Source: Asterias rubens (lineage: Eukaryota). From it: 64,000 nucleotides of DNA. The translations under genes and the position numbers were made by a program. Below, one piece after another: positions 1 to 64,000 of the stretch (its first letter is position 1; each line of letters opens with the position of its first letter). Below the pieces are notes generated by a model that had not been told where the DNA came from, searched no databases, and saw only the letters and a list, made by a program, of their open reading frames with translations. The stretch is from positions 806,001 through 870,000 of the forward strand of contig NC_047074.1 in NCBI RefSeq assembly GCF_902459465.1, written 5' to 3'.

Positions 1-1171
1 ACCCAACATGCGCGCATCTTTACTGAAAGTGCCATTGGAATTTTTTCTACACGACATGTCATTTTTACTTTGTATAACAATTTGTTTTATTTTACTGACG
101 CATGGCCATCGACTCACCACACAGAATATGATAACAGCCTCACTATCCAAATTACTATAGTGACTCTTAATACAACGTCACCGTGTCACATTGCGACATG
201 AGATCAGTAGGAAATCTAGTCGCCCCATCAGCACCAGGGCCCATTCCCAAGCATGTATCACAAAGAACCTTCCATGTTGAACAATGAAATTATAGTTTTG
301 TGTCAAAATGAATGCATTAGTACTTTTTTCCAAATCAATCAATCAATTAAAAAGTTATTTTAATTTAGAATCAAGCCTATTAAAAATATTGACATTTTTA
401 CTTTTATTATATTTTGACTTGTTTATTTAGACTTTAAATTGTTTCATTCAATAACTCCTCACCATTGTGATTATATTGTGTCAAACTCAACAGCATAGTC
501 TGTCTCCATCCCAAACAGATGAATCAAAATATTTAATAAAAATAAATACATAAAAAACTGAAAGTGTAATACATAAACTCTCCACGATTCTATGAACCTA
601 TTCAGTATAAAATTATGAATTATGATTTTTTTTAATTTTTTTTATGCCATTATTCATAAACTAGCTTCCCCTAAACCAAAAGATGCAGCTTCCCGCTGAT
701 TTTGGGAAACAATTTTGACACCTTCGTGTACGGAAAGGGCCAACCTCAGCCGTGAAATTCACCAAGAGGCCGGTCGAGTGTCACGCGTCTCGGGCCGGCG
801 CTGTGTGCCGTGTGTCACGCAGCAATTACGGCCGGCAACGGGGTAGAAATAATGCAAAGAAAATACGCGCAATAATTTCCCAGGGTTCAGCGAAGGCGCT
901 TGGTTGCATAAAACAAACAATGTGCAATAATTATTTCATACGTTTGTGTTTAGTTTGAAGTGGATATAATATAATTGTCGTTTTCTTTCTCAAAATGTAT
1001 TATTACGAAGGTATGAGGAGTATGTTGTTTGCATAGAGTGACTGTTGGGACGAGCTTGACACGAGAGTTTGACGTGTGGAGACTTTGTCCATTGCTTTTT
1101 CACGAAATGGACAATAATGGGGATTTTCCACATAAAAATTGCACTTAATTCCGACAACAAACAATTTGGTC

Positions 1172-1220
1172 TTTCCTGAACACCATCAGCACTCAGGGGA
1201 AACTGATCGAAACGTTGGGT
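1172..1220 (+). ncRNA. Degenerate minimal hammerhead-ribozyme-like motif, second family, probably inactive
   Basis: TTTC-CTGAACA-cc-ATCAG(cactcaggggaaa)CTGAT-c-GAAACGTT-GGG. Stem II ATCAG/CTGAT and the GAAACGT palindrome are present, but core G8 is changed to C and stem I is weak. Confidence 0.3.
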
Positions 1221-1268
1221 TGTAACACCGCTGGTCGTTTTCTAAACCGTCACAACTCATTAGATATA

Positions 1269-1501
1269 CACTGCAAAAACTATGATGTTAACTTGACATC
1301 ATGGGTGTTATCGTGTAGATACCAACAACAGAATACACAGAACACCATAGGGTATTAAATTAACACTTATTTCTGCAAAAACTATTACATTGGTGTTATT
1401 TTAACATCGTACGATGCTTAGGTTGATTCTCTGTTCGGTATCATAATTATTTGAATAATAATACCCACGGTGTCCATTGTAACACATCGGGTTTTGCAGT
1501 G
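1269..1501. mobile_element. MITE with CACTG termini (CACTA/EnSpm-like non-autonomous element)
   Basis: Left end CACTGCAAAAAC (1269-1280); right end GTTTTGCAGTG (1491-1501); 10-bp perfect TIR. Internal segment GGTATTAAATTAACACTTAT recurs near 4419-4438. Confidence 0.55.
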
Positions 1502-2149
1502 TTTAAGTAAACCGGGTGTAACTGTACTTTCTGAATCGTTTTCCCACCACGTCAAGTTCAAATCCTACGTTTGTTCTTTGTTTACAGTTTGCCTTTCTGA
1601 CGCGTAGATTTTAAAGACTTTCTAGTCAATCAGCAAAGCTGTAGATGTAAATAATTTTGATTCGTTTTGTTGTTTGTTGCTTGCTCCGTTTTAGTTGTTT
1701 TTAAATCAATCTGCTTTCAAAAATATTTTGTTACTTATACTTAAATTACTGTATTTATATTTTATTGTTATTTAAGTATCATAATTAATGCATCCCAACC
1801 ATCTTCGTCTGGATCCCTGTATTCAGTACCAACAACCAATAATGATTCCCTCTTTATAAGTGGGCCCGACGCGTTTCAATAGAACCCTTGCATATGACGT
1901 CACACTTTTAAAAAGCGCCCTCACCGAGGCAAAAGGAGAGAGATCATTGGTACCACAGCTGCCCATGGGGCGTAACATCATGCGCGTGACGTCAGCGTAC
2001 CGGCAGTCTTGCTTGTTATATCAGGGATTTGTTAAGCGCCCCCCCCCCTTCATAATGGTGGGGAATCGAAATCAACTTCGATTGTGAAGTACGTTGGACA
2101 GATCATAGTAAAAACGAAGCCCACTCTCGTGAGTTGAGAGCTGTCTGGA

Positions 2150-2327
2150 CATCATACGAGTGGTTCAGTGGTTAGACTACAGGACTTGTAATTACAATGG
2201 GTGTAGGTTCCAATCCTACCAAGATGACTGTTGATTTATACAATGTCTAGAATATGTTTTGCCGTCTGGTTACTCAATCATAATGTGTTGATTTGTACAA
2301 TTCATATTAATAAACGTTAAACAAAAT
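2150..2327 (+). mobile_element. tRNA-derived SINE, family A
   Basis: Box A-like TGGTTCAGTGG (2161) and box B-like GGTTCCAATCC (~2206). Head and body (ACAATGTCTAGAATA...TTACTCAATCA...TACAATTCATA) align by eye with an inverted copy at 53612-53786. Confidence 0.7.
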
Positions 2328-2350
2328 AGTGTTTCTGTGAGGGAGGTTAA

Positions 2351-2949
2351 AGTCACCTGGAAATGGTATTTTGTCAAAATAAAGCATTTGTCACTTAAAT
2401 ATGTGTTTTGATGAGTAGAATATGAATAAACAGTTATTAACTAAGGTTCTAAAAACTTAGTTTCCATGTTATTAACAACTTTAAAAGTAGGCCCGACCCG
2501 AGAGGGCGCTGTTCGTGACGTCAATCGAGGCGCGGTATTTGAAGCACGACGGCTCGAAGTGTTTGCTGCACAGCGCTGGAAAAGACGTCGGACCGGACCA
2601 GTTTGCAAACTGACCCATTTTTTAGTTGTTTTGCTGCCTCCAGCAGCAATACACCCGCAGTAATACACCTGGTTGACATTGCCGGAAAAATGCAAGAAAT
2701 AAACCTCTTTTTCGAAACGTACAAACTCACGTCTAGGACTTGCATGTACGTGCACGTACGTGTGTTCGATGTTCGATCGATGCAAAGTCTGCCTCGATTG
2801 ACGTCACAAAAGGGGTAGGCGGAGTCACCCCGAACAACTTTATCTATTTATTAACATATAAATCGTAACAAACAATTGCTCAAAAAATGATTTTATTGTT
2901 CACAAACATATACATATAAAAATAACAATAATTATATTTCCTGGTGACT
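2351..2949. mobile_element. Kolobok-type MITE (TTAA TSD, AG...CT termini)
   Basis: TTAA(2347-2350)-AGTCACCTGGAAAT ... ATTTCCTGGTGACT-TTAA(2950-2953); 14-bp TIR with 1 mismatch. No coding capacity. Confidence 0.8.
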
Positions 2950-4021
2950 TTAACTAGTTGCAAACTTGGTGTTTATATCCCCTCGTGAGAGTTTTCCAAC
3001 TTCCCTTGACGGGAAGATCATCCAAATAAAAAATACTTTTGCATTGTGTTCATTCGGTACCTTTAAGAGACTGATGACAACAGAATGGAAAACAAAAGGT
3101 GTCCTTATTTGACTGGGAATTCCAAAGAGCTCTACGATGAACTATGTGTACAAAGTTTATTATGGGAGGATGATAAGTGCAGTGACAAAGGAAACAACAA
3201 TAGAAGTCTTTACAGGAATGCATATTTGAGAATGCGTGTAAACACCACATGCAATCTACTCCGTATGGAGTCATGAACACAATTGCATGGCCTCGTCTCT
3301 TCTTGTACATTCTCTATCAGTGAACCGACTATACATAGCATCACAATGGCAAACAAAATGGCCGCTTTTTGATGACGTCATAAAGTTTACCAATTTGCGT
3401 TCAAAAGTCGGGTCATAAGTCAGAAATAAGCTACCGGCATACTAGGATTTTTCTGTACATTATTATCGTTTTAAAGTTAATCGACACTTAAGAAATGTAC
3501 ACAGTTTGCCTTCGCGTGGCGTTTCAAATAAAAGGTAATCTAATATGTAAGACACTTAGCTTCAAAGACACGCGCTCTTATTCTGCTGTCATTATAGATT
3601 TCTTTATGCTCTTAATAAAAGCACATGCTTTGCTACACTATATGGGGCATAATGGCATCTTTACTTCAGAACCGCTAAAGAGGAAAAGGACCTCGTACGG
3701 TTGCAATGTTTACGCGCGATTTGACCCTTTCAAGAGGAAACAACGACCGCCCGACGGTCTGGGAGATTCGCGGTAACATTCTAGCATTCCCCGGTCTTTT
3801 TGGCGTTCCACGTGGATGGGCAAAAAATCAAACTCAACGACGATTTGAAAAGATCCTGATTCAATCCCTTGTCGAATTCATTAAGGAATGGAAGAGGGAG
3901 GAAAATTTCGAGGTCAACTCCCAGCAGGGGAAAAATTAAATAATGTTGTATGTAATGATGCTAGTCGGACAAAACGCGCAATGTGTAATGTAGCGTGTAT
4001 GTTCAGAATGGAAACACCTCG

Positions 4022-4272
4022 ATGTGGCGTATTAATTAACCTAGCTACATGTTTTAATATTAACAATTAGAACAAAATACAAAAACTTATATTATAAAGT
4101 GTCGTTCTAAGTTTATAAAAACTTAAGACACCTTAAAATTAAGCGAATACAGTCCTCTATGTGGCATAATTAATAACCTATCTACATCATGTTGCAAATA
4201 CTAACAATTAAAAAAATATTAACAATAAATGTTTGTTATATATAAAGAGTATGTTCTAACTGTCTAAAAACT
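4022..4272. repeat. Old diverged tandem duplication, period ~137 bp
   Basis: ATGTGGC...TAACCTA(G/T)CTACAT...TAACAATTA...ATATAAAG...GTTCTAA...AAAAACT appears twice, starting at 4022 and 4159. Confidence 0.6.
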
Positions 4273-4287
4273 ACATTGACAGTCATG

Positions 4288-4393
4288 TTGGCTAAGTGGT
4301 TTCTTCCTGGTCCCTGCCTTTCACCTCTGTAGACCCGGTTCAAATCCCACCTCAGACCAGACCCTTTAAGCTAAGTGGTTTCTTCCTGGTCCC
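4288..4393 (+). mobile_element. tRNA-derived SINE head fragment with a 24-bp direct repeat
   Basis: Box A-like TGGCTAAGTGG, then GCCTTTCACCTCTG, then box B-like GGTTCAAATCCC. GCTAAGTGGTTTCTTCCTGGTCCC is exact at 4291-4314 and 4370-4393. Confidence 0.55.
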
Positions 4394-7320
4394 ACGGGTG
4401 ATGTCACATTACACAAAAGGTATTAAATTAACACTTATTACTTCCAGCAATTGTTTTGCACGTTAATGAGTGTATATTTATTTTAAAGATATGATTATTT
4501 GGAGTGAGGTGACCAATTTTAATGCTGATTTATTACGCATCTAAACGTTGTGACGTCATGTCTGGTATCCTGGCTGTGGCTACAAGTGAACTACTTCTAG
4601 CATAGTACCAGAATCATTCACTGCACCTAATTGACGATTTCGAAACTGTCAAATATATTCACTCTTATAGAAAGTTAAAATGTTGGTTGTTATGTAGAAA
4701 GTCTGGTCCAAAATACCCTAACTAAACAGCAGTATTCTTGTCCAGTTAGTAAATTGTTTTGTTTTTTGGTTCATTTGACATAAACTGCATTTACTGAGAG
4801 CGTTATTTTTAAAAAGTTGACATTAAGCAAAAACTACTTATAGACAAAATCCCATCTTGCATTGCCATTTCTAACACATTGGATAACATCCCATACCACT
4901 ATAAGATGTCAGGGACTAAGACTCGGTTCCCTTTATATCATTAGTTGCAATTAACGTAAACGATTGTCTTACACAGACTTAATCCCATTATCAATTCTCA
5001 TCACTTGGATACCATTATACACAACCAGAAGACGTCTGGGGCTAAGACTTGGCACACATCCAGTCTGTTCCCCTTTACATCATTAGATGCAATTATCACC
5101 TGTTGTTACTCACTTTGCAAATAAAGATTCGACCTTGCACTTGATTTAATATCGGACATTAATATAAAAAAACCCAAAAAAAAACAAAAAAACATGTGGC
5201 ATATACCACATCCGAGACATTGTAGGTTTTCCGTCACTCGCCGTAAAACCTTGGAGCCGTTGCCGGCACGGACGGACGGATGAATGAACGTTGGAGTAGA
5301 TGATAATACAATTTCAGCTTCACTCATGTCGCGGAAACGGTCTTGCGGGCCGCTAGGTTTCCAGTGAAGAACATCCGGTAGTATGCAATATGACAGAGCA
5401 ATAGTTGAAGATGGTCGCTGCTTGGCGGTATTATTTATTAGATAAGGGGTGTTGTGTATTGAAACTGGGTGAAGCCACGCGTGAAGTGCTACAAAATTAA
5501 TTGACAATTTTTTTATTATTATTTTCAACTCTGGTGTGACACGGTTTTGTAGATGCTAGTGTGTGTTTGAACGGTAACCCTTGTAAGAAGACTGTGGGAT
5601 GTAGGCCTATTACACAAAACACAAATCAACCGTCTTATCATGTTGTTTATATTATTTCTAAGGCATTGCGTCTTGAGACAATGTTTTTAGTCTTGTTGTT
5701 AAAATTGTGTGAAACATCTTGTAACAACAAACAATTTCGTTGAACATTGTGAATTTTAAGATAATGTGGTGTTTGTAAATATTGTCTAATATTGTTTGGT
5801 TTTGAACCGTTCAACATTTAAAATTATTTGTTTGATTATAGGATAAAAACTGCTTTTCAAACATTAATTATTTTTCTGTTCTTAAAACATTTTCTGTTTA
5901 ATTTCTTAGCAGCCGAATTTTTCAAAGAGTCGTATACATTTATTCATAATAAGACCTTCATTCACATTGCTATTTTAAAACGAGGTTGCATTTGTTTGGT
6001 TAGGGGCAACGTTGCCAATTTTGTCTTTTTAGAACGTTAAAATGTTCTTCCTTTTAGAGAATTGGCAGCAGGCACTTTGACTTTCAGTGATGTACTTTTT
6101 ACAATCATGGCGACATCTATTCAACAAAATACCTATTTTTAGTCGTTTTGCTCCTAAGCTGATTAGCTGCCTTCTTTTCTACGAAGTTGATTAGATTTAA
6201 GTTTCCTGAAGGCATAATTTACCTCATTTTTACAAACCCCACAAAAACCTCTATAGACAGTCCAAGTTTAGCGTGGGAAACGAAAACAATCCAAACATTC
6301 ATAAAGCAAATAAAGACCTGTCACTTCAAATCACAATCAACATCCGCCTTAAGTTCCATTTATGCAATTCTACAACTATGCCCTAATAACACTAATATCT
6401 CTGAATGAGAACAGCTTATCCACAAAAAATATTCCTCCGATTTGGAGAAAGTTATCATCAAATAATTGAGCGGAAATATGTTTGCAAAAAAGAAATATGA
6501 CAAACACAATACCGTAAAGTACCGTTCTGTCATCACGTCCAGAGCAAAGAAAAGCTCTTTTTTGTCCCCCACGTCCGTGCAAATTTACTCAACCTAAATC
6601 CCTGTACAAACACATCGATAATAGGAAGTGTATGCAATAAAAACTTACCCACGAGTAAACACTGTTTTTTTGTCAGGGCTCGATGTTATTAAAAAAGTAA
6701 AACAAATCTTCTGTCACTCTGCGTCGATCATCATATTCTTAAGTTAAACCAAACTGGTTTCGCAATTTTCCTTGATATCTTCAACTGATTATGATTTAGA
6801 ACATTTTACCTTCTTGTTTTGCTTTTTTTCATTCGGAGACGAGACAGCATACTTTGGTTAAAGATTCCCGGACTCATACTTATTCTTTTTTCAGCTTTAA
6901 TGGTTTGGTAAAACTGTTGCGTCAAAAGATCCGAAAAATCTTTTCGGGTATGATTTGAACCAGAATATGTTGATGTAGTCAGATCGGGAATAAAGAGGGC
7001 TATTGTTTTGGAGTCGCACTTATACACATTAAGAAATAGCATAGTGCATACCACACACATCGATGTAAAGGTACCGTAAAATCAAACCAATAAATACTGT
7101 TAAAGCGAATCTCAATCCTCGGTGGTATCCGCTTTCGGTTATCATAAATCGACAAATTTCACGCCAATTGTCAACTACCTACGGCTGTGTTCATTAACAT
7201 TGTATTGTGATTTAAGAACATGGTTTTGTTTATAACTACAGTGGGCCTCTATAAAGGCACATTCCTTTCAATGTTACATCCTATAACATAGTCTTTCTCG
7301 AACTCGAAGGCGGCATTCGA

Positions 7321-7349
7321 GAAACCCTGCTAGGGTCAAAACGTCAGGC
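7321..7349 (+). other. 3' half of a minimal hammerhead-like motif (truncated and mutated)
   Basis: ACCC(TGCTA)GGGT-C-AAAACGTC-AGGC gives a stem II hairpin plus a (G>A)AAACGTC core half. The 5' CTGANGA half is absent. Confidence 0.3.
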
Positions 7350-9319
7350 AACTCATTTTTGTACATTGATAGACCGCGTATTGAGCTGTCACAAGTATTT
7401 TTTTTAACAAGCCCCAATTTCCAACTCTAGGATGCAGTTTACTTTGGGTGTAAGCATTTTGCAACAGCTTATTCTATTTTCTCATACGTATACTTTCATC
7501 TCACTTTGGACTGCGTTTGGATTTAGTAAATTTTATGAAGATTTACCCCTCCCCTAAATAGCCATCACCCAAAGCCCAATTTCCAACTCTAGACCAGCCT
7601 TGATGATTATTTTTAGCCCCTTGTACATGAGGTCCGGAGAAGCAGGCACCAAGTACTCTCCGTGCACTAATTATTCGTGAGAAAATAAACAGAGTTTTTT
7701 TGCCATGTTTGCCGTTGTATTTTCTGGTGTTTGCTGACCCAAATGTTAACAAATAAGGTTTTACCGTGTACACGAAGCATGACAGAAATCCAGCCAGTAT
7801 TGATTTGTCCACTTCCAGTTATATATAAATCCAACGTAATGAGACAAGACAGAGGAAAGAGGGCAAGTCGTTTACTAACGTAGCGGGCTTTGTCATAATG
7901 GTCAAAGTTGGTACAGGCAAAGTGGAGGAAACAAACTGCACCGTATGAAAAAGGAACAACTGCTTTACAAGATATTTTTAAAACACCTTTAGAAACCCAA
8001 GATGCAGTATAAAAGCCTTGTTCTTCCTTAATCTCTTTTCGGGTTGCACACACAAACTTAAAATTCCAGTAAACACGTAAGAGTGACATTATTCAAAGCA
8101 AGACAAGTTCTCAAAAGAACATGATGTACACACAATGGTGGTACCGCCAAACAAAATATTTATTGACATCATTCAAGATCAACATCTTAACATATAGTAC
8201 TTTGGAATGTCTTCTCAAATGATGTTCTGAAGGAAAATGTATCAGGCAACCAAAAACTGAGAAAAAGTAATGCACCCGTCCCTTCCAAAAACAATTAATG
8301 TATTTACTTGAGCAATGCTACAAACCGAATGGGACCTTTTGCATCTGTTTTTAGGAGGAAAGTTGTTGACTAAATCGTAGTAAATAACATACTGTGTTAA
8401 ATAACTTCGCGCTATTACAAGCGCCGTGCTGGGCTCATTATCGCCCAAATAACGCTCTTCAAGTATCAGTGAAAATACTTTACACTGCCATTAGTCAAAC
8501 AAAAAAGGAAATAATTACATTGTGATATCTTTTTGTGGTTCCAACAAGACACTATCACCTTCAACAAAGCTAGGTATTTTCGTTCAAAAGAACAGCCTGT
8601 TATCCTTTGTGTAGAGACATCATCACGAGGAACTAGGCGAGAGCAAGCTCTGGAGCCCCCCATGAATGTAGTCATTTCCCGGGTGAAATATTAATGCCCG
8701 ATCCGCTTACGATTTCACTCCGACCTGTGGGGTTTGTCGTAAAAGCCTCGTTTATGCATAATTTAGAGCAAGTAGACTTAATGATGAATAGAATGTAGAA
8801 ATCAATTTATACCACGGTTGATTTTGTGTCTACACCAGACTCAAAGAATGATTTTTTTTGTGGCGGTTAAAATTTGCTTCGCGCCAAAAGCTATCTCTTT
8901 GTCTGTTTTATAATTGCATTTGATGTATTGAAAACAATTTCATTTTTGTTGATAAAGATAAATGTACACTTGTAGCACTTTTCGACGTAATTTTCTCTTT
9001 CATGCAAAGTCTGCATTTAACCAAAGTCTAAATAGAAGTGATACGCATGAATTAGATAATACAAAAAAGTGAGGGGGGGGGGAGGGGGAGGGGGGGGAGG
9101 GCACGAAGGGAAAACAAATAAGAAAACAAATGCATATTTCTTAAATTGTATGAATCTATACAAAAATGCAATGGCATTTGCAGAATCAAGTTTTTGGCAG
9201 AATACCATATATGTTGTTGTTTTATTTATGAGAAGTCGCCAAAAAACGCGACCGGATGGCCATTTTATTGTGAGGGCTTTCACTTCACTTTTGGGCTGTC
9301 GACCAAAATCAACTGTCAC

Positions 9320-9705
9320 CAGGGACACCTTGTCACCTACTCCTAGGGCTGAAACAGGGTTACCCCCTTCACAGTCCATAAGGATGTAGGCTTAGGTATC
9401 ATCCACTAGGAGCCACCTACTCCTAGGGCTGAAACAGGGTCCATATGGATGTAGGCTTAGGTATCATCCACATAGGAGCCACCTACTCCTAGGGCTGAAA
9501 CAGGGTTACCCCCTTTACAGTCCATATGGGTGTAGGCTTAGGTATCATCCACAAGGAACCTGCTGGTGCATAATGCACTACTTCCCCAACTTTTTACGAA
9601 GCAATTATGGTGCCTTGCTCAGGGACCAAAAGTGCCATGCCTAGGATTCGAACCTACACTCTGTTGCTGAAAACACTGAAGCTAAGGTTCCGTCACGACA
9701 TGCCA
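9320..9705 (-). mobile_element. tRNA-derived SINE, family B, with a triplicated 3' segment
   Basis: Minus-strand box B GGTTCGAATCC (9644-9654) and the common SINE body motif GTCCCTGAGCAAGGCACC. These are followed by three tandem copies of an ~80-bp segment starting at 9334, 9414 and 9480; the middle copy is 66 bp. A short inverted relative lies at 14709-14748. Confidence 0.75.
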
Positions 9706-11354
9706 ATTATTTTCATTCATTGGTTTCTTTTTCAAAATGCAAATTCTCAATAGTAACCTAATGACTGGTGTTCATTCATCTAAAGTTTGAACAAACCTTC
9801 CAACAATTAAATCTGAAACAGGGCTTTTAAAATGTCTGGGTTTGTTTTACTTCCGAGACAGAAAAAGAGAGAAGGGGGTGAAGGAAAAAAACTAGAAGAA
9901 AATGTGCGAACAACCATTGCAGCTTTATTTACAATTCCTTTAATTTCAAGTTGTGAAAGGTATAAGTAGATTTATTTTTATCCATCGCTCTCGAGTTGTC
10001 CTGACATCCACAAATTGTAATCCTTTCCAACTTCCCTGTTAGCTATTCCCCTACTTACAAGAAAAAAAGCTTAATCCGTCAGACTTCATATCAATATTTT
10101 ATTGCTACGGATGATGATATTTCTCTTCCACTCCAAAAAGACCCGGAGGGTGCCTGGGCCACCTGCGTTATACAGGCAGACCAAGAGCGTGAAGTAGACG
10201 CTTCCGTTGGGCCGATGTAAGTGCCGAACTCACGGTTGGTGTGACTGTGGGGTCCACCACCCCCGATTATAAATCACGCACCAGAAGAAGAAAAAAATAA
10301 AGAAAGAGTAAAACATTATTCAAAGAGCGGAATAGAAGTGTTGAAGTATTCGAACAGAAACACAAATTTGAAAATCAATTATAACACCAGTATAGAGCTA
10401 TCCAACTGGCAATGATAATTTATTAGGACGACCAATCTGGGAAAATAACTGTTGGACATTTTTAATATAGTATAATATAAAGTATAGTTGACTCACAGGG
10501 AACATTAGTTTTTGAACACAGAATTTACTGAAAACTAACTAGAGATTTGATTTGTAAGAGAGGTTTTTCAGTGGACACCACTGGAATACTTGCTATATAA
10601 TTTAACAATTAGTGGACGCACTCTGGTGAATAGTCCATGTAATATGCATGTCCAAATGCGCACGATCGACGCGCAAATAATTCTGTGAGAAACCCAAGTT
10701 CAAGCAATACAGGCAACCGTCATGGCGTACCGATTTATAAGCAATTCATTACACAACTATACAAACTGGCAAATGGGATGCTGTTCATCTTGGCAGCTTG
10801 AACTATATGGTTATAGTCAGTCACTGGTAACAGTAATCAGTAACTATGTAGTAGTTACTTGTGTTTAGTTACTAGTGTCTAGTTGTTAGTTGCTAGTTGC
10901 CAGTGAACACACTAGTAATATAAAGGACCTATCGATGAACCAACATGGCAGGAGCGATAGTTAACGCAATTTAAGAAACAGGGAAAGCATAAGTACACAA
11001 GAAAACCATTACTACACATGTTGTCTGTCTTCAAAAATATAAGCCGCCATTAAAATTATTAACCAATTATTACACAAATTACTATATGTTTAATTATTGA
11101 TGTAATTTAGCTGTCTACGCAGCACTGCATGAAATATCACAAATTTATATTGCCTCCATGACTTAGGTGTGAATTATTAATATTTCAAATTATCATTACT
11201 GTGGTTGAAATTATTTCTCCAAAACGAGTAAAGTGTGCTCCTGAAAGTGCATCATTAAAATCCCTAATCGGCTAATCAACTCCACAAAATAATGTGATGA
11301 CAATACTTTTTTTTACGTAGTTAAGCAATACTAATAAGCAATAAATTCTTCTTG

Positions 11355-11435
11355 GAAATTCTCCAGGGAGCATGTTGGCAATCGCATTCAATCACATGCA
11401 CATTACTCGGGTGGGAATCGAACCCATGACCTTTG
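11355..11435 (-). mobile_element. tRNA-derived SINE head fragment
   Basis: Minus strand reads CAAAGGTCATGGGTTCGATTCCCACCCGAGTAA, a box B motif in tRNA T-arm context. No cloverleaf. Confidence 0.5.
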
Positions 11436-13029
11436 TAGGGAGTCATCCAAACAGGTTTAAACATCCACGCACACCGGTTTTATGTAACCTAAGTCAATAA
11501 AACCAGTCAGATATTCTTATGATATGCTGGAAATATAACACAGATTCCACGTTATGTGGATGATACATTACTTCATATCTTAAACCATCATTTTTTTAAT
11601 AATAAATTCCGCGACTCGGGCGTCCCCTCTCCGGGAACAGCCGGGTTGGAGGGTGCCAAAACATCAACTTCTGCACTTTCTCAAATCCCGTCTTGGTGTA
11701 AAGCTGTACTTTCATCACCTCGTCCCGCTCCCCCTCTCCCCCGTCATATTTGATTGATTTACACCCCAAGTATTTCACGAGACGTGGCCGAGCTCGTGTA
11801 ATGGCGCGAACCTGATTCTCCACAGCGCAACCTAGCGCGTCAAACGCGGGGAACATCCACGCAATGTGTTAAAAATCCCGCCACTGAACTCGCCTAGTTA
11901 TTGTCCACCTGTGCCTGAGCTGCTATTGGTTGTCTTAACGATGACGTAGAGTTTGCAGCCCCCCCCCCCCCAATCGTGACCTGTTTTTTCTTCTCCATAA
12001 TCACACTTGATGATTCGTAAATGCAAATTTAGTTTCTCTATTCCTTGTGGCTGTTTGCTGCCTTTTGTTATGCACTGTCACTTTACATTTCTGACAATTA
12101 GGGTAATCAAGTGTTGCAATAAATTAAGTATTAATTGGACAATGGCAACCTTCCGGTTACACGTCACATCTGCTGATGATGTAGTAAAGTGAGGGAATTT
12201 TGCACCCCAACAAAAGATACAGAGTGAAAATAAAAAAGTAAGTTATGTCACAATCAATTTCCCCATACAATCACATTGGTTTTATGAGAAAGTTAATCAG
12301 TAATACTTTATACAACTAAAAAATAATGATCTGAGATTTTAGGTTTTTCAAAACTAGTGGCATAATAAAGGGATATAGTAGTTTACATTTTGATAGTTCA
12401 CATAATATTGTCGTTGAGGGCTGGAGAAAATGAACTAAATAACAATTGACATTCCAACCATTTAAGATAAACAAATACCTACAAATAAATAAAAAGGTCA
12501 AAAGTAATAATAATTGAGATGGCGCCAGCAAATATCACGTCAACGTTTCTCAAAAAGTCCATTGCTGCATTTTGACCATAAAAAAAACTAACAATAGACT
12601 GACTTTGACAAATGGGTTTATCAACTTCATAAACAGTGCATTGTACTGTTCAAATATGATGGAACATGTTAGTCGTAAAACCGATGCATCATTATTGTCT
12701 TCTTTTGTTTTGAGATGAACATGTGGTCTGCGTCATGTCAGGTGTGCTGGTTCTGTATGATGCAAGCAAGCAATCAACTTTGCATGAATCAATCAATTAA
12801 TTCATAAATCGCCTAGGGGAAACATTGTCCATCATTAATGGCAAATTCTGCTGACAGGTTTTCACGGCTAAACGAGGGAATTATTGCCCTCTTTTCAAAC
12901 AAACTTGTTGACTGTTCATTTGAAAGTATGAACTTGAATGGAAAGTATGAACGTTGTACTGGGTTCAATTGTGAAAAAAAAAATATAATTTTTGAAAAGC
13001 GTTCATAAACGAATTATGGTTATTATAAT

Positions 13030-13240
13030 GATGATGTTGTTGTTGTCGTCGGTCGCTGTTGTTGTTGGTATTTTTTAACTGTTTTAACAATTTTGTTGAT
13101 GTGTTTGTTTTGTTTATTTGTTGTTGATGTTGTTGTTGTTAATGTTTCTTGTTATGTTTCTTGTTAATGTTTCTTGTTATGGTACTTCTTGGTCTTGAAG
13201 ATTTTTGTTGTTGATTTGCTGTTAATGTTGTTGTTCTTGA
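13030..13240. repeat. GTT-rich low-complexity/simple repeat
   Basis: Runs of (GTT)n and three near-identical TGTTTCTTGTTA units. Confidence 0.7.
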
Positions 13241-14528
13241 GCCCTGGCTTTGGATGTATATAACAAAGGCATTAATTGACTACATTTAAAATATAGGCTT
13301 AATACATGTTTATGACCAGTACGGCCAACGCGTAATTGTGTTCAGTGTATAGGAACCTTTTACAACAGAGCAAATATTCCGAAATAAATTAGACTTTCTT
13401 CGCCGTCATAATTGACCAGGGTTCTGATGAAGGTATACTTTTTCTCCAAACCACGGAGCCGCAAACCAAATAAAGAGCGCGTCCCATAGCCGCGTTCGGT
13501 TACACCAATTGCCGGTCTGAGGTTGGGAACCCAAGCCCGTCGTTTCCTCCCTGTTCGCCCCAGCCCCGGAGCAGCCGGAGGTTTCATGCTACTCGACCTG
13601 TGCCTCGCAGTAGCCCCCCATTGCTGGCTTAAAGTGGCACCACACTTTGGGTGTCCATAAGACACTATAGACATATTTAATAATTTGTAGTTGTGTGGTT
13701 ATATTGAACGAGAACGTGTTTCACTTTAAAGGCTGGGAAGAATTGGTATGTTCGCAGCAATGAATGGAATATTGTATGATAAATACATTTCATTTTCAGG
13801 GGCATGATAAGATTTGCCAATAAGGGGACTTCAGTCTACTTTCTGCGTTTCCTTCCCTTTTCTTCACGAACTCTTCGTGTTTCTTTCCCTTATTTGTTAT
13901 CTCCAAAAAGACATTACTTATTTTCAACAGAATAGAGGGTGCAGAAAGTAAAGCAATCATCTCAGGGGTCTTATTCAATAAATAACAGTTACAATGTTCA
14001 TACTCAGTGAATTGTCAACTTTCATTCAAAAAATAAACCCGGGTTGAACAAAGTTCATCAGACCAAAAATGATAACAAAACATATCCGCTGCATCCAGCT
14101 TGACATTAAAACTACGACCATGAATTGAACAAAATAAATACAAGAAGGAGCAAACATTTTCCATATAACTCCATCCGTGACATTCAAAACTTAGGTAAAC
14201 ATGTCCATTGTCCACTCAAATTTCAAAATGTGTTCCTTTAAAAAGTGCAAGAGGGGTTTGAGCTCGCAATCAGATCCCTACCGAGGGGGATAGAAGCTCG
14301 GGATACCCCCGGGACAAGAAGCTGTCTTCACCTGCCCAACTCCCCTCAACAAATATTTTGATGTTGAAAAAGGGCTTTCACTTCTTTTTCATTCTTCCTC
14401 ATGTTCTTGTGATTTTATTTATCAGAGGAGACAAAATGACCTCACAAAACCCGAATGGAGCTGTTTTCAGTTATTTGACAGTAATAGGAGGGCGTTTTTT
14501 TAAGTTTTGAAGGTAGTGTACAGAAATG

Positions 14529-14657
14529 TTCGCAAATATTCGGTATGCGCGCTTCAGGCATGGAATGAGGTGCATGCTGGTCTAGCTAGCGATCAAGTTT
14601 GACCAGCATGCACCTCAATCAATAATTGTAAGCGCTTGCGCAATGGGTGTTTGCGAA
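14529..14657. repeat. Small foldback element with a perfect 17-bp inner stem
   Basis: TGAGGTGCATGCTGGTC (14566-14582), an 18-nt loop, then GACCAGCATGCACCTCA (14601-14617). Outer inverted pair TTCGCAAATA (~14529) / TGTTTGCGAA (~14648-14657). Confidence 0.7.
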
Positions 14658-15188
14658 AAGGTATATTTCGCTCTACCAGTCCGGCCACTATAGTGGAAGG
14701 TACCCATCCCTACATCCTTACGGACTGTGAAGGCGATAACCCTTGTTCACTATTATCAAACTAAAGTAATTCAAGAAAACAGTGCTCTAAAAATGAAGAT
14801 TTTGCATGAAGCCAAACACGAACACACGCACATTACAAAGGTTGATATTTGATATAGGTCGTTTGCTGTAGGAATGAAAATTCAGGGGTTGAGAATGGAA
14901 TAGATTAAGTGTTGGATCTAACTATGTTACTGGGTCAGGTTTGCCCTGTCTAACTCACCTCCTCTAAGTGTGTCCCTGACCAAGATACCAGGGGTGCATA
15001 CATTATTTATTACTCTTTATGCTGAATATATTTGTGTCGCTGATTACTTTTGTGAGCATCCTATAGTTTATACCATCGAAAATGTTGAAGTACCTTCATT
15101 TTCCTAAAAGTACTTTCTCAATAATATTCAGGTCCTTTCTGACTTGGTCAAGGTCAGCTAGAAACTTATTGAGTCGGTGTCCGGGTGA

Positions 15189-15412
15189 GTCAGGTACTTT
15201 CTGGCAGTGTTCAGGTACCTTCTGGCAGTGTCTAGGTCAGATACTTTCTGATAGTGTCTACAGGACAGTAAGATACTTTCTTGTGTCTATGTACTTTCTG
15301 GTAGTGTCTAGGTCATGCACTTGTTGTTAGTGTTTAGGCAAGTCAGTTACTTTCTGGCAGTACCTAGATAAGTCAGGTCCTTCCTGATAGTGTCCAAGTC
15401 AGGTACATTTCG
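15189..15412. repeat. Irregular minisatellite, ~20-29-bp unit
   Basis: About 8-9 recurrences of the core GTCAGGTACTTTCTGGCAGTGT(CTAG). Confidence 0.7.
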
Positions 15413-17520
15413 TTTCATGTCTTGACACTGATTATTAAGTAGTTCACACAAAAATAAAACGGAAATGGGCAGCAAGACACGTAGATGGAGGGATTATGAT
15501 GAGGATTGCGCGGAAAACCCGATGGTAAAATGACAACCAAGGAAAGGACATAATGGAAAGAGTCTAACATGCACATGTACACGGTAAAGGTAGAAAATAA
15601 CTTGTCATCTTTAAGGCATGACCGACTCTGTGGTTACAAAAAAAAACTCACAGATATTCTCAAACTGCAATTAAGTCATTCTTCCAATTTAAACTTTGTC
15701 TCATCCACATGCCAGCATCGACTGACAACACAGCTGTACACGAACGCACCGGCAAAAGTGGTGAAGAGAAAGAAAAACAATGTCCCCGTCTCAAGAATGA
15801 ATCCGCGTCTGATCGGCGAGAGATCCTGTCCCTCAGACCATCTTGAGAGACCCTTGTGAATCGAGTAGGTCCTTGAAAATGGATCGAGAGACCGCGTGAA
15901 GAAAAACACCTCGGCAAGAGCTATTATACAGAGCGGTAGATCACTACCCATCCACGGTCAGTCGTCGGGTGTGCTTGACTACTTCTGATGTGGCGACAAG
16001 TTACACCCGTCTTAAATGTCCCGTAAACGGCTCAATGATTGCTATCCATCGATAGATCTATATTTCAGCTGTGTTTGAAGATCACGGTCGTCTCTTTGTA
16101 GGAATGAAAGAAGGCCATTTCTCTCACCAAGAAGGTTTCAAATAGAGATCAGAAACAGGTTATGGTCACCGACTGATTGGATCTATAAAGTAAACAGCAT
16201 TCTGATGTAGGATTTTAGATTTGTGCATGGTGGAATTATAATTAGGTGAGGTTTGCAGTATTAACACCAAGTGAAACTATTGTGATAAAACAAATAGCCA
16301 TTGGCCCGTGGTCCAGTTCATCAAGCTGACTTACAACATAATACTCTGTAGAGCAAACTTATCTGCAAAGAGGGAAGGGACCATTATTTTGCTGTTTTAC
16401 CTTTTTTTTTTTTTTTCTTTTTTTTTTGAGGGGGGCGGGGGGGTGCAATATCCACTCCTTGCACCGCCTTGGTGCTACAGTGCAATACGGACATACAGTA
16501 TGTTGCTTTGCTTCGGATTAAAGACATTTATAAGGTCACCCCTGTATTGTCCCCATGTGACAGCTGGAGACCTTCTCGCTGACCCTACCAGTGCCCACCA
16601 AGTACACCCAGCGGCAAGATTAACGGAACTTAGTAGGCGGAGTAGCCGGAACCTGAACCCCGGTGTATCGGATTCAAAGGACGGGTTAATAATCAGACAC
16701 TTTCCTGGTCAAACCCGAAACCGGATAAGAAATCTGAAGAGAGGAGGCCTTTGCCATCTGGTGTGGTCAGTAGGTGGAGAGTCAAGTTGTGGTTACTTTG
16801 TTTCCAACTGTGTTAGAATATTAGGTCATGATATTATACATCACATCATGATTTACCTGTACTTGGTTTTTAAATAATGCGTCCTGACCTAAACAATAAT
16901 GATATTTCTACGAGTAGATTATTCCAATCATCTATTATAGACCTTATGACAAGTTCCAATAAAATTAAAATTTCTCTCATAGAAGTGCCCCGTGCCAGAG
17001 GAGAATTGATGTGCCTATTTAAGAATGAAAATAAAGAAATACACTGACGTCATAACGCCGCCATCTTAGAGGTGAAACGTTCATCAAACAATGGGAAAAC
17101 ACACGTACGCGCCTTGCACAGAATGGACCAATGAGCAACCTTCCTCTGACCCCTTTAGCCGAGGGCGCCTAACTCAAATGACGTTATAAGGTCTATATCA
17201 ACGGAAACAACATTCAAGTACCTTTGACATTTCATCAAATGGGGTTGTGTCAAAACAACGTTAAACGGTGTATGTTTCTTGAGGTTTTTCTTTTGGCTTA
17301 TTTCTTTTGGGGCAACTGCAATAAGCAAATAGGATCACGGTGTGTGTACTGTCATACCCTTGACAATTATAGACGGAGCTATTTCTCTGGAGGACTAGTA
17401 GGCTACTTGTTGTTTTTATATTCAGTTACCTTTGTGATGGAAGCTATTATTGTTTTGGTAAAAAATATGATACCAATCCTATATTTTGTCTTTCAGACCA
17501 AGGGATGGTAATAACTGTAA

Positions 17521-17712
17521 AGTCCTGAAGATTAGTAGAGTATACTGGTTGAAACGTCAAGACAACAGCTCTTCTCAAAGCCAACACTCCCCAAAAGATT
17601 TACACTTACAGAGTATGTTCGAAATGTCGAGACCACACCGGCTCTTCTTAGAGCCAACACTCCTCCCAAAAGAGATTTACAAAACAGTTGTACCCGCAAG
17701 TCTACTACTAAG
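17521..17712 (+). mobile_element. Degenerate partial-tandem copy of the hammerhead-bearing (Penelope-like pLTR/retrozyme-type) family
   Basis: CTGAAGA...GAGTATACTG..GAAACGTC at 17525-17558. A second partial copy follows (CAGAGTATGTTCGAAATGTCGAGACCACACCGGCTC...GAGCCAACACT), then the family tail AGAGATTTAC...GTTGTACCCGCAAGT shared with 47164-47276. Confidence 0.75.
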
Positions 17713-17719
17713 AGTTTAA

Positions 17720-18084
17720 AGACACTGACGCTATTGGTAATTGTCAAAGACAATGCACTTGCTGTATCTCAACAAATGCATAAAATAACAAACATGTGAT
17801 AATTTGAGCTCAATCAGTCCTCGAAAGTGCGAGATAATATTGAAAGAAAAAATACCCTTGTTACACGAAGTTGTGTGCTTTCAGATTTCGAGACCTCAAA
17901 TTCTAAATCTGAGGTCTCGAAATCAAATTTGTGGAAAATTACTTCTTTCTTGAAAACTACGATACTTCAGAGGGAGCCGTTTCTCACAATGTTTTTTACT
18001 ATCAACAGCTCTCCATTACTTGTAACCAAGTAAGTTTGTATGCTAAATTTTTTGTTGAGTAATTACCAATAGTGTCCAGTGCCT
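17720..18084 (-). mobile_element. Kolobok-type MITE, family K (full length)
   Basis: TTAA at 17716-17719 and 18085-18088; ~22-bp TIR AG(A/G)CA(C/G)TGGACACTATTGGTAA; internal hairpin TTTCGAGACCTCA...TGAGGTCTCGAAA. Homologous to 40082-40459, 29117-29276 and 56527-56822. Confidence 0.85.
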
Positions 18085-19505
18085 TTAATGGTATACTATC
18101 CTAACCATTAATGCGCAGTTTTCGATATCACTCTTTATTCAGTCCATCAATCGAAGCTCAAGTTAATGATTATTTAATGTTACACCATGAAGGAAACTAA
18201 ACATTACCTCAATTCCTATACGATCAAAAAAAGTGAATTTCTTTACCTTCGTTTGAAGTTCATAAAATTCGATCTTTAGCTTGGTTTGTTTGAGCACATA
18301 TCTATGATCATGAAATGCAAACAACCAAAACCTTTCAGTCAATATTTAAACCGGGCTTATAATAATGCTGGACAAATCGAGTGTTATACAAAGATGAATT
18401 TGCCAATAAATGGAGGGGAGGGAGCACTAATTGACAATCATAATGTTCATTGAGCCGTCATCTTTTAAATGGATTTCCCTTCATAAACAGACTTGCATTT
18501 ATGGGTTGATTTGGGCATTTGTTTTATGGTAGAATGGAGATCTTGTTTTCAACACACAATAAAAGGTTTGATCGTCGTTGTATTTTCAAGGCCTCGAAAT
18601 ACATCCAGCACCCACATCCAGCAATTGCCTTGCTGCCCTGTGCTTTTGCTATGGTGCCGTCTGCAAGGTTCCAATACAACCTTACATATCCCCAAAGTGG
18701 TGCCCCTTAGCAGAGGAAGATGGCTGTACCCCTTCAAGACTGAAGTTCAAGGCCTGGTATTCAACACAATATCTGATATATTTTCACTTACTTTGGATCC
18801 AAAGTAAATTTTTGTCTGCAACTACCGCTAGTGGTATATTGAACCCATTAGTGAGTATATTAACTCAATGCTCCATTGGGAAACGAATTCTTAATATAAT
18901 TGTTGTTTTATGAAACAACAATGCTCGCGTTCTCGACCGAAGTATAATTATTTCAAATCAAGTCCCCCCCCCCCCGGAGTTACGCAGTGTTCAACAATTA
19001 GGAAAACCAATTAACTGATTGCATTTTGCTTTCGAAGATGAACAAATCTTCAAGAGATACCATATCTTATCTATAAGAAACACAATGATATACCATTTTC
19101 TCCACAGTGCACATACAGACATAAGCTTCATTTCACATCCCAGCATAAGGTTAAACCATATCAAAAATCTTTGTTACAAATTTCATTACTTCATCTTTTT
19201 ATAGATTGATGACGGAGGGAATATCCTAAAATAACTCGACTTTGTCATTGAGATTGGCTAGAAATGTTGTGAAATTGGCGGCCATTGCATGGTAGTCCTT
19301 CCACGTTTCTCACTGATTAAACTTTACAGGAGGGAGGCCGAAGCAGTACCTCTAAACAATAGGTTGTTAATTGAAATATATCCCCATCCTATTGTTTTAT
19401 ATTATTAAAATAAATCCATAAAATCCAAGCAGTTATTAACATCGCTGGTACAATTTCAGTTAAACAACGAAAGTATTCATATTATTTTTAACTTGCTCCA
19501 TTGAG

Positions 19506-19850
19506 CTTTTTTACATTTGTTTATGCAAGCTTGCCCAAAACAAGGCTAAAAGCCACTCTAGGTAAAGGGCTACAAGGAAGAAAACACAGAAATGTAGTAA
19601 CTCAGTGGAGCTAAAGGTAGGAATTGATATTCCTCTTGAAACATGGCAGTTCATAGGATGAAGGGAAACATGCACCAGGCAAGGAGTTCCAAAGAGATGC
19701 AGTACGAGGGAAAAGCTACTATGGAATAGCTCTTGATTGTGTCAATTAAAATAAGCAAGATTGATGTGAGGAGTTATCTGTGGAATAACTAGACATTTTC
19801 ATTTGGGGAAGAGGCAAAGCGGGAGCAAAGACACATGTGCCATCTCTCTT
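19506..19850 (-). mobile_element. 3' end of a CR1-group LINE (decayed ORF2 C-terminus plus 3' UTR)
   Basis: With one frameshift the minus strand translates to S-F-(F)-PRTASLWNSLPGACFPSSYELPCFKRNINSYL* (~19614-19718), the typical CR1/L2-group 'SFFPRT..LWNSLP' terminus. It is followed by CCTTGTAGCCC...AGTGGC...AGCCTTG and an A-rich tail. Confidence 0.8.
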
Positions 19851-22800
19851 AACTTTGATAGTAGTTTGGATAGGAAAACGTCAATGAAGCATTGGTACTG
19901 GTATAACAAGAGCTAACAAATGCTGAGCAATCCACCCCCCAAAAAATGTATTTTATGTGAATAAATTCTGAACTTTTTTTAAACGACAATAACTTATGAG
20001 AGCCTGAACATTTTCTGTACAAACCAAGCATTGCTCCTCTTAAACCAAGTCGATGTCAGATGGTTGTGTGTCGACTTGGTAACCCCCACCCCCCCCTCCT
20101 TCGACGCCCAGACCAAACTCCTCTATTACCACTTCGTTGGCAGCATTCTCATCTATTATACAGGCTGGAATAATTTCTCATCACACTATTTTCAGTTTGT
20201 TTTAAGTGTATGAAGAATTTGCGGACTAGTTTATCCTACAGCTTTAAGATGATGTCGTACTAGCAATGAGGTTATTTGGGGTGATTGGCAAGGCAAGCAG
20301 GAGAACCTTTAAACATGAGAAGTAAGAAAGGATGTTTACATGAAAATGTCTGCGCGTAGGGGAGCACCACGAGGGAATCTGATACGGGGTTCCCGAAGCA
20401 CAATGACGGCAGGCTCGCTCTCCCACCCCGAGTGTGTCACCCCGGTGAAAACAGACACCGGGAGTAGTGGTCTCAATCCAGGGTGTGCTAGACCGCAGCT
20501 AGCGCCCGCTGCCGGGCGCAGTCCCGGGTCATGTGAAACCACTGCACACGCGATAGCCTCCAGATATTGGTTTTCTCGAGTCTCTGACAAACCCATGTTT
20601 TGAAGACCAGGCAATCTCTCTATGCCGAACTATAGCACTACTGTCCAAACTGCTTTCTGCTATTGTTGAGGGTCGGTTGTGACTGCACTTAACTGCTTGA
20701 TAATTATGAGTATTGGACGGTATTGCTTATTCAACATTGTTGTTTTTTGGCATACAACGTGAATTATGCTACCTGTGACATTAACCTGTATTACAAACAA
20801 ATCACGACATTGCCAACTGAACTGGAACAATTTTAACATCGCAATCTTCACCCCTTTTAGTGTATGATGCATAGATTCGTAATCCGTAATTTGATAAAAC
20901 AAAAGGTGCGTTACACCACGCAATGTGAATAAATTGTTGCAAACAGTTTTAAAGTATGTAGAATAAAATAAGTTAAATTGTAAAGCTAAACATTGATAAT
21001 GTTTTATTTTTGCTTTTAGTAGGGCCTAATGAAGGTGACAGCTCGACGGATTTGTTTCTAGGGTAAATAAACCATAAGGGAGAAAGGCCCTATACTGCTT
21101 TGGTTAAAGACTTCTTACAAAACAATGTACCATATTGATAAAAAGTCCAAACAGAATTTCAAAAAATACCTACTTGGAGATTGTGCCTTTTATCGTTTCT
21201 TATACCACCTCCAGCTGTACTTTTTAGGAGAATGAAGTTTAAAACTTGTTTAAAACTTCAACACAGGCTGAAGCTAAATGACCCCAGCCTGACCCTTGAA
21301 TTAAAAATGGCGCCCGCCGGGTACCAATCAACTACACCTATTACTTTTAAATTACTCTACGCCTTAGCACCACCTTGACAGTTGATTCTGAGTATTTGAG
21401 AAAGGTATAGTTTCTCAAGAAAAAAAAGTAAGGTAGGAATTTAGAAGTACAAGTTCAACCGCGTGACGTGAACTCAAAGTTTCCTGCAGACGAGAAGTGG
21501 GTATTTATTGACTTTAGTCCACGCACAGCGAGCCATGTACATAAACTGCCGACTGGATTATCGTCTCTTCGCCAATAACAATGACTTGGGTTTCTAAACA
21601 AAGACTGATACAGGAGATATGTTTAGGGCCGTATAATTGGTTATAACAAATAAAAGGAAACGTGAAATACAAACCTTCCCAAATGCAAAGTTCAAGTTAA
21701 GGGTAACTCTCATCTCATTTGGTTGACAACATTACTCTTAGCGTTCAGAGTAAAAAACAAGCATTATAACTGAATACAAGACATATAATGTATAATGATA
21801 GAAGGGGAAATGGCCTCAGCTTTTGATTCAGACCGGACCATCGTCATATAGTCATAGTAATTACAAACTAAAACATATTAATTTCCAGCAAAAATGTATA
21901 ATAAACAACTGTTTACTCGCATTGCGGTGCGTTGAAATACATCATCTATGCTTAAATAGAAACACAACCATTTATTTTCAGGGAAACAAGACGCTTTACA
22001 CATTTCTGACAACTTCTCCGTTTTCAGAAAACGTAATTTTCCCTCACAAAACACTCGCAAAGAGTAACACCTAGATATAGAAAGATAGACATAACGTATC
22101 CTCAATCCAACGTTAGTGTAATCATGACAACTGCAAAACTTAAGCTGCAATTTTGAACACCACGCAGTGGTGTCTTCATTGCACGTTTCAGTACTCACAC
22201 AGGTGTTTTTAAAAATATACATTTTGCTCGTAGCAGAACAAAGACAGAAACTATAGAAACATTACATTGACGATAAAAGAGATAAGCAATTGTTTTACCC
22301 CTACTCCAGCCTCCACCAACCTCTTCTAACCTACATCACAAATTCATTCCTCTCCCCTTGTAATGGCGTTCAATACAGGCACAAAACACCACCAGAATTT
22401 CGTCATCATGCAGCCGACACAAAAACGCCATGTGCACACTTCCCCGTCCCGCCATAATCAACAAACATTTAGGTCAACATAATAAAATTTCCCTCAGAAT
22501 TTTTAGTATCTTCTTCTGTGGTCGTCTTGTAGCACACCGGTGTCAAATAACCAACCTCACAATGAAATTAAAAAGAAGGGGGGAAAATAGACATCGGTTG
22601 CTTGTAGAAATCGGTCCCTGGCTTCAACTATCAATACGGGGTGTACACACAATAAGGAACCGTGTTTTAGCTGTGATGTATGTGTAGGTATTCGATGACA
22701 AACTCCGGGGTTTGTCAGTGGTAGGGTCGCAGTATCGTATGACATTCGTTCCGGATAGAGAAGATCGAAGACCTCTAGTTCCTTATTGAGAACAGCTGAC

Positions 22801-22925
22801 TTGCGAGGACGTAGAAAATCTATTTCAATGATGATTTTCATCTCATAATTAAGATGATTTATCGTACTGTATGAATATGCAGCATGGTGTTATGCGTGGC
22901 AAGGCAACTTGGCATTCTTTCATCA

Positions 22926-23516
22926 CTGGACATTTACATGGGTTTGTACAGTAAAGTTAGTTTGCTATTGGACACTGGACATTCACATGGGTTTATATAG
23001 TAAAGTTAGTTTAATATTGAACATTGGATATTGACATGGAGTTTGTGCAGTAAAGTTAGTTTGATATTGGTCATTGGACATTCGCACGGGTTTGTACAGT
23101 AAAGTTGGTTCGATATTTGATGTTGGACATTCACAATGGGTTTGTATAGTAAAGTTAGTTTGCTATTGGTCACTGGACATTCACATGGGTTTGTACAGTA
23201 AAGTTAGTTTAATATTGAACATTGGATATTGACATGGAGTTTGTGCAGTAAAGTTAGTTTGATATTGGTCATTCGACATTCGCACGGGTTTGTGCAGCGA
23301 TATTGATATTGGACATTCACAATGGGTTTGTATAGTAAAGTTAGTTTGATATTGAGCATTGGACATTCACAGATGTGTGTACAGCGAATGTCATAGTTAC
23401 TTTTTCAATATTAAACATTGGACATTAACGATGGGTTTGTATAGTCAAGTTAGTTTGATATTGGACATTGGACATTCACAATGGGTTTGTACAGTAAAGT
23501 TAGTTTAATATTGGTC
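22926..23516. repeat. Minisatellite, ~49-50-bp unit x ~12, with a higher-order 4-unit duplication
   Basis: Unit TTGGACATTCACATGGGTTTGTACAGTAAAGTTAGTTTGATATTGGACA. Diagnostic variants of units 2-5 recur in the same order in units 6-9. Confidence 0.9.
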
Positions 23517-26500
23517 CGCTATTGTAATTTGCACTTGCATTGTTAACAATATGTTTGTGTGCAAATAAATGAATTGTTTTTTATTGTAAGTATCTGGTTG
23601 CATATCACTGTGACATTTATTGGTATCAATGTGCTCAAATAAAACGTCACTTTCCTTGTTGGTATAGTAAAATTACTTTAAAAAATTGGATATAATATGC
23701 GGATTAAATTTGTTTAATTTTAGTAAGGGCTATCACCAATTAAATTCACAATAATACTATTTTTCCTGAAGAGACTGAACATTCTCGTTTACTTTTTAAC
23801 TCTCGTAATATATAAAAAAAAAAATCCCCCCCCCCAAATTGTATTATCATCAAACAGCAAACTCATTGAGATTTTGTTTTCAATGTCAACCACCAAGGCC
23901 ACGGTTATGTAAGAAAATCATCTCCTGGGGACATCTTCCCCTCTCCCTTTAAAATTCTCCAAGAGTGAAGAAAAAAAAACAAGACAAAAATCTTGCGAGA
24001 AATTGATTCCGGGCTTGTAATTGTTTAACAGCGACAGCGTGTTGAAACCAGTGCCGTTGTTCATCGCTTTCCTCCCCGGGGCTTTCGCAAACAACTCGCT
24101 CAGTTTCCTGGCAATCAAACAAAATATACCAGGATTTTTTTTACCGTTTCTCCCTTTCTTAAACAAGAAAGAACAAATCATATTGCCCGCACCACGTCGA
24201 CGATTCAAAATTCCTTTCTTTCTTCCTCTCTCCCTTTATTTCATTTTAAATATTATTGAATTTGAGCGTCTACACGGGTTTTTTTTTCTCTCAAAGACGA
24301 AATTGTTTTTCCCCAAAGGGAATCTGGAGAGAGTACCGATGGTGTTTTAACCCCAGAGGGCCTTCTAAGTGAAGGTAAATTTTCTGACCTTGAAGTATTT
24401 TTACACATATTTAGTGAAGAAAATACTTGAGTGTACTCACTGGTCAGCTAATACGATCTTAGCTTCAGCAACTATGAATGAGATTTGAAAGTGAACAACA
24501 AAGGGTGTGCTTTGTGACCTTTTCTGTCGATAGATTTATAGAAACCTTCCGATTAACTTAACATCTTAAGTTTCAATTAAGAGTTTATTTCAAGACGATG
24601 TATTGGCAGATGACATCCGGGCACACCATGAACAATAAGACGCTGGTTCAAGACAGATGAATGAACAATAAAGAAAAGTATAGTGACACTTCCACAACCT
24701 TTTATCTTTGCTGGAGTTTTTCCAACTGCATGACAAGCTTGATTCCGCCTATCCATTGTCACCCAACTAAAGTAACAACAAAAAACAAAAAACTCAAAGA
24801 CTTTATTATGTTTAATCTGAAGCATCAATGGTTTCCTTGTTTAATGTATGAAATGATATAGGTATTGGATTGTGAACCAATGTAAGAACTCCACTATACA
24901 GATAAAAAAAATAACTGAATAAGTAAACAGTTCCCGGTTCACCATTCATATCTATTCGACCTATTTATTGACACAAGTAGGCTATTATTTGATGTTTATT
25001 TTGTGTACACCTCGAACATACAATATGAGGTGCATGTTATCAAAATGGGGAGGAGGGGGGGGGGGCTTTATAGCAAAAGTGAACTCCTTAGCAATAAACA
25101 CGCGATCGTGAACCCATTAAATATTACTCAATAACCTCAGGAGTCACGGCATTCCTATAAAAAAAAAAATCAAAATCTCAAAAAAATCACAATATCTGAG
25201 GAGATTTAGCCAGTGAAAAGAAGATATCCGGAGCAAGAGATTTGTAAAGGATTGATTTGAAAGGAATATTAGAGTGGTGGTGGGCAATTCCTAATACAGA
25301 GACTCGAACAAAAGCATTCTACCGTAGTTACTGGAAATAAATGGACAAGAACCCATCGGCCCTGCCTCCAAGCAGTCATCGTAAAACCTGCCCAGGCAAT
25401 TCCGTTCCCGCTCCACCCCTTGTTGTTGTCTCTCTCGGTCGTCCTTACCCTTAGCCTGTCCATCGCTCGGGCGGCAGTTCAGAAAAGAAAAAAGGGGGTA
25501 CCTTAAGTGGTTTTTAATGGCCTAAATCGAGAGGCGAATTTAACGCAACGAATTTAAACGTGGCGCTATCACGGTAGGTGATACACAACGGGGGAACAAC
25601 TTCTCTCGTCCGGGGTGTAGCGAAGCGTACATGCCGCAGTCGTGGTCGATCCCCGCCTGGCCATTTACCAACTCATTTGCTCTTTGTAATGACAATTAAA
25701 CATCTCCTCACTGCTCACTCTATCCCAACCCCCTGACAGTCCTGCCTTTTTCCCCCATCCATGTCTACCATCACCTCCCATAATTTCTGCATCTAGTGAA
25801 ACACCACATTGTCAGGCATTGTGTTCAGCTACACGCTAGATTTACCCCGCAAGTGTCCACGAGTACATTCCGTACTAATTCAACAAGGCCCAGTCAAAAC
25901 TCAAGTCTGCAGGTCCAATTTTTGAAGCACGACAGAAAAATTGACTTTCAATAACACCTTCGTTGCTTTTCAATTTGCTGATATTATTATCATACTTGAT
26001 TTCCCACTGCCAGCGTGCAAACTATAGACACAAAAATTACAGGGAAGGAAAATCACAAACAAGGAAGGAATTGCAGAAAGGGTAACTTTTTAATCGAATT
26101 ATAATTTGTTAGTTTCTCGTCTTGAAAATCTACACGTTTAAAGAGTAACACGCATATTAATATTGAACAAAGCCCATTCTTTTAGAAATGTGTAAAATAT
26201 TAAATTACAGTTTGGGTATTCTTCTTTTCTGCATATTAATGAAATAATTAACTGCCAACTCAGTGTGTTACACAAAATAATAATTGTCAAAGATGCAGAA
26301 GATTTATCAGGAAAACTTCAAAAATACAAAGCAATGAGGATAAAGTATACTGGTAGTGGTGGTTTATATTTTCAAGATATTAACTCTGGGATAAGAAAAG
26401 CAAAATATAGTTTCTCAGGGAGATATCAAGAATTGAATTCAATATAATACGGCAAGTTTCCATAATCAGGGAGATTTTCATTTTTTTGCATCAAAACAAA

Positions 26501-29116
26501 GAATAATTGGTTGAATTTCAGGGAACTTCCTCCAGAATCAAGGAGAGGCGACAGCTCTGTCTTCAGTAGCCAACTGTAATTGATATGATTAAACAAAACT
26601 TCAATACGTATATGGTATGAGGTTCTCTTCACATGGTCTTGTCTCTTGGAAAATATCAGGCTAGCGAAGATGTGAGACATCATAAAGTCATCCCTAGTTA
26701 AGAATTATTTACTCAATAATAATTATATGTTGTATATTTACAAAATGATTTTGTTGTCTTACCAAAAACAAGTCCCAAAAACCTACTATTCCATGTTTTA
26801 TTGAAAAATAAAAAACTATGTATTTTTTAACAACACCCGAAGTGCTATATTTCAATCCATCGCTTGACGATTCTGATATGTCCTTACACACAGCCACCCT
26901 TACACAAACATAAAAAAACCAAAAGCACGCCAGAGGTAAATAATCCAAAGTGAGAATTATATATCTACCTTCTCAAGCCATTAAAATTATCCCCTCCCTC
27001 CAAACATTCGCAGCGGTTTCTTTTGACAATAGCTTGGTCGTTCTGACTTGGCCTTGGTTGGTAGCTTAATCACATTTTACAATTTACTTCACAAGTAGGG
27101 CTGTGAGCTTCGACTGTTTACGTAGCCAATCAGGCGAACCTGAACCATTGTTCTCGAAATGTCAATCACTTGAAACCCTTAAGTGAGCTTGTCTATATAT
27201 ATTTTGTTGTGTATTTCCATTTTCGATTGATAGAACTAGCGGCTAGGAAAGACCTGAGGAGGTATATATACAAAGATGAGAACCCGGGTGGAAGAAATTA
27301 TGAAAATACGATGAAAATTTTATTACATCGCGAGAGAGAATCAAAATATATTTATTTCCTTGCTTTCTGATCGAATGATTTTTTTAATTTTTTTTGTACT
27401 GTGGGCGATTGCTTTCGCATCAAGAACTGGGCCTTCCCCAAGTTCAAAAATACAAAACTGGTCCTTCCCCAAGTTCAGAAATACTAAAATAAATATGAGG
27501 AAATATGAGAGGACAACTAATAAAAAAATAATGTTACTTATAAATTATAAAAGAGAAATTAAAAACATGTCTTTATCTAATACTAGATTTCACTATGAGC
27601 GTTTGCCATAGCTTCCGGAACTGGACCAGAATTTCAAAATTTAACAAAAATCTCAATGGTTAAATATTTCTTTAAAATATAATTAACAAACACCTCTCTG
27701 TTTCATACATTAAATTTATGTTGCTCAAGAGATATTAAAAGAAATATACAATGGGAAAAACAACGAGTATCAATAGTAATTAAATAATTGGGAGTTCTAC
27801 ATAATTACAAATTGGATCACTCACGGTGCTTAAATCGACAAGGTCTTCTTGAGGTTATCAAGGACGATAGTTATGTTTTAATAATACACGGTAGCTTTGT
27901 CCTTCTAAACAGATTAGGCTTCTCGGAAGTTAAAACAAAAAATTGTCTTTATTTTTTCGGATAGTTTCAGAAATTCTAATCATTTTCCCCTTAAAAATGA
28001 ATATGTCTTCAATGAAAAGAGGGAGTGTTGTATTTGGTAAAAATGTATCATCCTTTGTTATCATAGTTCTTTCAGAAGCCAGCCACCATCATTCCATTTC
28101 GTTTTCACTAAAAACACAGCTCAACAAATCATTGATAATTTCTTTAAAACTGTGTCGCTGTTTGTGGCTTTGTAAATTATTTTATGTATGTTACTTTATT
28201 GTTCTGTTTTAGCTATAGAGAGATAGCATGGCAATATTAGTGACAGAATAAACTCACAGAACCGTTGAAAGTTAAAGTACACAAATAAAAGAATCATGTT
28301 GCATCATGATGAGGAGGCACATGTTATTGTTGTTGCAGAGCTCGTGAATAGTCCCTGTATTAAAATTTTCCTGATACATCAACAATTTGCCTATAACATT
28401 CATTTAAAAAAAAAAAAAGCAAAAGAATAAAGATAACAAAGTCGTTTGATTGTTCTTGTTCCCACATGTCCACTCTGAATGTTGACTGTATTTTACTTCT
28501 TTACTTACATAGACATTTCAGGTATTCCTCGCCATTTTTAGTCAACATTTGTCTATTATTCCTGTTTATTCAGACAATTATTGAATAGTTGCCATGGCTG
28601 TTGTTCAACTTGTGTTTACGTTGCTGCCGCTAAAATAATGCCTCAATGCTGATGTTTTTAGCAAAAACAATAATACAAACCTCAAGTAAACATTGACAAG
28701 GTAACTTCCGCCTGATGGATAACGGAGTGTCTTGTTTTAGCACTTTCCTCAAATTCAAATGCATTCACACTTTGTCCTCACTCCAACCACAACTCGACAA
28801 TAGGGGGCGTTTTTTTATTTATTTGTACAGATAAAACTTATATTTTTCTTCCCGGGCGAAAAGTTAAACAAAATGTTTTTGAAAACAACAAATATATATA
28901 AAAGTATTACAGACATGTTAAGGTGTTGTTTACCATTGTATCCAAAGTATCTCACACCATGTTCAATGTTCAATGTGCCAGGAATTCTATTCTGTAATTG
29001 AAATAACAATTCTCAGATTCAAATTTTGGGAGACGGATATCGTTTTTGCATAACCACATAACTTTGAACTTTCTCCAAATGCTCTATACTATATATCGAA
29101 AGCTGCTGTACTCTAA

Positions 29117-29276
29117 AGGCAGTGGACACTATTGGTAATTACCCAAAATAATTATAATAGCATAAAACATCACTTGGTAACAAGTAATAGGGAGAGGTTG
29201 ATGGTTTAAAACATATGTTGAGATACACCAAGTGAGAAGACTGGTCTTTGACAGTTATCAATATTGTCCACTGTCT
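29117..29276 (+). mobile_element. Internally deleted Kolobok-type MITE, family K (160 bp)
   Basis: AGGCAGTGGACACTATTGGTAATTACCCAAAATA ... ATATTGTCCACTGTCT-TTAA. Both ends are kept and the central part of the 17720/40082 copies is missing. Confidence 0.8.
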
Positions 29277-29508
29277 TTAACGAGTGATTACCAAACGTTT
29301 ACCATCCCTTTAAAAAGAATTACATATATTTCTCGCCTAGACTTTCAGACGTGCTGATATTTTCTGACGGAGAGAGTTACGTGATATCCCGAGACGCCAA
29401 AATGACATCGTCTGTCACTACTGTATCGATCCAGCACAATCAAAAGCCTAAGGGCATGAAAGAGTAAAAACCAATCGTGTGTAGACTCTCGCACAGAATT
29501 AATATTAA

Positions 29509-30100
29509 AGGTAAAGTGTGGTAATAAATCACAACTAACTGCCCTCTAAGGTAAAGTGCGGTCACAATCACAGGACTAACTACTCTCTCATAAATCACAG
29601 GACTCCTGCCTCCTAAAATACAGTCACAATCACACGACTACTGCCTGGTCACAATCACAAGAACAACTACTGCCTCGTAAAGGTAAAGTGTGGTAACAAT
29701 CACAGGACTAATGCCTCACACAGTGTGGTCACAATCACATGACAACTGCTGCCCCTAGTGAGGTGACAATCACAGACTACTGCCTCCTAAAGGTGAAGTG
29801 AGTTCACAATCACAGGACTACTGCCTGGCCACAATTACAAGAACAACTACTACCTCCTAAAGGTAAAGTATGGTAACAATCACAGGACTAATGCCTCACA
29901 CAGTGTGGTCACAATCATATATACTGCCCCTAGTGAGGTGACAATCACAGGACTAATGCCTCACACAGTGTGGTCACAATCATATATACTGCCCCTAGTG
30001 AGGTGACAATCACAGGCTACTGCCTCCTAAAGAAAGTGAGGTCACAATCACAGAACTACTGACTCCTAGTTTGGTAATAATCACAGGACTAACTACTGTC
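29509..30100. repeat. Complex minisatellite built from ~25-45-bp modules
   Basis: About 18 recurrences of the core GTCACAATCACAGGACTACTGCCT, interleaved with AAAGGTAAAGTGTG. Contains a near-exact ~63-bp duplication at about 29879-30007. Confidence 0.85.
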
Positions 30101-33100
30101 TTTAAAAAGGTATCTTGAAGTTAGTTATCATACGTCACGTACGGAAGCAATTTAGTGTGGTCCCTTTTGTAGATTTATCATTAACAGTGACGATTTATAT
30201 TTACATAGAAAGGAACATGTCACTGTTGCCAACACAGTCTACAACTTAAATACGTTATGCGCAAAAAACAATTGTATAATTATGTAAATTATATTGTGTT
30301 GAATAACAGGGTTTGACTCATGTCAAAAAATTATTCAAGGGGCTAACAAACAGCTCTGGAAGTACACACAAGAAACGTTATTGTGTATTATTAGGTTATA
30401 CAATAATCCAAAAGTTTACTTAAACATATTAAGACGTTTAGTCTTATCGTAACACCGAATACCCTTCCCCAGTTGTAAAATTGCTTTAGAAAAAACAGTT
30501 ATCCTGAAAGTTTATATTCTACAGCAACATTTCAAGTAATAAACCACAAGGAAAATTAACATTTTCATCAGATAAAAAAAAGAAATACATAATAAGATAT
30601 GTAGTAATTTGTGATAAATTATATCAAAACGCTTAAGATACTTGTTCGCATAATTTCTTTTTTAAATCTTAAATTCTTGTTATGATTTTATTTTGGGATA
30701 CCCCCGACCGTCCCCTTCCTTCAAGTAATAAACCCGTCCCAGCATCACCCCTGGATACCAAGACCACCACGCCGTATGCCAATAGTAATTACCCCGCCCC
30801 AAGCATATCAAACCTGTGTCATATCTACGCTAATCCGATAACGCCTTGACTTCCCACTAGGGCGAGTCTGGTCCAAGACCACAAATTGACAGCCTACCTA
30901 CCCTCAACCACCACACGTCGTCTACACGGCTTAAGATTGTTCCATTATTAATCGCAAATATTTGAGTCCCTGTCTTAAAGCCGTTCGTTGTGTGAGAGTT
31001 TTCTTGTCTTATCCTAACAGCAAACTTGAAACACTCTCCGCTGGGTGTTCGGAATACTTCACACTGGATTATAAGACGAAAAGAAAAGCTGCATGGTGTC
31101 CTAAAACAAACGTGGTACAAATATGCAAATATCGAACTCCAAGAAAAAATATGTTACTCCATCAAGATAAGACAGCTTACCTTATCCCATGCTAGAGGGG
31201 TTTCTGATGGCCTGAACATCCTCAAAGCGCAACAACCTCTTTTTCTCCAAAAGACGTCACCAAACCACACAAGTAATCCTTTAAGGCAAAGTTCAAAAAC
31301 ACCTTGATTAATATTCTCCCCCAACATGGTCTCTTGGAACCGAAGGCCTATTCCAGTTCGGACTACTTTTTCAAAACACTCCAAACGAAAATATCAAACT
31401 CCAAATATCCGCCATCTTTGATTCCCAAACTCTCATGTACAGCATGGCACCTTGACCGCTACTGGTGAAACAAAAATACGTGGTTTATATTTCCCATTTG
31501 GTGGTATTTACCGTTACTTTCTAAATCATAGCGTAGTGTTTAACATCCATGCTCTCTCTCTCAGACAACCCCCGACTGATAGGCCTACTACATAATACCA
31601 ACTCTCTGGCTGGACTACAACCCCGTACAAGCTGCCATCCACTTATAGTTACAATCCTGTACCAAATGGCATTGTCTGTCTCACCAATGGATACAAAAAA
31701 TATCAAAAGAGACTTCTTTTCAATTCTGAAAACAAAATCATCGCGAAACCCAAGGATACTGTGAGCCCTTTCTTTCTTTGACTGGCCCATTGTTGCGCGT
31801 ATAGATTTTCACGTAGCGAACAATAGCTGCAAACATTGCATTGCCCTCAATTCTCTAGTCGATATGTCTATTTGATTTATTTCAATACATCCGCGCACGG
31901 CGAGCCGCCGTTACATTCGCAAGCATTCAGAAAAGAAAGGCCACTTTTCAATTCAGCTAGCGAATTCCCTTCCATTTTACCCGCGCGCATACAAGAGCTC
32001 TCCTCACTTCCATATACAAAAAACCCTTCTTATTTCATCTAAAGAAAAAGACGCGGTATTTTTTTCCCTTAACTCTCTTCTTCTTTTCATGAAAGACCGA
32101 AGTGAATTTCACCTGTCGAGCTAGGTCCCAGAAAGGAACTAAAATACAAGCAACAAAAGCACCCGCTCGTTTTTTCCCTCGCTAACAAACAAGAAAATTT
32201 CATCAGCGACAACCACGCCACAATGCCGGACTACTCAAAAAACGCGGGGAAAAACATGTGGTAATTTCCCCCTGAAATTGTCGCCCAGCGCACCGCGTGG
32301 GAAATCAAGCACGGTAAAGTTGCTCTATGGAGATAGTCATGTACATGCGAACTCTGGGAGCAGTATCGAAATTACGTTTCCCCCTGTCTCTTTGCCTGCC
32401 TCTAGGGAGCGTGTATTCAAAAGAGATTATCTTGGGAAATTTGACAGAGTGCTCTACTTTTTCTCCCCACCCCAGGGCTAAACTCACGGCGATAGCGAAA
32501 TAAACATGACGATAGTGACACTGGATCGTGACGCTTTGTAAAGGAACACCTGAATTTCCATAGAAAAGGGAACCGCTGCTGAGATTTTAACAGGCAAAAA
32601 AAAAAAAGCGAAACAAGTTGCTAACATATTCTTTTTTGTTAAGTGATGTCTGCTATACACGTACTTGTTTTTAATAACGTATCCAATTTGTTATTCAGTA
32701 CAATGTACGCATCTTTTAAAGTAATTCATATGCATTTTATGGGATTTGTTTACATCAACAAAATGCGAAACAAGTTTATAAAAAATTCTTTTTTTTAAGC
32801 GATGTCTTCTATTTGTTTTTAGTTACGAATTTACGCATCCAATTTGTTGCAGTACAATTTATGTTAAATCTTTAGACATACACAATAGTTACAAGTTGTA
32901 CAGGGGCTGTCAAGGTTAAAACAAAAGTATAAAAACTGTCATCAAAAGATTTGTAAAACTTAAGCATCTATTCAGTAATTCATATATATACTTTAAAGGA
33001 TATGTTTACATAAGCAGAACCCACAGGGGTATTGTTTTAAACCGATCGATTGAACTCGATTTTGTTCACACAAGTTGAAGGTGAGAGCAGCCTGTCCATG

Positions 33101-33536
33101 AAAAAGGATTAAACAAAAATAAATCCGCATTGATTATAGCATTACAATTGATGATAAATATATGTTACTCAACAAGGAGGGGAAATTTTCACCATAAATT
33201 ATTTTTTATTTTCTATAAAACCTTAAACAAATTATGTTATTTTGTTTAATCTTTAATTTCATTATAAAGCTCTAATGTCAATTATATTTATTTAAGAGTG
33301 CCGTATAACTTCAGACCTGCCTGATTTATTTCATAATTCCAAAACACATTATACCGTACGCACTCCCAACCTTACGGATCCTTGTCCAATGGGCTTGACC
33401 GTTTCTGGGTCAGGGAAGATCTGGAAACTGGTTTAAAAAAAAATGATATGATTTAAGCTCGGATTCTGCCTAATTTGACTCATTTCTGGGTTATATACAG
33501 AGTCCTAGTAACACCGACCCATAAATGAGTCAGGCC

Positions 33537-33647
33537 CCAGAAGTCAATTTCACAAAGACAGTCCGTACTTAGGACTAGTCCCAGGACTATTGAGGGTATT
33601 AAACTCGAGATGAGACTAGTCTTAAATCTTTGTGAAATCCACCCAGG
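33537..33647. mobile_element. Palindromic MITE (GGACTAGTCC-rich), family M
   Basis: Inverted ends ATTTCACAAAGA / TCTTTGTGAAAT and internal ACTAGT palindromes; related to 42399-42547. Confidence 0.65.
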
Positions 33648-33869
33648 GATCAGAGACCGGATCAACTCTGACCCGGGAGTGTACAATTTCTTTCAAAAAC
33701 AAACACGACATATTGAAGTTTGTTTTACAATATATGTAAACCTATCACGTGCTTTGGCGGACAAAACTCAACTATAAAGATTGTAGCATGAGAAATCAGT
33801 CTGTGAAAGTTGCTGTGGTTAAATCTTACAATTGTCACATTGCTATCCAAGATTTGGAAACAAAACGTG

Positions 33870-33912
33870 AAAATCTCTTTTGGGTAGTGTTGGTTCTGAA
33901 ATGAACCGGTAG
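33870..33912 (-). repeat. Fragment of the hammerhead-bearing family (hairpin and tail only)
   Basis: ATCTCTTTTGGGTAGTGTTGGTTCTGAAATGAACCGGT matches ATCTCTTAGGGTGAGTGTTGGCTCTGAAAAGAGCCGGT at 46101-46138. Confidence 0.6.
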
Positions 33913-34643
33913 TGAACACTGATCAAAATACTAATACGAAAACGCTATGTAATTAAAAATGAAAGATACGAGAAGCTTCGTACATGGAAATCTGGTCTTT
34001 GTTGCGAATTGAGGAGCAACCCACTCCGATAAAAATGATCTGTAAAAACAGCATGTTACGCGAATGGAGTGTATTTTTAATCTTGTAGTCAGCACAACCT
34101 CCCCACGACTCGTTTTTCCTACCGTCCAATACGACGAGATGCCGGCGTTCGCGTCCTTCCTCTACCAAGGACAAGGGGCTCGGATATAATTAAGAATCCC
34201 AAAATAGCCTTCATATAAATCCATTTAGGGTACATCGTCTTATAATGACAGGATTAAATGTTTGTATCTATTGTTCATTGAGAATAATTTGACAACATGG
34301 ATAGATTCCATCTGACATGTTCAATGGTTTAAAAAGATGGACAAAAATATGATTTGTGTGGATTAGAGTAAAAAAATTCAAAGATAATCTTGTTTAGTTT
34401 TAATCTTTCCGCGTCTTGTCGAAAAAGTAATATTACACAAATTATAAAATAAAATGTCTTGGAAATGATTTTGATGTCGTTGATTGGAATTTCCAAATTT
34501 ATTAATTGATACTTTCATGGTCACGTAGCATTCAGCTGATTTGTTATAATTATATTAATTTTCTTCAGTGGCGATATCATGACAGCTGCAACTGAATAGT
34601 ACTTGAAATTTATATATTATTGCATTTTGAAGAAAATGGATAT

Positions 34644-34925
34644 ATCAGAACTATCCAATAAAATCAAGAAATAATGACTGACAAGTGGATATTTAATTAT
34701 CACTAACAACAGAGGGGGCTTTATTAAATACATGTATCAGCAACAGCATTGAGTTGTACAGTATTAAAATTGCATTTGGGAGAAAGCATCAGAACTAGCA
34801 AATAAAATTGAGAAATATAAAACTGACAAGTGGATATTTAATTACAACCAACAACAGAAGAGAACTTAATTAAATACAAGAGCATTGAATTGTGCAGTAT
34901 TGATTAAGAAAACGAAATTTGAGCG
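34644..34925. repeat. Diverged tandem duplication, period ~144 bp
   Basis: ATCAGAACTA...AATAAAAT...ACTGACAAGTGGATATTTAATTA...AACAACAGA...ATTAAATACA...GCATTGA(G/A)TTGT.CAGTATT appears twice, starting at 34644 and 34788. Confidence 0.75.
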
Positions 34926-34938
34926 ATAGCTATAAATA

Positions 34939-35062
34939 GTAGTAAACTTATCGGTACAACCATGTAATAATTCTCTTTTGAGGGTGTGTTGGCTCTGGAA
35001 AGAGCCGGTGTGGTCTCGACGTTTGAACAGTAAACTCTGTCTTCATGAGAAAAAACTATGAA
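34939..35062 (-). mobile_element. Dispersed degenerate monomer of the hammerhead-bearing family
   Basis: Aligns end to end with 46058-46185 (GTACAACCATGT...TCTCTT...GTGTTGGCTCTGGAAAGAGCCGGTGTGGTCTCGACGTTT-GAACAGTAAACTCTG-TCTTCATGAGA). The core is mutated (minus strand ATGAAGA, G12 lost). It is followed by AAACTATGAAC, the start of another monomer. Confidence 0.8.
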
Positions 35063-37834
35063 CGAGTTTGAATCTAAAAACAGAATACCTTTTACAAACC
35101 TCCATTTATATCACCGAATAGGAATGCATGTTCAAGAAAAACAGTCCTTTGTAACATAATTCCTATTTTAATTTAGCATATCAAAATAAAATCGATAAGC
35201 ATTGACAGTTTCCCTGAAGAAACCTAATTGGTTATATTTATTGATTTGTCTTAGTAGACCACTTGATAGGCAATAACCGACGTGATTTTCAACCGATTGC
35301 TGAGGGCCCTTCAGGGTAGGGCGACGCATGCATTTTGTTGCTGGCCAACGCAGTTCTCGGTAACATGGTATTTCTTTGTATTATTTTCAAGTGGATAAAC
35401 CTTTTAAATGCTGTAAATTTTTCCACAGAACTCGGGGAAGAACTGAGTTAGGTTTCAGTGTATAAAACTACATAATATTCGTTATCTCTGATTTAAATTT
35501 AACATGTGGATTAACCTTGTCAAGAATACATTATGCAAATAGTAAAAAAAAAAAACCGGTAGTTTCAGCACCATCACTACTCAACAGAGATTTATGAACA
35601 TATTGTCACCGCAAACCCCACTCTAAACACTAACATTAAAATACAAGGCATCTGGCAGTAAAGAGATGTGTGACCGAATCTTGGCATTAATTGTTAGTCT
35701 TCTTATATTCATTGAAGGCTACAGGATTAAAACGATATTCAAATACTTGTTTTGAAAACAAATCTGAACAGCGGTTTGGGGAAGTGTTAAGTGGTTAAGT
35801 GTTCGGGCAGTTAACACACCGTAACATTTTACTTCAAAATGGACGAAATTAACACTCTTGTTACTATTCATAACACTGTAATGTTTGTAAAGTCAGTAAC
35901 TCGGCGCTGTGTTTCACACTGGCCGGCCTTTTCACACTACAAGAATTCCATACGATAACCGCGTGCATTATGCAGTTGTGTACTCTACTGAGTGTAACAA
36001 ACCGGCCCTCCCCATCTAACCCCCGCCCCACCCCCTCTAATGGATCACGTGCTAACCATTTTTAAAAAGCTTAGGCAAGAAATCTCAAGTAAAATCTAAA
36101 GTGAAGGAGGCGGTAAAGTAGTCATTAACAAACAAAGAAAACAATATAATATAGGTCTTCTAACGGTTAGCAGTAACTCACGCGTAAACCGGGTCAGGAT
36201 CGCTTAATTTAATAGCATGTCTGGACTATCTACCCCCCCCCCCCCTCTCCTTCACTACCTCCTTCAAGATAAACCCTTGACGTCAATGCTACATTTTAGT
36301 GTCTGTTTTATTTTTTTATTTTTGATAATGCAATATTTCTAGATAATGGATTGAAAATGTTTCAACCAAAAACAAAGTGAAAAATTATTTCCTCTTCGCC
36401 GACGTACGTCTGCGTATAATTAATTTAGAACCATTTGGGGTTGATATTATTTTGCTTTTAGTTAATGGCAATAAAAGGAAAGAAACGGGAGTCATTTTTT
36501 GTCTTAAATTGCTAAGTAAGTGGACAATATTGTTCCTGTAGACTATCAAGAAATAATGGAACTGGAAGATGGCGAGAAGAACCTAAAAAAATACTATTTA
36601 TTACATTATCTAGACTCGAAAGTGTTATTAAGAAAAGTGTATACAACTTACAGTGTTTTGAATAAAAACAAGGAATGAAGGTCTTGTATAACTCGGAAAG
36701 CTTCGAGATATTAAGGGTTTTGTTTTTTACTAATCGAGGAAGAAATCTTGAGACCGTTAGTCTACTTGGTTTGTTCTAAATAGTTGTCAAATGCATCTTT
36801 GTATATTATTTTTTGTCTACTGTATTTGAGAGTTGTCGCTGTTGTTGTTGCTGTTCTTGTTGATGTTTGCTGTTGACTCATATTTTATGAGAAATATATA
36901 TTTTTTTAACGCAAAAAAATCATATAAATCAATAATTGACAGCATCAATACATTTTCGCTTTCTTTGAAAATGCTGTCCTTCAACTTCAAAGAAGTTTCA
37001 TAACGGATTTGTACTGTTATTTTATTATTATTATTATTATCACTTTTTTTTAAGCTTTGAAAAAATTAACGTTTCAAAATATTGCAATGGTACCATCTTC
37101 AAGACAGGATTAAATAAAAGCATCAAGAAAAACGTTACAACTTAATTAGTCATCTTATCATCTACAATGTCATTATATTTTTAATATTCCAGAAACTGTA
37201 TAAGTGACAGTTTATGTCCTAGTTAATTGTAAAAGCAAATATCTTTAATTGATATTGCAAACTCCATTTCGTACTACATCATTCGTATTTAGGTGATACA
37301 AAAATCACCAATACGCGAAACTTTGCTAATCTTTGCATCTTCGTTAAAATAACATTAAATTGCCTTACATTGTCTTAATATGAATTGCATGAAAAGAGAA
37401 AGTCTTAATTTAAACGTTGGTAGTTTCAACATGAAATCATCAACAGACTCCATCCAAAGACATGATTCTTCATCTTTCTTATACAGTTATTTAACATCGA
37501 ACTCATCAGTCCAATCGTAAAGGACTAAAATTCACAAAATGGCTACAAACAACCAGAGTCTGTCCAGCCTAGGGATACGGTTGAATTAAACTTGGCCCGC
37601 ACGTAGAAAGATTTCCTAAGTCTTTGGGCTTCCGATCACCAAAACCAATCCAATCAAATGCCAGAGTGGTATCTCCGGGGATAGCACACGCCCTGAGCGG
37701 ACTAAAAACATACTTGGGTTCTACTGGTCCGTTCCCTATTCCCCACGAGACGACAATCCAATCTTATTACATGTGTACCATCTCTGCTTCAGGGGAAAGA
37801 AGAAAAAAGTTTCAGTGAGTTGATAGAGGGAAAG

Positions 37835-38070
37835 GGGGAATCCCCGTGGGACCGTGCGCCACCACCGTGACCTCCAGCGAGGGTCCGCCGGCATACGGCG
37901 CTCCGATCCCCGGTGCTTGTCGACCATTGCGTCCCTATGCTCCGGTCTGTCTCAATCGCTCTAAGTGGAAATAAAGTGTTGAATAATTCGTGAAGACGAG
38001 GAGGGGAAAGCTTATTTTCAGCGGAGTATGTTATAAAAGATCCCCCAGCGACAGCGCGGGAGAAGGCCAG
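37835..38070 (+). promoter_or_regulatory. Candidate TATA promoter with an upstream palindromic kappaB-like site
   Basis: TATAAAA at 38032-38038 within a locally GC-rich stretch, about 75 bp upstream of a strong-context ATG. GGGGAATCCCC at 37835-37845 fits the NF-kB/Rel consensus GGGRNWYYCC. Motif evidence only. Confidence 0.45.
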
Positions 38071-38109
38071 TGGTGCATACACATGATTAAATTGCCGTCG
38101 TCTCCAGAG

Positions 38110-38222
38110 ATGGCCGAGCAAATAACAGTAACTACAGTTGCCATTTTTGTGACGGTTGCGATGCTGACGGCTGTTTCATCTACATATTTATCTTCCCTAG
38201 TTAATACGAGCTCGTTTCTTTG
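38110..38222 (+). CDS. Candidate first coding exon of a secreted or membrane protein (signal peptide)
   Basis: gagATGG start. Encodes MAEQITVTTVAIFVTVAMLTAVSS-TYLSSLVNTSSFL-(W), with a hydrophobic h-region and small-residue cleavage site. Ends at TG|GTAAAT, a phase-2 splice donor, downstream of a TATA box. A weaker in-frame ATG lies at 38083. No exon 2 was identified in the window. Confidence 0.45.
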
Positions 38223-40081
38223 GTAAATCGAATAAAACAATACAATTCATAAAAATAAGTTGCAGAAGACAAAATGGCGTCAATGAAAATCAGCTCCTAG
38301 GAGAGCAGGAGAGAACAATACAAAAACATACCAGTATAACCCTTCTCTTTTCTCGTTCAATAATACAATACCTCAATGTCACAATTTTAATACCGTAGCA
38401 CCGTTAGAAAAGTGTGATTTATTGTGCCACCCCCACCCTTCTCACCCTCACACCCTGAAATCTGTCATGAACTTATGACGTCATTAAGACAGGGCCGAAA
38501 CTTAACGTTTTCAGACTGCAATCTGAAAGTGAACCCAAATTTCGAAACGGTGACAAAGTGGTTCATCTGGTGTAACTCCCGTCAACCCCCGTCAACTAAT
38601 TAGCCGTAAGAGCAGTTTTGCCTACACGTCAAGCTATTAATTATTAAGCCTGATATCCCGTCAACGTACCATTCAAAATTATTTTGTCAGCAGCAACTAA
38701 AACATGATTACAAAATGTAGCAACGTATACTGCTATGGATATGATGCCTTTTGTATACGTCTCAGGATAAACATGAATATTTGAGGAGAAAAAGATAAAA
38801 AGGAAAGTAGAGCATGAGAGTGGAATTGCGAGAGAGCGGACTTGTCCGGTCAGCGGCCTACACCACACCGTCAGAACGGCCTGAGGGCCCCCGTAGCTAC
38901 ATCGCTTGATTAACAGGTGTAACATCACCCCACCGTGATTCGATACGTGTTGTCTTTAATCCCACACTTCCATCTTATATTTATCTGTTTCCTTTCCTCC
39001 GAGTAGCTACTACAACTTGAATTTGGGTTTGCGAGACATCATCCATCCCCCGTTGGTAACTTGTGCTTTATCTTACTCGCTCTTCTGGGGAAAAAAAAAC
39101 CAGGAGAGCGTGGATGGGGTGTAGGCGCTGACGGTCTACATGGACAGGGGAAATATTACTGTCTCCACCACACAGCCTTCAATTTTCTTAATGCGTCGCT
39201 TATTAAATAAGGCGGTGTGGGTTTTAGTACTGTTGCAGGACAGCCCTGGTTTCCTTTTTCTCTCTCCCCCACTAGCGACAATGTCACTTCTACTAATGAG
39301 TGCACGATGTGGAGCAGTATGGGGCAATCTTTTGTGTCTGTGCTTTGAATTAATGCAAAGGAGAACTGTAGATGTAGGCATTATCCAAGAGTAACGACCA
39401 TATGTACAGAAAGTGACATTGACAATAATGAGTAATTAAGCAATTTAATTTTAGCTGCGGCATCCATTGGTGTTCAGTCTAGTGTTAAGATAACGGGAAA
39501 CTTGTCAGCTTATAATTTTTGAAGTGGGCTGCCGTAGACAAGGAATCTTTATATATAAAAATGGCAACTCGGTTAACACGACATCTTGCGTTCACATCAA
39601 GAAAACCTCGAAGACATTTTGACGCATGCGTTTCATTATTATTCGGTAGCACCAGTAAGATTTGTTTAATAATGGAATGCATTAGATGTGGCATCAAAAT
39701 GAATTTTTTTACGGGAATTGTATTCAGAAAAAAAAGGAAAAAAATTATTAAATGAGTTTATGGGATTTGAGGCATTATTTGGTTTGGGGTAACATCATAT
39801 GTGTATCTACTTGCCAGGTAGATTTTGTTCTGTAGAGAACTGTCTTGTTTTAAATATTCTACTTATCACGAACCCATTTGAAATGGACAAACCTACGGTG
39901 GTAGCGACGTTAAAGGTACACTCGTTTTTATTCGATGGGGAACTGCTGTGCATATTTTGTAAGCACTTCACTTTAATGTTTTTTTTTTTACAAATTCTGC
40001 TATGAAGTAAAACATGCTTGATATTTGGTTCTTGGAAAAAGGGTAATGACAATTCGTTTGGAAGGGCTGACCTATGCTTAA

Positions 40082-40459
40082 AGGCAAAGGACACTTTGGT
40101 AATTACTCAAAATAATAATTATTATTATAAGCATTTAGTAACGAGTACTGGGGAGCCGTTGACAGTATAAAACACTGTGAGAAACGGCTCCCTCTGGGTC
40201 TGAAGTGACGTAGTTTTCGACAAAGAAGTGTTTTCACGAATTTGGTTTCGAGACCTCAAAATTAGATTTTGAGGTCTCGAAATCGAGCATCTGAAAGCAC
40301 ATCTTCGTGTGACAATGGTGTTTTTTCTTTCGTTATTTTCTCGCAACTTCGACGACCGATTGAGCTCAAATGTTCACAGGTTTGTTATTTTATGCATATG
40401 TTGAGAGACACTAAGTGAAAAGACTGGTCTCTGACAGTTATCAATAGTGTCCAGTGTCT
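40082..40459 (+). mobile_element. Kolobok-type MITE, family K (full length)
   Basis: TTAA(40078-40081)-AGGCAAAGGACACTTTGGTAATTACTCAAAATA ... TCAATAGTGTCCAGTGTCT-TTAA(40460-40463); contains the internal GAGACCTCA/TGAGGTCTC hairpin. Confidence 0.85.
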
Positions 40460-42269
40460 TTAAATATACCTTTCTGGCTACTTAGTTACAATTTGTTTTT
40501 CAAGTGACATAACAATAGGAAAACAGACTCAAGTGAGAATTGTAATTATGCCTACGAAGAACAAGTTGCAACTGATGTCAAAATTGCTTTAATTATCAAG
40601 TAAGGGGATTTGCTTCTGACTTAAACTTCCCCCTAACCAGGGAATTGTTTCTTTATAGGCGCTTTGAAGTATTTCAGCAGAGACTTTTAAAATTTCAAAC
40701 ATTTCGCACAAATGGTGCTGTGCAAAATATCAAATATAAATAAAATAATATTTTATGAATATTTTATAAACTATGTAGACATTTTGACAGTCAGTAATTG
40801 CCATAAAACAACATGGTCAAAACCAAGTAAGCCGCGAAATAATTTATGAGACGAGTCTAGATAATAAAAGGTTTCCCATTGTTTGTTAAACAATGCAGCC
40901 ACGCCTCGTTAACCAAACGGATATTAAATTATCAGATTGTTTTCCCGTGGCTGATATGAATACCATTGTTGTTTGGAAAATGTAGCTCTCTGCGTGACTG
41001 CGTGCCATTGACACCCCCCCCCCCAAAAAAAAAAAAAACAGGTTGGTGACGAGTTAACAATGGTGATATACTGCCTATATATTATAAGCTTGGCGCTAAA
41101 ACATCGTTACTAATTAAAAAAGGAAAAGTGCACGTAACACTATGAACCCGTGGTCTTGTTTTCAAGGTGCTTATAGCTCGAACAAATGGCACTGCCCGTG
41201 TTACAATTACTGCCCACTTAAAAATGGCTGACGTAAGCCTATAGGTTCTATTGTTTACGTAGTTCACTGAAAATGCGCATTGCCGAGAACAATGGATTTA
41301 CCTGGTAAGTCTGCTGCCACCTAGCGTCCCAAAAGTCCCCCATTATGACCCTTTTCGAAACCACTGCTCAACGCTACCAAGTCCATATTTCGAAAACAGC
41401 CCATGTTTTAAGTTGTAAACATGGACACTAAAACTAAGTGACTGCATCAAAGAACACCCTGTACTTGTCTTTTGTAAAAAATTTGACATTAAAGTATGCC
41501 AAAGTATGCACAGAGTCTCGCTGCGCGCTTAGTCTCTTACAGTATACAAATGTTACAAAACCACAGTTCTATACTAGATTCATTTTCTCCATAAAACATA
41601 AATGGAACAGAGAAGAATAAAAACCCGTTTCCATTACATCTCCCCCGGGATTTAAACCCCATGTGACGAACGTGTTTTATTTATTATTCATTCTTACACA
41701 GCACTGTATGGACAAATGGAGTGCTACAGTTCACGTAAATACAGACTAAAAGGATTTGAGGCGCTCAAAATGTAGTTAATATTCTTGCGAGGAGTGGAGA
41801 AGAAGATGACAAAACGACCTAGTATGAGAAAAGAACGATTGCTAGACGCTTCATCGGTAAAACTCAAAGGAAGAAAAAACTGGCTGAAAACGGATAAGTG
41901 CTATATGGGAAGGACTCTGAGGTCCACTTACAAATGAAAACAATTGTAAGATTGTTTAAAGGGGGCAAGCGGCATCGGTTCTTTCTTTACAAACGAGAAC
42001 CTTTCAAATCACAAAATTGAAATCCAAGTTGTGGGTCTGCCTGACTGGAACCAAACGGACCATAACACTGACCATGACCCTAGGTCAGTTCTGTTACAAA
42101 ATGATAGTCTTTACAATCTCAAACGATCATACTTGACCCAAAGTCCAAGTTCAACGTCAAATCCGAGCCGGGGTCAAAACTAAGCTTACAAGAATAAAGT
42201 ATACTAGCCGAAAGACCGTCCACATGTAGAATTTGTGACTGGTATCCTGCTCATTTCTGGAAAAGCAGA

Positions 42270-42343
42270 AAAGCAGAAAGATGTTCAGCAATATTTTCTG
42301 CTTAGGCACTGCTTAGTAAGCAGCTCTATGAAATTGGGCCCTG
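42270..42343. mobile_element. One end of a MITE (GCAGCTCTATGAAATTGGGCCCTG)
   Basis: The same terminal motif recurs at about 52315-52357 (GCAGCTCTTTAAAATTGGGCCCTG). The partner end was not seen. Confidence 0.45.
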
Positions 42344-42398
42344 GTTCGTCAAAATGATCTGGTATCAAATAGAACAGAACACTAGCCCTATCCTAGCC

Positions 42399-42547
42399 CT
42401 GAGGTGGGTTTCACACAGAGTTAAGACAAGTCTTATCTGATCTACTCTTATGACGACTAACTTAGAACTAGCCGTGCGTTTTTAATATCGCCTAGGACTA
42501 GTCCTAAGTTAGAACTAGTCCTATCTCTTTGTGAATATCCACCCCTG
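42399..42547. mobile_element. Palindromic MITE, family M
   Basis: CTGAGGTGGGTTTCACACAGAG ... CTCTTTGTGAATATCCACCCCTG imperfect TIRs; internal CTAGGACTAGTCCTAAG palindromes. Confidence 0.7.
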
Positions 42548-45500
42548 GCTCTGGATGAGTTTGACTTATAATGGTTAAGGTAACTCAAACAATTGTCTTT
42601 CTCCTCTGCTAAATAAATTAAATAATTAAACATTTCAAATTTGGACTCCACGCCCCAACAATGTGATAAAGTTAAACAAAAGAACAAAAGCACCTTAAAA
42701 TAATCATAAAAGACACTCTCGTCGCTTCACAATAAAAAAATAATAAACCGTAAGATGTGTATAGAACACGAGTGAATGCATAGACAAAATAAACATACAG
42801 GAATAGAATACGGTATTTGTGTTTTCCCAATGGGTAGTCCTCAAGAATGTTATCAGAATATCATTTTTATTAACAACCAAAATATTAAACAAACATGTAA
42901 TTATCATTGGAGAGCCGTTGCTTTGACATTTATGGCTCATGTAAGTCAACAAATAAATACCTGGCTACAGTTTGTATACGAGCTGAGTAATAACACATGA
43001 TAACTGGTGTTCATAAACCCACCTACGCAGCGTGACATGAGGTGTTGTTTGTTATTACAATTAAGCGAGTGTCGTGGGTCCGGGGCAATCTACGAAATGA
43101 GCCGGCGACCGTTGACGTTCAAGTAAAAACCTGCCGTGTTTCTTCCGCGATGAACGGCCGGTCACTACTGGTGTGCTTTACCACCCGGGACCAATTCATT
43201 AGCAAGCCTAGGTTTATGTCTTTCCCCCTGTTCTTGTATACCTTGATTATTAAACATGAAGACAGCATGTCGAGGGAGGATTGGTAAACCATAATTACAG
43301 ACGTAAAACACGACCGGAGATCTGAAGCCAAATGACGGGGTAGATTTCGCTCCGTGATTGCGATCGCTCGTCGCTCTTCCCCGGGGAGCATGCTAGATCG
43401 AGATCGTATACAGTTTTTATTGTGGATCCAATTTCAGGGTTTTTGTATTTAGACATGCATTAGACTCGGGTGCATGCTTTTATATCAAAAGCGACTACGC
43501 TTATGTTGATTTGAGGTCTCTATAATGTGTCGTGTAGTATTTTTGAAGAGGTTAATTGTTGTATTTATATCGAAGGGCTGTGGATTGACTATTAGAATTG
43601 GTGCAAGCCAATCTGAAATGTGAAGCCCTGGTCATAGATAGCACTGACGATTTGAGAATGGTCATATTTATCTAATTGAGATATAAATAAAACATTCTTT
43701 GGTTTTAAACCCAGATTTTTTAAAGGAAACTTCTCAGTGTTCTCAACATTTGAACCAATGTTGACGAGCCATAAAAGGACTTAAAATAAACATTTGTTGT
43801 TAATGTTTAAACAATATCTCCTTATTAATGAGTGCACAGAGTCAATTTGTCATTGAGAAAAATTCATGGTCGGTCATTTTTATAAACCACATACAAAAAT
43901 ACTAAAGACTTTCATGCCTAATGCAGGGTCCCTTTTAAAATTCCTATATCCATCCGAAACAGTTAGTACATTAAACCTCTGAGACCTGGTAATTATATAA
44001 AAAAAAGTCATGAATATATTCCATTCTGTTTAGAAGATATATTCGAGAGATCCGATTATTATCAATAGCAATATCAAAGTTAGGCTGGTATAATTTCTTT
44101 CAAACTACACGCGTCATACTACCGGCAAAATGTCAATTTTGTTTTTTTTGTTCTCTAGAAAACATAAAGAAAAAAGTTTATAAAAAGCTCGTGTAGGCTG
44201 TTTGGCTTGTGTGTTTGAAAACTAGAGGTTTTGAACAAGAATATACTTTAGTAACTGTCTGAAAACGATATTGGATCATGTCATTAAAATCCTGTAGCAT
44301 TTTTAAGGAAAGTTTCCTCGTCAAATTATTGATTGTTTTTATAATAAAGGAAGACGACGTACCCCTTTAAAGTGCAAATACTTTTTAACGGTTGGTTAAC
44401 TTAAGATTTTTTGTCTATTTGGTAGTTCTTAAAAATTAAGTCATACAGACGACAAATCACACCCATCAATTCCCGCCAAAATTTGAGCGGGAAGTCACGC
44501 ATTCTGCACATTACAGTCGCTCGACAAACTGCCTGTCACACTCGTCCCCACGGTGGCCCTTCCCCGCCTTTGTTTCACGGGCGTGTCTCTAAATCTGCAC
44601 TCCTAATAAAAACGAGGATTTCATGTGGAATTCATTTCGGTTTTCCACTGTCAGGGACCCTAAAACGTGTGCCCAAACAATGGAACAGGGATTTATATTT
44701 TTGTGTGGGGGAGGCTAGCAAAAAATGGTCCTCTCTCTGCATGTTGCCATGGCAACGTTTAACCAGTTTGAAAAGAAAATTCGTGGTTTGGTATCTTCCA
44801 AAATGCTTTCTGTTTCGGAAGTTTGTTCAGACGGCTTTTTGAAGCGTACACGGGGTGGTTTTGCCGCCAAATACATGGCCCAATTCTTCCTAGAAGTGTG
44901 ACGTAAACGGGGCTTAAAATCAGAACAAAGAGTTCTCAAGGGAGTTTTTTAGAGAGATTGAAAAGTTTACATTTTATTTTCGAATTCAACCAGTTGTGCT
45001 TTATTTGCTTGTTAATATTTCATAATGTAACTTTCATAATTGTTCTGTGTTCCCATTGAGATTTTTTTCTAAAAGATTAAACAACGGCCAGTTTTATTTA
45101 TACTACTCATTCAATCAGAACAAAAGACCACCATACCTCTATTATGTAACTAGACTTTAGATTAACAATACCGACATAAAACAGTCGCTATTAATTTCAT
45201 TCATCTCTGTTTAACTTCTTATTTATTTAAGACGTAATCTATTTCATTTGTTTCCCCCAAAGTGGAAACATTGAAGGTCTAAAGAGTAGACGAACGTGAG
45301 TTTGCTGTGGTACGACTAATAATGATAAAACACTACGACTGCACGTACTATGACCAACCCGGGCGAACAAAATGAAAAAAAGTCAACAAATTGGAGCCAT
45401 AACTGTCGTGGTCAGACTATGATATGTACACTGGAGAGTCTACTCAGTTTGTCTGCACAATCTAAAGGGGCAAGGTGGCGCTTTCTGAACATGCTCCTCC

Positions 45501-46110
45501 TTTTGTTGTGTAAATATGGTTTAAATTAATTAAATTACTTCTAATTCTGCTGACCCTAACAGCTACATCCACTGAGAATCGTCCCCTTTCTAAGCAACGT
45601 TTGTTCAATTTGTGTTTACTTACGATTCTGTTTACTGCGCCGAGCGGTAAAATGGTGTTAACATGTAACAGTTAACATCAGTCAACTTCACTTGATGTAG
45701 GACTATTGTGACACTAGGTGGCAGTATTATGTCACATATCCCCCGCCCCCCCCCCCCCTCAATCGAGCCAGTAATTTCACTCATTAAAATAACTAGAATG
45801 TCATTACAAAACCCATTGTTTTACGCACATTATGTGAAAAGACCATTGCCTCGAAAAGAACAGCTGATTGATTTTTATCTCAATATTATTCCAACTACAG
45901 AGTGCTCTATAGTTATTCACTGAGTGACACTTGTACTGCATAAAAAATGAAATGAGTTATGGAATTTGTAATAATATAGTAATTTTGACTTGGTTGCACT
46001 ATTTTTTGTTTATTTTTCTGTCAGAAATCAGGTGAAAACAGCTACTGTGATAAGAAGAAACTATGAACAATAGTGAACTTGTGGGTACAACCATGTGTAA
46101 ATCTCTTAGG

Positions 46111-47160
46111 GTGAGTGTTGGCTCTGAAAAGAGCCGGTTGGGTCTCGACGTTTCGAACAGTATACTTTGCTCGTCTTCAGGAGAGCAGAGTGTTGGCTCT
46201 GAAAAGAGCCGGTTGGGTCTCGACGTTTCGAACAGTATACTTTGCTCGTCTTCAGGAGAGCAGAGTGTTGGCTCTGAAAAGAGCCGGTTGGGTCTCGACG
46301 TTTCGAACAGTATACTTTGCTCGTCTTCAGGAGAGCAGAGTGTTGGCTCTGAAAAGAGCCGGTGTGGTCTCGACGTTTCGAATAGGATACTCTGCTCGTC
46401 TTCAGGAGAGCAGAGTGTTGGCTCTGAAAAGAGCCGGTGTGGTCTCGACGTTTCGAATAGGATACTCTGCTCGTCTTCAGGAGAGCAGAGTGTTGGCTCT
46501 GAAAAGAGCCGGTTGGGTCTCGACGTTTCGAATAGGATACTCTGCTCGTCTTCAGGAGAGCAGAGTGTTGGCTCTGAAAAGAGCCGGTGTGGTCTCGACG
46601 TTTCGAATAGGATACTCTGCTCGTCTTCAGGAGAGCAGAGTGTTGGCTCTGAAAAGAGCCGGTTGGGTCTCGACGTTTCGAATAGGATACTCTGCTCGTC
46701 TTCAGGAGAGCAGAGTGTTGGCTCTGAAAAGAGCCGGTTGGGTCTCGACGTTTCGAACAGTATACTTTGCTCGTCTTCAGGAGAGCAGAGTGTTGGCTCT
46801 GAAAAGAGCCGGTTGGGTCTCGACGTTTCGAACAGTATACTTTGCTCGTCTTCAGGAGAGCAGAGTGTTGGCTCTGAAAAGAGCCGGTTGGGTCTCGACG
46901 TTTCGAACAGTATACTTTGCTCGTCTTCAGGAGAGCAGAGTGTTGGCTCTGAAAAGAGCCGGTTGGGTCTCGACGTTTCGAACAGTATACTTTGCTCGTC
47001 TTCAGGAGAGCAGAGTGTTGGCTCTGAAAAGAGCCGGTTGGGTCTCGACGTTTCGAACAGTATACTTTGCTCGTCTTCAGGAGAGCAGAGTGTTGGCTCT
47101 GAAAAGAGCCGGTTGGGTCTCGACGTTTCGAACAGTATACTTTGCTCGTCTTCAGGATAT
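46111..47160. repeat. Tandem array, 14 x 75 bp
   Basis: Unit CAGAGTGTTGGCTCTGAAAAGAGCCGGTTGGGTCTCGACGTTTCGAACAGTATACTTTGCTCGTCTTCAGGAGAG starting at 46111+75k (k=0-13); three sequence variants. Confidence 0.98.
46143..47159 (-). ncRNA. 14 tandem minimal type I hammerhead ribozyme motifs (first at 46143-46184, then every 75 nt)
   Basis: Minus strand: stem I 5' UCUC; core CUGAAGA; extra C; stem II GAGCA(AAGUAUAC)UGUUC; GAAA; palindromic ACGU stem III; cleavage triplet GUC; stem I 3' GAGA. All invariant core nucleotides are present in all 14 units. In the unit at 47086-47160 the 5' stem I strand is UAUC and pairs less well. Confidence 0.8.
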
Positions 47161-49397
47161 CTCCAGAGTATACTGTTCGAAACGTCGATACCCAATCGGC
47201 TCTTTTCAGAGCCAACACTCACCTTAAGAGATTTACACATGGTTGTATCCGCAAGTTTACTATTTATTCATAGTTTATTCTTATTTCTCCACACCATGCA
47301 AAGCTTCAAACAATACTTAGCTACTCTGATGGTGCATGTGTTAACAACGAAGAAAGCTCGCTGAATGCTAAAATCGTTTCTAACTCTGAGAATTGGGTGC
47401 AGCATGGGTGCAGTAACAACTTCAGTTATCAGAATGTATTTATTCATCTATATAATTTTACATAATTATTTTAAATTCCAGATTTCTAACGTTTCGTTAT
47501 TTTTTTATCAAGTTGATTGTTTTATAATCAATTCAATCGCATTTTTGTCCGCCAAGTAACATTTTGTAGAACTGACTGGATTTATGTCAGGGAGGAAACA
47601 AAGACAATATTCTGATGAACACCACATACAAACAGAAATAAATAATATTGCGTTATCAATCCAAAAGTTATAGCTTTCTAAATTTAGGAGAGAAAAAAAT
47701 CGGCGTCCCAAAGCCAAGACTCCGAGGTTTCACCACGGTTCGAGAGAGCCTCAGACGGCGCTGTAGCCTTGAACTCCCTCACAACCAAACAATGACGACC
47801 CGCTGCGTCCGAACAATACCGGAGAGAAAAAAAGATGTCCGGGAAAATATCAAGCCTTCTACTCTCATTTAAATCACAAAGACATAAATATATCCCTTCG
47901 ACTGCTTGAATTTCCATTCTCTTTGGTCATTTACCTGTACTCAGCATCTGTACGTAACTGAATTCCGAACGAAAATGTATTGGTCATGGCTTGCAATACA
48001 ATGCTACGAAATTAAACAAGGAGAGGTCCTGAGCCGACAAAGGATCACGCAAATAAAACTATAAGATACAAAATAGATTAACAACGATGCTTGACTAACT
48101 TTCACCAGACATTTTTTGTGATGAGTAGGTTTTGATCAATTTGATTTAAAGCTTTGAGTCTATTCTTCTTTTATGTCATGCGAGAGGGAACATGTAAATT
48201 TATTTTCTTTCATACTTCTCGCAGGTTAATTTTGTATGCGTTAGAGGAAAGTAACGCATTGACAAGCTTGTGAAATTATTGTTATAGTTGAGTGAAGTCC
48301 AATGGGAACCTTTGGCTTTCGCCCCGAATTTTTTATATTTTTCTGATCTCGACCATAAAGTAAAATCGTTTTCTCCTCATGCACGACCTTTGCTTTCAAT
48401 AAAGAATATGACTAGATCTAACATTGTGAGGGTATTTGTAAACTGTTAATGTGACGTACATAATTGGCTGTGTGTAGAGTTTTTTTTTTTAGCAATCACC
48501 TAGTTTTCATTTTAAACATTCCTAATCTGTGACCATTTTATTTAATTAGATGGTCAGATGCAAGAAGCCGTATTGAGAAAGTGTGACAATTTGCGACAAG
48601 AAGCCACAGCTCGTCGATTCAAAAGTAATTTTTTAAAAACTTACAGAAAGCGCACGTGCGTAAACAGGGTACCAGACCATAGACTGCACATTATTTTGGT
48701 TATACTGTATAATTATTTGGGTGAGTCAGACACCCTTGAACATGGCAGTATTTTAGACAAACTGGAACTTCTCAATGACAATTATTGATACAGGGAACCT
48801 CTACGAAAAACTGCAAAAAATTACTCACAATTTCTTTCTTTGCAATCACAATTTAAACATTATACGTGTATTTACGGTGATAAAATGAAAAATCGGGAAT
48901 GTATTACTTTCCAAATCTTCAACTCCACTACCCCACGTCTCATTTTCTTTTGAATTGAAAGTCTTAACATATCACAGTCCGCAATATTATAGGAAGTAAC
49001 AGATAAAGTCTTTCACGGTAGGGACAAAAGTAGTAGTAGAATTGCAAACACAAGAGGTCGCTGGTCATCTCCCACTAAGAAAAACATTGAAGCTGGTCTC
49101 GATATCATACTAGTTTAACATCAATGACTAAATTTAGAGGATTCTTTTGAAATCTATCACTTGATTAATCGAAGCCAGGGATTTCCTGTTCTTTTAAATC
49201 GGACGCAAAAACAATTTAGGTGAAACTAGGACCTGTGCTATAATGTCACATTCTATATTCATCTTGAACGAGAAAAATCACCGATACAATATTGATGCAT
49301 ACAGCCTGGCGGCGTTTCAACACAAAAAGACATAATATCTCGGAAGACTGGACAATAATTAGACATCGCTCTAGCGCCCTCACACAACTCATGAACA

Positions 49398-49627
49398 ATT
49401 TCAACCACAAGGAGGCGCTAGTCATTCTGTGACTGAAGACTGAACAAAAATAATATTTAGAAACAAATTTGACAATATTTTTCCCAAAACCACCGTGGAC
49501 CATTTCAACCACATGGGGGCGCTAGTCATTATGTTTCAACTTTGACTGGTGAAGACTGAAAATAGGTCAGTTTTGCTAAGAAACAATTTTGACATTATTT
49601 TTTTCCCAAAAAACACCGTGTGATCTT
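49398..49627. repeat. Diverged tandem duplication, each copy with a CTCF-like motif
   Basis: ATTTCAACCACA(A/T)GG(A/G)GGCGCTAGTCATT...GAAGACTGAA...AGAAACAA.TTTGACA...TTTTCCCAAAA.CACCGTG starts at 49398 and again at 49502. Confidence 0.7.
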
Positions 49628-50858
49628 TCTCTATTACAGGTGCCTTGTGAAAGCATGATTTCTCCAACCGGGTTAGAACTGATAAAATAACACAGTTTTT
49701 GCGCCAGTTTGAAGGTAAACGCACTATGGAAATAAGCCAGTGGTGATGACGTCATTCCGAAAAGGTTATTACAAACTGGTTAACTCAGCCCGCCGTTTAA
49801 CGACACGAACTTGGAAAGTGCATGTTTTAATCATGTAGCCGACATAATTACAGCGTCTGGTCTGACCGTCTGGGTGATGGTACAGTACCCGGGCATTTTG
49901 CACCTGCCGGCCCGGCGAACTTACGGCGTGGATGGAGGGTGAATAACCCCACGAGCTACATGCTACAGGAGCACAACCTTATTAATGAACAAAATGTGTT
50001 ACTTTATTACAAACTCCCATCATTACATGTATGATCTGAAATTTCTTCTATAGTATTATTACACATCATTAATTATACATGTTAATTGATTTTGGGTGTC
50101 CAATTAGTCTATTCCTTTGGTTTTCAAAACTCACATGATAAGCTAGACAACATTAATATTAACTGATCACTAATTTGTTTTGGGTGGGCATGTTGTTCGA
50201 GGAATTTTTGTTTAAATAGTTTGACTTTCATCACATTCTAAGTCTATTGTAATTTTCTTAATAAAACAACTCAATGTTGGTGGGGAAATTTTTCAGCCAG
50301 GATCAAAACCTCTAAGTACAATAAATAAATACAATTTTTGAAAACATATATGCAAAAGAAAACATATTATTTTGTAGTGCCTTAAAAATAAAAACACAGA
50401 TTAGACCCCGCAGCTATCTGCTTGTACGATGACTTGTTTGTCTTTTCTAGCCTCAAATAAATGTACCTCCTTTTAAACAATGATGCCATTAAGCTGGCTC
50501 ATACCGTAACACCAGTAACCTTTCACACAAAGTCAACTAATTTTGGCATAAATATTACTGTAAAGTATTAAATGTGTGCTCACATGTAACACCACAACTC
50601 ACAGTATTGTGGACTGTGTGGAAGAGTGTGTCAACCAAAATTAAAGTGCAGAACAATTTCAACAAAACTGTTCTTTTCATTGTTTTCATCAATAATTATT
50701 ATTTAATTATTCCTAAAAATAATATATATATATATTTTCAAAGAAAGGGGCAAGAATGAAATGAAATTATTTTCATGGGCGCTGTTCATACATATTGGGA
50801 CATGCAATGGCTAGTGGGTCCATCTATAACACTGTACAAAATATCGGCACTTTACCTG

Positions 50859-50989
50859 GCAGCTAGGGTGACAGGTAAAGTGTCGTAAATTTCACACGGT
50901 GATAGTTTTGTAATAATTGTGCTTTGAAGGGGTAGTTTACAAAACTTCCACCATGACATTTACGACACTTTACCTGGCACCCTAGCTGC
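50859..50989. mobile_element. 131-bp MITE with 32-bp TIRs
   Basis: GCAGCTAGGGTGACAGGTAAAGTGTCGTAAAT (50859-50890) vs ATTTACGACACTTTACCTGGCACCCTAGCTGC (50958-50989), 1 mismatch. An extra CACTTTACCTGGCA motif lies immediately to the left. Confidence 0.8.
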
Positions 50990-52653
50990 TATTATTTCAT
51001 GGATATTTTTTCAGTGTCTAAGAAATTTAAGATGCAGAAAACAAAGCGCTTCTGCATCCCTCTTATCCAATGATGACAAAGGGTTTTATTGCTCATTCCA
51101 CAAATAATACCAAGAACGTCAATATTAATGCACCTTTTTTTGTCACGACCCCCATTCACATTGGAATGTAGAAGAGCATTTCCCTTTGGACTGGGGTATG
51201 GGTCGGTGTGTACTGACCTCCAAATTGCCATTGTCAGAAACTTCAACTTGTAGCCTACATTTTGATCTCAATATCATTGGATATCAATTTCATGCCAGAA
51301 GCAATTACAAGAAGATACCACTTTCGCTAGTCATTTAAATTAACTTAATTTTAGAGTGTAAGAACACCGACTATTGGTTTAGTGAATTCCTACCAGCTTC
51401 TGCACAAGCTAAGATAAGAGGTTTGTGTTGGAGGCGGCCCAAACGTGTACATTCGTTAGAGTATTAGGTATACATGACGAACTCAAAATGGTGACCAAAC
51501 GAACTCAAAATTAACACCATTTTTGCTCATTGAAACAAAAGCTACATACATTTTCAACATGCCCTACATGTTCAGTCGATAATATAGAACATAATTATGC
51601 TTACATTTTACGTCAAAAGCTGCAGAGAAGTCCATTTCCATCTTGTTTCACTCATTTTGGGCGGGAGAGTGTGTCCGACACAAATCTGAATTCGTCCAAA
51701 GTTTTGCATGACTCGTGGGGGCGCTATTTACTGTCGCGGTACGGGTACCCTCTGTCACTTTTATAATTCGCAGCCGAAAACATCGCCTTGAATGTTTGTC
51801 TGTGAGCCAGTTTTGTGCGCTGCGTTCTATGGCCCAATTTGGTTGAGGTTTGTCTGCTTGTAAAACTAGTTTATTTTGTGTGAAATGTATCGTTTTCATA
51901 CGAATAAATTACAAAATTACATCGTCAACCTTCTCATCGAGTTAAATGAAACCATTATTCACAGTCAGACAGTCACGATGTCACATGTGAACTTACTACT
52001 GTTGTCAGTCGCAAATCAAAGTTACGTGTGAAAAGCCCCCCCCCCCCCCAAATCATAGTATAAGGGTAATGAAGCACACTCTTTGCAAATTATTATCATT
52101 CTTTTGGTATTTAAAGACTCTTTAAATTATCATTCTTCAAAGACTCAACAAAATTGTCAAACAAAAAGAAGCTGTACCATCACAGTGCGGTAGTGCTGCT
52201 CGCGGGTATACAACCGTTCATGTTAAATAGCGCCCTCTTTTGTCCATTAACTTATTTTCTGCAGGGTACAATGGTATTTTAGTTGGTAACCTTATTCTGG
52301 GAAGCATAAACGCTGTTGTGCTAAGCAACTTTTATGCAGCTCTTTAAAATTGGGCCCTGTTACTCTTGGGGTGGGGGACAGGTCTAAGCATAAAATATAA
52401 GGAGAAAACATTCATTGCTATTTTTTTTACTGCCAGAAAAAAATTTACTTTGAGCAAGCGTTATTCTTGACCGATGGTAACTTGAACATCATTGCAATAA
52501 TTTGGGTGCAATTTCTTCCTCCATGGGTAATCTATGGGGCTAATTTGAGGGGGGGGGGGGGGCGTAGAAAGCAATTGAAAAACTGCTTCCCAAGGTCACT
52601 TACCACATTTTTGGTCTCTTGTCCAATGTCTGTCCAACCAAGCGATATAGCTC

Positions 52654-52878
52654 CTACTGTAGCACAGTAATAATATTCCAAAAAGGATAACGCGTCGACT
52701 CCAGCTCCGTCAATGACAATTTGTTTAAATAGTTTAAACAAGGGATCACTTGTTTAGCGATACATTTCAGTTGATTAAGACACTGATGGTGGTATTTGTG
52801 GAGCTTTCCTGTGTCCATGCACTTAAGAGTCTCATAATAGGCGTTGTACACAAATTTACATGTGGAGCACCCGAGTCT
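52654..52878 (-). mobile_element. Decayed L2/CR1-group LINE ORF2 C-terminal remnant
   Basis: Open frame RLGCSTCKFVYNAYYETLKCMDTGKLHKYHHQCLNQLKCIAKQVIPCLNYLNKLSLTELESTRY. By eye this follows the post-RT pattern 'KLG....L..VY..Y.RP.LEY...WH......QLE.IQKR......Y...L..L.L..LE.RR'. Confidence 0.5.
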
Positions 52879-53611
52879 TTAGAATTCGCTGTTGGAGTCC
52901 TTTTGTTTTTTCTTGTTTGTTTTGTCATTGGTCTTCATAACGTACCAAGAATGAGCACACTGGGTGGTATTTATGTATTTTTATAAATGACAATCGTAGA
53001 GTATAGTATGATCCAACTACACCATCTCATTTCAATCACAAACTGCAAACTTTCCAGCCAAGATTAAGAAATACTTGTAGTAAGAGACAGATAATAGTGT
53101 GTAAAGAATCGCGAAGTCGCAGTAACTCAAGACGTCGCCTTAGGCTAAACTCATAGCAGATAATTTTTCAGCCACAGAATTTAAAAACATTTCTAGAATT
53201 GTTTTACCGCAGCTGTATCATTCGTCATTGTCTCTTAAAGTAAATAATTTTTGAATTAATGCATACACAATTTACTTATTGGCCACACATTTCCAGGTTG
53301 TTCAATGAAGAAAAACACCAATCTTTCACGGAAACTGCAGTGAACCAAGCCGGAATGTTGAGGATAAACCATGTTTTGAAAGATTGACAACAAGTCTTTA
53401 GTTGCCGAGAAAACCGGGAAAATATCCCATAAAAAGAATGTCAAATCCGGGTATCGTTCTGGTTCACTCCACTGAAATGATCCACAGGTCATTAACTCCT
53501 TGTTTTAGTAGGCATTTTAATGATATATCCGTCAAGGGAACTCGGCAAACTCCCACAAGGTAGAGAATATAAAACACCAGGCTGGCAACAGCCAATCTCT
53601 CTCATACAAAC

Positions 53612-53786
53612 TTTGGTTAAAACGTCTGTGATTATGAATTGCACAAAAATCAAGAAGTTGTGATTCAGTAATTAGCTGACAATATTTATTCTAGTCATTG
53701 TGAAAGCAGCGGGCAGCTTGGTGGGGTTCGAATCTACAACCTTGTGATTGCAGTCCTGCAGTCTAAATACTGGATCACGGTGTCAC
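53612..53786 (-). mobile_element. tRNA-derived SINE, family A (second copy)
   Basis: The reverse complement GTGATCCAGTATTTAGACTGCAGGACTGCAATCACAAGGTTGTAGATTCGAACCCCACCAAG...ACAATGACTAGAATA...TTACTGAATCA aligns with 2150-2327. Confidence 0.7.
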
Positions 53787-55668
53787 AAATTGTATCCTCT
53801 CTGGCCTATTGTTTAGAATGAAGAAATCCGAAAGTGGTGTATTGAGGCCTGGTAAACTTGAGAACGTAGTCCTCACAAGATAATTCCATTTCCCGCTCAT
53901 GAGAGCTTTCAGGGAGATCGCATTGAAGAGTTAAAATCCACTCATGGCGAAGATTGAATCATCCCGTGGAGATTTGTTGATTCCATGACAGGTTTGGACG
54001 AATCAGTCACATAAAGCTGACGAAACAATTTGGCACTGAAGACAGAGTAGTAATCCTTGGTGAACCGTCCGTTCCTTTTGATGAACCACCCTTTCCTCCA
54101 CAACTCACTTGCGAGCAAGGACACACAACCAAACCTACTTCCATTACTCACACAGTCATTTGTGAATGAGAAAAAAACTGTGAAGATTTACACAGCCGAC
54201 GAAACCAGCGTTGATTCTGCCCGTCGGCTCCCTTAAGAAACTCTTTCATCCACAGAACAAGAGAAACTGTCTGGATTGCGTTCAGATTTGCCTGAATTGC
54301 GGCAAAAGCAGATGGCGTTCGTGTCCACAGAAAGAAGCGCCTTTTCATCGCCCTTCAATAGCCAAGTCATGTAACAAAAGTACAGAATATATGAATTGCT
54401 GGCTATTTCTAAAGAAGCAATGGCACACAAGATGAAGTAGTGTTGTGTGCATCAAAAGCGCGCGATTGTTATTAAATGAAAATGTTTTTTATTTATATTC
54501 ACGACATCGCGTGTATATTCAGTCCAGTCTTTTTTCGTAGAGCGGTTTATTCTGAATCAAACTCCTAGCTTGTTGAGAGATATACTTTATTGTGTCATTT
54601 CCCAAGTGATGGTGTATTAATAGGTATCGTGTTGCAGGTATGCAATTGACTCCTAGATATGTAATCTCACCAATGCCACGATGAAATAACACGCAACTAT
54701 TGTAAACAGCCTTTTCAAACAAAAATCCCAACCTCGCGGTGCTTTTCAAAAGACCCCAAACGGTTGTCATGGTTTTTTGCGCTGTCCTTCTAAGTGTCGG
54801 AGTTACTACGTGCAGTGTATAATGGCGGCTTGTAAAGATATCACCCTGCGAGGGAAAGCTTCAAAAGAGAGCCTATAGAATTGAGATGAATGGAGGAAAA
54901 TGTCAAATTGGGTTATTATTGAATGGACCAGTGAAATACTCACCTATTCATTCGATATACGTACAGACTGGCACCCTGTGTTCTTCCAATTGTGTTTGCT
55001 GTGGAACTTCATTACTGGAAGCAATTACTGCCATTCAGTGCACCGTCTCTTTTTTATCTTTTATGCTGCGGCAGAAAATATCAATTGTTGGTGGAAAATG
55101 GCACCTAGCAACCGCTTATTAAAAACCGGTTTGTGCTAGTATACTTCTTTATGTCGTGTATACGCGTTGAAGGGAAATTTAATATGGTTGGCTTCGGCAC
55201 ACGGAAGTCTGTGAATTGAAGAATGATACATGTATCTATTTCGCCAATAAAGCTATTGAAAGATGTTTTGGTTTCGGTGAGAATAAGACGTAGTTTTAAT
55301 ACTTCAAACCAAATGAACACAAATCTGCTAAATCCAAAATAAATCAGTAATAATTTTGTTTTTCATATGATCGAGGAATACCAAGTCTGAGAAACTGTCA
55401 CAAAGCATTCGCTTTAAGAGGTGGGCGGGGGGGGGGGTATTCTGGAAACTGAAACGTATTGTTTTAGATTTTACACCAACTATCTGATTTTATCGGCCAA
55501 AATACGTAGTGTTATATTAAACAATACAGTGACGCATTTGCACTGATTACTTGGTAGAAAATACAAATGTTGGAGTCTATTTTTGAGACTCAGCGTCTTT
55601 GCTTTTTGCGAAATTATCGTAAGACAAACTAGCAAGATATCATTTGAGTATTTTCGAGTAGAGAATTA

Positions 55669-55859
55669 AGCCCGGTTCATACTTCATGCGAACGAGAATG
55701 CGAAGCGAATTTGACGTGAATTTGACGTCACATCCTCCTTTCGCAGCGATTATTCGCAAGGGAGTAGAGCAGAGGGCAACTGCTGCGAATTGTTCGTTGC
55801 GAATTTGTGACGTCAAGATTCGCTTCACATTCGCATTCGCAGGAAGTATGAACCGGGCT
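55669..55859. mobile_element. PIF/Harbinger-type MITE (TTA TSD)
   Basis: TTA(55666-55668)-AGCCCGGTTCATACTTC ... GAAGTATGAACCGGGCT-TTA(55860-55862). Imperfect inverted symmetry extends more than 40 bp, with repeated TGCGAA/TTCGCA motifs. Confidence 0.85.
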
Positions 55860-56120
55860 TTAGGCGTAAAGTGGGCGTTGTTTACAATGGAATGACGTCA
55901 CACTTATATTTAAATAGCTCATGTCGTACGCAAATTTATCTGTAAACACATAACAACTTAATTACTGTGATTTGGCCTTTGAAGTTCAAGATACTTTCCA
56001 CTTGTGAATGCTTTTCAAAAGGGGAGGGAAAACTAAACAAATAAGTTCGATCTTGATCCGACGGTTCGATCCATGTGTTGTGGTTGTTCGTGATACGCTA
56101 AATAGGGCCTATAGCTCTGC

Positions 56121-56166
56121 AGATTTTCCGCAACTCAAAGTTTCAACTTTGAGTTGCGGAAAATCT
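56121..56166. repeat. Perfect 22-bp palindrome with a 2-nt (TC) spacer
   Basis: AGATTTTCCGCAACTCAAAGTT-TC-AACTTTGAGTTGCGGAAAATCT. Confidence 0.95.
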
Positions 56167-56495
56167 ACACTTTAAAAAATGCTATAAAAGTGCGACCGTC
56201 CGTTGCAGCCAACAGAGGGCGCGTTTATCAGGACCGTTAGTTCCACGGTCCACTTCTCGTTGCATAATCACCCCACGACATTGACACTACATGTATTAAC
56301 ACCAACGGGGAGGTTACCCCCATTGGGATTTGAAACGGGAGGGGATGTTGGAAGGATTAGTCTAGACTTCACAAAATGTTTTCGGGCACGTCCTTGTTCA
56401 AAACTTCCGCTATGGGAAGATCGAGGTCATGACCTCCGAATAATATAGAAATAATTATTGGGACAATGATGAAAGGGACCTTGGACATTACTTAG

Positions 56496-56523
56496 AGCAT
56501 AGAGTAAGTCCTTACTCTATGCT
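56496..56523. repeat. Perfect 13-bp palindrome with a 2-nt (TC) spacer
   Basis: AGCATAGAGTAAG-TC-CTTACTCTATGCT, directly left of a family K MITE end. Confidence 0.9.
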
Positions 56524-56526
56524 TAG

Positions 56527-56822
56527 AGGCAGTGGACACTTTGGGTAATTACTCAAAATAACTATTAGCATAAAACCTTTCTTGGTGACGAGTAATGGGG
56601 AAAGGTTGATGGTATAAAACATTGTGAGAAACGGCTCCCTCTGAAGTAATATAGTTTTCGAGAAAGAAGAAATTTTCCATGAATTTCATTTCGAGACCTC
56701 AGATTTAGAATTTGAGGTCTCGAAATCAAGCATCTGAAAGCACACAACTACGTGTGACAAGGGTGTTTTTTCTTTCATTAATATCTCGCAACTTCGACGA
56801 CCGATTAAGCTCAAATTTTACA
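56527..56822 (+). mobile_element. Truncated Kolobok-type MITE, family K
   Basis: Starts AGGCAGTGGACACTTTGGGTAATTACTCAAAATA and follows the 40082 copy to GCTCAAATTTTAC. The right TIR is missing. Confidence 0.8.
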
Positions 56823-59800
56823 AAATGTTACAACCTTGCTACAATTAGCAACGTACCCTTGTCAAGGGCCATATAATGAGTTATAATGAGTGACAAGAGT
56901 CTCAATAGTTACTTATTATAGTCTCAAATGTGAAGGTTTTCATAATGAGTTTATAATTAAATATAATGAGTTACTCCCGTGTGCTTTATAATGAGTTATT
57001 GCAAGTGATGGATAAGACGAGTCAGAGCAAAAGGATGTGCATTGAGATTTTGCACTGAACACCATCTGGGGAAAAATATGAAATTATGTAAGTTTTAATT
57101 GATGGTCTTGAAAGAAGATTTAGACTATTGTGCTCTGTTGTCTTCAAACAAATTTAGAGGGCTGTATGTTGTGTAAACAATGTTCTTAAGAACTTAATTT
57201 TGAGTTGATTTAAGTTGCATTAATTTTGAGTTGATTTAAGTTGCATTTGCTATTCCCCACATAAATGGCGTTGTACGCGGTTATGTTAGGAGAGTTTCCT
57301 GAAGTGCAAATACAAACTGATTAAAGTAACTTATAACTTCCTCTACAGCTTGACAAATGACCGGAATGTAAAAGGAAATGTACTGCTGATTAATGAAGCG
57401 CACATGACCTTTAATTACTTCCTTTAGTTTTAACAATGTGGATCTGTGTAAGGAACTAATTTCACAACTTAATTTTAATTCAGGTTGATTAAATGTGTTT
57501 GCAGATGTAAAGATGGGACCAGCTCTCGTGTGCTGTCGTCTTTTTCAAGGAAATGGAATGAGTTTAAGCATAGCAAAGCGATTGTTCGATGCTTTTGTCG
57601 GTTGCTCGTGCGGTTCGTGGTGACGGCTTGAGGTGGTTGTAAACTGTAGCACTCGTGTCGTAAGAGGGCGCTACACCATAGGCTTGTTTTGGGGTTTACT
57701 TTTAGTTGGGTAATCATTTTGCTAACTAGAAAACAGTAAATAGTCATTACATAATAATTACAGGTACATTGTATATTCACTTGTTTTGGGGGGAGAGTGA
57801 ACTTTGGGAAGAGTGATCGTCAAGTTTTCAACCAATTTGCAGGGCTGCAGTGTGAATACTTCGTCATAAGTTATTGTGTTTTATTAAAATAACACAAATC
57901 GTCTTAGTTTAAATTGTAGGGACGTTGAGCCTACCTTGGATTGTGGGTGCTATCGCGTCAATAGAAATAAGAAACTATGACTTGTTAGGGTTATTTCATG
58001 TTATTATAGTAAGATTACTGGGGTATAACATTCCTTTAGAAAATTTGGTCTTTGTGATTGTTTTCTAACCAAATTTAAAAATAAAAACAATTATTGTAGG
58101 CCTATGTGTCTTTATTTAAATAATGAGATAGAGAGGCCTGGGCAGAACAAAATTGGCCAATCATTTCGGTCGTTCCAAAACAAGCTTGAGAACTCTTTTA
58201 AAAGCTCAAAAACCCACAAACCGCATTTAGCAAAAGTTAAGTACGAGAGATGACGAATCTGAAGGAATGGCCTGCCGTTACCTCAGCACGGGGCACGGCG
58301 CAGTTTCCTCGAAATGCCGCTACTAACTGTCAAAGTCAACTACCTTATGTTGGCAAGACATAACATTGAAAACCCCAACAACCGGATAAATGTGGCCAAC
58401 AGAACAGAAGAAAAGGGTAAATTCTGGGACATGCTTGTGAACTTGTAGTTACATCTGTGGTTGATGCATACACAAGGCCGTGGATACGATACGGTGGCGT
58501 TAGTGTGGTAAGCAACTAAACCACATTTTAATATGCCGTTTCTTTGAAGTATTAACGCACAGTTTAGTACTTCTAGCAACGCTAAATATTGTTTTATTCT
58601 ACCCATGTATTGCCTTTCGATAACAACTGTCAGATATTCTCATCTGCACGAATAATTTAATTATCCATAATATAAGCACAGCACCTTGGATCGGGTTTAT
58701 GGGGCTCTGCAATGGTTGGTCTATTTATGGAGGTATTTCTAAGTCCATGGTTCTATTATTCCCTTTCCTGAAGAATTCATCCGTGTGGTAAAAGTTGAAC
58801 AAAGACAAACTTTTTGGGGTCCAATTTTCCATTGTGTAAAATACATCACAAGGGTAATGCGTAAGCCCTCATTCACGTACAGACTTCAGAGTAACAGAGA
58901 AAACCGCGAAGAATCTAAAAATACATTCTTTGGATAACTTATTTATTATATTTCACTCGCCTTGTGAGGGCGTTTTGGTCACCATTCAGAAATTGTTTTA
59001 CCGCATCGTTGGGATGGGATGTGAATTTAGTAGTTAGTTTGTCATCCTTTTCCCGTGGTTTCTTTTTTTAAAGAAGAAAACATAGTTGTTTTCCCCTCAT
59101 CGTGGCAAGGCAAGTTCAAATTTAATATTTATTCATCGAAAAACGAGTTGTGAGTTGGTGCAATAACTTGTTTTACTAAACAAATATAAGTAACGTTCGG
59201 TTTTGGCACACACCTTTAGAGTTTGCTTTTCTTACCATCAGTCTGTCCTTTCTCTACGCTTACGATCCAATGAACACAATTGATTGACAGGCCAAAAACA
59301 ATACAGAATGATCATCAAATTAGTAGGCCTACATACATAATTAAACATGTACGCCCTAATTGGCTAATTACATCACAAAAAACACACACAACATACAACC
59401 TTAATCATAATCATGTAAACTTTCCCCAATTAATTTTTACCCAATTCATTTTACCAAGCCGATGTTCTTACTGACAACAAAAACCCATACCGTTTACCGC
59501 ACAAAACACGCGGCATCCGAATTTGCTCTGGCGGGCATCAGCTGTGGATTTATTACGCCTTAATTGCACGAGCACTGCTTTTCCTTTCTTTTCGCCACAC
59601 AATCACAAACGAAATTTCCACCCATTCACTGCGGGGTAATTCTATTTCTTGTGTCCCCAAGCAGACTAATGTGCCCCGTGCTCAAAAGGTTTTGAAAACA
59701 AGAAATAAACCAACAATAAGTGTTGATTCAGTAGTCCATTGTGTAGGGTCGAAATAATTCCCGCCTAGTTTTGATCCCGGGTGAGAATTTGATGTGGGTT

Positions 59801-62180
59801 TTTTTCTTTTAAAACGCAGTGCGAAAACTCATGAATAATATGCACCATTTTCCTCTCATCTAAACCCTCGACAAAAACAAGAGATAAGGATAGTGGAGAA
59901 ACAGCCACTTGAAATAAGCTGTCTTTACTTTTGTAATTGCTTTCAGTATTTAGCCAGCTAAATCAGTACATAGTTTCAAAGGGTTTTTCAATAGGACCGA
60001 ATGACCGCTTTTGATGAACCTGCCAGAAACCACCAAGCGCTTTGCACGCGGCATTGAACAGCACTGAGCAGCTAAGAATAGAGCTTACGAGGATAGAGTT
60101 TTCTATTCCTTTTGTTCTCCTATCTAATGAAAGCAACACATGGCTTTTTCTAGAGTTACTTGTGTCTATTGTGCTCCCCCAAATTGGAAATAATTCGGGG
60201 CATTCATAGTCCGGCGACCGCCGAGCGGGTCGTGAATGGGATATCGACGGGGGCTTTTGAAGAGTTATCCCCGGTGCGAAGAGGGAGTGAATGCTCGCTC
60301 TATTCACGACGATTCAGCTTTCAACTAAAGGGTCTGTTCAGTGGTTTTCTCAGCAGTGGTACCCAACAATGGAATGAATAGACGGGAGGACAAAAAGACC
60401 GTGTTCAGATTAGATAGATTGAATAGTAATTAGCATTTCTAAGGAGAATCCGGTGGGCTGCTCCCCGTCCCAACCTACCATCATGGTGTCATTTAAGAAC
60501 ATCTCTGTTCATGATGTTTTTACAGTGTTGGATGCCATTAGACTAAAAGATTAAAATACAGCATTGTCTCAGATTTTTCGTAGCCTATACAGCTTCATTT
60601 TTTTGTGTGAAAACCTCATTTTGAGAACTTTCTTTTCATTATGTATTTACAGTGTTAGATGCCTTAAGTGTATCAGATTTTCTTTTACAGTTTCACTGTT
60701 TTGAAAACCTCTGCTTGAAAATAACTCTTCTTAACCCAAGGGGATTTTTATCAGAAAACCTCAAAAGGATATGTAAATAATATTGTTTATAAACTTATCC
60801 CCCAAGCTAGACTTAAAGCTTAATTCAATTTGAAAAGAAATCATGTATCAATTAAGATTTTTGTTAAATTTGATCGAGTGTACAAAGGTTGGGTTTGGCT
60901 TAGGGTTGGAGGAGGGATAACTTTTTTATGTATACAATGGTGCCTGTCTAAACGGTTTGAATATAGTCGAACAGAAACAAGTTATTTGCGCTAGTCTTGT
61001 TTTGCCTTTCCTTGCAATATTATTTCTTTTCATCTGATGGAGTAGTTGTTGCTACGAAAGCTCATTTATTTTTTAGTGTGTAATTACTTAGTTTGTCAGG
61101 GCTAACTAACACGGTTCTTCTTTTGGTCATCAATTTTGATTTGGAGAAAAGATTCTTCTATGTTTGAAAGTAACTCACCTTTACGTCTTTCAACTTCCCT
61201 TGTCAACTAGATCGGTAGTCGGTTGGACGCCCGAAAATTAGTTGACAAAATGTTGTAAAAAGGTTGAGATGTCCTGTCACAGAATGTACATTTTGATCTT
61301 CAAAGCAATAACACCATTTGGCACACAAGATTTTGAATTATTTTCACCCATTTCTGTGCGAGCTGAAAATACCGTTTAACTGGAGGATTCGAAATGGGGT
61401 AAACATAATCAGTGAATCTTCGTTGACAACATAAAAACAAACTTCTTTAAAAAGAACTGTAGCCTCAACGATCCAGACATGACGTACAAAAAATGCATAT
61501 TTGTTTCAAAATAGAAGTGTTTTTCTGTTTAGTTTGGGTTTCTTATTTTCGCATAGCGACCCAGATACATGTAAATGGTACACTTGCCCATAAAAGACTT
61601 CCTTTAAACATTTCAATATGGATTCTTTGTGCCAGTTTGAATCGGCCAGCGATACAAATCTGGCTTTTCACTCCCGGACAAAAGTGACAAAACACCCCAA
61701 CGAAAAGGGGACTGTGAGAGATTCGAAAGTTTCAGCCGGTGTTTTGTGTCCAAAGTATTTTTCTTCTAGTCCTTGAGAAGGGCTTGTTGTCCACATGGAA
61801 TTTGTCCAACTATGGTCTCTTTTTATTGCTTTGTATTGTGATGTTTTTAAGAGTGGTATGTGGAATGCCACACGTAACAGCTTATAGATTGAGCAACTAT
61901 TTTCAGACGCTTAATGCACTTGTATGTATTTCCTTTTAAAATGTAGAATTGGAACTGCACATGAAGTCAACATTTATTATAAAATTGCAATGATGAGTTG
62001 TGACGATTTGAGTAAGATATATGGCAGAAAAGTTAACATGTATTTGGTTGTCTAGTCATGACTGACAGATGTGTCCTAAACAAATTGATTGGTTTGGGTC
62101 CTTTTGATGTCTGATCGCAAAAAGAAACTATCAATAAATTGTAAACTTGCGGGTAGAACCGTAAATTTCTTTTATGGAAA

Positions 62181-62235
62181 TGTTGTTTCTGGAAAGAGCC
62201 GGTGTGGTATCGACGTTTCGAAGAGTATCAGGAGA
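62181..62235 (-). mobile_element. Short degenerate fragment of the hammerhead-bearing family
   Basis: TGTTGTTTCTGGAAAGAGCCGGTGTGGTATCGACGTTTCGAAGAGTATCAGGAG. Keeps GAAACGTC (minus strand) but has a deletion through stem II and the AGA of the core. Confidence 0.65.
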
Positions 62236-64000
62236 AGCTCTTATGTTTTGAAACTTCCGAACAAGGGAAAGTGTTCGGTAATCGCTCGGCAACAATCTTG
62301 TACCTTGTTAGAAGTATAGCAGTTTTCGATAGTATAAATCATATTGAGAATCATTTCACGATGAAGTCATGTGGTTGTGGAAAAGATAGCAGTTTTGTCC
62401 ACACAAAAGTTTAATCTGGGAAACGTTACTGTCATAAACGTTTCTCAGGTGCATTCCAGTTACGGATTATTCTTCCTGTATGGTGGATTTTTGACGATGT
62501 CTAAAAAACAGTAACACCCTTTGAACTTCAATATAGGAAGATAATTTAATTATTTGGAAGAAACCTGTGAGCGCGTGTTCATATATCTTCGTGAACCACT
62601 GTCGGTAGCTATACTGGGACTATAAAATGCTGCAGCAAATCGTTGGTTGTTTGGTAACAAATTAACACATTTGTAAGAATTTAATACTATCACCTTTAAA
62701 ACAGTGGTACACACCCAACAAAATTATCTTTGGTCTTCTCACTTTGGTGACCAAAGTCAACTGCATGTATGTTTCAATTAAGTAAAAAAACCAACATGGA
62801 ATTAAAAGGAAACACGGGTTGTTTGCAGACGTGTTCATCTTTAACCAGGAAAAAGCGCCAACTCAATTCACAACTTTCTAAGGAAACAAACCCCTTCAGC
62901 TGTCCGCCTATTCATTGACCCACAATGCCTTGACTAATCGTGTCATTGTTTAGGCCTTTACTTTGTGTGCAACAACCAAAAAGAGCTAAACCTAAAAAAC
63001 CTTGAGTTGTCACTTATTCAGTGCTTACTGATGGACAAGAATCACTAAAAGAAACAATCAAATACCGCACTCTCAACAAGCTTCGAAAAGCGCGAACGAT
63101 TGCCTGGGTCCCAACTGCGTCCGATTCACCATTAAATTGTAACATTTTAATTTGAGACTCGGGTTTAATCGCCGCTCCAAGTGGTGTATTTTCACCCTCT
63201 AAACAGTCCCCCTGATATATATTTTTTCTCTCCCTTGTACTTACACTTTGAATCGATCTTCTGTTAGGTGTTTTGGTAGTGGGTTTAGCTTCCGCCCCAT
63301 TGACAACGCGGCCAGTCTGCTGTACAAATCCACCCCGGATTGCTTTTGTCCCCTTTGCAAACTTCAATAGCTTGCCTATTGAGCCAGGCACAATAACCAC
63401 ACCTAACTATTCATGCTGGTCTATTCACAGTGGTTTAGTCTTATTTACTCCAGCCAAGGCCGGGCTATTCATCGTTGAATATATCCTCTAGCGTTTATTA
63501 TCATGCATATTACTAAGTATTAACCCTTCATTGTCCGTGCTTCATTTAAATCCTTTTCAGCAGTGAACAGCTCTTCGCAATCTGCCTTTCATCTATTTAT
63601 TTATGTCATACGTGCCTATTGAGTATCCCCGTGTTTTTTTATTGTGTTGTTATTTTATGCCTATTCGGTTATTTTTCTTTTATATAATTACCGCTCATGG
63701 GGTGAAGTAAAAAAGAAAAGCTTTAAGCGCTCTTAGATTGCATAGCAATGACTTGGCTATTCATGCCTTTTATACTTGTGTTTGGGTTGCTTTTGTGGAG
63801 TGAAGAATAGCGATGGTACACAATGCGTAACAGGCCAAGAAAACAAGTTTTAAGCTTTTTCTTTCTACGAAAGCACCACTGTGGAATGAAGTAATGCCCC
63901 TTTGAATCAGGCTTTATAGAATAGTGCAGCGTCTGTGAAGTAGAAAAGGGAAAGTAAAATGCACCCGCGCTCAAATAATCACAACACACCATTTTATGAC

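What the first reader, a model, noticed from the sequence alone, without database searches (positions are those of the whole stretch)
46111..47160. Array of 14 minimal hammerhead ribozymes with a 75-nt period: candidate ultra-small retrozyme/circular RNA template
Seen in sequence: on the minus strand each 75-nt unit reads UCUC-CUGAAGA-C-GAGCA(AAGUAUAC)UGUUC-GAAA-CG-UC^GAGA. That gives the full hammerhead core, a 4-bp stem I, a 5-bp stem II and a loopless palindromic ACGU stem III. Predicted cuts fall between + coordinates 46147/46146 and every 75 nt after. Established knowledge: minimal type I hammerheads with a palindromic stem III occur in Penelope-like element pLTRs and work as dimers (double hammerhead). 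Tandem hammerhead satellites in animals (newt satellite 2, schistosome SM-alpha, metazoan non-LTR retrozymes) are processed into monomer and circular RNAs, and the monomers I know of are well over 100 nt. Inference: neighbouring units can supply the dimer partner in cis. A minus-strand transcript would then self-process into the 75-nt monomer GAGACCCAACCGGCUCUUUUCAGAGCCAACACUCUGCUCUCCUGAAGACGAGCAAAGUAUACUGUUCGAAACGUC, with 5'-OH and 2',3'-cyclic phosphate ends that RtcB could circularise. The array itself could be the product of rolling-circle reverse transcription of such a circle. Caveat: one extra C sits between the core and stem II.
Basis: partly seen in the sequence, partly recalled or inferred. 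Interest (0 to 1): 0.92.

Follow-up and report, generated by a model that had tools for sequence, protein, structure and literature searches.

The report
Penelope retroelement tail amplified into hammerhead array
The 75-base repeat is a real array of hammerhead-ribozyme motifs, but it is a locally amplified piece of the 3' tail of a Penelope-like retrotransposon, a known kind of element; its one unusual feature is that each unit also carries a perfect copy of the stem-loop that normally ends histone mRNAs.

Summary
**Observation confirmed.** The predicted cut sites are correct.

**What it is.**
- The unit is not a free-standing satellite. It belongs to an interspersed family: four more copies lie in the window and more than 26 in metagenome contigs.
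- The family is the 3' tail of a Penelope-like element (PLE). In longer copies the motif lies about 30 nt after an RT/GIY-YIG ORF.
- The motif meets every published hallmark of PLE minimal hammerheads. The "extra C" is one of those hallmarks.
- The window locus is a single insertion flanked by a target-site duplication, with typical PLE architecture: an inverted 5'-truncated copy and a 34-nt extension at one end.

**Why the retrozyme reading is not supported.**
- The units have no private substitutions, while the two arms are 7.5% diverged. The array was therefore amplified or homogenised as DNA after the insertion.
- The array-specific junction creates a hairpin that outcompetes the hammerhead fold by 5-14 kcal/mol.
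- No second such array was found.
- Tandem hammerhead repeats of 51-972 bp derived from PLE pLTRs are already described.

Each unit carries a canonical histone 3' stem-loop. The full tail adds a purine box at the spacing seen in real H2B genes.

The parts
46040..46049 (.). Left copy of the target-site duplication (AGCTACTGTG)
   Evidence: It abuts the element end and matches 47319-47328 at 9 of 10 positions. The chance of such a match in the simulation is about 0.003.
46050..46112 (-). Complete 3' tail of the direct-orientation PLE copy. It follows the last stem-loop and includes the purine box AAGAGA.
   Evidence: Alignment A1; homology to metagenome copies; arm alignment.
46113..47157 (-). 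Array of 13.9 units of 75 nt. Each unit is a PLE min-hammerhead motif plus a histone-type stem-loop. There are four unit types arranged in blocks.
46143..46184 (-). Example min-hammerhead that passes the descriptor: UCUC-CUGAAGA-C-GAGCA(loop)UGUUC-GAAACGUC-GAGA. Predicted cut between 46147 and 46146.
   Evidence: Seven further passing units lie at 46218-46259, 46293-46334, 46743-46784, 46818-46859, 46893-46934, 46968-47009 and 47043-47084.
46097..46140 (-). Histone-type 3' signal of the last unit: stem-loop GGCUCUUUUCAGAGCC, flank AACAC and purine box
   Evidence: Rfam RF00032, 28.7 bits, E 1.2e-05. Internal units score 23.6-23.8 bits. Calibration against real H2B 3' ends.
47157..47163 (-). 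Short junction or filler (GAGATAT on the minus strand) between the 5'-most, truncated array unit and the inverted copy
47164..47284 (+). Inverted, 5'-truncated copy of the same PLE tail. It starts inside stem II of the hammerhead and includes the stem-loop and the full tail.
   Evidence: Inverted repeat I1; 92.5% identity to the direct arm over 120 nt; Rfam RF00032 hit at 47193-47238 (+), 27.2 bits.
47285..47318 (+). 34-nt extension present at one end only. The same extension occurs in many metagenome copies and in L122.
   Evidence: It matches the '30- to 40-bp extension (tail)' of PLE insertions described in PMC8557442.
47319..47328 (.). Right copy of the target-site duplication (AGCTACTCTG)
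17521..17729 (+). Diverged family copy. It is itself a partial tandem of two truncated units joined at a different junction.
33834..33933 (-). Diverged, strongly 5'-truncated family copy. Its stem-loop has a compensatory C-G to U-A change.
34905..35063 (-). Diverged family copy with a decayed core (AUGAAGA, CAAAC)
62099..62245 (-). Diverged family copy. It keeps GCTTCTCC upstream of the position of the core box.

Best explanation
The locus at 46050-47318 is one old insertion of a 5'-truncated, endonuclease-positive Penelope-like element (PLE). It is laid down in that class's characteristic form:
- an inverted 5'-truncated copy next to a direct copy;
- a 34-nt extension at one end;
- a 10-bp target-site duplication.

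The 75-nt unit is a slice of the element's 3' untranslated tail. It holds the PLE minimal type I hammerhead (no helix III loop, one unpaired nucleotide after A9) and, 11 nt after the cleavage site, a histone-type stem-loop.

**How the array arose (inferred).** A founding tandem of this slice was probably made by template switching of the PLE reverse transcriptase during insertion. The array was then expanded and homogenised to about 14 units by DNA-level unequal exchange or slippage.

**What it does (inferred).** The hammerhead is a genuine member of the PLE family by sequence. In the array, however, the new junction pairs with stem II and hides the catalytic box, so any minus-strand transcript should cleave poorly. 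The array is best seen as a PLE-derived minisatellite that is retrozyme-like in form, not a demonstrated source of 75-nt circular RNA.

**Shown:** anatomy, family membership and relative dating. **Inferred:** the two-step origin and the low activity.
For: **The unit belongs to an interspersed PLE family**
- Four more copies lie in the window, with a shared 3' end and variable 5' ends. More than 26 copies occur in metagenome contigs.
- In L010 the motif lies about 30 nt after an ORF with a Pfam GIY-YIG domain (28.8 bits, above the cut-off of 22.6).
- Full-length homologues of 788-889 aa have RVT_1 ending exactly where the match to L010 begins.

**The motif is a PLE min-hammerhead**
- In the native context the hammerhead fold is essentially the minimum-free-energy structure.
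- PLEs that are 35% and 48% identical (L125 and L127, the latter from the sea urchin Lytechinus variegatus) keep the same plan with compensatory changes in helices I and II.

**The insertion architecture is PLE-typical**
- Target-site duplication, inverted arm and a one-sided 34-nt extension shared with other copies. These match the description in PMC8557442.
- The inverted-plus-direct arrangement recurs in L030, L033, L100, L011 and L069.

**Dating**
- The arms are 92.5% identical. The 13 full units have 5 variable columns, 4 types and no singletons. The probability of that is about 1e-16 if the units were as old as the arms. A two-unit block (types cB, aB) is repeated.

**Founding step**
- Units 2-14 carry UGCUCUCC, which is authentic PLE sequence upstream of the box. 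The 5'-most unit is cut at CCUGAAGA, so the later units cannot be DNA copies of it.
- The 17.5-kb copy is an independent partial tandem with a different junction.

**Folding**
- In the array the hammerhead fold costs +4.8 kcal/mol (variant A) or +14.1 (variant B). The double hammerhead costs +14.5 or +32.4.
Against: - No expression or cleavage data exist, and thermodynamic predictions do not rule out co-transcriptional or protein-assisted cleavage.
- The dating assumes the two arms were identical at insertion.
- The CCACACC linker variant in three units equals the consensus of other family copies. That could mean several RNA templates or gene conversion, not in-situ mutation.
- Covariation within the family itself is uninformative: 90.5% of cells are paired, no better than shuffles.
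- No Rfam hammerhead model hits, even at E<=10. Those models expect a helix III that min-hammerheads lack.
- The window copy has no PLE ORF of its own.
Confidence: 0.7

Rival explanations
1. Active or recently active non-LTR retrozyme. Minus-strand transcripts self-cleave as double hammerheads into 75-nt monomers. A tRNA ligase circularises them, and a PLE reverse transcriptase copies the circles by rolling circle into new tandem arrays.
For: - Tandem type I hammerhead repeats are the operational definition of animal retrozymes, which are PLE-related (PMC7229834; 2026 preprint).
- The unit retains exactly the ribozyme plus one structured hairpin.
- The cut-to-cut distance is exactly 75 nt in all units.
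- The nested double-hammerhead pairing between neighbouring units is possible.
- The CCACACC variant matches other family members, which would fit several templates.
Against: - Only one such array lies in the 64-kb window.
- The junction is absent from the 126 fetched loci, which include more than 26 family copies.
- The array continues into a full linear tail that a 75-nt circle would not contain, inside one TSD-flanked insertion.
- There are no private substitutions and the variants form blocks, which points to DNA-level amplification.
- The active fold is strongly disfavoured. Five units have a stem II mismatch and one lacks helix I.
- PLE min-hammerheads cleave poorly in vitro even as dimers.
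Confidence: 0.15
2. The whole array was made in one step at insertion, by repeated end-to-end template jumping of the PLE reverse transcriptase. The templates would be short RNAs whose 3' ends were produced near the stem-loop by histone-type processing. The array has since been kept uniform by gene conversion.
For: - The unit's 3' boundary lies 7 nt after the stem, close to where histone pre-mRNAs are cut. That cleavage position is established knowledge of the pathway and was not tested here.
- The 5'-most unit is truncated, as expected for the last-synthesised cDNA.
- PLE insertions are known for complex tandem and inverted structures.
- A second, unrelated repeat family in the metagenomes shows 32-nt arrays of the same stem-loop.
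Against: - It needs a discrete RNA 5' end about 10 nt upstream of the ribozyme, for which there is no evidence.
- The 17.5-kb partial tandem has its junction after the purine box, not at the processing site.
- The repeated two-unit block is explained more simply by unequal exchange.
Confidence: 0.1
3. An inert satellite whose resemblance to a hammerhead is coincidental.
For: No Rfam hammerhead hit. No covariation signal within the family.
Against: - The descriptor gives 8 hits against 0 in 200 shuffles.
- The same motif follows RT/GIY-YIG ORFs in three PLE lineages, with compensatory helix changes.
- All published hallmarks are met.
Confidence: 0.03

Closest known systems
Minimal hammerhead ribozymes of metazoan Penelope-like elements (Cervera & de la Pena 2014, PMC4209133)
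   Same: Type I topology; CUGANGA / GAAA / UH boxes; an unpaired nucleotide between A9 and G10.1; the G10.1-C11.1 pair; palindromic 15.2-16.2 with no loop 3; helix I of 4 bp; helix II of 5-6 bp. The motif lies just after an RT/GIY-YIG ORF in the terminal repeat region. Dual motifs on opposite strands, and many truncated single copies, also occur.
   Different: Here a 75-nt slice containing the motif is itself tandemly repeated 14 times, and the ribozyme is followed 11 nt later by a histone-type stem-loop. I did not find that feature described for PLEs.
Animal non-LTR retrozymes (Cervera & de la Pena 2020, PMC7229834; Li, Clavereau & Pollet 2026 preprint)
   Same: Head-to-tail repeats, each with a type I hammerhead; low GC; sequence kinship with PLE terminal regions. 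The monomer length falls inside the computational range of 51-972 bp.
   Different: The experimentally characterised retrozymes are 170-400 nt, occur as many dispersed arrays and are seen as circular RNAs. Here there is one array, embedded in an ordinary PLE insertion, with signs of DNA-level amplification and a predicted inactive fold. Mobility and circles are unshown.
Hammerhead satellites: newt satellite 2, Schistosoma Sm-alpha, cave-cricket pDo500 (recalled from memory, also cited in PMC4209133)
   Same: Tandem or dispersed repeats carrying type I hammerheads with a weak helix III that act as dimers.
   Different: Their units are over 300 nt with a small helix III loop and loop-loop contacts. 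This unit is 75 nt with a loopless helix III.
3' end signal of replication-dependent histone mRNAs (Rfam RF00032; stem-loop plus histone downstream element)
   Same: The 16-nt stem-loop is identical to the metazoan consensus. The 3' flank AACAC is the same as in genuine H2B genes from the same metagenomes. In the full tail an AAAGAGA box sits 12 nt after the stem, at the same offset as in those genes.
   Different: It follows a retrotransposon ORF and a ribozyme, not a histone ORF. Scores are just under Rfam's gathering value. The internal array units lack the downstream box.
Transposon-derived minisatellites and satellites (general phenomenon; established knowledge)
   Same: An internal segment of a mobile element amplified in place, with block-wise homogenised variants.
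   Different: The amplified segment here happens to be a ribozyme plus a protein-binding hairpin.

Membership tests
PLE minimal hammerhead ribozyme | Catalytic boxes CUGANGA, GAAA and U-H at the cleavage site, in type I order | tested here: met
   Present in all 14 units and in the family consensus.
PLE minimal hammerhead ribozyme | One unpaired nucleotide between A9 and G10.1, and a G10.1-C11.1 pair | tested here: met
   C in this family, C in L127 and U in L125. G-C is the first pair of helix II in all three. The hallmark is stated in PMC4209133.
PLE minimal hammerhead ribozyme | Palindromic 15.2-16.2 with no helix III loop (dimer-forming) | tested here: met
   ACGU in every unit.
PLE minimal hammerhead ribozyme | Helix I of 4-5 bp and a contiguous helix II of at least 4 bp | tested here: inconclusive
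   Met in 8 of 14 array units and in the family consensus (6-bp helix II). Five variant-B units have a C.A mismatch and the 5'-most unit lacks helix I.
PLE minimal hammerhead ribozyme | Located in the terminal repeat or 3' region of an element encoding RT plus GIY-YIG endonuclease | tested here: met
   Shown for family members L010, L077, L039, L066 and L108 and via homologues. The window copy itself is a truncated tail with no ORF.
PLE minimal hammerhead ribozyme | Helices supported by compensatory changes | tested here: met
   Uninformative within the family. Across three PLE lineages: helix II GAGCAG/CUGUUC, GGACAG/CUGUCC and GAGGA/UCCUC; helix I UCUC/GAGA, ACUC/GAGU and ACC/GGU.
PLE minimal hammerhead ribozyme | Self-cleavage at the predicted site | not testable with these tools
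   Needs in vitro transcription. The literature reports low activity for metazoan PLE min-hammerheads.
Rfam hammerhead families (e.g. RF00163) | Covariance-model match | tested here: not met
   No hammerhead family appears at the gathering score or at E<=10. This is expected, because those models include a helix III hairpin that min-hammerheads lack.
Animal non-LTR retrozyme | Head-to-tail repeats, each carrying a type I hammerhead | tested here: met
Animal non-LTR retrozyme | The repeat unit is itself mobile, with several independent arrays sharing the same unit | tested here: inconclusive
   There is one array in 64 kb. The junction has no matches in the 126 fetched loci or in the viral and prokaryotic collections. 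The source genome could not be searched.
Animal non-LTR retrozyme | Expressed as linear and circular monomer RNAs | not testable with these tools
   No transcriptome is available. The active fold is predicted to be disfavoured.
Penelope-like element insertion | 5' truncation, an adjacent inverted 5'-truncated copy, a 30-40 bp extension at one end, partial tandems | tested here: met
   Criteria come from PMC8557442.
Histone mRNA 3' processing signal | 6-bp stem and 4-nt loop matching GGYYYU-UHUN-ARRRCC | tested here: met
   16/16 identity to GGCUCUUUUCAGAGCC at 15 sites. With up to 2 mismatches the pattern matches 17 sites in the window, against 0.04 expected.
Histone mRNA 3' processing signal | Purine-rich downstream element about 12-15 nt after the stem | tested here: inconclusive
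   Present in the full tail and both end copies at the same offset as in genuine H2B genes. Absent from the internal array units.
Histone mRNA 3' processing signal | Rfam RF00032 gathering score of 34 bits | tested here: not met
   Window 23.6-28.7 bits; family tails 29.8-32.1. Genuine H2B ends with the same AACAC flank also score only 32.7-33.4 in three of four contigs.
Histone mRNA 3' processing signal | Binding by SLBP and U7-dependent cleavage | not testable with these tools
   Needs binding and processing assays, or 3' end mapping.

The most novel reading that the evidence does not exclude
This Penelope-like lineage has taken over the complete 3'-end signal of replication-dependent histone mRNAs: the stem-loop, the host-type flank and the U7-binding purine box. 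It sits 11 nt downstream of the element's hammerhead cleavage site. Some of the element's RNA would then be matured, stabilised or translated through SLBP and U7 instead of polyadenylation, possibly coupling the element to S phase. The 75-nt array would encode a string of ribozyme plus SLBP-site modules. I found no report of a transposon using this pathway. A second, unrelated multi-copy ORF in the metagenomes also ends 3 nt before such a stem-loop.
Probability: 0.3. Interest if true: 0.75.

Novelty: new variant of a known kind. Interest (0 to 1): 0.5.

Why it matters
As a hammerhead array, this is one more example of something already described: tandem repeats of Penelope-type minimal hammerheads, which are now regarded as non-autonomous PLE derivatives.

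Its value is as a clean dissection. One locus shows the PLE insertion architecture, an RT-level founding tandem and later DNA-level amplification. That warns against reading every tandem hammerhead array as a product of rolling-circle reverse transcription.

The less expected point is the histone-type stem-loop and downstream box fused to the ribozyme in the element's tail. [quoted passage not shown] If the signal works in the element, a retrotransposon using the same pathway would open a testable link between transposon expression, SLBP/U7 and the cell cycle. It would also give a handle on the still obscure life cycle of PLEs.

Tried and rejected
- **Rfam.** The gathering-score scan of the whole window gave no hits. 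The permissive scan gave no hammerhead family. The MIR7533 hit is only the long hairpin formed by the inverted arm and the first unit, and the snoU82P hits are noise.
- **Window ORFs.** Pfam found nothing in the ten longest ORFs outside the array. The 370-433 aa ORFs across the array are artefacts of a 25-codon repeat.
- **Promoter and terminator scan.** It uses bacterial consensus patterns and is not relevant to this eukaryotic DNA.
- **Within-family covariation.** Uninformative, because the copies are too similar.
- **Collection scans.** The array junction was not found in viral or prokaryotic collections, and the family pattern was not found in prokaryotic genomes. These collections do not hold animal genomes, so the negatives carry little weight.
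- **Homologue context.** L121 and L123 end at the ORF. L124 ends inside a possible GAAACGUC motif. P0023 is not on record.
- **L069.** Its large ORF is a host gene with an ARA70 domain, not the element.
- **Class-B repeat ORFs.** No Pfam hit. Their Tc1/mariner-like C-terminus is only my recollection.
- **L127 hairpin.** It scores only 12.7 bits for RF00032, so I do not count it as evidence for conservation of the histone-type signal.
- **Host species.** The source of the window was not identified.
Full report
**1. The observation**

Tandem Repeats Finder reports a single array at 46113-47157 with period 75, 13.9 copies, 98% matches and no indels. On the minus strand, each unit has the order stem I strand, CUGAAGA, one C, a stem II hairpin, GAAACGUC, then GAGA.

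Splitting at GUC|GAGA gives 13 full units of exactly 75 nt.

A loose pattern (CUGANGA, 8-38 nt, GAAAC) matches 16 times in the window against 1.1 expected, and 14 of the matches are in the array.

I also wrote a stricter descriptor following the published min-hammerhead logic. It requires:
- helix I of at least 4 bp;
- 0 or 1 bulged nucleotide after A9;
- helix II of at least 4 bp starting with G-C;
- GAAA, a palindromic 15.2-16.2, then U-H.

It gives 8 hits in the window and none in 200 Markov-shuffled windows. The five variant-B units fail on a C.A mismatch in stem II, and the 5'-most unit lacks the helix I strand.

**2.

No Rfam family reaches its gathering score anywhere in the window. In a permissive scan of the region no hammerhead model appears at all. 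Instead, every unit hits the histone 3' stem-loop model RF00032.

The hairpin GGCUCUUUUCAGAGCC is identical to the canonical metazoan histone stem-loop. It occurs exactly at 15 sites here, and with up to 2 mismatches the pattern matches 17 sites in the window against 0.04 expected. Two of these stem-loops, one on each strand, point outward from the array. They lie in inverted arms of about 100-120 nt.

**3. The unit belongs to an interspersed family**

nhmmer and blastn with the last unit plus its flank find four more diverged copies in the window: 17521-17729 (+), 33834-33933 (-), 34905-35063 (-) and 62099-62245 (-). They share a common 3' end but start at different 5' points (alignment A1). 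That is the signature of 5'-truncated retroelement copies.

I then scanned metagenome contigs with a 22-mer taken from the stem-loop and its 3' flank, which is neutral with respect to the ribozyme. They fall into three groups:
- this family;
- a second repeat family with tandem histone-type stem-loops;
- genuine histone H2B 3' ends.

The family consensus upstream of the stem-loop is UUCUC-CUGAAGA-C-GAGCAG(AGUAUA)CUGUUC-GAAACGUC-GAGACC.

**4. The family is the tail of a Penelope-like element (PLE)**

- Five contigs share homology for up to about 850 nt upstream of the stem-loop.
- In L010 that region is an ORF ending about 30 nt before the CUGAAGA box. It has a Pfam GIY-YIG domain (28.8 bits, above the cut-off of 22.6).
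- An exhaustive phmmer search gives 12,327 homologues. The 788-889 aa ones match only in their C-terminal third, and their RVT_1 domain ends where that match begins. RT followed by GIY-YIG is the architecture of endonuclease-positive PLEs (PMC4209133; PMC8557442).

**5. Comparison with published PLE hammerheads**

Cervera and de la Pena describe metazoan PLE min-hammerheads as follows:
- helix I of 4-5 bp;
- a long helix II;
- no helix III loop, with palindromic 15.2-16.2;
- a conserved G10.1-C11.1 pair;

They also report that these ribozymes cleave only as dimers or trimers, and weakly.

Within this young family, covariation is uninformative. Two more distant PLEs provide it:
- L125 has AACC-CUGAAGA-U-GAGGA...UCCUC-GAAACGUC-GGU.
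- L127, from the sea urchin Lytechinus variegatus, has ACUC-CUGAAGA-C-GGACAG...CUGUCC-CAAACGUC-GAGU.

Both keep the same plan with compensatory changes in both helices. In the native L010 context the minimum-free-energy structure is the hammerhead fold plus the stem-loop. The absence of Rfam hammerhead hits is expected, because those models include a helix III hairpin.

**6. Architecture of the window locus**

The composite 46050-47318 is flanked by AGCTACTGTG (46040-46049) and AGCTACTCTG (47319-47328). The chance of such a match is about 0.003. Read on the minus strand from its 5' end, and so from high to low + coordinates, it contains:
- a 34-nt extension (47285-47318) that many other family copies also carry;
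- an inverted copy truncated inside stem II (47164-47284);
- a 7-nt junction;
- the array;
- a complete tail (46050-46112).

Craig et al. describe PLE insertions in exactly these terms: strong 5' truncation, partial tandems, an adjacent inverted 5'-truncated copy, and a 30-40 bp extension often at one end only. The inverted-plus-direct arrangement recurs in L030, L033, L100, L011 and L069. No PLE body adjoins the array, since homology to other copies stops at the extension.

**7. How the array arose**

Two observations point to two steps.

- **A founding tandem made at the RNA/cDNA level.** Units 2-14 carry UGCUCUCC upstream of the box. This is authentic PLE sequence (compare GCTTCTCC in the 62-kb copy and GCATTCTCC in L010). 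The 5'-most unit is cut at CCUGAAGA. The later units therefore cannot be DNA duplicates of the first one, and at least a founding tandem was copied from a longer template. This fits the partial tandems that the PLE reverse transcriptase makes. The 17.5-kb copy is an independent partial tandem with a different junction.
- **Later amplification as DNA.** The two arms differ at 9 of 120 positions plus one indel. The 13 full units show only 5 variable columns, 4 unit types and no private substitution. If the units were as old as the arms, about 2.8 private changes per unit would be expected, and the probability of seeing none is about 1e-16. The variants lie in blocks and a two-unit block is repeated. 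The present array was therefore expanded or homogenised as DNA after the insertion.

A one-shot rolling-circle cDNA is also hard to reconcile with the array running seamlessly into a full linear tail.

**8. Would it cleave?**

The array-specific junction creates ACUCUGCUC, which pairs with GAGCAGAGU of stem II and puts the CUGAAGA box in a hairpin loop. A UCGA/UCGA hairpin also covers GAAAC-GUC.

| Fold compared with the MFE | Variant A | Variant B |
|---|---|---|
| Single hammerhead | +4.8 kcal/mol | +14.1 kcal/mol |
| Nested double hammerhead (two units) | +14.5 kcal/mol | +32.4 kcal/mol |

In the native PLE context the cost of the single hammerhead fold is only +2.5 kcal/mol. Both array variants differ from the family consensus by changes that weaken stem II, with no compensation. 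These are predictions, not measurements, but they argue against efficient processing.

**9. The retrozyme question**

By form, tandem type I hammerheads are what the literature calls non-LTR retrozymes.
- The characterised examples are 170-400 nt.
- A 2026 preprint reports computational consensus lengths of 51-972 bp, with a 98-bp average in coelacanth. It also shows that retrozymes are sister to PLE pLTRs.

So 75 nt is not unprecedented and the PLE link is already published. The evidence that would make this unit a mobile retrozyme, namely other arrays with the same junction, was not found in the 126 fetched loci or in the two other collections. The source genome itself could not be searched.

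**10. The histone-type signal**

In the full tail, the stem-loop is followed by AACAC, seven nucleotides, then AAAGAGA. Genuine H2B genes in the same metagenomes have the same stem-loop, the same AACAC and AAAGAGAGA at the same offset.

RF00032 scores, against a gathering score of 34 bits:

| Sequence | Bits |
|---|---|
| Genuine H2B 3' ends with the AACAC flank (L016, L036, L075) | 32.7-33.4 |
| Genuine H2B 3' end in L046 | 37.2 |
| PLE tails in metagenome loci | 29.8-32.1 |
| The two end copies in the window | 27.2-28.7 |
| Internal array units (no purine box) | 23.6-23.8 |

The signal is family-specific. L125 lacks it, and L127 has only a weak look-alike (12.7 bits) that I do not count.

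The DNA copies include about 100 nt beyond the stem-loop. The RNA used for retrotransposition therefore cannot be the processed form. If the signal is used at all, it would more likely serve an mRNA fate. This is inference.

Five literature searches found no report of a transposon with this signal.

**11. Verdict**

- The array and the motif are real.
- The motif is a member of the PLE min-hammerhead family.
- The locus is an ordinary PLE insertion in which a ribozyme-plus-stem-loop slice became a minisatellite.
- The claims of a new ultra-small retrozyme and a rolling-circle origin are not supported, though not formally excluded.
- The histone-type 3' signal in the element's tail is the feature most worth following up.

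Noticed in passing
L024:2617-2868 and about 55 other metagenome loci (e.g. L079, L020, L041); arrays in L095, L101, L082, L017: A second, unrelated multi-copy repeat. It has a decayed ORF ending ...QWRKRLRACVKAKGHHFEHLLN, with its stop codon 3 nt before a histone-type stem-loop, followed by a second stem-loop (L024 2823-2868 scores 34.7 bits, above Rfam's gathering score). Some contigs carry arrays of the stem-loop with a 32-nt period. There is no Pfam hit. The C-terminus resembles Tc1/mariner transposases only from my memory.
   Followed up: partly
L016, L036, L046, L075: These metagenome contigs are histone gene clusters with several RF00032 stem-loops and a U2 snRNA gene each (175-184 bits). 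They served as genuine controls for the histone signal.
   Followed up: partly
window 17521-17729 (+): This family copy is itself a partial tandem. One unit is truncated just after the purine box and joined to a second unit that starts inside stem II. It is an independent example of tail-internal tandem formation.
   Followed up: partly
window 47088-47220: The inverted arm and the first array unit form a near-perfect hairpin (57-nt arms, 95% complementary, 19-nt loop). This explains the spurious MIR7533 hit. Any transcript across it would be double-stranded.
   Followed up: no
window 22927-23514 and 29624-30091: Two other tandem arrays with nested periods (50/99/198 nt and 35/65/180 nt). They appear unrelated to this family.
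   Followed up: no
window 45999-47364: Four ORFs of 370-433 aa on both strands span the array. They are artefacts of a stop-free repeat of 75 nt (25 codons), not genes.
   Followed up: yes
L127:4338-4380 (Lytechinus variegatus, GCA_018143015.1): About 120 nt after the hammerhead of a 48%-identical PLE lies AGUCCU-UUUC-AGGACU followed by CAAGAAAGA. I recall that box as the sea-urchin histone downstream element. Rfam scores the site at only 12.7 bits, so it remains just a lead.
   Followed up: partly
L069:67-2367: A 766-aa ORF with an ARA70 (nuclear coactivator) domain lies next to a diverged family copy. It is a host animal gene, which shows that these 'metagenome' contigs are host DNA.
   Followed up: no
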